Origin: Promethearchaeota archaeon
Lineage (GTDB): Archaea; Asgardarchaeota; Lokiarchaeia; Sigyniarchaeales; SOKP01
DNA length: 33,403 nt
NCBI GenBank assembly: GCA_019894975.1
Contig: JAGXNO010000040.1
Coordinates: 1-33,403 of the forward strand
Reading direction: 5' to 3'
A model generated the notes under the pieces. The model saw nothing but the letters and a program-made list of their open reading frames with translations. It had not been told where the DNA came from and searched no databases. This document shows positions 1 to 33,403 of the stretch, in pieces. Numbering within the stretch: the stretch's first letter is position 1; every line of letters starts with the position of its first letter. A program made the translations under genes and the position numbers.

Positions 1-748
1 CTATAAAGAAATGCTTGACTCTGAGGAATTAGATATTGTAGAAATCTTATAACCTCATCATTTACATAGTGAGGTAACTATTTATGCTGCTCAAAAACAA
101 TTAAAAGGGATAAGTGTTCAAAAACCCATGGCAAACACCATTGAAGAGTGTGATAAGATGATTAATGCTTGTAAGGAAAATAATATAAAACTAAAAGTCT
201 ATGAGAACTTCACATTCTACCCTCCTATAATGAAAGCAAAGCAATTAATACAAGAAGGAGTCATTGGTGAAGTCAATTCTATTCATATTAAAACTCTCGA
301 AGCGGGTGGAGGAGGGGGTTGGAAAGTTCCACCAAGCGCATGGAAATGGAGATATGATGCGAAAACCTGTGGGGGCGGTTTAGAAGTTGGATCTCCATGT
401 GTATTTGATGATGGTTTTCATAAATTCTGGTTAGCATTGCATTTTATCGAAGAAAAAATCGATAAAGTCTATTCCTGGATCGATAGAAAAGTAATGGATT
501 TACCTGCTTATTTAATGTGGAGATATCAAACTCCTGAGGATGCCCTTGTTCATAAATATGGGACTATGGAATATAACCAATTACCTGACATGTATTTACC
601 CAGTTCATATTATGCTGAAGATGATTTTATCTCACTAACGGGATCAAAAGGAGCTATGTGGATTAACCAAGCGACAGCGGGAGGAAATGTGATGTCTGAT
701 TCTGAGATTTTTCCCGCAATTGTAATTTTTAGAGACGGAAAACTCACA
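1..748 (+). pseudogene. Gfo/Idh/MocA-family oxidoreductase, 5'-partial, with in-frame TAA at 50-52 and a replaced C-terminus
   Basis: The frame from base 2 reads YKEMLDSEELDIVEIL*PHHLHSEV...VQKPMANTIEECDKMINAC, the typical D-V-x-I-x-TP-xx-H and KP motifs. DDGFH follows downstream. Similarity ends near RDGKLT (~748). Confidence 0.75.
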
Positions 749-1222
749 TTTATTAACCTGTTTTTCTTATTCTTTATGTTGTTCTTCTTATATTTTATGG
801 CAAGAAACATAGAATTTAGTTATGGCCCCTCTTTTTTAATAAAGCTGTTTATTATAAGTGGGCTATTTTCAGCATTATTCTATATTCTACTTAGATTATC
901 ATTACTTGGTATTTATCCATTAAATGAACCAATCTGGGTTGGAGATGGATATATATCTGGGGTGTATGTTGGATTAGCATGGGGGGGGATATATGGGTTA
1001 ATTTCATATATAATCTTTCCAATGATGAGACGTGAAGTAAGAGCATTTATTCCAATGAGAATGTCAGGAAGAAGTTTTTTAATAATACTTGTATCAATAC
1101 GTTTAATTTTTGGTTTGTGGTATGCGTTTTCTGGTCTCTTTTATTTATTAACTTATCTACCGGAATTAGGAGGAATCTTAGGCTCCTATTTAGTTTATAA
1201 ATACAATTTTATAAAAAGATAA
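749..1222 (+). CDS. C-terminal multi-TM segment resembling a rhomboid-superfamily protein without catalytic residues (in frame with the oxidoreductase in ORF 128..1222)
   Basis: FFMLFFLYFMARNIEFSYGPSFLIKLFIISG resembles rhomboid TM2-TM3. VGLAWGGIYGL sits where GASGAIYGL is expected and PELGGILG where AHLGGxxG is expected. Confidence 0.55.
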   Translation, partial: FINLFFLFFMLFFLYFMARNIEFSYGPSFLIKLFIISGLFSALFYILLRLSLLGIYPLNEPIWVGDGYISGVYVGLAWGGIYGLISYIIFPMMRREVRAFIPMRMSGRSFLIILVSIRLIFGLWYAFSGLFYLLTYLPELGGILGSYLVYKYNFIKR

Positions 1223-1285
1223 TAATCTAACTTATCTTAAAATTATTAGTGAATCCAATTCGAATTTAAAAAGGTGATTGATGAA

Positions 1286-1597
1286 ATGTTATTTGTAACC
1301 ATTTGGGAATTAAATCCAGATTTTGATCCTAGTAAGTTAACTGAGTTGGCACAAACATTTATGAGCAAAAACTTATTCCCCGCTGAAGGAATTGAAGTGA
1401 TTGGTTGGTATATTACTCCTGAATATTGGGGATTAACCATATCAAAAGCTGAGAGTGAAGAGGCTATAATTAGAGAAGCAACGGGGTGGAGAATTGCTAT
1501 GCCAGGTATTTTTAAAAAATTTAAAACAGCTCCTGCAATGGAAGTTGCTCAAGCATTGCCAATTGTGACCAAATTAGCAAAAAAAATTAGAGACTAA
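1286..1597 (+). CDS. DUF3303-like small protein
   Basis: MLFVTIWEL...PAEGIEVIGWY...AESEEAI...KTAPAM pattern. GGTGA RBS precedes ATG 1286. Confidence 0.55.
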   Translation: MLFVTIWELNPDFDPSKLTELAQTFMSKNLFPAEGIEVIGWYITPEYWGLTISKAESEEAIIREATGWRIAMPGIFKKFKTAPAMEVAQALPIVTKLAKKIRD

Positions 1598-1685
1598 AAG
1601 ACTAAAAATCAAGACTTCTAATTTTCAATTTTCTTTTTTTGGCTTTTTTAATCAAGATTTTTTAAGGAAAAATAATTTTTATCAA

Positions 1686-2045
1686 TTAAAAATAGTTGAT
1701 TTGGTGTTGTTGATTCTTATTATCGAATATCACCACGTCATATGTGAAGTTAGGATTGATTCTTCCGGACTTGATCAATTTTCTGGGAATGCTAATTACT
1801 CGAGTATTTTTATCCCAAATCCCAGGTACAAGTCTAAGCCTCCTACTTTCTAAAAAGACGATACATCCTTCCTTATAAAATCTTCCCCCACGATTTGTGA
1901 TGTAAGAACTCAGATCGTCAAGGAGGTTTTTACAACCATCCTCCTCGAGTATATTCTTTCCATCCGGAGAAGTTATCTTAAGTAATAAATAATTACCATT
2001 TTTTCTTGATTCTCTATCTTGATTGCTTTTTCGCATTATTAACAC
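1686..2045 (-). CDS. hypothetical protein
   Basis: 119-aa ORF with no recognised motif. Confidence 0.5.
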   Translation of the reverse strand: MLIMRKSNQDRESRKNGNYLLLKITSPDGKNILEEDGCKNLLDDLSSYITNRGGRFYKEGCIVFLESRRLRLVPGIWDKNTRVISIPRKLIKSGRINPNFTYDVVIFDNKNQQHQINYF

Positions 2046-2088
2046 CAGTAGGATTAATATGATATAATTTTTTATTAATATTTAGTTT

Positions 2089-2556
2089 TTATGTTAATTT
2101 AAGAATTTGTTTTGTCCCATATCCCTTTTTTTGGAGTTCTGGTTCAACACCTAACCAGGTCAGGGAATAATGGGATTCTTTCATAACATTTGCTTTTGTC
2201 TTCTCCGCAAATTCCATGCAAATTGCTGCTTTCTTTATAGTCTTAGCCCCCAGTTTATATAATGCCTTTAAAGCTCCATTTTTAATCAATTGCCATAATG
2301 ACATCTCATAATAATCTGAATGAACCCACATGACAACACCTTCGATTTTTGGTGTTAGGGCGTATGCTTTCCCAAATTTTAGAGAATTTTTAATTGAAAG
2401 CGCGTAAAAATAGTGTGCTTTGGTGCGACGGATTTCTTCATCAGGCTCTATTGCAACTGCTAAAGACCAGTTAATAAATGCTCTTTCTATTAGTTGCAAG
2501 ACATCTTTAAGATCTTGTTTAGTAATTTTATATAAGTCACTTAACTCTACTTTCAT
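2089..2556 (-). pseudogene. GNAT-family acetyltransferase, C-terminally truncated
   Basis: The acetyl-CoA motif A (LTWLGVEPELQKKGYGTK) is followed by a stop 7 codons later. The other frames also stop at once. Confidence 0.65.
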
Positions 2557-2844
2557 TGGATCACCTAATGAGATAATATGTACAATAAAGTATAAAAATA
2601 TATTATATTTTCCTCTTCAAATCAAACCGGAATTTTTAGTTTTAACTTACTTAATTTATCAGAGAAGATAGAGTAAAAGCGAATTAACTATTTTTTTGTT
2701 TTTATTTCATTTCTAACCGTGTTTTATGGTAGTTCAACTAAATTTCGTTAGTATTATCGTGGTATTATATACAACTATATATCCTTGTAAGCTTCAAAAC
2801 ATTAACGAAACATGTTTAAAAGAAAAGGGGTTTAAACAAAAAAT

Positions 2845-3006
2845 ATGAAATTAATAACATGCCATATCCCAGAAGCCTACCTTTCAGGAATAGAAGAATT
2901 AGTTAACATGAATTTGTATCCAAATCGTTCAGAAGTAATTCGTGTAGCAATAAGAGACCTTCTTAAGACTGAACTATCGGTAATCTTGAGGAAGGTTAAA
3001 GATTAA
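2845..3006 (+). CDS. 53-aa ribbon-helix-helix (CopG/Arc/MetJ) regulator, CdrS-like; not in the ORF track
   Basis: Translated by hand as MKLITCHIPEAYLSGIEELVNMNLYPNRSEVIRVAIRDLLKTELSVILRKVKD*. YPNRSEVIRxAIRDLL is the archaeal RHH signature. Confidence 0.85.
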   Translation: MKLITCHIPEAYLSGIEELVNMNLYPNRSEVIRVAIRDLLKTELSVILRKVKD

Positions 3007-3139
3007 GGTCAAAAACTTTTTTCTTACTTTATTTTTATACAATTCGGGCTTAATTTGAATTCCTTTTTCCTATTGCTGATTTTAAATTGAAGATTTTGAA
3101 TTTCGAAATTTTATAAGGTTCTTTAAATTCTTCTTATTG

Positions 3140-4006
3140 ATGCCCTTTACCCATAGTGATTTTGATTTCATCGATGCGCATTGCCATTTTTTCCCCCCTC
3201 AAATATTCGAAGCAATTTGGAGCTATTTTGAACAAACAGATGATAATGGCAACACCAAAGGATGGCCAATTAACTATAAACTAAAAATAAAGGAAATGGT
3301 AAAATTTTTAGACTCGCAGAGTGTGAAGGCTTTTACAGCATATAATTATGCTCATAAGGAAGGAGTTGCAGATTATATAAATGAATGGGTGTATAAGTTC
3401 TGCCAAAAATACGAAAGAGCCATACCATTTGGTTGCGTTTGGCCAGAGGATAAAGATAGGGTCGATTATATAACCAAAATCTTTGATGAATACAATTTTA
3501 TTGGGATTAAAATCCAGCCGCTTGTTCAGAATTTCTATTTAGACGATATTAGGATGTATGAAATATATGACCTACTTCTTGATAGAGGAAAATGGCTTTG
3601 TGTTCATATTGGTACAGCCCCCTATAGGAATAAATATGTGGGATATAGAAATTTTATAAAATTCATAGAAAAATATCCTAATATGAAAATAATTGTCCCT
3701 CACATGGGTGCTTTTGAATACAAGAAATTTTTAAGATTATTGGATAAGTATGAAAATCTTTATTTAGATACGACAATGATCTACATCCCAGAAAATGTAT
3801 TCCCAGAAAGGATAGCTAAACGCCCTAAATCAGAAGAGTTAATCTCTTATCAAGATCGAATATTATTTGGGACAGATTTCCCAAATATACCATACGAATA
3901 CACTCTTTCTACTAAAGGTTTGTTAGGGTTAAACTTGCCTAAAAGTTTTTACGAGAATATTTTTTTTAACAACGCCAAACGTTTATTTAATCTTACTGTA
4001 ACATAG
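3140..4006 (+). CDS. amidohydrolase_2-family metal-dependent hydrolase
   Basis: IDAHCH, GIKIQP, VHIG, PHMG and ILFGTDFP motifs. Confidence 0.85.
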   Translation: MPFTHSDFDFIDAHCHFFPPQIFEAIWSYFEQTDDNGNTKGWPINYKLKIKEMVKFLDSQSVKAFTAYNYAHKEGVADYINEWVYKFCQKYERAIPFGCVWPEDKDRVDYITKIFDEYNFIGIKIQPLVQNFYLDDIRMYEIYDLLLDRGKWLCVHIGTAPYRNKYVGYRNFIKFIEKYPNMKIIVPHMGAFEYKKFLRLLDKYENLYLDTTMIYIPENVFPERIAKRPKSEELISYQDRILFGTDFPNIPYEYTLSTKGLLGLNLPKSFYENIFFNNAKRLFNLTVT

Positions 4007-4856
4007 CTAAACTTATTGACATTACAAACATTCCCGCGCAAATTCCCAAAATTGATAGGTGTTCATTTCCCAATGAACGAGACATCGGCAACAATTCATC
4101 TAAAGATATATAAACCATAAATCCACCAACGACAGATAACATAGCACCTAATAATTCATCACTAATAAAAGGAAAGAGGAAGAAACCAACTGCCAGAGCA
4201 CCTATTGGTTCACTAATTCCGGACACAAAAGACCATAGAAATGGTTTAACCTTGCTATCACTAGAAGATGATACGGTTGCTGCAACTGCGATTCCTTCAG
4301 GTATGTTATGCAGAGCAATTGCTATCGTAATTAGTAGTCCAAGTTCAAATTCCTTTAGAGTTCCTATAAAAGTTGCCATCCCCTCAGGAAAATTATGAAT
4401 GAAAACACCTAATGCAACTAACAATGAAGTTTTTCTTAACTGATTTTGTTGAGGAGAATGATGACGATGTTGGTGACGACGCTGTTGACCATGCTTAGGA
4501 TCATGCTTAGGACCATCCTTACCATGATGCCTATGGTTATAAGATAGTTCACTATCCTTTTCTAGATATGCATCATCTTCAAATTCATAATAATGAGAAA
4601 CACCCATATCAATTAAAAACATAATTCCCATGCCTAATAGGAAGAACGTTGTCCCTACAAGCATTCCATTTGTATTAATACCTTCTTGTAATAATTCTAC
4701 AAATGAAACAAGAATCATTACACCCGCGGAAAATCCCATAATAAAGGAAATAACTTTATTACTAGGTTTACCTAAAAAAAAGGCAATAAAACTACCTATT
4801 GTTGTTGATAATCCTGCAATCGTACTTAACAATAAAGCAGTTAATATAGGCTCCAT
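3993..4856 (-). CDS. zupT: ZIP-family (ZupT/GufA) divalent metal transporter with a His-rich loop
   Basis: GFSAGVM, HNFPEG, HNIPEG, SEPIGA and DELLP motifs. The loop contains HRHHGKDGPKHDPKHG...HQHRHH. Confidence 0.9.
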   Translation of the reverse strand: MEPILTALLLSTIAGLSTTIGSFIAFFLGKPSNKVISFIMGFSAGVMILVSFVELLQEGINTNGMLVGTTFFLLGMGIMFLIDMGVSHYYEFEDDAYLEKDSELSYNHRHHGKDGPKHDPKHGQQRRHQHRHHSPQQNQLRKTSLLVALGVFIHNFPEGMATFIGTLKEFELGLLITIAIALHNIPEGIAVAATVSSSSDSKVKPFLWSFVSGISEPIGALAVGFFLFPFISDELLGAMLSVVGGFMVYISLDELLPMSRSLGNEHLSILGICAGMFVMSISLAMLQ

Positions 4857-4922
4857 CTTTTAAGTGAGTTTTCTGTTGTAAATAGCTTATAAAGCTATTT
4901 TATAATTATGAAATTTTACAAT

Positions 4923-4936
4923 TTAGATATGTCTAA
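4923..4936. promoter_or_regulatory. palindromic operator TTAGA-N4-TCTAA upstream of zupT (DtxR/MntR-like box); second degenerate copy at 5071-5084
   Basis: TTAGATATGTCTAA lies 67 nt upstream of the zupT start. TTTGATATATCTAA at 5071-5084 differs at 2 positions. Confidence 0.45.
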
Positions 4937-5170
4937 TTTATGTTACTAACGTATCATTTATAAATATTATGAAATCTTTTACACTAAGCAGTAAAATAAG
5001 TATATTAAAATATAATATGAAATTCTATGTTTAAAAAGGTATGATAAGTTAGATTAACGAGTAATCTTAATTTGATATATCTAAAAGAGTTCAATCAAAA
5101 TAATGTTACTATTTATAATATTAATTCATTTTTGTATTTATCGTTAGGATTTACAAATTAGGATGATATT

Positions 5171-5662
5171 ATGAGAAAAGTTAGTGATGCTGATAAGTTA
5201 TTTTACTATGAAAGAAATTTTGTTACATTAGATGGATTATGGATGTTAGAAATTGAAAAGGAAATTGGGTGGGATAGAGCTCTAGAAATAGATGTAACGG
5301 TTTGGATAAAGCTTTTTAATATTATAATACGAAGACTTAAAAAATATCTAAACATCGAGACAAACACATTGAATGATTTGGTTGAAATTCTTACATTTCG
5401 CTGGTCAATAGAGGGTTGGAAATATAAAGTTAATAAAATTTCAGAATCTGAAGTAATAATTGAGGTAAACCAATGCCCTTATAAAGCTTCAATGGATAGG
5501 AACCCAGAACGTCATGATAAAATACCTTTAATTTGCAATGGTATGTGTTTTCCTTTTTATAAAGTTGCCTTCAATGAGTTTAATCCAGGGATCGTTTTTA
5601 ACAGGGAAAAAGCTATGGGTTTAGGTGATGATATATGTACTTTCCAATTTAAGCTTCAGTGA
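5171..5662 (+). CDS. DUF6125-like protein (V4R-related fold, Cys-containing)
   Basis: TLDGLWMLEIE, CPY, C..MC and DDICTFQF motifs. Confidence 0.6.
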   Translation: MRKVSDADKLFYYERNFVTLDGLWMLEIEKEIGWDRALEIDVTVWIKLFNIIIRRLKKYLNIETNTLNDLVEILTFRWSIEGWKYKVNKISESEVIIEVNQCPYKASMDRNPERHDKIPLICNGMCFPFYKVAFNEFNPGIVFNREKAMGLGDDICTFQFKLQ

Positions 5663-5672
5663 AACTTAGATA

Positions 5673-6074
5673 ATGTCAAATAAAACCCAGAAATATTATT
5701 TTTATGAGTTTTTAAAAATTTTACCCGCAATAGCACTAGCTTTAATCATTTTTTATTTTTCCTCGTTGAGTAATCCATATCCAACAGCACCTTCTAAATT
5801 CACCTTATTTTTTCTTAATCCTATGCTACATATATGCGAGTTTGGAGCTCTGTCTTTCCTTTTATTTTTTGGGTTATTTCCTAAAGTAAGAGCTTTTTTT
5901 TTAATTATATTATCTATAATTTATGCATTTCTTGACGAGCTCCACCAATATTTTGTGCCTTTTAGATATTTTGATATATTTGATTTCTTTTTAGATATCG
6001 TTGGGGTAATAGGTGGTTTCGTATTTTATTTATTCCTCAAATTCATACTAACTAGGATTAAAAGTAAAGATTAA
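5673..6074 (+). CDS. VanZ-family membrane protein
   Basis: IFYFSS, HICEFG and YAFLDELHQYFVPFR..D..D..LD motifs. Confidence 0.85.
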   Translation: MSNKTQKYYFYEFLKILPAIALALIIFYFSSLSNPYPTAPSKFTLFFLNPMLHICEFGALSFLLFFGLFPKVRAFFLIILSIIYAFLDELHQYFVPFRYFDIFDFFLDIVGVIGGFVFYLFLKFILTRIKSKD

Positions 6075-6161
6075 AGTAAAACTTACTAGATAATAAGAAT
6101 AAATGTTTACAATTTGAAAGTAATAAAAATGAGATCTTTTCAAAATTAGAGGATTCAAGTT

Positions 6162-6692
6162 ATGCCAAAAAACAAAAAAACTGGATGGTATGAACATTTA
6201 ACTGTCTTAATATTTGCTCAAGGTGTTTGGAATGAAAAAGATAGAGCAATGGTAAGAACTTCACTCCAAAACAAGCGAAACAAACCAACAGACAATCCCT
6301 ATCCTTTCTATCTTAAGCTAACGCATCGAAAAAATCCACCTGAATTTGCAGATTGTGAACTCTGTCACCATTTATATCAACTTTTTAAGGAAATTTGGGG
6401 ATCTAATGATGGTAGTTTTTACCAGGGCCATCATTATCTTGATTTTGAAAATGATGTCAAAGATATGAAGGATATGGCAAAACTAATACTTTCTTTCGAA
6501 AAAGTTAAAAAGTTTTATTTGCTGTATGTTAAGGGTTTTTCAGAAATAAAAACGACAGTTATTAAGGCAATGAGTTTAACTGAATTGAAAGAGAAATTAA
6601 TTAATAAAAGGTGTAGTCTTGAAGAATTTATACAAATTTTAAATAGGAATGAGTTTAAGAACAGAACAATCTATGAAGTAACAAGGTACTAA
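6162..6692 (+). CDS. hypothetical protein
   Basis: 176-aa ORF with a CxxCHH motif and no family recognised. Confidence 0.6.
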   Translation: MPKNKKTGWYEHLTVLIFAQGVWNEKDRAMVRTSLQNKRNKPTDNPYPFYLKLTHRKNPPEFADCELCHHLYQLFKEIWGSNDGSFYQGHHYLDFENDVKDMKDMAKLILSFEKVKKFYLLYVKGFSEIKTTVIKAMSLTELKEKLINKRCSLEEFIQILNRNEFKNRTIYEVTRY

Positions 6693-6717
6693 TCCTATAG
6701 AGTTTTAATAACTTGTT

Positions 6718-8601
6718 TTAATGATATATTTTACTGAAATACTTTACTCTATTTTTTACATCAGATATAATGATTTTTTTCTCCTTTTCTGTCATTAAAT
6801 AAAGTTTCATGATTGTATCATCAAGATTTCTGATTAATTCTTTTGTTCTTTCAGTCAAAAATCCCTCATTCTTTTCAAATAGTAAAATTATCTTATCGAC
6901 ATCATTTGCAAGCTTTACTTTTGTTTGATTATCTGACGTCGCAATCGGTAAATGTCGTATCATATATTGATTTAAATTAATAGTTGTATTCTTCTGATTA
7001 TTAATAGCGTAAATGCAATAAAATTGAATTAAGATTGAATTAAGAACAGCACACAAGTATTTTAGCTCGGCAGGATCATCATAAAGTAAAGAATAGATTG
7101 ATGATGTAAAGCAAACATTCTCTTCAGTATAAATTGCTTCAGGAATTATATTATTATGCTTAATGAGTAGTTTAGGTGAGAGATAATATTCAAAATTATT
7201 ACCTTTCAGGATGTCTGCATCAATTTCTTCTATGTTGAAAGAACGGTTTTTCCTGAGATAATAATACCTAAAATCATTTCGAGCGTTAATGAAAAAACAT
7301 GATTTTTGGGTTTGATTCGTTAATTTTTTTTTAACTAATGATAAACCCTTATCTTCTTCTCCTCTAATCATTTTTGGAAACATTTTAGGATTCAAATAAT
7401 TTAGGTCTCCGTTTTTCTCAATTTTATTAATAATTTGAAGATTGAGAGGATTTGGTTTAATTCTAATTCGATTCAATTCGACGGTTTTTGAACCACAATA
7501 GGGGCAGTTTCTATGATACGTATAAACATATAATTTTTTAGATTTTACACATAACGGGCATGTTACATTAAAACAAACTTTAAGTGAATCGACATCTTGA
7601 TTTGTATAGGTATTGATTCTTGAATTGGGGAAGTCATAAATCTCTAAATCTCGGGAATTCGCTTTTCTTTTATTTTCAAATAAAAGAACTTGTACTTCAT
7701 TCGTTGCATTTTTAAATTGTTTGGATCCTATATCAATTATTTTCAAAATATTTGCTTTTGAAAGGAACCGGTTTCGAAATTCGATGTATCCTTGTCTAAG
7801 AAGAAAGCTTTTTGGAACTAAAAATCCTACAATTTCACTAGCCCAATTTAACGCTTTAAGGATAAAGGCACAGTAAATATCATTGTAGAAGATCTTTTCC
7901 TTTTTGAAAAATTCTTTTTCATTACGATTTAGAATATTTCCATAGGGTGGATTTCCGAGTATAACGTCAAATCTAGGTATATTCGAATGAGTAAGTGTAT
8001 TAATTAATTTAAAATTACCTCTTAGTTGAGAAACAATTTGTGGCATGTCTTCATCATTTGCATCGTAGATCCAACCAAGTAATTTTAGAATTGATAAATT
8101 TAGGGCATCGATATTTATATCAAATCCATATAGGTTTTTTAGCAACTGTTTTTTTGTATCAAGTTTAGATAAGTTTGGATTTAGCGTTGTCACTATTTTA
8201 AAGATGATCTCCACGGCACTTAATAAAAATCCACCAGAACCACATGCAGGATCACAGATTGTGAGATTTAAAAGGATGTTGGTCAATTTTTGTTGCATTT
8301 CAATATTTAGTTTCCAGATATCTTTAATATCTTGAACCCTAACTGAATTTGAATTTTCTTCATTGAGTTTATTATTAACTAAAAGAAGTAAAGCTTCAAG
8401 CGAAATATAATTTGTTAAGGATTCATCGGTATAGAACACTCCTTCTTTTTTACGTCTATGATACAATTTTAAAAAATTTCTTTCAAAAGGTTCGATACGT
8501 TCATTTATAATTTGTAATTCTTGAAAATTCCTATTCTCAATATTGGTAAATATTGTCTCAATGAATTTTTTAAGGTGGTTGAGATTTTCTCCTTGTTCCA
8601 T
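6718..8601 (-). CDS. N6-adenine DNA methyltransferase (Eco57I/TaqI-like gamma class) with a TaqI_C-type C-terminal domain; no nuclease domain
   Basis: GVFYT, ICDPACGSGGFL, LYGFDIN, FDVILGNPPY and LKYLCAVLNS motifs. Confidence 0.85.
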   Translation of the reverse strand: MEQGENLNHLKKFIETIFTNIENRNFQELQIINERIEPFERNFLKLYHRRKKEGVFYTDESLTNYISLEALLLLVNNKLNEENSNSVRVQDIKDIWKLNIEMQQKLTNILLNLTICDPACGSGGFLLSAVEIIFKIVTTLNPNLSKLDTKKQLLKNLYGFDINIDALNLSILKLLGWIYDANDEDMPQIVSQLRGNFKLINTLTHSNIPRFDVILGNPPYGNILNRNEKEFFKKEKIFYNDIYCAFILKALNWASEIVGFLVPKSFLLRQGYIEFRNRFLSKANILKIIDIGSKQFKNATNEVQVLLFENKRKANSRDLEIYDFPNSRINTYTNQDVDSLKVCFNVTCPLCVKSKKLYVYTYHRNCPYCGSKTVELNRIRIKPNPLNLQIINKIEKNGDLNYLNPKMFPKMIRGEEDKGLSLVKKKLTNQTQKSCFFINARNDFRYYYLRKNRSFNIEEIDADILKGNNFEYYLSPKLLIKHNNIIPEAIYTEENVCFTSSIYSLLYDDPAELKYLCAVLNSILIQFYCIYAINNQKNTTINLNQYMIRHLPIATSDNQTKVKLANDVDKIILLFEKNEGFLTERTKELIRNLDDTIMKLYLMTEKEKKIIISDVKNRVKYFSKIYH

Positions 8602-8739
8602 TTTTAAACCTAATCTTATCCTACAACTATTAAATATCTATTATATAACACCTATATTTTTCAAGTTAAAATTATTTGTTGTTTATCTCTTATTTTCTTA
8701 TGATTTTTATAGTTATTTTTCTTTTATATAATAGAGATT

Positions 8740-9228
8740 ATGACGGAAAAACTAGAAGAAGAAAAAGATGGGGTTGCCCCAATCCGATCAGTAGTTAAAA
8801 AGATGAAAAAAGCTTATGATAGAGACCCGAAGGATTGGAGAGTCTTAGGATCACAAGATAGAGATGGAAATTTAGATACTATTATCACAAAGAGACCTGA
8901 TTATTATTGGTTAAAATCCAAGCAATTAAGCCCTTTTTCTGCGTTATCAATGGGTACGGTTGTAAGGAATATAGATAAGGATATTGACGAAAAGGTAGGC
9001 AGAAAAATGTCCCCCGATGATATGCTTAGATTCTTTGGAATGGTCGTTCCAATAAAAAAAAATAAAAGCATTATTGCTTCTGGCATTGAGAAATACTCAC
9101 AGGAAAAAGGGGATTACATGAAGAAAATTATTGATGAAAAGGATGCCAATTTGGATTACCATCTCCGTCATAAAATAGATCAAGAATTCATGCTTAAGCA
9201 TCCTCAGAGAAAAAACCTATATATCTAA
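8740..9228 (+). CDS. hypothetical protein
   Basis: 162-aa ORF with plausible composition. Confidence 0.65.
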   Translation: MTEKLEEEKDGVAPIRSVVKKMKKAYDRDPKDWRVLGSQDRDGNLDTIITKRPDYYWLKSKQLSPFSALSMGTVVRNIDKDIDEKVGRKMSPDDMLRFFGMVVPIKKNKSIIASGIEKYSQEKGDYMKKIIDEKDANLDYHLRHKIDQEFMLKHPQRKNLYI

Positions 9229-9280
9229 AACTATATATTCTCTTAATATCTTAGAACTAGAGTAAAAAATCAATTAGAAA

Positions 9281-9691
9281 TTAAACCTTTTCCTTTAAAA
9301 TGTTCAATTGGTCTTTACTTTTAATAATAGGGAGATTTGGAGAATAGGTATCTGAATTTTTGATTAATTCTGCGATAATAGAATTCATTTTCTCGCCTCC
9401 AGGCTTACCTTCGAGTGTTCCAGCGAATTCTTTTAATAATGGAACTTTCAAATCTTCCACATAGAATGAAACTCCTTTTTCAACTTCTTCAAGGAGAAAT
9501 TGAAACGATAAATCAGCATTCCTTTCAGTTTTAAGGAATGGTTCATCTGGATCTTCAAAAGTGTATGACACTTCAATCCAGCGTTCATTATCAGATGGAA
9601 TCATTCCAAAAATATAGTCAGAGGTGTGAAGCCAAAAAGGTATTCCTTTATCAAAAGACGAATCTACAATTGCTTTAAATTCCTCACTCAT
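9281..9691 (-). CDS. hypothetical acidic protein
   Basis: 136-aa ORF with an upstream GAGG RBS-like sequence. Confidence 0.65.
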   Translation of the reverse strand: MSEEFKAIVDSSFDKGIPFWLHTSDYIFGMIPSDNERWIEVSYTFEDPDEPFLKTERNADLSFQFLLEEVEKGVSFYVEDLKVPLLKEFAGTLEGKPGGEKMNSIIAELIKNSDTYSPNLPIIKSKDQLNILKEKV

Positions 9692-9838
9692 ACCATATCA
9701 ATCCTCTAGGTATATAATAAACTTTGATTAATTAAGAAGATTTTTTAATTCTATAATTAAAAAATTTCTATTTTAATCTTAGCTTTTAGAATAATTATAT
9801 TAAAAGAATTTTAAATAAAAGGATAATTGAAAAATAAT

Positions 9839-10600
9839 ATGCGCAAACTCAATTATGAATCAATAATTTCTAAAATTCAAGAATGGATAAACGACTACAG
9901 TAAGACTGCTAATGTGGAAGGTATTGTTGTTGGGATAAGTGGGGGTATTGATAGTGCGGTGACATCTGCCTTGTGCGCTAATGCAATAGGAAAAGAAAAC
10001 GTTATAGGATTAGGGTTACCTTGTTTTTCAAATCCCCAAGATTTAAATGATGCTAAAACTATTGCCAATATTTTGGGGATTAAATTAGTAGTACTAGATT
10101 TATCGAGTGTATTTAAAGAATATTTAAAGATCTCATCTCCTCAAATTACATCAAACTCGATGTCAGAAGCTAATTTAAAAGCTCGATTAAGGATGATGAG
10201 TTATTATTTTGTAGGACAATCATTAGGGAATTATCTAGTTGGAGGCACGGGAAATAGAACAGAAATTGCAATAGGTTATTTTACTAAATATGGAGATGGC
10301 GGAGTTGACTTTGAACCTATTGGTGGTCTTTATAAATGTGAAGTAAGAGAAATCGCGAAATTGTTAAACATCCCTAATAGGATAATTAATAAACCTCCAT
10401 CAGCAGGACTTTGGGATGGTCAAACAGATGAGGATGAAATTGGGATGAAATATGATCTTATAGACGAAATTCTATATAGATTAGATTATGATTTAGATTT
10501 AACTGGTTTTAATGAAAAAGATATCGAAAAAGTGCAAACCATGATGGAATCATCACGCCATAAATTAATGATGCCCCCAACATTTAGAATAAAAATTTGA
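9839..10600 (+). CDS. nadE: NH3-dependent NAD+ synthetase
   Basis: GISGGIDSAV, NLKARLRM, GTGNRTE, GYFTKYGDG and PPSAGLWDGQTDEDEIG motifs. Confidence 0.95.
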   Translation: MRKLNYESIISKIQEWINDYSKTANVEGIVVGISGGIDSAVTSALCANAIGKENVIGLGLPCFSNPQDLNDAKTIANILGIKLVVLDLSSVFKEYLKISSPQITSNSMSEANLKARLRMMSYYFVGQSLGNYLVGGTGNRTEIAIGYFTKYGDGGVDFEPIGGLYKCEVREIAKLLNIPNRIINKPPSAGLWDGQTDEDEIGMKYDLIDEILYRLDYDLDLTGFNEKDIEKVQTMMESSRHKLMMPPTFRIKI

Positions 10601-10606
10601 AGATCA

Positions 10607-12133
10607 TTACATACTTGCTATTATTCTTCTTATCCTGTTAATTCTGGAAGTGATTTTATCAAGCTTCTCTTTCAGATCATCACTCTGAGATTTATAGTCA
10701 AAATCATCTATAGAACCCATATTATAACTCTTTTCTATTTCTTTAAAACTCTTTTCTAGTGAATATCGTCTTCCTTCAAGAGCAATTAATTCTTGGTATA
10801 ATGTATCTTTATCTTTTGGTAAATCTTCTTCGGTATTAAACGAGGTTGATTCTTCTTTTTGAGTACTTACTTGAGGCGTATCAGCTCCAAAATTAACAAA
10901 TGAAACTGGATCTGCTTCCTTCTTCTTTTTTTTCTCTTCTTTCTTCTTTTTTTCTTTTACGGGTTCAAGGGTAGGGAATTCTTTAGTAGTTGAAGGTTTT
11001 TCAACGGGTTTTTTTCCAACTGAGGAAAAAACGTTAAACAACTCATTCCCGCTTGATTTAATTTCTTCAGTTTCGATTTCTTCGACACTCACAGGTTTAA
11101 TTGTAGATTTTATAGCACCAAAGGTTATTTCTTCTTGGTATTCAGGTTCTTCCTCAACAAGTGAAGCTTCGGTAATTATTGATGTCAGCTTTGAATCTTT
11201 GGATTTTTCTCTAGTACTTTTTGGATCTATTATGTTTAAGACAGTATCTTGTTCATCTAATATATCCAAGATTGACATAGAATCGGAGGATGAATCAAAT
11301 TTTATTTCTTGTTGATTTGTGTTTAGAGAAGGTTCTAACTCTTCAAGAATGTTTAATACGGATTTTGCTTCCTTTTGCATCTCATCGTATATTTTCGGCT
11401 TTCCTTCTATTGGAGGAGTGGGTTTTAATTTTTCAATCTCTTTTTCTATTTTTGCTTGAACATCTTCGATTGATTTTACTCCGATTATTTCTTTCGGTTT
11501 TTTAACTTCTGTTGTAGTAGGAGCCTTAATTTGCAGAGCTACATTAGGTTTCTTAACAACAGGTATTTTAATTTTTGGAGGAGGTAATTTCACGTCTCTC
11601 TTGGGAACAATTTTCTTTACAACTCTTTTTTGTGAGATTTGTTGAAGGTTCTCATCTTTAGCATCTAACTCATGTTTTAAAAAATCAATTTTTTGCTTAA
11701 GATCATCGATCTCACCCTTGAATTTGTCAGAAACTTGATCTACAATCTCACTTATATCAAATTTTACTGATTCTAAATCAGATTGTGCCTGTTTCATAAA
11801 TTCTTCCTGTTCCTCCGGTTCCTCCTGTTTTTTCTCAATAACAGGTAATTCTTCTATGATATTAATAATTTTTTTAATAAGGTCAGGTAACTCTGATTCT
11901 GTAAACCAAAGTTCAAGTGTGTCCCAATTCTCCAATTTAATGAAAGTATCTTCAAATAAACTCAGGTTGGAATTAACTTGAGGTATATTTAATTCAAGTA
12001 ATTTTTGAATTTCTTTAATCAGGCTTGATCGAGCCTCAATTTCCTCATCTGGACTCGGTTCCCCTTGAGTCAGTGACAGAAAAATCTCTTTTATTTCTTC
12101 AATTATTGCATTAAACCTGTCTTCTTCACTCAT
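10607..12133 (-). CDS. hypothetical coiled-coil protein with a long P/K/E-rich low-complexity linker
   Basis: 508-aa ORF with a helical N-terminus, a coiled coil at about aa 125-170, a disordered middle and a C-terminal helical hairpin. Confidence 0.75.
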   Translation of the reverse strand: MSEEDRFNAIIEEIKEIFLSLTQGEPSPDEEIEARSSLIKEIQKLLELNIPQVNSNLSLFEDTFIKLENWDTLELWFTESELPDLIKKIINIIEELPVIEKKQEEPEEQEEFMKQAQSDLESVKFDISEIVDQVSDKFKGEIDDLKQKIDFLKHELDAKDENLQQISQKRVVKKIVPKRDVKLPPPKIKIPVVKKPNVALQIKAPTTTEVKKPKEIIGVKSIEDVQAKIEKEIEKLKPTPPIEGKPKIYDEMQKEAKSVLNILEELEPSLNTNQQEIKFDSSSDSMSILDILDEQDTVLNIIDPKSTREKSKDSKLTSIITEASLVEEEPEYQEEITFGAIKSTIKPVSVEEIETEEIKSSGNELFNVFSSVGKKPVEKPSTTKEFPTLEPVKEKKKKEEKKKKKEADPVSFVNFGADTPQVSTQKEESTSFNTEEDLPKDKDTLYQELIALEGRRYSLEKSFKEIEKSYNMGSIDDFDYKSQSDDLKEKLDKITSRINRIRRIIASM

Positions 12134-12435
12134 AAAAGTTTACTTGATTTATGTATTTTAATTTTAAGCTAATTATTTTCTCTTTAAGATATTAAAAAAC
12201 TTATCACCAATATATTTTTTTGTGAAGTTCAAAATAATTATTGTTTATAAAACTGATTTAAGCTATTGTTCAATAATCACTTAATTCCAAAAATGTCGAA
12301 AATTTGGTTTGGTATATTAGAGTTTTTTAAATAAGTAATATTTCATTCGATATAGTAAAAATCGCTTCCCAAGAAAGGAGATGAGTTAATATTAGGAGTA
12401 ATAATCTAGACAAATCAAGGAAAAACAAGAAGTTC

Positions 12436-14268
12436 TTGCCATCTAGAGGGGATTATATTAAAGGATGGTTTTTTTCTCGTCATGTTATTAAGCGAATGCA
12501 GAGTGTGGCTGAGGAAGTTTTAGCGATAACTCCAGAATCGTATAAAAATGTTCCAATTTTGATTGAAAAATATGCTAAAGATTATCCGAATGATGCAGCA
12601 ATTCTTTTTGAAGATAAAATGTACACACATAAGGAATATAACGAATGGTGTAACCGTTTTGCTAATTATTTTCAAAATAAGGTAGGATTAAAAAAAGGGG
12701 ATATCGCTGTTGTTTTTATGACGAATAGACCTGAGATAATGTTTACAATATATGGATTATCTAAAATTGGAGTTGTTTCTTCTCTGATTAACACTAAACA
12801 AAGATCCAATCCACTTGTGTATAGTATTAACATCGATCCGGGAAAAGTCTTCATTATTGGTGAAGAATTAACAGAGGCTTTTGAAGAAGTTCGAGAGGAG
12901 CTTAAATTATCAGAAGAACAATCTAAGCATTTGTATTTTGTACCAGATACCGAGGAGATTCAAAAACCAGATGGATTTCAAAATTTATCTAATCTTATCA
13001 AAAATGAAGATACAACCAACCCCCCTACTTCAAAAACACTCCAGGCTAAAGATCCATATGCATATATCTTCACTAGTGGAACAACGGGTTTACCTAAAGC
13101 AGCGGTTATCACACATGGACATACCTATGGTTCAAGTATTTATTGGGGTGATACTGTAGTTGGATTTGAGCATAAAGATGTAATATACGTTACAACACCT
13201 CTTTTTCATTCTCATGCTATAAATGTGGCGTACGCAGCGTCATTAAGACATGGTTCTACTATCGCTATCCGTCGAAAATTTTCTGCTAGTAAATTCTGGG
13301 ATGATGCTATTAAGTTTAAAGCCACTTCTTTCAATTACATTGGAGAAATTTGCAGATACTTATATAATCAACCTGAAAAACCAACAGATCGAAAGCATTA
13401 TATTAAAAAAATTGTAGGAAATGGGCTTAGGAATGAAATGTGGAGGGATTTCAAGAAGAGGTTTGGAATTAAACAGATTTTTGAATTTTATGGTGCTACT
13501 GAAAGATTTGCTCCGAATTTTGCTAACCGTTTCAATTTAAATTGTACTGTTGGTTTCACTTTGAACCCATACGCTATAGTTAAATTTGATACCGATACAA
13601 ATGAACCAGTCAGAGATGAAAATGGCCATATGATAAGAGTAAAGGAAGGAGAAGCGGGGCTTTTAATCGGTCAAATAATTGCAGATGATGTTTTTATATA
13701 CACAAGTAAAAAAGCGGATGATAAGAAGATTTTCAGAAACGTGTTTGAGGAGGGAGATATGTATTTTAATAGTGGAGATCTGCTTAAAGAAATAGGGCAT
13801 TTTAAGAAGATTTATAATTTTGCTCAATTTGTAGATAGAATTGGAGATACATTTAGATGGAAAGGAGAAAATGTATCTACTGAAGAAGTGGAAGCAGTTA
13901 TTAATAAATTTAAGCAGATTGAAATGAGTTGTGCATATGGTGTATTATTACCTGATACCGAAGGCAGAGCTGGAATGGTTTCGCTTGTAACAAATTCACA
14001 TTCGAATGAGGATTTTAATTTTCCAGATTTTTATTCTATGCTTCAAGAAAAATTACCGGAATATGCTATACCTAAATTTATTCGTTTTGCGCTCGAATTG
14101 TATACAACAGCAACTCTTAAAATACAAAAGGGAGGCTTAAAAAGAGAAGGTTATGATATAACCAAACTCACTGATCCGTTATATGTTCTGTTACCTAATG
14201 ATTCTGGTTATACTCTTTTAACAGAAGAAATTTATACACAAATTTTGAATGCAAGTTATAATTTCTAG
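12436..14268 (+). CDS. FATP/very-long-chain acyl-CoA synthetase (FadD6/SLC27-like)
   Basis: YIFTSGTTGLPKAA, YIGEICRYL, EFYGATE and FVDRIGDTFRWKGENVST (FATP signature). Confidence 0.92.
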   Translation: MPSRGDYIKGWFFSRHVIKRMQSVAEEVLAITPESYKNVPILIEKYAKDYPNDAAILFEDKMYTHKEYNEWCNRFANYFQNKVGLKKGDIAVVFMTNRPEIMFTIYGLSKIGVVSSLINTKQRSNPLVYSINIDPGKVFIIGEELTEAFEEVREELKLSEEQSKHLYFVPDTEEIQKPDGFQNLSNLIKNEDTTNPPTSKTLQAKDPYAYIFTSGTTGLPKAAVITHGHTYGSSIYWGDTVVGFEHKDVIYVTTPLFHSHAINVAYAASLRHGSTIAIRRKFSASKFWDDAIKFKATSFNYIGEICRYLYNQPEKPTDRKHYIKKIVGNGLRNEMWRDFKKRFGIKQIFEFYGATERFAPNFANRFNLNCTVGFTLNPYAIVKFDTDTNEPVRDENGHMIRVKEGEAGLLIGQIIADDVFIYTSKKADDKKIFRNVFEEGDMYFNSGDLLKEIGHFKKIYNFAQFVDRIGDTFRWKGENVSTEEVEAVINKFKQIEMSCAYGVLLPDTEGRAGMVSLVTNSHSNEDFNFPDFYSMLQEKLPEYAIPKFIRFALELYTTATLKIQKGGLKREGYDITKLTDPLYVLLPNDSGYTLLTEEIYTQILNASYNF

Positions 14269-14328
14269 AATGCAAAATAAAAAGAGAAATAATCATTATT
14301 TACAATATAAACATAAATACATAGAAAA

Positions 14329-15207
14329 ATGATCACTACACAAAAATTTGGTAATACTGGGCATTTAAGTACCCGTACTATTTTCGGAGCTGCAGCACTA
14401 GGTAATGTGAGTCAAAATGACGCAGATAAAACCCTTGACGTACTTTTGAAATATGGAATTAACCATATAGACACAGCTGCAGGATACGGGGATTCAGAAC
14501 TACGTATCGGCCCTTGGATGGAGAAACATCGCGCTAAATTCTTCCTTGCTACTAAAGTATTTAGACGTCGCTATAACGAAACTCGTGAACAGATAGAACA
14601 GTCTCTTGAACGCTTGCAAGTCTCCTCAATAGATTTGATACAGCTACATAATCTAACAGATCCAAGAAGTTGGGATAGAGTGATGGGAGAGAATGGTGCT
14701 TTGAAGGCCCTGATTGAGGCCCGTGAACAAGGACTGGTAAAATACATTGGGGTAACAGGCCACGGCTACGGTGTTGCAGAAATTCACATACGTAGCCTTG
14801 AACGCTTCGAATTTGATTCAGTTTTATTACCATATAATTATATAATGATGCAAAATCCAAAATATGCTGCGGATTTTGAAAATCTCTTGAAAATTTGTCA
14901 AGATCGCGGGATAGCTTTCCAAACCATTAAATCTTTAGCACGTCGTCCATGGGGTAAAAAAGAAAAGAAATGGGATACGTGGTATGAACCATTAAAAGTC
15001 CAAACAAATATCGATCGTGTAGTTCATTGGGTTTTAAACAGGGAAGGAATTTTCCTTAATACAAGCTCAGATATTCGTCTATTACCTAAAATACTCGATG
15101 CTGCCAATCGTTTCGAAAAAGGTCCCCTCGATGAGGAAATGCAGAAAAAAGCCACCCAGCTTGATATGAAACCTATATTTGAAGGAAGAAATTTGCTTTT
15201 TGAATAA
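14329..15207 (+). CDS. aldo/keto reductase
   Basis: [33 protein letters not shown] and YIGVTGH motifs. Confidence 0.9.
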
Positions 15208-15270
15208 TTATTTTATTAATTTTTAACATAAAGAATTATTAGTCTAAATTAAATATGGAATATTGATTAT

Positions 15271-16683
15271 ATGAACGAAGAGTACAAAGATTTTAAATTT
15301 GAGAAATGGTTCATTGAGAATCTTATGGAAGTTTACAGTTTAGAATCCAAGAAAAAAAATTTGATTTTTCAAGAATTCAAAAAATTCATCCCTCAAACAT
15401 CGATTAGACAATTTATTAAAGAAATTTCTAATAGAGTTAAGGTTTCTGAAGAGTTACTTCAATTTTTCTTTTGGCGGTCTTATGATATACATATCCTTGA
15501 ATTAGAATATAGTAAATCATTTGATAACTTCTTCAATAATGCTTTAAAGATGCCACTAATTAATGAATATCCTGAATTAAGCAAATCTATTGAGGATTTT
15601 GAAGATTTTAAAGAATTTTTCTCACAATTGCCAAATATCATTAATTTTGAATACTATAAAGTATTTACTTTAGAAGAAATCAATCAGATAAATATTGGTT
15701 TCTCTAACATTGTCAGTTTATATCTTTTTAAGATAAATGATAAACTCGTTTTGATTGATGCAGGGTGGTCTTTGCAATATTGGAAAAATTCGTTTTTTAA
15801 AGCTCTAGATGAATTAAAAGTTGCTCTTAAAGATATTGATTATTGTATTATTACTCATGAACATCCAGATCACATTGGCTTGGTTGCAGATTTAAAGAAA
15901 GCAAATCCAGAAGTAAAAATATGCTTACACAAAATGGCTCATGAGCTAGCAAAGCTAAGATTAGAATCTTTAAGAGAAGATGGCATAGAAGAAAGAATAA
16001 AGGATCGAGCAGATTTACTAATAAGATATGGCTTCGAAAAAGAGGAAGTAAACTTAATGACGCAACGATTTGGCAGAGGAGGGATGGGATTTGAATATAT
16101 TAAACCAGATCTATTACTTAACAATGATGACAGAATTGTAGATGGGGAATTGCAAATTGTGCATTCTCCTGGTCATTCAGTTGGCCATATATGTGTGCAT
16201 TATCCTAAAAAGGGAATCTTATTCTCTGGAGACCATATATTAAGCAAAATAACTCCACACTTGGGCACTCTGGTAATTCCAGGTGCAGAAGAGTTTAACA
16301 AAAAAAACAATTTTCAAAACATCTTAGAACATTATCTCAGATCTCTAGATATTATTGATGAGTTGAATTCAAGAATAATTTTACCGGGACATGAGCAAAT
16401 AATATATAACCCACATAAGCGTATAACCGCAATTAAAAATCACCATCAGAATCGGCTTTATGAGATATCTAGAATTATTCAAAATAGTCCGTTACCTCCA
16501 TTAGAGATTGCCCTTCAACACTTTGGAGAAGATTTGGACCAAATGAATAAGATCCTTGCAATTAGTGAAACTTTAGTTCATTTGGATTATTTAGAATTTC
16601 AGAATAAAGTTGAAAAAAAAGAAAAAGATGGTGTCCTATTTTATTGGTCTGAAGAACTATGGCAGAAAATCAAATATTCTTAG
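15271..16683 (+). CDS. MBL-fold metallo-hydrolase with a ~120-aa N-terminal extension and C-terminal wHTH
   Basis: LIDAG, THEHPDHIG, PGHSVGH, FSGDH and LPGH motifs. Confidence 0.85.
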   Translation: MNEEYKDFKFEKWFIENLMEVYSLESKKKNLIFQEFKKFIPQTSIRQFIKEISNRVKVSEELLQFFFWRSYDIHILELEYSKSFDNFFNNALKMPLINEYPELSKSIEDFEDFKEFFSQLPNIINFEYYKVFTLEEINQINIGFSNIVSLYLFKINDKLVLIDAGWSLQYWKNSFFKALDELKVALKDIDYCIITHEHPDHIGLVADLKKANPEVKICLHKMAHELAKLRLESLREDGIEERIKDRADLLIRYGFEKEEVNLMTQRFGRGGMGFEYIKPDLLLNNDDRIVDGELQIVHSPGHSVGHICVHYPKKGILFSGDHILSKITPHLGTLVIPGAEEFNKKNNFQNILEHYLRSLDIIDELNSRIILPGHEQIIYNPHKRITAIKNHHQNRLYEISRIIQNSPLPPLEIALQHFGEDLDQMNKILAISETLVHLDYLEFQNKVEKKEKDGVLFYWSEELWQKIKYS

Positions 16684-16697
16684 TTTTTGAATACTAA

Positions 16698-17570
16698 ATG
16701 AGGTTTAAAAGCTTTAAAAAATTATTTTTAATCATGAACGGTAAAAATAACTTTATGGATGTAAAAGATCCGGGTGTTGTTGCGATCACCGGTGCGAGTT
16801 CTGGAATTGGAGATTGCTTTGCTCGAATTCTGGCTTCTCAAGGTTTTGATTTAGTGATAACGGCACGGAGAAAAGAAAGATTAGAGTCTTTAGCTTCAGA
16901 ATTGAAGCAAAAGTATGGGATAAACGTTGAGACCATACCAGGTGATCTGTCTAAAGTTGAATTTATGAAAGAATTCGGATCTTATATTGAATCAATTGGA
17001 AACCTTGATGTTTTGGTAAATAATGCGGGATTTAGTACTGCTGAAGATTTTATAAGCAAAAACTCTGATATCGATGTTTTTATGAGGATGATTAACTTAC
17101 ATTGTAATGCAACAGCTTATCTAATGCATGCTGCTCTAATACCTATGCGGGAAAATGATAGAGGGGTAATTTTTAACATTTCTTCTACCGCATCACTAAT
17201 GTTACATGGGTCGAGAGAACCAATGTATCATTCAACAAAAGCATTTATTTCAGCCTTTACGGAGATGGTTCAACATAAGGTAAGTTATATAAAATCTAAT
17301 GTAAAGCTTAAAAGTATATGTCCGGGAATTACTCATTCGGAAATTTGGGGAGAAACGGGTTTAGCTGAACCAAATAAATTTGGTGGGCCTATGAGTCCCG
17401 AGGAAGTTGCAACTATATCTTTAGATTCATATCAAAACAACGATATCATAGTTATCACAGGAGACCATAATATCGAAGAAATTGTGGAATGGAAGGAAAT
17501 AACTTATAAAAAGCACGGCAGATACTTTTCTAAAAACTTCACAAAATCAGGATTGTATAAAAAATTATAA
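16698..17570 (+). CDS. short-chain dehydrogenase/reductase (start may be a downstream ATG)
   Basis: TGASSGIG, LVNNAG and YHSTK motifs. Confidence 0.9.
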   Translation: MRFKSFKKLFLIMNGKNNFMDVKDPGVVAITGASSGIGDCFARILASQGFDLVITARRKERLESLASELKQKYGINVETIPGDLSKVEFMKEFGSYIESIGNLDVLVNNAGFSTAEDFISKNSDIDVFMRMINLHCNATAYLMHAALIPMRENDRGVIFNISSTASLMLHGSREPMYHSTKAFISAFTEMVQHKVSYIKSNVKLKSICPGITHSEIWGETGLAEPNKFGGPMSPEEVATISLDSYQNNDIIVITGDHNIEEIVEWKEITYKKHGRYFSKNFTKSGLYKKL

Positions 17571-17619
17571 TTCTAATATTTTATTTTAAAAATATATAAG
17601 AACTCCAGAATGATTACTT

Positions 17620-18372
17620 TTGCCTGTTGAACCAAAAATAGCAGCGACGGTTGTTTTATTACGAAAACGAGTACCAGATTCAGATTTTGATGATGATTGT
17701 GAATTTGAAGTTTTCATGGGCAAAAGACATAAAAATCTAAGATTTATGAGTGAGCATCATGTGTTTCCTGGTGGTGGTCTTGATGAACAAGACTTAGCCG
17801 AAGAATCAAGAACAAGATTAGTCGGATTAGATGAAGAGGTCATTAGTAATCTAAAAGATATTTGTGAAGATCCAGCAAATCTTTGGATAATCGCAATCCG
17901 TGAATTATTTGAAGAAGCAGGGATTTTAATAGCTACGAATAAGACAGAAGATTCAATCGATTTAATTGAAAATAAGCCTAAGAAATTAAAAAAATATCAA
18001 AGAAGTCTTCAAAAAAAAAGAAAAACTATGACAAGTGTTCTCGTTAAAGAAAATCTTTATTATAATGCGAGTAATTTGAAATATTTTGGAAGATTGATAA
18101 CTCCTAAATTATCACCCATTAGATTTGATACTCAGTTTTTTTTGTGTGAGTTTCCTCAGAAGCAAAATATTAATTTATTCAGTGATGAATTAACTGAGGG
18201 CTTATGGGGATCTCCAAAACAATTGTTAAAACTATATAATGACAAGCAAATCAAATTGATATTTCCTCAATATTCTACACTTCAACGGTTAAATAAATTT
18301 AAAACCATTGAAGATGCATTTGAAAATTCAAAAGAAGTATCAAGTCGTAATCGATTGAAAGATTCTTTGTAA
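17620..18372 (+). CDS. Nudix hydrolase, NUDT19-like (acyl-CoA diphosphatase type)
   Basis: AATVVLLR, VFPGG, AIRELFEEAGIL and TP....RFDTQFF motifs. Confidence 0.85.
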   Translation: MPVEPKIAATVVLLRKRVPDSDFDDDCEFEVFMGKRHKNLRFMSEHHVFPGGGLDEQDLAEESRTRLVGLDEEVISNLKDICEDPANLWIIAIRELFEEAGILIATNKTEDSIDLIENKPKKLKKYQRSLQKKRKTMTSVLVKENLYYNASNLKYFGRLITPKLSPIRFDTQFFLCEFPQKQNINLFSDELTEGLWGSPKQLLKLYNDKQIKLIFPQYSTLQRLNKFKTIEDAFENSKEVSSRNRLKDSL

Positions 18373-18449
18373 AGATTTTTAAAATAAGAACAGGACTAAT
18401 TCCCATGAATTCTTTGTAATTCTCAAAGGAGATTTTTATAACTTTTCTC

Positions 18450-19286
18450 CTAGCCTGATATATCCACTTTAGATTCAAATCTGGCAATCAATTCATCAAT
18501 ACGACTGTAATCATCTATTGAAATAGAGATGGCTTTGTTTGGGCATACCCTCTCACAACGACCGCATCCCAAACAGTTTTTTTGATTAATCATTGCTTTA
18601 TTCTTTTTCATTTTCAATCCGGCATAGATACAAACTTTGAAACATTTCCCGCAACCATTACATTTATCCTGATCTACCCTTACTTCAACACCTTCCATTT
18701 TCTTTACCATCTTTCTTAAATCGGATGGACCATATTTGGTTAAACTCATTACGCAGCAACAACTACAGCAATGACATATATCCATGAATTCGTCCTCATA
18801 ATCCAGAACCCTATATATGCGTGCATCACTTCTGAATTTTCCTAAATGGGGAACCAGTCCATTTTCATAAGCCAAGCGCTCTCGCTCTAAAGCTTCTTCT
18901 TTAGTTGCAAGACGTGCTCCAGGCCATTTAGATCGATCTACTTTACTAGCCCCCTTCCCCATCCATGTGCAACCTAAGTGAACATCATGGTTCTTGCATT
19001 TATTAGCTGTGCGACAGGGACAATCTATCAAAAGAATAGTTCCTGCTTTCTCGATGAAGTATTCTACGACTTTACGTGGCACAATTTGATCCTCATAAGT
19101 ACCCAGAGATAAGTTGACAGGTATAGGTGACCCTGTTTGGTTCTCTACACCATCGGGGAACATCTTTTTTCTTAATTTTTGTTTAATTATAGGTAATTTG
19201 CCGTATTTAGCCTTTTTTTTCACTTTATTTGCCCATGGTGTGTCCATTTCAATTGGTTTTAGATCTAGTTTTCGTTTTTTCTTCAT
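18450..19286 (-). CDS. 4Fe-4S binding protein with a Cys-rich domain and C-terminal 2[4Fe-4S] ferredoxin
   Basis: CPCR, ICHCCSCCC, CNGCGKCFKVC and CLGCGRCERVCP motifs. Confidence 0.85.
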   Translation of the reverse strand: MKKKRKLDLKPIEMDTPWANKVKKKAKYGKLPIIKQKLRKKMFPDGVENQTGSPIPVNLSLGTYEDQIVPRKVVEYFIEKAGTILLIDCPCRTANKCKNHDVHLGCTWMGKGASKVDRSKWPGARLATKEEALERERLAYENGLVPHLGKFRSDARIYRVLDYEDEFMDICHCCSCCCVMSLTKYGPSDLRKMVKKMEGVEVRVDQDKCNGCGKCFKVCIYAGLKMKKNKAMINQKNCLGCGRCERVCPNKAISISIDDYSRIDELIARFESKVDISG

Positions 19287-19524
19287 TTAATCCCCTTTTT
19301 TCCAAAAATAAAAAATTGCTTAAATCCAATAAAAAGTAATATACAGATTTAATTTTAAAATTAATTAAGCTTACTTTTATTTGACAGAATTGCATTAAAT
19401 CTTTATTTATTTTCCCAATAGAGGATCGAGTATAATTGGACAATGAATAATTTAATCAAAATGACCTTTCCAATATTCTCTGAATTCTTTCGTATTAATC
19501 GCGTCAGGATAGGGGTAATCCTTA

Positions 19525-19552
19525 ATATCATCATTAAAATTAATGATGATAT
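19525..19552. repeat. perfect 13-bp inverted repeat at the M42 truncation point
   Basis: ATATCATCATTAA-AA-TTAATGATGATAT. Confidence 0.9.
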
Positions 19553-20105
19553 CATTTCAGAATATTCAATGGATAACTTGGTTGCATTAGCAGGTTTAGT
19601 CCAACTCACAGAAAAAATTGTGGATAACCTTCTTGATGAGTCTGGAACCCTTAAGAAGCACTTAGATTTGTATATTGTTGCAACAACACGAGAAGAAATT
19701 GGAACAGAAGGAGCGTTATTTTTTGCCAGAAACAATCCAATAGATGAGATAATCGCATTAGATGTTGGACTCGTTGAAGATTTTCCAGGAACAGTAAGTT
19801 CAGATATCAAACTGAATGAAGGACCAGTAATAATATGGCAAGAACAAGGTGGTGCTGGAATTTTTGATTATAAACTATGTGAAAAATTAGCTAATGTAGC
19901 AGAGCAAAATAATTTGAATTATCAAAACGCTGTAATGGAATTTTATGGATCTGATGCAGGAAAAGCCCAAAAATGGCTTGGTATTCCATCCACTTTAGTC
20001 GGGATTCCGATAATGTTTGCTCACAATATTCCTGAAATTAGCACCTTAAGTGGTATTGAAGCAGCTGCTGAATTAATTTACCAATATTTAAAAGGTCAAA
20101 GTTGA
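19540..20105 (+). pseudogene. M42-family (TET-like) aminopeptidase, C-terminal half only
   Basis: SMDN, TTREEIG..GA, IALDV, GSDAG and AH..PE motifs are present. The N-terminal AHxD motif and the dimerisation domain are absent. Confidence 0.75.
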
Positions 20106-20190
20106 ATAAGATAAGATTTTCCTAAGGATATAAGTCAAATTAGGAAAAATTAATAAATAATATTATTGAATGTAGCAATCTTCTAAGAGA

Positions 20191-20589
20191 TTAAACTCTA
20201 CGGCCCCTATGTCCACCCTTTCTCCTACAGTGGTCATGTGATTTAGGAGTCACTTCTTCAATCCGTCCTACTTGAAGGCCGGTTCGAGCGAGAGCACGAA
20301 TGCAAGCTTGAGCACCTGGTCCGGGAGTTTGGCTTCTATTCCCGCCCGGGGCTCGAACTTTGATATGAATTCCTTTAATTCCTTTATCTCGAAGGTCATT
20401 AGCTACTCTGAAGCCGCACTGCATTGCAGCATAAGGGGAAGATTCATCTCTACTGGCTTTCACTACCATTCCAGCAGTGCATTTTGCGAATGTTTCGGCA
20501 CCACTTAAATCAGTTGCAGTTACAATTGTGTTGTTATAACTTGAAAAGATATGAACAATTGCCCATCTAGTTTCTTCTCTCTTACTCAT
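20191..20589 (-). CDS. rps11: 30S ribosomal protein S11 (uS11)
   Basis: [25 protein letters not shown] and [11 protein letters not shown] (archaeal/eukaryal type). Confidence 0.97.
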
Positions 20590-21107
20590 TACGCCTCACC
20601 TTTAGTTTTTGTTTCCTTTGGTTTTGAGAGGGGACTATTAGGAGCAAAATCAATAAATTCTTCTTCTGCTCTTTTGACGATATATGAAGGCGCGCTGATT
20701 TTTTTTCCTGCGACTTGAATGTGTCCGTGAGTTATAAATTGTCGCGCCTGGTAAATAGAACTTGCGTATCCTCTTTCATAAACAAGAGTTTGCAATCGCC
20801 TTTTTAAGACGTCTTCTACAGTTAGAAGGAGTACGTCTTCAAATCTGGCTTCTGAACCGATGATTCCTAATCGATCCAATTTCCTAATAAGTTCTTGTTG
20901 AACCTCAACGGCTCTTTCTTTCGATAGACTTCTTGATTTTCTTGCGATATTTCGCCAATCTGCTAGAATTGTCCTACTTTTCCAGAACTCTCTTTTGTTC
21001 CTTAATCCGTATTTGCCGAGGAATTCAAGCTCTTCCAGAATTCTTTCTTTTTGAAATGGATGTTTAGGTTTCCTAAATTTTTTTTTTAAGCGTCTTGGAT
21101 CTCCCAT
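20589..21107 (-). CDS. rps4: 30S ribosomal protein S4 (uS4); start corrected to 21107
   Basis: [23 protein letters not shown] and [10 protein letters not shown] motifs. GAGGTGA RBS precedes ATG 21107. The stop overlaps the S11 start (TAATG). Confidence 0.96.
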
Positions 21108-21123
21108 CTTTTCACCTCTATTT

Positions 21124-21615
21124 TTATACTCCTGGTGCACCTTTCTTTCTACGCATAACACCGACAACTAATCCATGACGTCCAGTACTTTTTGTTTTTT
21201 GACCACGTACCTTCAATTTTAAATGATGGCGAACGCCTTTATAAGATCTGATTTTTTTCATCCTATCTATATCATTTTTAAGTGAAAGGTCTAATTTATT
21301 TCCAATAATATGAAGATCTTTGCCAGTACGTAAATCTTTAGATCTATTTACCATCCAATTAGGAACCCCACTTTCAATAGGATTCATAATTACTTCTTCA
21401 ATTCGGTTTAAATCTTTTTCGGGTATTGCCCCAATTCTCATGGTAGGGTCAATTCCGGCCACTCTCACAATTGCTTGGGCGAACCGTCTACCAACACCTC
21501 TAATTTGTGTTAATCCATATTCAACTTTAGCATTCCCATCTACTTGGGAACGGAGTTGACGGAAAAAGACTTTTTCACGGAAATTCTTGGGTCGTATCGC
21601 AGATGAAGAGCTCAT
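21124..21615 (-). CDS. rps13: 30S ribosomal protein S13 (uS13)
   Basis: GLTQIRGVGRRFA, PNWMVNR, SYKGVRH and VRGQKTKSTGR motifs. Confidence 0.96.
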   Translation of the reverse strand: MSSSSAIRPKNFREKVFFRQLRSQVDGNAKVEYGLTQIRGVGRRFAQAIVRVAGIDPTMRIGAIPEKDLNRIEEVIMNPIESGVPNWMVNRSKDLRTGKDLHIIGNKLDLSLKNDIDRMKKIRSYKGVRHHLKLKVRGQKTKSTGRHGLVVGVMRRKKGAPGV

Positions 21616-21786
21616 TTGAATTCAATCTAATAGTAATAAATATTGATATAGTGGTAGTATATACAGAATTTAATATTAAATTTTTGGTTTTACCTAAGAA
21701 TTAGCTAAAATGTAAGGAAAAATCAATAATAAAAAACTATTTAATAACTAGGCTCTCTTATATTTTCTATTTTTGAGATCTTGCTT

Positions 21787-22905
21787 TTAAGATGGGAGTA
21801 TTTTGGTAGCATCATTATCGGTAATAGCACTATAATATCGGTTTCCCATTTCCTCGAATAATTCGATAGCTCTAGGATTACCTCTTTCTAACTGTGTAAA
21901 ACCAAGGGGATACGTCCATGCACAAAAAATTAAAGCTTTTAAGTAATGCTCCCAACCTTCATCAAAATCAATCCCTGTTGTAATACCATGTTCTTCTATT
22001 AGTTTCATATATAATTTTATCATTTCTTCTTCAATTTGTCTTCTTAAATCAACGTTTATACTTCCTCCTAGAATATATCCGACATCCAGAACACCTCCAG
22101 TTATTACTAGGTTCGCCCAATCAAGGATTATTATTGGATTCTCACTATTCTCAGGATCGAAAAAGATATTGTCTGCTCGATAATCAAAATGAGTTAAGGT
22201 CATATTTTCATCTGGGAGATCTTCCATCAGCCAAGGAAAATGTTTATATATCGTTTCTCCTGCCTTTCGACCACCTTCTGGGAGAAATTTCAGAAATTCT
22301 TCTGATCTTACTGCTAAATCCCATGAATTTCGAAAGGTTTCGGTGAAGGCTTTCGTCATTGTTGGATCCTTTGGTTTAGGTATCCAATCAAATGAATAAA
22401 GATCTGAAGCGTCCCACCATCGTGCATGAAAGTTAGCAATCGACGTTATTGCTTGTTTAGTTTGCTCATAATTTAAACCTTTAATCTGGTCAACCATCTT
22501 ATAACATGAGCAATCTTCAAGAATAAGAATATATTTTTTGGCTTCTAAATTATAATCAGAATAGATAAGGCCTGGAACTCGTATAGGGCTTTTTGGTGCT
22601 ATTTCAGTATAAAATCTTATTTCTTTTTCATAAACATTATATTGAAGGCCGATAGCTAAGGCAGTTCGAAAAGTTGTAGGCATTTTAACGATCATAGTTT
22701 TTGGTAGGTTAGAAAGTTCTTTATCATAAGTGATTGTAAGTCTTGCCATATCGCTCATAAATCCTTCCCCATTTCCCCATGGTTCTCTGGAAATTGATTC
22801 AATATTGGTATCCTTAAGATATCCAGAGTTGTGAAGAGCCTGATTAAGCCATTCTGAAGTAATTCTTTTTGTTCGTTTAGGTATTGCTAATGGTTCTGAC
22901 ATCAT
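21787..22905 (-). CDS. APH/choline/ecdysteroid-kinase-like phosphotransferase
   Basis: YEKEIRFY, LILED, HARWW, THFDYRADN and ILDW motifs. Confidence 0.8.
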   Translation of the reverse strand: MMSEPLAIPKRTKRITSEWLNQALHNSGYLKDTNIESISREPWGNGEGFMSDMARLTITYDKELSNLPKTMIVKMPTTFRTALAIGLQYNVYEKEIRFYTEIAPKSPIRVPGLIYSDYNLEAKKYILILEDCSCYKMVDQIKGLNYEQTKQAITSIANFHARWWDASDLYSFDWIPKPKDPTMTKAFTETFRNSWDLAVRSEEFLKFLPEGGRKAGETIYKHFPWLMEDLPDENMTLTHFDYRADNIFFDPENSENPIIILDWANLVITGGVLDVGYILGGSINVDLRRQIEEEMIKLYMKLIEEHGITTGIDFDEGWEHYLKALIFCAWTYPLGFTQLERGNPRAIELFEEMGNRYYSAITDNDATKILPS

Positions 22906-23047
22906 ATTGATAACGCCCTTTTTATACAAAAATATAAAAATTATACAAGAAGAAGATTAGGATATTTAAAAAGTTATCTTAGATTTTTTTAGAGCGTTTG
23001 ATAATGAGTTAGGAATTATAATAGGAAAAATCTTGAAATTGCTCAAT

Positions 23048-24541
23048 TTAATAATTAGGTACTCTCTTATTTTCTTCCAATTTAGCTTTAATATGCTTTT
23101 TGCTATTATTTTTTTTTGAACCAGCAATCCTCTGGAGCAGTGGTAAACCAGGTTTCACTTCTTCTATTGGCTTTGATTCAATCATATTGCTAGCAATCAA
23201 TTCCTCGTAGAGTTCTTTCCCCTTCTTTGTGCGTATGAGAACAGTATTCCAACCTGAAGGAGAACCAATGGAACCAACTGATATATCCGCGGATTCAGAA
23301 GTTAAATCATAACACATTTCACAATCCTCACGACCTAAATGAGAGATTTCCTTGATAGGTATACTTAATTCCTCTCCTTTGTTAGTATAAACAAAGAATT
23401 TACCCTTATTGATATCCATCTTTTTTGCGTCATTTACATCTACGTTTAATTTCTTACAGATTTCTAGGAGAGATTGATATGAAAAAGATTCCATGCAGAA
23501 TATACCTATTCTGTAATCAATGTTATTTAGTGATGGAAATCCAATGTTATATATCTTAGATTTCAAAAGGGCTTGCATTTGGCATGGTACTCCTACAACA
23601 GCTATTTTGGTATCCTTTAATTCATTTTGATTTAATAATTGCAAATTAGGATTATTAACATATTTAGTTCCAGCTGTTGTTAGAATATCTTCCTTATTTT
23701 TAAGTAAAATCGGTTCAGGGCGCCAAAGAGTATTACTCATCTTTGCTCCTAAGGCAAGATCAATCTTTTTCTTATCGAATAGATAATGTAAACAGGTACT
23801 TGAAATCCCTCCATCTTGGCATATTTCTGAAATTTCTTTAACTTTTGACCTCGCAGAATATGCTTCAATGAAGTACCCAATCTTTTCATATTCCTTAACT
23901 TCAGAGCTTTGATCCAAGACCATATTTAATACTCTCACAGGAAGATATGTTCTGGGGCACACAAAATAGCATAGTCCACAACGAATACATTTGTCTTCAT
24001 CGATTTTACCAAATCCGTTATAAATCTGAAGACAATTTACAGGACAAATTCCGGCACAAAGACCGCATCCAGAACAGTTTTTAGAGTCGAAAACAACCTT
24101 TACTGGTTCATAAATAGTTTTTAATCTTGAAATATCTACATCATTAACCGTTATAGAGAGATCTTTAAAGATGAGCATTTCGGGATTATTTTCATCTCCG
24201 TGTATTTTATCGTATAATTCTTCTACATTAACCAGTTTTTCATTTCTTAGTAACTCTAATAAACTTAGAGTTGTATGTAATTCTATTGAGGTGTTTTCAC
24301 AAAATTGATTTAAATTTAGTAAATTACTCTCAGAACTATTTTTTAGAAAATTGAAAAGGGAATATTTTAATTTTTCTTCATCCAACATTTTATATAGGAT
24401 AGTTTCATATTGAGCTTCATCATAAATTCCAGCATCTAAAATATCCTTTTTGGCATCAATTAGAGCTCGAACTCTATATGAATCTAAAGCATCCGCTACA
24501 TTTTTTAAAAATTCCCATGAAAAATTTTCTTCAATACCCAT
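23048..24541 (-). CDS. frhB: FrhB/FdhB-family F420-interacting subunit with an N-terminal helical/wHTH-like extension and 2[4Fe-4S] ferredoxin
   Basis: CSGCGLCAGICP, CIRCGLCYFVCP, QDGG, AGTKY, VVGVPCQ, IGIFCMESF and C..C.D.....ADISVGSIGSP.GW motifs. Confidence 0.88.
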   Translation of the reverse strand: MGIEENFSWEFLKNVADALDSYRVRALIDAKKDILDAGIYDEAQYETILYKMLDEEKLKYSLFNFLKNSSESNLLNLNQFCENTSIELHTTLSLLELLRNEKLVNVEELYDKIHGDENNPEMLIFKDLSITVNDVDISRLKTIYEPVKVVFDSKNCSGCGLCAGICPVNCLQIYNGFGKIDEDKCIRCGLCYFVCPRTYLPVRVLNMVLDQSSEVKEYEKIGYFIEAYSARSKVKEISEICQDGGISSTCLHYLFDKKKIDLALGAKMSNTLWRPEPILLKNKEDILTTAGTKYVNNPNLQLLNQNELKDTKIAVVGVPCQMQALLKSKIYNIGFPSLNNIDYRIGIFCMESFSYQSLLEICKKLNVDVNDAKKMDINKGKFFVYTNKGEELSIPIKEISHLGREDCEMCYDLTSESADISVGSIGSPSGWNTVLIRTKKGKELYEELIASNMIESKPIEEVKPGLPLLQRIAGSKKNNSKKHIKAKLEENKRVPNY

Positions 24542-24573
24542 AATATTTCAAATTATTTTGTTATTTAATTTAT

Positions 24574-24644
24574 TCCGAAGACCCGGGCTACGGGTTAGTT
24601 TCTCTTCAACTATGATTTTTTTGAAAAGATCATTCTATTTCGGA
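24574..24644 (-). promoter_or_regulatory. candidate SECIS element in the vhuD 3' UTR, inside a larger structured RNA
   Basis: Minus strand reads UAG-A-AUGA-UCUUUUCAA-AAAAAUCAUAG-UUGAAGA-GA-AA-CUA (AUGA/GA core, stem, A-rich loop). The hairpin ACCCG-UAGCC-CGGGU follows, and UCCGAA/UUCGGA encloses both. Confidence 0.6.
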
Positions 24645-25064
24645 TTATTTTTTTGGTAGAGGGGGGAGCGCATAAATTTTTGTGGTTATATCTTCAACTG
24701 AATTTATAAATTTTTCTACTTCTGCTCCTGAACAGAAATACTGCTGAATACGTTCGTCAGAAATCCCTTCATGCTTCAATAATTTCTTTAGAGTAAGTAT
24801 GTGTTCATATGTATTAATATTTCCGTTCCCGAATTCACATTCTCCTTCTTTTCAAGAAATTACTGCAACACCATCTGCGCCATTCAAGAACGCTTCCATA
24901 ATTAAATGGATTCCTATTCGGCCAGTACATCTCACCCTAATGAGATGAAAATCTGTGGAATAGGATCTTCTTGTTACACCTGTTAAATCGGCTGCGGAAT
25001 AACCTCATTTGTCGCATCCAAAAGCTATAATCCTTCTTGAATTATTTTCTTTTTTATCTGGCAT
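24645..25064 (-). CDS. vhuD: selenoprotein VhuD/MvhD (hydrogenase [2Fe-2S] delta subunit), 139 aa with U20 and U71; not in the ORF track
   Basis: Reads MPDKKENNSRRIIAFGCDK-TGA-GYSAADLTG...IRVRCTGRI...AFLNGADGVAVIS-TGA-KEGECEFGNGN...ERIQQYFCSGAEVEKF...LPKK*. The UGA codons at 25005-25007 and 24852-24854 fall at MvhD Cys ligand positions. Confidence 0.93.
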
Positions 25065-25085
25065 TATTATTAACCTCTAATTTGC

Positions 25086-27098
25086 TTACTCTTCAATACT
25101 CTCAGAAACTTTTTCTAAAGTTTCCACTTCGCTGTAGACAATCCCTTTAATTTCTTGTATAAATTGCTGATCTCGATAATACTTTAAGTCAATAGCTTTT
25201 GCTGGACATGAAGAGATACATACGCCACAACCCTTGCATTTTAGATCATCAACTTCTGCTATTTCTTTCTCATTAACCTTTATAGCTTCATATGAACATA
25301 GTTTCTCACACCTATGACAACCCATGCATAGATCTTCATCTACTTCAGCAATAATTAATTCTTGATTGAAAGTATCGTGAGATAGAAGTGTAGCTGCTTT
25401 ACTAGCAGCAGCTAAAGCTGAGGAGACCGAATAGGGAATGTTCTTTGGACCAGATGCACATCCAGCAATATATATCCCAATATCTTTTGTTTCTTGTGGG
25501 CTTAAACACCCATGGACTTCAGATAGGAAACCTCCTGGACCTTTGCTTAATCCCATTACTTCGATCATTTCTTTAGTTCCTTTTGAAGGAATCATCCCCG
25601 TCGATAATACTACTAAATCAGCATTGATTTTTACAATCTCACCGGTTAAAGACGAAAATGCCCGGACATTTAATTTATTGCTTTCTTTATCCTCTATAAT
25701 TTCACCTACTTTCCCCCTAATCATTCTAATACCAGATTCTCTTATTTTTCTATAATATTCTTCATTGCCTTTATCAGTCGTTCGAATATCAATATAAAAC
25801 AATATAACGTCCATATCCGGATATTCTTGCTTAAGCAATTGAGCATTTTTAAGTGCAACACTACAACAAACAAATGAACAATAGGGATTAGCATTTATGT
25901 CACGGGAACCTACACACTGAATCATTACGATTGTTTTCGGTGTTTCACCACTAGATACTCTATAAACATGTCCTCCTGTCGGTCCGATTGGACTTAGCAT
26001 TCTTTCCAGTTCTATTTGAGTAATCACATCAGGATAGTATCCATAATTATACTCATTAGACTCCCATATTGGATATTCATCCCATCCTGTGGCAACTATT
26101 GCTGCTCCTACCGTAATATCAACATATTCAGTTTCTTGTTCGAAATCAATAGCTTCAGCGGGGCAGGTTCGTTCACAATTTTTACAATCTATACATACAC
26201 TCTTATCCATGACAGCTAATTTTGGTACTGCTTGTGGAAAAGGGATATAAATTGCATTTCTCTCACCAATCCCTCTATCGAATTCACTAGGAACTTTAAC
26301 AGGGCATTTTGTCGTACATAATCCACATCCAGTGCATTTCTTTGCGTCAACATATCGAGCATTTTTCCGAATTTTAACTTTATAATCCCCAGGAATGCCA
26401 CCAAACTCTACAACATCACTATAAGTAAATAAATTTATATTTGGATGTTTTGAAGCGTTTACCATAATTGGTGCTAAAACTCATATTCCACAATCATCAG
26501 TTGGATATATTCGATCTAGTTGTGCCATTTTGCCACCAATAGTAGATTCCTTTTCTACTAAATAGACAGGTATTCCTTGATTTGCTAAATCCAAAGCAGC
26601 ATTCATTCCTGCGATTCCAGCTCCAATTACTAAAACTGCCCTTTCCACAGGAATTTCTTTTCTTGGTATCGTTTCCAATTCTTTAGCCCGATTTATCCCT
26701 GCCTGAACAAGCCTTATTGCTTTTTCTGTGGCACCTTTTCTATCTTTAGCATGCACAAAAGAACAGTGTTCTCTTATGTTTACCATTTGAAAATAATATG
26801 GGCTTAATCCTGCTTCCACTAAAACTGCTCTATAGGTTGGCTCATGGATCTTTGGTGTACAAGCAGCAACTACCACGCGATTCAAATCTAAATCAAGAAT
26901 ATCATTTCTAATAATATTTTGACCAGGGTCACTACAAGTAAAATCATTTACACGAGAAATTACTACATTATTTTTCGCAGCATGTTTTTCCACATAATCT
27001 CTGACAGCGTCGCAATCAACAGCAGCTCCAATATTTACCCCTCATCTACATATATAAACTCCGATTCTTAGTTCATCCTTGGTCTGTTTATCAGACAA
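25086..27098 (-). CDS. hdrA: selenoprotein heterodisulfide reductase subunit A, 670 aa with U19 and U206 (joins ORFs 26481..26993 and 25086..26465)
   Basis: TTG start at 27098 after the AAGGTGA RBS. Reads RIGVYICR-TGA-GVNIG (27042-27044) and YPTDDCGI-TGA-VLAPIM (26481-26483), both in frame. Also has GAGIAG, QCVGSRD, YCS.VCC and ferredoxin motifs. Confidence 0.93.
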
Positions 27099-27458
27099 CT
27101 ATTTCACCTTTTTGTAAAACTTCACCAAAAATTTTTAGTTGATTTGAAATATTCCATTAAATCTTATTGGTTTATGAAATTATGGCTACAATTTATTTTT
27201 TCTGATTAGATTTCATAATTTCAATTATGATAAATCGATATCTATAATGTAGAAAAATTCAAACAATTTTGTTCGAAAGAAGATCTTTATAGTCAATTTA
27301 TCTTAATCTAAATTAATGTTTTAGCCAATTTTTGATAATTTGGTAAATTAATAATTTCAAGTCAGATTCAAACCATCAGATAATAATTTGTAATAGAAAG
27401 TGAAAAATATATCTATAACTCATGAAGTTTTTTATTAAAAAGTTCATTACTAACATAT

Positions 27459-27644
27459 ATGGCAGAACAAGAAGAATCGAAGAGAGAAGAATTTGCTAAG
27501 GAATTTATGGCTGAAGAAGGTCTTAAAGGGAAAGCAAGAAGGATAAAAATTATGAAAATCATTGAGACTGTTGGTTATAATAAAAGCAAGGTTAAAACTG
27601 CATTAGCACGTTCAACAATCGTAGACAGGATTCACCATGATTAA
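27459..27644 (+). CDS. small charged hypothetical protein
   Basis: 61-aa ORF with protein-like composition directly upstream of serS. Confidence 0.7.
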   Translation: MAEQEESKREEFAKEFMAEEGLKGKARRIKIMKIIETVGYNKSKVKTALARSTIVDRIHHD

Positions 27645-27679
27645 ATTTCCTATTTCCACAACAGATATGAGACTTAAAA

Positions 27680-28969
27680 ATGCTGGATATTGAATTATTT
27701 CGAAATAACCTTAAAAGAATTATTGAATCAGAGAAAAGAAGATTTAAGGATCCTGTAAATGCTGAAAAAGTCCTCGAATTAGATGTTAAATGGCGAGAAG
27801 TATTACAAAAATTACAGGATTTAAGGAAAGAACGAAACGACATCTCTGCCAATATAGGGGAATTCAGGAAAAAAGGAGACAATCAAAAAGCCGAAGACGC
27901 AATCACAAAATCTAAAGAACTTAAAGTAGAAATTGAGGAATTAGAAAAGGATAAAACAAATTTTTTTGACCAGCGAGAAAAATATCGGTATATGGTTGGG
28001 AATATTTTACATGATTCGGTTCCAATTGGTGAAACTGAAGAAAAGAATGAGATTATTAAAACTGTTGGTAAAATACCAAAATTTAATTTTAAACCACTCT
28101 CACATGTTGAGTTAATTTCCATAGTTGAGGGTGCAGATACAAAAAAAGCATCAGAAATCGCTGGATCAAGGTTTTACTATCTCAAAGGAGATATAGTTTA
28201 CCTGAATCTTGCATTATTACAATTTGGGCTAGATAAAATTACTAGCAAAAATTATATCCCTATGTGGACTCCTTTTTTTACTAAACATGAAATTATGAAG
28301 GCAGCAGCAGAATTAGCGGATTTTGAAGAATCTCTTTATAAAATCGAGGGAGAGGATCTATATATGATTGCTACTTCTGAACAAACATTAGCAGCTTACC
28401 ATTACGATGAAATAATTGATCCCACAAGATTACCATTGAAATATGCCGGGATTTCTTCATGTTTTAGAAAAGAAGCAGGTTCTCATGGAAAAGATACTCT
28501 AGGAATATTCAGAGTCCATCGATTTGAAAAAGTTGAACAATTTATTTTTAGCAAACCAGAAGAATCATGGCAGTACCATGAAGAATTATTAGCAAACTCC
28601 GAAGAGATTTATAAAGAATTAGAACTTCCCTATAGAATTGTAAATATCGCTTCAGGGGAACTAAACGACAATGCTGCTAAAAAATACGATTTAGAAGTAT
28701 GGTTTCCTTCTTCGGAAACGTATCGAGAATTGGTATCATGCAGTAACTGTTTAGATTACCAAGCAAGAAAACTAAAAATAAGAATGGGCTTGGTGGGTAG
28801 TGATCAACCCAAAGAAATTCTTCACACATTAAATTCAACTGCAATTGCCACTTCACGCACAATTTGTTGTATTTTGGAAAATTACCAACTAGAAGATGGA
28901 TCCGTAGTTGTTCCTAGAGTTCTTCAAAAATATATGAATGGGAAAAAAGTTATAAAATCAGTAAAATAG
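27680..28969 (+). CDS. serS: seryl-tRNA synthetase (standard type)
   Basis: GSRFYYL, ATSEQ, FRKEAGSHGKDTLGIFRVH.FEKVEQF, ELVSCSNC.DYQAR and HTLNSTA motifs. Confidence 0.97.
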   Translation: MLDIELFRNNLKRIIESEKRRFKDPVNAEKVLELDVKWREVLQKLQDLRKERNDISANIGEFRKKGDNQKAEDAITKSKELKVEIEELEKDKTNFFDQREKYRYMVGNILHDSVPIGETEEKNEIIKTVGKIPKFNFKPLSHVELISIVEGADTKKASEIAGSRFYYLKGDIVYLNLALLQFGLDKITSKNYIPMWTPFFTKHEIMKAAAELADFEESLYKIEGEDLYMIATSEQTLAAYHYDEIIDPTRLPLKYAGISSCFRKEAGSHGKDTLGIFRVHRFEKVEQFIFSKPEESWQYHEELLANSEEIYKELELPYRIVNIASGELNDNAAKKYDLEVWFPSSETYRELVSCSNCLDYQARKLKIRMGLVGSDQPKEILHTLNSTAIATSRTICCILENYQLEDGSVVVPRVLQKYMNGKKVIKSVK

Positions 28970-28987
28970 ATCTAAATAGAGTTTATA

Positions 28988-30220
28988 ATGGTTGAAAAAA
29001 ATATAGAAGATTTTGAAGAATTTTATGTTGAAAAAATCAATGCTATTTTCTCCAAAATAAAAAGAGCTTTAAAAAAGATAATACTTGAAATACGAGATAA
29101 TTTAATAGAAGTTAAGATATGTTTGGACCATTTTCTAGAAGTGGGGAAGGAAAAAATTGATCAGAAGTCTCAAAAATCGCTTACTTTCTTCTCAGATCGG
29201 ATAAGAAAAGAGATAGATGAGATAGAAGTTCCTGAGGATGAGATAACTTATGATAACACTTTAGATTTGTTAAATGCAATTAAAAAACTATTTACAAGTA
29301 TAAATGAAATTGCGAGAAAATCACTACCTAAATTTCAGAAAGAAGTTCAACCTCAAATTAAAGAACTAAATTATATAACGCGAAAACTAGGTAAATCTCA
29401 AGGAGAATTAGACGAATTTCTTAGAAAAAAGTATAATGACGTAAAAGATGCAGAAAATCTCCTAAAAAAACTACCTAAAATATTTACACTTAAGGAAAAT
29501 ATTGAAAATGCAAAAACAGACTTAGAGCAGTTTGAAAGTGAGTTAGAAGAAAGGAATGATAAGCAAGAAGAATTAAATTCTCAATTGATAAAATTAGAAC
29601 AAAATAATTTATTCAAAGAATTAGAAATGGAGAAGGATAAACTATTTCAACTTCAATTAAAAATTAATGACGAAATTGGTTTTAAAAAAGCTTTAAAGAA
29701 GTTTAAATTTGAAATAGATAAAGGATCTATTAGTGTTCCTAATATTGAAGATAATTATTTAAGGGATTTTCTTAAGAATCCAATTAGAATGCTTTCTTCT
29801 GAAAGAAAAGACCTACCAAAATTTACTAGTTTGATGGTCCAATTAAGGCATGTATTAGAAGAAAATAAACTGAATCTTAAAACAGATACAAAACAAAAAA
29901 CCATTGATCATATTAATGCAATATTTGATGAAAAAATACTTCAGGCTAATCTTGAGCGCTATCTGCAATTTAAGGAAGAAATTAAATCAATAGAAGACAA
30001 AATAGAAACCGCGGGTTTAGCTAAACAACTAGAGCATTTGAAAAATGAGATATCCGTTAATACTGTGAAAATCGAACATATAACTAATGATTATGAAAGA
30101 AAAAATAAGGATTATACAAGATATTTAAACACGTTAAAAGAGGAAAGAGAGGATTTTCAATCTCATGCTGAGGACATACTAGGAGAAAAAGTCAAATTGA
30201 ACATTGTTCTTTCTTTTTAG
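28988..30220 (+). CDS. hypothetical coiled-coil protein
   Basis: 410-aa ORF, E/K/L-rich with heptad character and no Walker motif. Confidence 0.7.
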   Translation: MVEKNIEDFEEFYVEKINAIFSKIKRALKKIILEIRDNLIEVKICLDHFLEVGKEKIDQKSQKSLTFFSDRIRKEIDEIEVPEDEITYDNTLDLLNAIKKLFTSINEIARKSLPKFQKEVQPQIKELNYITRKLGKSQGELDEFLRKKYNDVKDAENLLKKLPKIFTLKENIENAKTDLEQFESELEERNDKQEELNSQLIKLEQNNLFKELEMEKDKLFQLQLKINDEIGFKKALKKFKFEIDKGSISVPNIEDNYLRDFLKNPIRMLSSERKDLPKFTSLMVQLRHVLEENKLNLKTDTKQKTIDHINAIFDEKILQANLERYLQFKEEIKSIEDKIETAGLAKQLEHLKNEISVNTVKIEHITNDYERKNKDYTRYLNTLKEEREDFQSHAEDILGEKVKLNIVLSF

Positions 30221-30954
30221 GTTTTCTTCTTATCAGCTAAATTAAAAGTACGATTATTGATAGCGTTCAATTTTTTAAGAGAAACTCGTAGGTTATTCTT
30301 CAAGAACTTAAATACTTCTGTGTTCTTCAAATTAAAGATTTTTAAATACTCATAAGCCAGCGCTAAATCTTGTTTTATATCTACATCAAAACCAGCTCTA
30401 AAGGAATCATAAATTATCAAATTTTTTATTCCTTTGGTGTTTGCATTGTTAAGCAATGCGACTAATGATGGGGTGTTTGGATCTGAAAAGTACGAGGGGA
30501 TAATGTTAGGAGGATTTCTCCCTAGTATTGATACACCTGCGGAATGAATAGCAGGACACACTAATAATTGATTTTCTTTTACAAGGGAATTAATCTCATT
30601 AAAATTTTTCGATGTAATTAAAATGAGATCTAAAAAAGCAATAGTAGTTTGAAGGGCATTATATTTCTCTAAAGCAATTCTATTTATGGAATCTATAACT
30701 TCATCAAAAGTTTTTGAAGGATCTATTTGAACTTCTTTGATTCCAATTAAACTAAAGTCCTCTGCAATTTCTAAAATTTCTGGGGTAGTACAGTAAACAA
30801 TTTTATGCTCGAAACAATTCACATCAGTTAAAGTTGAACAAAGATCTTTAAACATCGCGATAGTTAAATCTTTAAGTTGGTCTATGGAAAAGCAATCTCT
30901 AAGACGGGTTTTTGTTCTTGATAAAGGAGCAACAGGTATTAATAATGTACTCAT
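30217..30954 (-). CDS. cofC: 2-phospho-L-lactate/PEP guanylyltransferase (F420 biosynthesis)
   Basis: LIPVAPLSRTKTRL, AMFKD, DL.L and FDVD...DL motifs. Confidence 0.8.
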   Translation of the reverse strand: MSTLLIPVAPLSRTKTRLRDCFSIDQLKDLTIAMFKDLCSTLTDVNCFEHKIVYCTTPEILEIAEDFSLIGIKEVQIDPSKTFDEVIDSINRIALEKYNALQTTIAFLDLILITSKNFNEINSLVKENQLLVCPAIHSAGVSILGRNPPNIIPSYFSDPNTPSLVALLNNANTKGIKNLIIYDSFRAGFDVDIKQDLALAYEYLKIFNLKNTEVFKFLKNNLRVSLKKLNAINNRTFNLADKKKT

Positions 30955-31040
30955 AATGTCTGGATAATGAAATAATCTTAAAATATAACAGATGATCTTG
31001 AAGACAAAAATAAACTTTACTATTTAAGATTATTTAGTAC

Positions 31041-31604
31041 TTATTTCAATTTATTTAAAATTTGGATGGATAAGCTCTCAAAAGCTTTATCTACGTTTTT
31101 ATTTAATTTTGCAGAGGTTTCAAAGTATTCAACGCCAAACCCCTTCGCTTTTTTTTCAGCCTCCTCAATAGAAACAGTTCGCTCTTGGATCATATCTATT
31201 TTATTGCCAAGAAGGATAAGCGGAATGTCTCCACTCAAATCCTTTATTTTTTGATACCAGAAATTAATGTTTTCAAAAGATTCTCTGTCTAAAATATCAT
31301 AGATTATAAATGCGCCTACGGCTTGAACGAAATAATATTCTGTGCTGAATAATTTATCGTGTTGACCACCCAAATCCCAGAAGTAAAGCCTAAAGCCTTT
31401 ATCTTTAATATCCCTCTTTAAATTTGGATTTTCTATATTAAGTTTATCAACTACGACCCTTAAATCAATTTCTTTTATTAAAAAATTAGCTCCAAGAGTT
31501 TGTATATATTCTTCAATGAACTTACCATCGACATATACACTTAGTAGAGAAGATTTTCCAACCCCTGCATCTCCACACAGAATTACTTTACCTCGATATG
31601 ACAT
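31041..31604 (-). CDS. Rab-like small GTPase (Ras superfamily) without a C-terminal prenylation motif
   Basis: G1 GDAGVGKS, G2 TLG, G3 WDLGGQ, G4 NKID and G5 ETSAK. Confidence 0.93.
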   Translation of the reverse strand: MSYRGKVILCGDAGVGKSSLLSVYVDGKFIEEYIQTLGANFLIKEIDLRVVVDKLNIENPNLKRDIKDKGFRLYFWDLGGQHDKLFSTEYYFVQAVGAFIIYDILDRESFENINFWYQKIKDLSGDIPLILLGNKIDMIQERTVSIEEAEKKAKGFGVEYFETSAKLNKNVDKAFESLSIQILNKLK

Positions 31605-31728
31605 ACGATAGGATCCCCCAATCTCTTATATTTTTAATAAGAATTTTGTCTTAATTTTTAACTTATATTATTTATTTTCTTTAGGTATAATATATATTTT
31701 TTTGAAAAATTGCACTTATGCAAAAGAG

Positions 31729-32565
31729 TTAATGATTATTTTGTGATTTTTTGGGAGTTAATTGTATTAATTTACACTGATTGGTAATGAAGTATTTAAA
31801 TAGATGGATGTACCCCTGAAGCTGTTTAGGGTTACCATTTTCTAACCACAAACCAGAAGTATATTCGGGGGCGTCTTTCACTTGATCTAAAGTAGTAAGT
31901 AAGAATTGATTATCAGCAATTAATAATCCAAAGGGTATTATATTATCTCCCTCAATAGAGTGGACGGTAATAGAAACTTTTAGTAATTTCTTAATTTCTT
32001 CCTTTAAATTATCATAATATTTTAATGCAATTACGACTTGAATAGGAGAAGAAAATTTTTTGTTCCAAAGTTCTCGAAGAACCCACTCATAACCACCTAA
32101 TTCTTGCATAAGTAGATCTGGTGTAATAATGAAGAAGATCCGTTCCGTCGCAGTACTTATTAGTTCTTTTATTTTTTTCCTTATTTTTAATCTTGAATTT
32201 ATAGCCCACACACGTGGTTCATTTTCTTCTTTCGTAATTTCCAGGTCACTAATTAGTTTTTCAAGCACTAAGGTGTCTTCAATTTTTTGCTTGTATTCAT
32301 CTCTTATTACGCTAAATATTCTTTCAATTGGTATTACTTGGTAATTTGCCCCTCTCTTAATCGGTTCTTTTTGAATAAAGCCCTTCTCTATTAATCTGTT
32401 TAAAGAATCATAAACTCTGGCTCTATCTACACTTGAATGCTTCGCGATATCAGCGGGACTCAATATTTTGTATTTACACAAAGTTAGCAATACTTTTGAG
32501 TCATTTTTGGTGAAATTTAGCGATTGAAGAGCTACTGCAATTTCAGATTCTTCTAGTTCGTTCAT
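31729..32565 (-). CDS. TrmB-family transcriptional regulator
   Basis: N-terminal wHTH (DIAKHSSVDRARVYDSLNRLIEKGFI) and a C-terminal PLD-like effector domain. Confidence 0.85.
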   Translation of the reverse strand: MNELEESEIAVALQSLNFTKNDSKVLLTLCKYKILSPADIAKHSSVDRARVYDSLNRLIEKGFIQKEPIKRGANYQVIPIERIFSVIRDEYKQKIEDTLVLEKLISDLEITKEENEPRVWAINSRLKIRKKIKELISTATERIFFIITPDLLMQELGGYEWVLRELWNKKFSSPIQVVIALKYYDNLKEEIKKLLKVSITVHSIEGDNIIPFGLLIADNQFLLTTLDQVKDAPEYTSGLWLENGNPKQLQGYIHLFKYFITNQCKLIQLTPKKSQNNH

Positions 32566-32991
32566 TTTTTGTATGTTAATTCTATAATACTAACTTGGTA
32601 GTAAAATTATAATTTCATCTATAATGAAATAGTCTAAAATCTTATATTTTAACTTTCTTTTTTAGATAAAATTTAGAACCTAAAGATCTGAAAAAGAAAA
32701 ATAATATTCAGTGAGATAGACTTTAAACTACATCATTTAAACCTTTAGTATCTGATAAATTAAAATTCCATTAGTTTAGAGGTTAAATCTAGTTAAACTT
32801 TAGGTTTTTAAGATTATGGCTACAATAAAAATTCAACAACGGTTAATAATGGGCTAACTAACTTTCGTTAAGATTTATTGAATTGTTAATAAAAGTGAAA
32901 AAGTGGAAAATTAGGATTCATAGCATTTATTTCCGACAAAACTAAAAAATAATTGTTATTAGAAATTAATATCATATTAATAAAACGATCT

Positions 32992-33019
32992 AATTTTCGA
33001 ACATAACGATTCGAAAATT
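32992..33019. promoter_or_regulatory. perfect 10-bp inverted repeat upstream of the histone promoter
   Basis: AATTTTCGAA-CATAACGA-TTCGAAAATT. Confidence 0.55.
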
Positions 33020-33053
33020 TTCTATAAAGAGATTATCAATTCGAATCATAACA

Positions 33054-33061
33054 TTTATATA
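33054..33061 (+). promoter_or_regulatory. putative TATA box for the histone gene
   Basis: TTTATATA ends about 70 nt upstream of the ATG. A GGAGG RBS lies at 33121-33125. Confidence 0.5.
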
Positions 33062-33132
33062 ATAGAAATGTGTAGTTATAATTAATTACCATCTAAATAA
33101 TAATCCTATAAAATTAAAGTGGAGGAATAAAA

Positions 33133-33403
33133 ATGGCTAAAAAGAAAGCTCCTGCAAAAGCTCCTGCAAAGAAAGGTGATAGTTATATCGCCAAAAAGGT
33201 TTCAAACCTCTTGAAATCTGGGTATGCGCCTATCCGCAGGTTGATGAAAAAGGAAGGGGCTGATCTAGTCGCGGCTGAAGTAAATTAGGTAGTGTCCTAA
33301 TTACGGTTAAAGCGCTAGATAAGCTCATAGGCTTCCTAGAGGGTTCGGCTGCAAAGGCTACCAAGGAAGCAATCAATGTCTGCAAAGCAGATAAGCGTAA
33401 GAG
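33133..33403 (+). CDS. archaeal histone with an N-terminal tail, split into three exons (33133-33195, 33226-33278, 33311->33403); 3'-partial and not in the ORF track
   Basis: Joined exons give MAKKKAPAKAPAKKGDSYIAKAPIRRLMKKEGADLVAAEALDKLIGFLEGSAAKATKEAINVCKADKRK..., matching alpha1-L1-alpha2-L2 of the HMf-type histone fold. Confidence 0.9.
33196..33225 (+). other. putative 30-nt BHB/BHL-type intron 1 (in frame, no stop)
   Basis: Central helix GCCA/GGGU (3 pairs plus A.G), bulges AAA and AUG, and a 9-bp intron stem AGGUUUCAA/UUGAAAUCU. Standard cut positions give IAK|APIRR. Confidence 0.72.
33279..33310 (+). other. putative 32-nt canonical BHB intron 2 (frame-shifting, contains stops)
   Basis: Exon stem AUCUAG(U)CGC/GCGCUAGAU, central helix GGCU/GGUU, bulges GAA and AAA, and intron stem GUA(A)AUUAGG/CCUAAUUAC. 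Standard cut positions give GCU GA|A GCG CUA (AEAL). Confidence 0.88.

What the first reader, a model, noticed from the sequence alone, without database searches (positions are those of the whole stretch)
33263..33320. Canonical bulge-helix-bulge intron interrupting an Asgard histone gene (tRNA-type splicing of an mRNA)
Seen: the histone frame stops at TAG 33286-33288 after ...GADLVAAEVN, while helix alpha2 (ALDKLIGFLEGSAAKATKEAINVCKADKRK) continues in another frame. The intervening RNA folds as a full helix-bulge-helix-bulge-helix. The exon stem is 33263-33272/33312-33320 (9 bp, one bulged U). The 4-bp central helix is GGCU 33273-33276 with GGUU 33305-33308 (one G-C, three G.U). The 3-nt bulges are GAA (33277-33279) and AAA (33309-33311), and the intron hairpin is 33280-33304. 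Known: archaeal splicing endonuclease EndA cuts after the second base of each bulge and RtcB ligates; the classic mRNA case is crenarchaeal cbf5. Applying that rule removes exactly 33279-33310 (32 nt) and gives GCU-GAA-GCG-CUA, restoring both the frame and the histone spacing. Inference: this histone needs endonuclease-mediated mRNA splicing to be expressed, and gene callers would miss it. I know of no described histone example but cannot search the literature.
Basis: partly seen in the sequence, partly recalled or inferred. Interest (0 to 1): 0.96.

Follow-up and report, generated by a model that had tools for sequence, protein, structure and literature searches.

The report
tRNA-type mini-intron splitting Asgard histone gene
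The gene for a lysine-tailed histone of an uncultured Loki-type (Asgard) archaeon is broken by a 32-base hairpin insert shaped like the introns that archaea cut out of tRNAs, so its mRNA very probably has to be cut and rejoined by the tRNA-splicing enzymes before the histone can be made, which in print is documented for only one archaeal coding sequence (cbf5).

Summary
ORF 33133-33288 ends at TAG, and the rest of the histone continues in another frame. The region folds (z -4.4) into an exon-exon helix and an intron hairpin, with two 3-nt bulges across a weak 4-bp G.U helix.

Cutting after the second base of each bulge removes 33279-33310. That restores ...GADLVAA-E-ALDKL..., which is uninterrupted in 19 aligned congeners, 21 metagenome loci and 71 of 74 named Promethearchaeota loci. 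Only this species has an insert at this site (1 of 54 genomes of the genus). A second assembly carries the same insert and completes the gene to the conserved C-terminus.

New points:
- A second private 30-nt in-frame hairpin insert (33196-33225) sits in the same register.
- Two other species carry BHB-register inserts at other sites of this histone.
- Five other genes of this genome, including uL11 and dnaG, are split the same way.
- The dnaG insert persists in 15 congeners at 37, 39 or 40 nt.
- Two EndA subunit genes and RtcB are present.

No RNA data could be obtained, so splicing is inferred. This scan has noted similar histone introns in other Asgard genomes.

Verdict: a real, recently gained BHB mRNA intron (about 0.78).

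The parts
33121..33125 (+). Shine-Dalgarno GGAGG, 7 nt upstream of the ATG
   Evidence: Read. It is conserved in all aligned orthologues. The 100 nt around it are 97% identical to G002, although the CDS is only about 78% identical.
33133..33195 (+). Exon 1a: the lysine-rich N-terminal tail, MAKKKAPAKAPAKKGDSYIAK
   Evidence: It is collinear with the orthologue tails.
33196..33225 (+). Private 30-nt in-frame insert, a candidate second intron of the relaxed BHL type. If it is not removed it adds KVSNLLKSGY.
   Evidence: It is absent from all 19 aligned congeners and all 21 metagenome loci. In the canonical register (e1 33195, e2 33226) it has a central helix GCCA/GGGU with 3 of 4 pairs, bulges AAA and AUG, and a 9-bp intron hairpin 33197-33205/33211-33219. 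There is no adjacent exon helix. Excision gives exactly YIAK|APIRR. Shuffles reach H>=3 with h'>=9 in 0 of 50,000 trials, and H>=3 with h'>=3 in 0.5%. Forcing the central helix costs 6.6 kcal/mol.
33226..33278 (+). Exon 1b: helix alpha1 and loop L1 (APIRRLMKKEGADLVAA plus the first two bases of the Glu codon)
33263..33272 (+). 5' strand of the exon-exon helix h. U33269 is bulged. The MFE extends the helix outward to 33257-33261.
   Evidence: All 9 possible pairs are formed here, against 5-9 (median 7; only 1 of 40 reaches 9) at the same codons in orthologues.
33273..33276 (+). 5' strand of the central 4-bp helix H (GGCU, exonic)
   Evidence: It forms 4 of 4 pairs in the canonical register, against 0-3 in twelve slid registers.
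33277..33279 (+). 5' bulge GAA. The predicted cut is after A33278.
   Evidence: for the sequence. The cleavage rule comes from PMC2738675.
33279..33310 (+). 32-nt intron, containing the premature TAG at 33286-33288
   Evidence: It is absent from all orthologues. It is present in a second assembly. No other copy exists in the genome.
33280..33304 (+). Intron hairpin h': 9 bp with one bulged A and a 6-nt loop
33305..33308 (+). 3' strand of the central helix H (GGUU, intronic)
33309..33311 (+). 3' bulge AAA. The predicted cut is after A33310.
   Evidence: The same AAA 3' bulge occurs in the uL11, JAMM, dnaG and Rab inserts of this genome.
33312..33320 (+). 3' strand of the exon-exon helix h. The MFE extends it to 33322-33326.
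33311..33403 (+). Exon 2: helix alpha2 onward, cut off by the contig end. It continues on L025 to ...DKRKRVTAADIRAATR, a stop codon and a T-rich tract.
   Evidence: Pfam PF00808 positions 27-64 of 65 match.

Best explanation
The gene encodes an HLoB-type N-terminally tailed histone of a Promethearchaeota (Loki-type Asgard) archaeon. This species has recently gained a 32-nt bulge-helix-bulge intron in it.

How it most likely works:
1. In the pre-mRNA, coding sequence on the two sides of the insert pairs: 33263-33272 with 33312-33320. This is helped by the palindromic peptide D-L-V-A-A-E-A-L-D.
2. The insert forms its own hairpin (33280-33304).
3. Exonic GGCU pairs with intronic GGUU. This presents two 3-nt bulges, GAA and AAA, on opposite strands 4 bp apart.
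4. The two-subunit (alpha-beta)2 splicing endonuclease EndA cuts after A33278 and after A33310.
5. RtcB joins the exons to give ...GCU GAA GCG..., and probably circularises the intron.
6. The spliced mRNA encodes a histone collinear with more than 100 orthologues. Unspliced mRNA would yield only a 51-aa fragment ending at UAG 33286.

Shown here: the structure, its register, the restoration of the frame, the absence of the insert from orthologues, the presence of the enzymes, and sister introns elsewhere.

Inferred: the cleavage and ligation themselves.

A second private 30-nt insert (33196-33225) is probably a second, relaxed (bulge-helix-loop type) intron. About even odds.
For: 1. Anatomy and chance. 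All BHB elements are at the stated coordinates. Fold z is -4.42. The central helix has 4 of 4 pairs only in the canonical register. Shuffled inserts match in 0.08% of trials. The BHB conformer lies 1.1 kcal/mol above the MFE.

2. The exact product. The published rule (PMC2738675) gives ...GADLVAAEALDKL... The frame then runs to the conserved ...RKRVTAADIRAATR and stop on L025. With both inserts removed, the 81-aa protein is collinear with 40 orthologues.

3. Orthologues lack the insert. This holds for 19 of 19 aligned congeners and 21 of 21 metagenome loci. It also holds for 71 of 74 named genome loci. An exact-pattern search found the uninterrupted junction in 44 of 53 other genomes of the genus and 77 of 134 of the family. 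Only G000 of 54 genus genomes has a 20-50-nt gap there.

4. It is not an assembly error. An independent 67-kb MEGAHIT contig, differing at 3 of 3271 bases, carries both inserts.

5. The gene is under selection. Against orthologues there are 29-37 synonymous and only 4-8 non-synonymous codon differences in 65 codons. The promoter and 5' end are 97% identical to G002. It is the only copy of this histone type in the genome.

6. Machinery. There are two separate EndA-domain ORFs of 202 and 200 aa and RtcB. Asgard EndA is published as (alpha-beta)2 with the broad-specificity L1 loop (PMC5829648).

7. The same class occurs elsewhere in this genome, defined without reference to structure. The halves of Rab, activase, uL11 and JAMM match consecutive parts of single Pfam families. 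At the frame-restoring cut, the central helix has 4, 3, 4, 4, 4 and 4 pairs out of 4 in the six genes, against about 1.5 in slid registers.

8. Persistence through speciation. The dnaG insert sits at the same codon in 15 of 30 congeneric loci at 37, 39 or 40 nt, with GGYC/GGCU and the bulges kept.

9. Recurrence in this histone. ABR04 (L153, 30 nt) and AMARA_1S (L155, 29 nt) carry inserts at two other positions. Each has a 4/4 central helix in the canonical register, and shuffles match in about 0.09%.
Against: - There is no RNA-level evidence of any kind.
- The intron is private to one species, so no covariation test is possible for it.
- The central helix has three G.U pairs and is not formed in the MFE.
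- The nearest orthologues are only 74-78% identical in DNA. An intact exon 2 therefore does not exclude a very recent inactivating insertion.
- The genome has five other histone paralogues, so loss of this one might be tolerated.
- My genome-wide structure-plus-ORF scans showed no enrichment over frame-shifted controls. The class is supported by individually verified cases, not by a census.
- The closest relative by dnaG (G064) has no assembled copy of this locus.
Confidence: 0.78

Rival explanations
1. This is a recent inactivating insertion. The histone copy is a young pseudogene, and the hairpin insert, whatever made it, is not removed. The BHB-like register is incidental, or a by-product of how such hairpins insert.
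For: The insert is private to one species. The nearest orthologues are only 74-78% identical, so a recent event would leave the exons intact. Five other histone paralogues could compensate. The central helix is weak and not in the MFE.
Against: Two independent private inserts in one 81-codon gene both fall in the BHB register, with excision restoring the orthologue sequence exactly. Shuffles match in 0.08% of trials for the 32-nt insert. For the 30-nt insert they match in 0 of 50,000, or in 0.5% when the intron helix only has to reach 3 bp. Essential single-copy-type genes of the same genome (uL11, dnaG) are broken in the same way and cannot all be dead. The dnaG insert has persisted across 15 species. 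There are no other lesions, the stop is intact, and the promoter is 97% conserved.
Confidence: 0.12
2. The insert is overcome during translation (a -1/+2 frameshift or ribosomal bypassing) rather than removed from the RNA.
For: The frame of exon 2 is open from 33278 (SKLGSVLITVK-ALDK...). A shift between 33278 and 33285 could therefore in principle read through, adding 11 residues.
Against: There is no slippery heptamer before TAG 33286. The product would carry an 11-residue insertion at the start of alpha2, which no orthologue has. The sister dnaG insert occurs at 37, 39 and 40 nt, which are different frame classes, so no single recoding mechanism fits it. The L153 insert is in frame but contains a TAG.
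Confidence: 0.03
3. This is an assembly or sequencing artefact, or a minor strain variant fixed by the assembler.
For: The G000 contig ends 93 nt after the insert. The MAG has 8.55% contamination, so a population bubble is conceivable.
Against: A second, longer contig from another assembly has both inserts and reads straight through the gene. A random artefact would not produce a nested hairpin in the BHB register. Similar inserts occur in MAGs deposited under separate accession sets.
Confidence: 0.03

Closest known systems
BHB intron of the cbf5 (pseudouridine synthase) pre-mRNA in Crenarchaeota (Watanabe 2002; Yoshinari 2006; Yokobori 2009, PMC2738675)
   Same: Both are short introns inside a protein-coding sequence. 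Both fold as a BHB or relaxed BHB, with cuts between the 2nd and 3rd bulge residues. In both, the host has a hetero-oligomeric broad-specificity EndA, and the intron is patchily gained and lost among relatives.
   Different: The host gene (a histone) and the phylum (Promethearchaeota/Asgard) differ. This intron is private to one species, whereas the cbf5 intron is shared by orders. There may be two introns in one 81-codon gene. The same genome has several other mRNA inserts of this kind. The cbf5 intron is verified by cDNA, and this one is not.
BHB intron in the 5' UTR of Haloferax volcanii HVO_1309 mRNA (PMC7714728)
   Same: It is an mRNA substrate of the archaeal splicing endonuclease outside tRNA and rRNA. 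That study states that only cbf5 had been reported before it.
   Different: It lies in the untranslated leader, so it does not interrupt a reading frame. The host is a euryarchaeon with a different EndA type. It has been verified in vivo and in vitro.
Archaeal pre-tRNA BHB introns, which are very frequent in Asgard tRNA genes (bioRxiv 10.64898/2026.10.13.758758; PMC5829648)
   Same: The motif, the presumed enzymes (EndA and RtcB) and the size range are the same. ARAGORN reports introns of 8-50 nt (one of 384 nt) in 13 of the 29 tRNA genes it finds here. The picture of repeated independent gains is also shared.
   Different: Here the host RNA is a translated mRNA. The exon helix is made of coding sequence rather than a tRNA stem. 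Excision must keep a reading frame and must compete with coupled translation.
HLoB N-terminally tailed histones of Lokiarchaeia (bioRxiv 10.64898/2026.07.02.735847)
   Same: Both have a lysine-rich tail, a single histone fold and a C-terminal RKRVTAAD... motif. The protein is described as among the most abundant in cultivated Loki strains.
   Different: That study does not mention introns. The gene here is interrupted.

Membership tests
Archaeal bulge-helix-bulge (EndA/RtcB-spliced) intron | Two 3-nt bulges on opposite strands, separated by a 4-bp helix | tested here: met
   The bulges are GAA 33277-79 and AAA 33309-11. The helix GGCU/GGUU has 4 of 4 pairs (1 G-C and 3 G.U). It is not in the MFE, but forcing it costs only 1.1 kcal/mol. 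Slid registers give 0-3 pairs.
Archaeal bulge-helix-bulge (EndA/RtcB-spliced) intron | Flanking helices h (exon) and h' (intron), as in the strict hBHBh' form | tested here: met
   The exon helix has 9 bp with one bulged U and extends outward. The intron hairpin has 9 bp. Both are in the MFE and the centroid.
Archaeal bulge-helix-bulge (EndA/RtcB-spliced) intron | Cleavage between the 2nd and 3rd bulge residues yields the functional RNA | tested here: met
   Removing 33279-33310 restores the frame and the peptide found in more than 100 orthologues, through to the conserved stop. The rule is from PMC2738675.
Archaeal bulge-helix-bulge (EndA/RtcB-spliced) intron | The host encodes a splicing endonuclease of suitable specificity and an RtcB ligase | tested here: met
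   PF01974 matches two separate ORFs (202 and 200 aa; 101 and 66 bits). PF01139 RtcB scores 563 bits. The Asgard (alpha-beta)2 type with the L1 loop is from PMC5829648. I did not check these ORFs for the L1 loop.
Archaeal bulge-helix-bulge (EndA/RtcB-spliced) intron | Excision shown at the RNA level (spliced cDNA or reads, circular intron, in vitro cleavage) | not testable with these tools
Archaeal bulge-helix-bulge (EndA/RtcB-spliced) intron | Structure conserved or covarying among relatives that carry the intron | tested here: inconclusive
   This intron is private to one species, so there is nothing to compare. The sister dnaG intron keeps GGYC/GGCU and its bulges in 15 species despite length changes. 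All 15 intron-bearing loci have GGY at the Gly codon that pairs, against 1 of 15 intron-less loci, but these form one clade.
Archaeal histone (PF00808, HMf type), tailed HLoB class | A single histone fold (alpha1-L1-alpha2-L2-alpha3) recognised by the family model | tested here: met
   Exon 2 alone matches PF00808 positions 27-64 of 65 (20.9 bits, E 4e-4). An intact orthologue scores 39.2 bits over positions 5-64 against a cut-off of 21.4. The spliced product aligns with orthologues without gaps.
Archaeal histone (PF00808, HMf type), tailed HLoB class | A lysine-rich disordered N-terminal tail preceding the fold | tested here: met
   MAKKKAPAKAPAKKGDSYIAK precedes alpha1. The class is described in bioRxiv 10.64898/2026.07.02.735847.

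The most novel reading that the evidence does not exclude
Both private inserts are functional introns gained very recently in one species. Together with the independent inserts at other sites of the same histone in ABR04 and AMARA_1S, and the split uL11, dnaG, Rab, JAMM and activase genes, they would show that Loki-type Asgard archaea are actively accumulating endonuclease-spliced introns in protein-coding genes. That would include one of their most abundant chromatin proteins. [quoted passage not shown]
Probability: 0.4. Interest if true: 0.9.

Novelty: new member of a known kind. Interest (0 to 1): 0.8.

Why it matters
In the papers I could search, only one archaeal coding sequence (crenarchaeal cbf5) and one 5' UTR (Haloferax HVO_1309) are documented as mRNA substrates of the tRNA-splicing endonuclease.

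A BHB intron in a tailed histone would extend protein-gene splicing to the lineage nearest to eukaryotes. HLoB-type tailed histones are reported among the most abundant proteins of cultivated Lokiarchaeia.

It would also show intron gain on the time scale of a single species. The insert is absent from all other 53 genomes of the genus.

Practically, gene callers output a 51-aa fragment here. Histone inventories, proteomic databases and pseudogene counts for these MAGs are therefore wrong wherever such inserts occur.

The case is directly testable by RT-PCR, by an in vitro EndA assay and by looking for the junction peptide.

Tried and rejected

2. Genome-wide structure-only census. A strict hBHBh' scan gave 29,653 hits and a relaxed scan with an AAA 3' bulge gave 168,952 hits. 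I combined each with an ORF-fusion test. Neither showed any excess over cut sites shifted by 1-2 nt. The background comes from adjacent same-strand genes and from AT-richness. The test is uninformative, and it is not evidence against the class. Of the six verified cases, the strict scan caught only the histone.

3. Multi-copy element: blastn-short found no other copy of either insert in the genome. The inserts are therefore not a recognisable MITE or repeat family.

4. Rfam: nothing reached threshold. There was only a sub-threshold CRISPR-DR35 match over the first insert (19.6 against 35 bits, E 0.33), which I treat as chance.

5. Closest relative: G064 (90% identical at dnaG) has no assembled match to this locus. 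The age of the intron could not be narrowed.

6. Frameshift or bypass, and assembly artefact: considered and given low odds (see the rival explanations).

7. My first regex for counting intact orthologues was too strict. I repeated the count with a simpler criterion.

8. Complex prediction and structure prediction were not used.

Full report
**What is in the sequence.** The window is an entire contig (G000:C110), and it ends inside the gene of interest. A GGAGG box at 33121-33125 precedes ATG 33133. The ORF reads a lysine-rich tail, then ...APIRRLMKKEGADLVAAEVN, and stops at TAG 33286-33288. From 33312 another frame reads ALDKLIGFLEGSAAKATKEAINVCKADKRK up to the contig end. An independent 67-kb MEGAHIT contig from ENA (L025) differs from the window at 3 of 3271 overlapping bases and has the identical gene. 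It continues the second frame to ...DKRKRVTAADIRAATR, a stop codon and a T-rich tract. The public gene call on that contig is the truncated 51-aa ORF.

**The fold.** The 74 nt at 33255-33328 fold at -27.6 kcal/mol. Shuffles give -16.0 +/- 2.6, so z is -4.42, and none of 200 shuffles folds as well. The MFE contains the exon-exon helix (33263-33272 with 33312-33320, U33269 bulged, extended outward) and the intron hairpin (33280-33304). It leaves GGCU-GAA and GGUU-AAA as a 7x7 internal loop. Closing the 4-bp helix GGCU/GGUU (one G-C and three G.U pairs) costs only 1.1 kcal/mol. It converts the loop into two 3-nt bulges on opposite strands, which is the hBHBh' motif. In the canonical register the central helix has 4 of 4 pairs. 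In twelve slid registers it has 0-3. Shuffled inserts at the same site reach a 4/4 central helix with an intron helix of at least 4 bp in 0.08% of 50,000 trials.

**The cut rule and the product.** The cbf5 study states that the predicted cleavage sites lie between the second and third residues of each bulge, and it confirmed the borders with cDNA (PMC2738675). Applied here, the rule removes 33279-33310 (32 nt) and joins GCU GA|A GCG. The frame is restored, and the peptide reads ...GADLVAAEALDKL...

**Orthologues.**
- The locus is syntenic across the genus, and the DNA search matched in all 24 congeners sampled. In the 19 orthologues I aligned, the gene is uninterrupted and reads exactly that peptide.
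- A degenerate pattern for the uninterrupted junction matches 44 of 53 other genomes of the genus and 77 of 134 of the family.
- The same pattern with a 20-50-nt gap matches only G000 among 54 genus genomes.
- One non-matching genome that I inspected (G043) is uninterrupted with slightly different residues.
- All 21 metagenome loci are uninterrupted.
- So are 71 of 74 loci from named Promethearchaeota/Promethearchaeia MAGs.
- An intact orthologue scores 39.2 bits on PF00808. Exon 2 alone matches positions 27-64 of 65.
- The protein belongs to the tailed HLoB class, described as among the most abundant proteins of cultivated Lokiarchaeia (bioRxiv 10.64898/2026.07.02.735847).

The DNA alignment shows another private insertion, 33196-33225. 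It is 30 nt, in frame and free of stops, and it would add KVSNLLKSGY between the tail and alpha1. In the same canonical register (exon ends at 33195, next exon starts at 33226) it has:
- a 9-bp hairpin immediately after a 3-nt AAA bulge;
- a central helix GCCA/GGGU with 3 of 4 pairs;
- a 3' AUG bulge;
- no adjacent exon helix.

Excision gives exactly the orthologous YIAK|APIRR. Shuffles reach this in 0 of 50,000 trials, or 0.5% if only 3 bp of intron helix are required. Forming the central helix costs 6.6 kcal/mol because local hairpins compete with it. I read it as a probable relaxed (HBh'/BHL) intron, at about even odds. With both inserts removed, the 81-aa product is collinear with all 40 orthologues compared.

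**Is the gene alive?**
- It is the only copy of this histone type in the genome. The five other paralogues are of different types and are uninterrupted.
- Against 40 orthologues, DNA identity is 74-78%. There are 29-37 synonymous and only 4-8 non-synonymous codon differences in 65 codons. Apart from the two inserts there are no indels.
- The 100 nt spanning the promoter, SD and start are 97% identical to G002, although the locus overall is about 77% identical.
- The exon helix forms 9 of 9 possible pairs here, against 5-9 (median 7; 1 of 40 reaches 9) at the same codons in orthologues. Much of that pairing comes from the palindromic peptide DLVAAEALD, so the site was predisposed to form a helix.
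- None of this dates the insertion, because no relative closer than about 78% at this locus is available. G064, the closest at dnaG, has no assembled copy.

**Machinery.** The genome has two separate ORFs with the EndA catalytic-domain family (202 and 200 aa) and RtcB. Asgard archaea are published as having the (alpha-beta)2 endonuclease with the L1 loop that gives broad specificity (PMC5829648). This is the same enzyme class linked to cbf5 pre-mRNA splicing.

**Context in the same genome.** Earlier notes of this scan pointed to other interrupted genes. I re-examined five of them without using structure to define them.
- Six-frame motif searches and Pfam show that the two halves of a Rab-like GTPase match consecutive parts of one family (Ras 1-54 and 57-161).
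- The same is true of an activase (BcrAD_BadFG 1-135 and 133-271).
- For uL11, the second half matches L11_N 17-58 plus the C-terminal domain. For a JAMM protein, the first half matches JAB 5-97.
- dnaG is split inside AIFGQ|TEGLL.
- At the cut sites that restore these motifs, the central helix has 4, 3, 4, 4, 4 and 4 pairs of 4 (histone, uL11, JAMM, dnaG, Rab, activase). Slid registers average about 1.5.
- The 3' bulge is AAA in five of the six.
- uL11 and dnaG can hardly be pseudogenes, so the organism must remove such inserts.

**Persistence.** The dnaG insert is at the same codon in 15 of 30 congeneric loci and absent from the other 15. Its length is 37, 39 or 40 nt, which are different frame classes, while both exons stay conserved. 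The helix GGYC/GGCU and the A-rich bulges are retained. The Gly codon whose third base pairs is GGY in all 15 intron-bearing loci and in only 1 of 15 intron-less loci, although this is one clade. That pattern fits excision from the RNA. It does not fit frameshifting or read-through.

**Recurrence in this histone.** Two of the three discontinuous genome loci carry inserts at other positions near the C-terminus.
- ABR04 (L153) has 30 nt with an in-frame TAG, central helix GAGA/UCUU, and bulges AAU and AAA.
- AMARA_1S (L155) has 29 nt, central helix GCGU/GCGU, and bulges AAA and AGA.

Among the excisions that give the same product, exactly one in each genome has a 4/4 central helix plus an intron helix of at least 4 bp in the canonical register. 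Shuffles match in about 0.09%, and the MFE itself forms the helix. The third locus, L160, diverges after ALDRLI and looks truncated or rearranged. Notes of this scan report further histone mini-introns in at least a dozen other Asgard genomes. One of them appears to be the ABR04 case, judging by its quoted peptide and central helix, which I found independently. I did not check the others.

**What I could not show.** No sequencing runs could be queried, so there is no spliced read, no circular intron and no check of raw DNA reads. My structure-only genome scans gave no enrichment over shifted controls. Neither insert has another copy in the genome, and Rfam finds nothing above threshold.

**Literature.** Six full-text searches found no report of BHB introns in Asgard protein-coding genes or in histone genes. 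The recent census of Asgard tRNA introns does not mention mRNAs. The Haloferax EndA study states that cbf5 was the only mRNA example before its own 5'-UTR case.

**Verdict.** This is most likely a recently gained BHB intron that EndA and RtcB must remove for the tailed histone to be made (about 0.78). The main rival is a very young pseudogene (about 0.12). The kind is known from cbf5. The host gene, the lineage, the likely second intron and the recurrence at several sites of one small gene are new in print.

Noticed in passing
window 33196-33225: A second private 30-nt insert lies in the same histone gene. It is in frame, has no stop, forms a 9-bp hairpin and sits in the BHB register with a 3/4 central helix. 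If it is not spliced it would give a 91-aa isoform carrying KVSNLLKSGY before alpha1.
   Followed up: yes
L153:751-800 (JAHQWJ010000083.1, isolate ABR04) and L155:698-745 (SDNY01000134.1, isolate AMARA_1S): The same tailed histone in two other Promethearchaeota MAGs is interrupted at two different C-terminal positions, by 30-nt and 29-nt inserts with a 4/4 central helix in the canonical BHB register.
   Followed up: yes
G000 C44:47173-47207 (uL11), C120:71353-71383 (JAMM), C87:33420-33456 (dnaG), C89:25372-25403 (Rab-like GTPase), C22:42270-42299 (activase): Five other protein-coding genes of this genome are split by 30-37-nt inserts. Excision by the BHB cut rule restores conserved motifs or consecutive Pfam coordinates.
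   Followed up: yes
L036-L065 (dnaG loci of 30 congeners): The dnaG insert is present in 15 congeners and absent from 15, with lengths of 37, 39 or 40 nt. The pairing Gly codon is GGY in all intron-bearing copies but GGR in 14 of 15 intron-less copies.
   Followed up: partly
window 33273-33279 vs 33305-33311; L155:706-712 vs 735-741; dnaG junctions in L036-L047: In three of the nine inserts, the 5' half-site (central-helix strand plus bulge) and the 3' half-site are near-identical 7-nt direct repeats: GGCTGAA/GGTTAAA, GCGTAAA/GCGTAGA and GGCCAAA/GGCTAAA. This could be a trace of a 7-bp target duplication at a quasi-palindromic 4-mer. It could also simply follow from self-complementary helices with A-rich bulges.
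   Followed up: no
G000 whole genome: ARAGORN finds only 29 tRNA genes, 13 of them with introns, in a genome that is 95% complete. This suggests that many tRNA genes are too interrupted to be recognised, in line with the recent Asgard tRNA-intron preprint.
   Followed up: no
window 33060-33159 vs G002:C6:208611-208710: The promoter, 5' UTR and first codons of the histone are 97% identical between two species whose flanking DNA and histone CDS are only about 77-78% identical. That points to an unusually constrained expression signal.
   Followed up: no
L160:601-760 (JARRLT010000398.1): One orthologue diverges completely after ...ALDRLI and runs into unrelated sequence. It is a truncated or rearranged histone copy, or an assembly chimera.
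   Followed up: no
window 33199-33234: A sub-threshold Rfam match to CRISPR-DR35 (19.6 bits against a gathering score of 35, E 0.33) overlaps the first insert's hairpin. It is probably chance.
   Followed up: no

What the first reader, a model, noticed from the sequence alone, without database searches (positions are those of the whole stretch)
33178..33234. Second, in-frame 30-nt BHB-like intron in the same histone: possible isoform switch by intron retention
Seen: 10 extra codons (KVSNLLKSGY, 33196-33225) split the alpha1 start YIAK|APIRRLMK. They form a 9-bp hairpin (33197-33205/33211-33219, loop ACCUC) flanked by GCCA+AAA and GGGU+AUG. Cutting after the second base of each triplet removes exactly these 10 codons. 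The motif is relaxed: it has an A.G mismatch in the central helix, and the exon side pairs only further out (GAUAG/CUAUC), so it is BHL-like. Inference: the intron is a multiple of 3 with no stop, so retention would give a histone with a 10-aa longer N-terminal region, whereas retaining intron 2 gives a truncated peptide. Two introns of different strength could allow regulated histone isoforms, loosely like HAC1/XBP1 non-spliceosomal splicing.
Basis: partly seen in the sequence, partly recalled or inferred. Interest (0 to 1): 0.8.

Follow-up and report, generated by a model that had tools for sequence, protein, structure and literature searches.

The report
In-frame tRNA-type mini-intron in histone
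Thirty bases that read like ten extra amino acids in a histone gene of a Loki-type Asgard archaeon are most probably a tiny tRNA-style intron cut out of the mRNA; gene finders miss it because it keeps the frame open, but nothing suggests that keeping it serves as a regulated isoform switch.

Summary
Bases 33196-33225 form a 9-bp hairpin. It is flanked by GCCA+AAA and GGGU+AUG, a relaxed bulge-helix-bulge (BHB).

The motif alone is not significant: about 3 are expected per window, and a second hit in the window proved to be ordinary coding sequence. The comparisons decide it:
- All 29 same-genus orthologues, 5 paralogues and solved archaeal histones read YIAK-APIRR without a gap, which is exactly the predicted splice product.
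- A near-identical strain (5 differences in 3041 flanking bases) lacks the insert.
- A related contig keeps the hairpin through 3 compensatory pair changes, while 4 of the 10 "codons" change.
- Five other inserts sit at this junction in relatives. One (32 nt) has the same core and breaks the frame, one (30 nt) carries TAA, and one (31 nt) breaks the frame. These genes remain under strong purifying selection.

The host encodes a two-subunit (alpha-beta) splicing endonuclease and RtcB. I had no RNA data, so splicing is inferred.

The intron reading is supported (about 0.8). The isoform-switch idea is not: an open frame is not conserved at this site.

This scan had already noted mini-introns in other genes of this genome and in histones of other Asgard genomes, and one other hidden in-frame intron (acs).

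The parts
33133..33195 (+). Histone exon 1 (21 codons): lysine-rich tail MAKKKAPAKAPAKKGDSYIAK.
   Evidence: ORF. It is collinear with the orthologue N-termini.
33178..33182 (+). Distal exon-1 arm GAUAG, which can pair with CUAUC at 33230-33234. It is a weak, non-adjacent outer helix.
   Evidence: Read from the sequence. Relatives have the equivalent pairing GGAUA/UAUCC in their MFE folds.
33190..33193 (+). H5', the exon half of the central 4-bp helix (GCCA).
   Evidence: It covaries with H3' across site-A variants: GCCA/GGGU, GCCA/GGGC, GCCA/UGGU, GCAA/UUGC and CGCA/UGCG.
33194..33196 (+). Bulge 1 (AAA). The predicted 5' cut lies between 33195 and 33196.
   Evidence: This is the only register that gives IAK-API.
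33196..33225 (+). Intron A: a 30-nt in-frame insert without a stop codon (reads KVSNLLKSGY).
   Evidence: Absent from 29 of 29 genus orthologues, from 5 paralogues and from the near-identical strain L056. A homologous insert in L036 shows 3 compensatory pair changes.
33197..33219 (+). Intron hairpin h': arms 33197-33205 and 33211-33219 (9 bp), loop ACCUC 33206-33210.
33220..33223 (+). H3', the intron half of the central helix (GGGU). The pairs are G.U, C-G, C-G and an A.G mismatch.
33224..33226 (+). Bulge 2 (AUG). The predicted 3' cut lies between 33225 and 33226.
33226..33278 (+). Histone exon 2 (APIRRLMKKEGADLVAAE: start of helix alpha1 through loop 1).
   Evidence: It aligns with the solved histone HPhA without a gap.
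33279..33310 (+). It is a sibling feature of the same gene.
   Evidence: Fold. Removing it gives AAE-ALDKL, as in all orthologues.
33311..33403 (+). Histone exon 3, cut by the contig end. The full gene ends 37 nt further on in L035.

Best explanation
Bases 33196-33225 are a 30-nt archaeal endonuclease-type (bulge-helix-bulge) mini-intron in the mRNA of a tail-bearing histone. It is the first of two such introns in this 243-nt coding sequence. Proposed mechanism (inferred): the transcript folds so that exon bases GCCA pair with intron bases GGGU, next to a 9-bp intron hairpin. This presents AAA and AUG as two 3-nt bulges four pairs apart. The two-subunit (alpha-beta)2 splicing endonuclease cuts after the second base of each bulge. 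RtcB then joins ...AUCGCCAAA to GCGCCUAUC..., which restores YIAK-APIRR, and probably circularises the 30-mer. The open reading frame through the intron is incidental; it only hides the intron from gene callers. Shown here: the insert, its structure, its absence from orthologues and from a near-identical strain, covariation, frame-breaking sister introns in genes under selection, and the presence of the enzymes. Inferred: that excision actually takes place in this organism.
For: 1. Homology gap. All 29 same-genus orthologues read ...YIAKAPIRRLMKKEGADLVAAEALDKL.... So do about 40 metagenome proteins. The five paralogues in this genome read YISW-SPIRR or FAW-SPVRK without an insert. Solved histone HPhA aligns across the junction without a gap.
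2. Cut sites. The only register that restores the orthologue sequence is the one the BHB rule predicts. A motif this good at a fixed site and length has a frequency of 4.85e-5.
3. RNA conserved, peptide not. Against L036 the exons are 185/192 identical (dN 0.007, dS 0.137), while the insert is 19/30 identical (Fisher p = 7.5e-7). Four of 10 residues are replaced. Yet 3 hairpin pairs changed on both sides (C-G to U-A, A-U to G-C, A-U to C-G), and one G.U in the central helix became G-C. Slid registers show no such changes.
4. Sister introns at the same junction, found by a DNA pattern that does not depend on ORF calls. G099 has 32 nt with the identical core GCCA/GGGU, AAA/AUG, the same A.G mismatch and no adjacent outer helix, and it shifts the frame. 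G109 has 30 nt with an in-frame TAA and a perfect helix GCCA/UGGU. L048 has 31 nt with GCAA/UUGC. L037/L038 have 30 nt with CGCA/UGCG. The central helix covaries with the Ala codon (GCC or GCA).
5. These genes are functional. In G099 and G109 the interrupted gene is the only close orthologue. Every spliced product is a full 76-81 aa histone. dN/dS is about 0.03-0.04.
6. A strain with 5 differences in 3041 flanking bases lacks the insert precisely.
7. Machinery. There are two ~200-aa EndA paralogues. One matches the A. pernix catalytic subunit (E = 1e-34), including the segment around KPR. The other has the catalytic Tyr and His replaced (F, T), as expected of a beta subunit. This is the (alpha-beta)2 type with the L1 loop reported for Asgard (PMC5829648). 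RtcB is present.
8. The same gene needs splicing in any case, because intron C carries a stop and shifts the frame.
Against: No junction read, circular intron or cleavage assay exists. The motif is relaxed: an A.G mismatch in the 4-bp helix, one G.U, and no exon helix directly next to bulge 2. The MFE folds prefer competing pairings, namely an exon-1 self-hairpin in this window and CGC/GCG exon-exon pairing in relatives. Because this copy is in frame and has no stop, nothing in this genome alone forces splicing. The motif alone is at chance level in the window.
Confidence: 0.8

Rival explanations
1. Translated indel. The 30 nt are a DNA insertion that is never removed from the RNA, so this strain makes a histone with 10 extra residues between the tail and helix alpha1. 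The hairpin and the BHB-like flanks are incidental.
For: The insert is in frame and has no stop. The motif is relaxed and is at chance frequency when judged alone. There is no RNA evidence.
Against: The insert splits a block that has no gap in 29 orthologues, 5 paralogues and solved histones. Its residues are not conserved, while its base pairs are. An insert with the identical core motif breaks the frame in G099, whose gene is the sole orthologue and is under purifying selection. The cut register matches the BHB rule exactly.
Confidence: 0.1
2. Regulated retention. The weak, in-frame intron is spliced only partly, and both the spliced and the 10-aa-longer histone are used, in the manner of HAC1/XBP1.
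For: The frame is open. The motif is weaker than that of intron C. Two further 30-nt site-A variants, L036 and L037/L038, are also open.
Against: Three of six site-A variants break the frame or carry a stop. The site-B 30-nt insert carries TAG. The insert peptide evolves without constraint: 4 of 10 residues differ, against 1 of 64 in the exons. The open variants were partly found through protein searches, which can only see open ones. A 30-nt AT-rich insert stays open by chance in roughly half of cases (my estimate from base composition).
Confidence: 0.06
3. Artefact or chance: an assembly chimera or a random hairpin with no biological meaning.
For: The MAG contig ends 93 nt after intron C, and the locus is polymorphic between strains.
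Against: The same sequence stands in a 67-kb contig listed as a separate ENA record, which may or may not be an independent assembly. A diverged homologue of the insert stands in another sample (L036). Five further inserts sit at the same junction in other genomes and samples.
Confidence: 0.02

Closest known systems
BHB intron in the cbf5 pre-mRNA of Crenarchaeota (Watanabe 2002; Yoshinari 2006; Yokobori 2009, PMC2738675, as cited in PMC7714728 and PMC5829648)
   Same: It is an endonuclease-type intron inside an archaeal protein-coding sequence. The host has the hetero-oligomeric (alpha-beta)2 EndA. The intron is present or absent among relatives.
   Different: The gene is a histone and the phylum is Asgard/Promethearchaeota. 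The intron is a minimal 30-nt hairpin. There are two introns in a 243-nt coding sequence, and at least four intron sites in the orthologue family were verified here at DNA level. This copy is in frame and has no stop, so it is invisible to gene callers. For cbf5, splicing has been shown experimentally; here it has not.
Relaxed (HBh' / BHL) tRNA introns at non-canonical positions in TACK and Asgard archaea (Marck and Grosjean 2003; PMC5829648; bioRxiv 10.64898/2026.10.13.758758)
   Same: The geometry is the same: a 3-nt bulge, a 4-bp helix and a 3-nt bulge, with one well-formed side (H-B-h') and one loose side. The size range is the same. The host lineage carries many introns: ARAGORN finds only 16 tRNA genes in this 95%-complete genome, 6 of them with introns.
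   Different: The substrate is an mRNA. The exon half of the helix is constrained by codons; synonymous codons next to the intron are biased.
BHB intron in the 5' UTR of HVO_1309 mRNA, Haloferax volcanii (PMC7714728)
   Same: EndA acts on an mRNA.
   Different: That intron lies in the untranslated leader, not in the coding sequence, and its host has an alpha'2 enzyme.
HAC1 / XBP1 unconventional cytoplasmic splicing (IRE1 plus a tRNA ligase or RtcB)
   Same: It is non-spliceosomal cut-and-join of an mRNA at stem-loops, sealed by an RtcB-type ligase in metazoa. This is a functional analogy only.
   Different: The nuclease is different (IRE1, not EndA). The intron there is a regulated switch that changes the frame. 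Here there is no evidence of regulation, and the open frame is not conserved.

Membership tests
Archaeal endonuclease-type (BHB) intron, relaxed form | Two 3-nt bulges on opposite strands, separated by a 4-bp helix. | tested here: met
   GCCA/GGGU with bulges AAA and AUG. Three of four pairs form and one is an A.G mismatch. The helix covaries across site-A variants and is perfect in G109, L048 and L037/L038.
Archaeal endonuclease-type (BHB) intron, relaxed form | An intron-side helix h' closes bulge 1. | tested here: met
   A 9-bp hairpin is present in both the MFE and the centroid fold. Three compensatory pair changes against L036.
Archaeal endonuclease-type (BHB) intron, relaxed form | Cuts after the second base of each bulge give a product that restores the conserved sequence. 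| tested here: met
   Only register 0 gives IAK-API, as in 29 of 29 orthologues.
Archaeal endonuclease-type (BHB) intron, relaxed form | The host encodes a splicing endonuclease able to take relaxed motifs, and an RtcB ligase. | tested here: met
   There are two EndA paralogues: a catalytic alpha that keeps Y/H/K and the KPR loop segment, and a beta in which Tyr and His are replaced. RtcB scores 562 bits. The link between this enzyme type and relaxed specificity comes from PMC5829648.
Archaeal endonuclease-type (BHB) intron, relaxed form | The insert is excised from the RNA (junction reads, a circular intron, or in vitro cleavage). | not testable with these tools
Strict canonical hBHBh' motif | A fully paired 4-bp helix, plus an exon-exon helix h directly next to bulge 2. 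| tested here: not met
   There is an A.G mismatch and zero contiguous outer pairs. The exon pairing GAUAG/CUAUC lies 7 nt and 3 nt away from the core. Intron C of the same gene does meet this motif.
Regulated intron retention giving two functional isoforms | The open frame and the retained peptide are conserved among homologous introns. | tested here: not met
   Site-A variants of 32 nt, 31 nt and 30 nt with TAA break the frame. In the insert 4 of 10 residues differ between W and L036, against 1 of 64 in the exons.
Archaeal histone (HMf-type, CBFD_NFYB_HMF fold) with an N-terminal tail | The spliced product is collinear with histone-fold proteins. | tested here: met
   The spliced product is an 81-aa protein. 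Orthologue P0013 matches HPhA, HMfA and HMfB over residues 18-80. The orthologues carry PF00808.

The most novel reading that the evidence does not exclude
The weak, in-frame intron is spliced only partly, and the cell uses both forms. EndA activity, or RNA folding around the A.G-mismatched helix, would then set the ratio of a normal histone to one whose lysine tail sits 10 residues further from the fold. That would be a primitive alternative-splicing switch on chromatin in a close relative of eukaryotes.
Probability: 0.06. Interest if true: 0.85.

Novelty: new variant of a known kind. Interest (0 to 1): 0.68.

Why it matters
In the papers I could search, endonuclease-type introns inside archaeal coding sequences are documented only for cbf5, plus one 5'-UTR case in Haloferax (PMC7714728).

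In this case a 243-nt histone gene of an Asgard archaeon carries two such introns, and one of them is invisible to gene finders because it keeps the frame open. That has three consequences:
- Proteomes predicted for these lineages contain spurious insertions as well as truncated genes.
- Counts of mRNA introns that rely on broken frames are too low.
- Intron content differs between strains that are otherwise almost identical, and it differs together with a short recombination patch. This points to ongoing intron turnover at the DNA level in the closest prokaryotic relatives of eukaryotes.

It also gives a natural test substrate, weak against strong motif in one transcript, for the specificity of the Asgard splicing endonuclease.

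Tried and rejected
- Motif-only statistics: a genome scan for relaxed BHB motifs (at least 3 of 4 H pairs, at least 7 bp h', L = 24-45) gave 49,043 hits against about 39,600 in shuffled sequence. The motif alone is therefore useless as a detector. With L = 30 and at least 9 bp it gave 380 hits.
- The second such hit in the window (24501-24530, minus strand) was tested as a possible further hidden intron and rejected. Orthologues are collinear across it in 15 of 15 genus genomes.
- Mobile repeat family: a short-word BLAST of intron A against the whole genome found no other copy.
- Alternative fold: CGC/GCG exon pairing with a 5-nt/6-nt internal loop (MFE in relatives) predicts neither cut site, so I kept the H-based model.
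- A shifted central helix (U33-A7 register) would give a 29-nt excision and a frameshift, so I rejected it.
- Translational bypass of the T4 gene 60 type: there is no matching take-off and landing codon pair, and the 31-nt and 32-nt sister inserts offer no common landing site (read from the sequence). Rejected.
- A spliced form of this exact allele does not appear among the protein hits. Those databases are mostly genomic, so this says little.
- Site D (FLE|, P0007/L057) was fetched, but I did not work out its BHB.

Full report
**The locus.** The window is the whole MAG contig G000:C110. A histone gene starts at 33133 on the + strand and is cut by the contig end. The complete gene stands in a 67-kb ENA contig that is identical over the window's last 403 bases (L035). 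As written, the ORF reads MAKKKAPAKAPAKKGDSYIAK-KVSNLLKSGY-APIRRLMKKEGADLVAAE-VN-stop.

**Check of the observation.**
- A 9-bp hairpin lies at 33197-33205/33211-33219 with loop ACCUC. It appears in both the MFE and the centroid fold.
- It is flanked by GCCA+AAA (33190-33196) and GGGU+AUG (33220-33226).
- The 4-bp helix pairs as G.U, C-G, C-G and an A.G mismatch. No exon helix lies directly next to it.
- The distal pairing GAUAG/CUAUC (33178-33182/33230-33234) exists.

**Is the motif more than chance?** Judged alone, it is not.
- The fold z-score is only -2.3.
- A motif at least as good at L = 30 occurs 380 times in 7.84 million positions of this genome. That gives about 3 expected per window, and 2 were found.
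- I used the second hit (24501-24530, minus strand) as a negative control. It is ordinary coding sequence, collinear in 15 of 15 genus orthologues.
- The structure therefore matters only because of where it sits.

**Comparative evidence for an insert.**
- All 29 same-genus orthologues that were fetched read ...YIAKAPIRRLMKKEGADLVAAEALDKL... in one open frame of 76-84 aa. Dozens of metagenome proteins read the same.
- The five histone paralogues of this genome read YISW-SPIRR, FAW-SPIRR or FAW-SPVRK, with no insert.
- The solved Pyrococcus histone HPhA aligns across the junction without a gap (GELPIAPVDR against GYIAKAPIRR).
- The 30 nt are thus an insert inside the most conserved N-terminal block of the fold.
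- Only one excision register restores the orthologue sequence, and it is the register given by cutting after the second base of each bulge. For a fixed site and length, a motif of this quality has a frequency of 4.85e-5.

**RNA structure is conserved; the peptide is not.** The closest other copy is L036, from another sample. It has a 30-nt insert at the same junction and also carries intron C.
- Exons are 185/192 identical (dN 0.007, dS 0.137).
- The insert is only 19/30 identical (Fisher p = 7.5e-7), and 4 of its 10 codons are non-synonymous.
- The hairpin nevertheless survives. Three pairs changed on both sides, and one G.U in the central helix became G-C. No such changes appear when the partners are slid by 1-3 columns.
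It favours an RNA element.

**Sister introns at the same junction.** I searched with a DNA pattern that needs only the flanking codons and a gap of 24-44 nt, so the search does not depend on ORF calls. It covered 135 genomes of the family and the metagenome collection.

| Copy | Insert | Central helix (exon/intron) | Effect on the frame |
|---|---|---|---|
| G099 | 32 nt | GCCA/GGGU; same AAA and AUG bulges, same A.G mismatch, no adjacent outer helix | frameshift |
| G109 | 30 nt | GCCA/UGGU, perfect | in-frame TAA |
| L048 | 31 nt | GCAA/UUGC, perfect | frameshift |
| L037/L049 and L038/L050 | 30 nt | CGCA/UGCG, perfect; cut one base upstream, same product | open |

- The intron half of the helix follows the Ala codon of the exon (GCC or GCA). 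This is covariation across independent variants.
- In G099 and G109 the interrupted gene is the only close orthologue (90-92% identity; the other matches are 36-52%).
- Every conceptual splice gives a complete 76-81 aa histone.
- The exons show dN/dS of about 0.03-0.04 against relatives (dS is near saturation, and only 4-14 pairs could be computed per gene).
- These genes are therefore in use, which requires that the insert be removed. G099 shows that this must hold for the very same relaxed core that stands in the window.
- Further inserts in the family sit at RRL|MKK (L042: 30 nt, with a TAG that the gene caller read as Q), at AAE|ALD (intron C here, L036, L038) and at SAAx|ATK (L037, L056).

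**A near-identical strain without the intron.** L056 comes from a sister sample.
- It differs from the window organism at 5 of 3041 flanking bases.
- Between site A and site E, 19 of 99 exon bases differ. All 19 are synonymous (p = 2e-25).
- Intron content is swapped. The window has introns A and C. L056 has neither, but carries a 31-nt insert at site E.
- This is a short recombination tract that carries introns with it. It shows that intron A is dispensable DNA within a single population.
- Synonymous codons next to site-A introns are also biased compared with intronless genes: ATC in 5/6 against 4/32, GCG in 4/6 against 3/32, GCT in 0/6 against 18/32. The variants are partly related, so these p-values overstate the effect.

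**Machinery.**
- The genome has two EndA genes of about 200 aa.
- One aligns with the catalytic subunit of the A. pernix heterotetramer at E = 1e-34. It keeps Tyr/His/Lys and the KPR-containing N-terminal loop segment.
- The other has Phe and Thr in place of the catalytic Tyr and His, as a structural beta subunit would.
- This is the (alpha-beta)2 type with the L1 loop that PMC5829648 reports for Asgard and links to relaxed substrate specificity.
- RtcB is present.
- ARAGORN finds only 16 tRNA genes in this 95%-complete genome, 6 of them with introns. This fits the heavily interrupted Asgard tRNA genes described in bioRxiv 10.64898/2026.10.13.758758.

**Interpretation.** The insert is best read as an endonuclease-type mini-intron (confidence about 0.8).
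- The missing piece is RNA evidence.
- The isoform-switch proposal fails the comparative test. Half of the site-A variants destroy the frame, and the peptide is unconstrained. A 30-nt AT-rich insert stays open by chance roughly half the time (my estimate). I leave about 0.06 for functional retention.
- A never-spliced translated indel keeps about 0.1.

**Relation to what is known.**
- PMC7714728 (2020) states that cbf5 is the only reported BHB intron in an archaeal mRNA, and adds one 5'-UTR case.
- My three literature searches found no report of such introns in Asgard protein genes.
- Earlier notes of this scan already list mini-introns in other genes of this genome (cdhC, purA, dnaG and others), in histone genes of other Asgard genomes, and one other hidden in-frame intron in acs.
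- This finding is therefore a further instance of a recurring, apparently unpublished phenomenon. It adds three points: frame-preserving invisibility, a relaxed core validated by a frame-breaking twin, and strain-level polymorphism through a recombination patch.

Noticed in passing
window 33196-33360 compared with L056:1564-1693: A near-identical strain (5 differences in 3041 flanking bases) differs in a patch of about 130-160 bp within the histone gene. In that patch 19 of 99 exon bases differ, all synonymously. Intron content is swapped: introns A and C here, a 31-nt site-E insert there. This looks like short-tract recombination that moves introns within one population. The MAG contig also breaks about 50 nt after the patch.
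   Followed up: partly
window 33279-33310: Intron C (32 nt) is a canonical hBHBh' motif: h CGC/GCG plus GAUCUAG/CUAGAU, H GGCU/GGUU, bulges GAA and AAA. In genes that carry intron C, the exon flanks use synonymous codons that form the outer helix (GATCTAG...CTAGAT). In the intronless strain L056 the same flanks read GATTTAG...TTAGAT.
   Followed up: partly
L042:109-138; L037:244-274; L056:1663-1693; L057 around 255-290: The same histone orthologue carries mini-inserts at other sites in metagenome relatives. At RRL|MKK the insert is 30 nt with TAG and a 10-bp hairpin. At SAAx|ATK the inserts are 31 nt with H AGCU/AGCU. An insert probably also sits at FLE|, but I did not work that one out. Several gene calls are truncated or were read with TAG=Q as a result.
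   Followed up: partly
window 24501-24530 (minus strand): This is a second 30-nt relaxed BHB-like motif, at the start of a 497-aa ORF (23048-24541). It is built from A/T runs. Orthologues are collinear across it, so it is a chance motif in coding sequence.
   Followed up: yes
window 31729-33132: A TrmB-family regulator gene (31729-32565, minus strand) lies head-to-head with the histone across a 567-bp AT-rich spacer with several TTCGAA-centred palindromes. An Arf/Ras-like GTPase gene lies beyond trmB. The same arrangement is seen in L038-L040 and L056. Upstream regions of other histone paralogues (C166, C108, C97) share the leader around the ribosome-binding site.
   Followed up: no
L035:6131-6156 and beyond (about 3 kb downstream of the histone, outside the window): A LigT / 2',5' RNA ligase-family gene lies a few genes downstream of the intron-bearing histone. 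Its position is probably coincidental.
   Followed up: no
whole genome G000: ARAGORN with its intron option finds only 16 tRNA genes, 6 of them with introns of 9-30 nt, in a 3.9-Mb genome that is 95% complete. This suggests that most tRNA genes are too interrupted to be called. A second, partial RtcB-like match (C48:320-1171) also exists.
   Followed up: no
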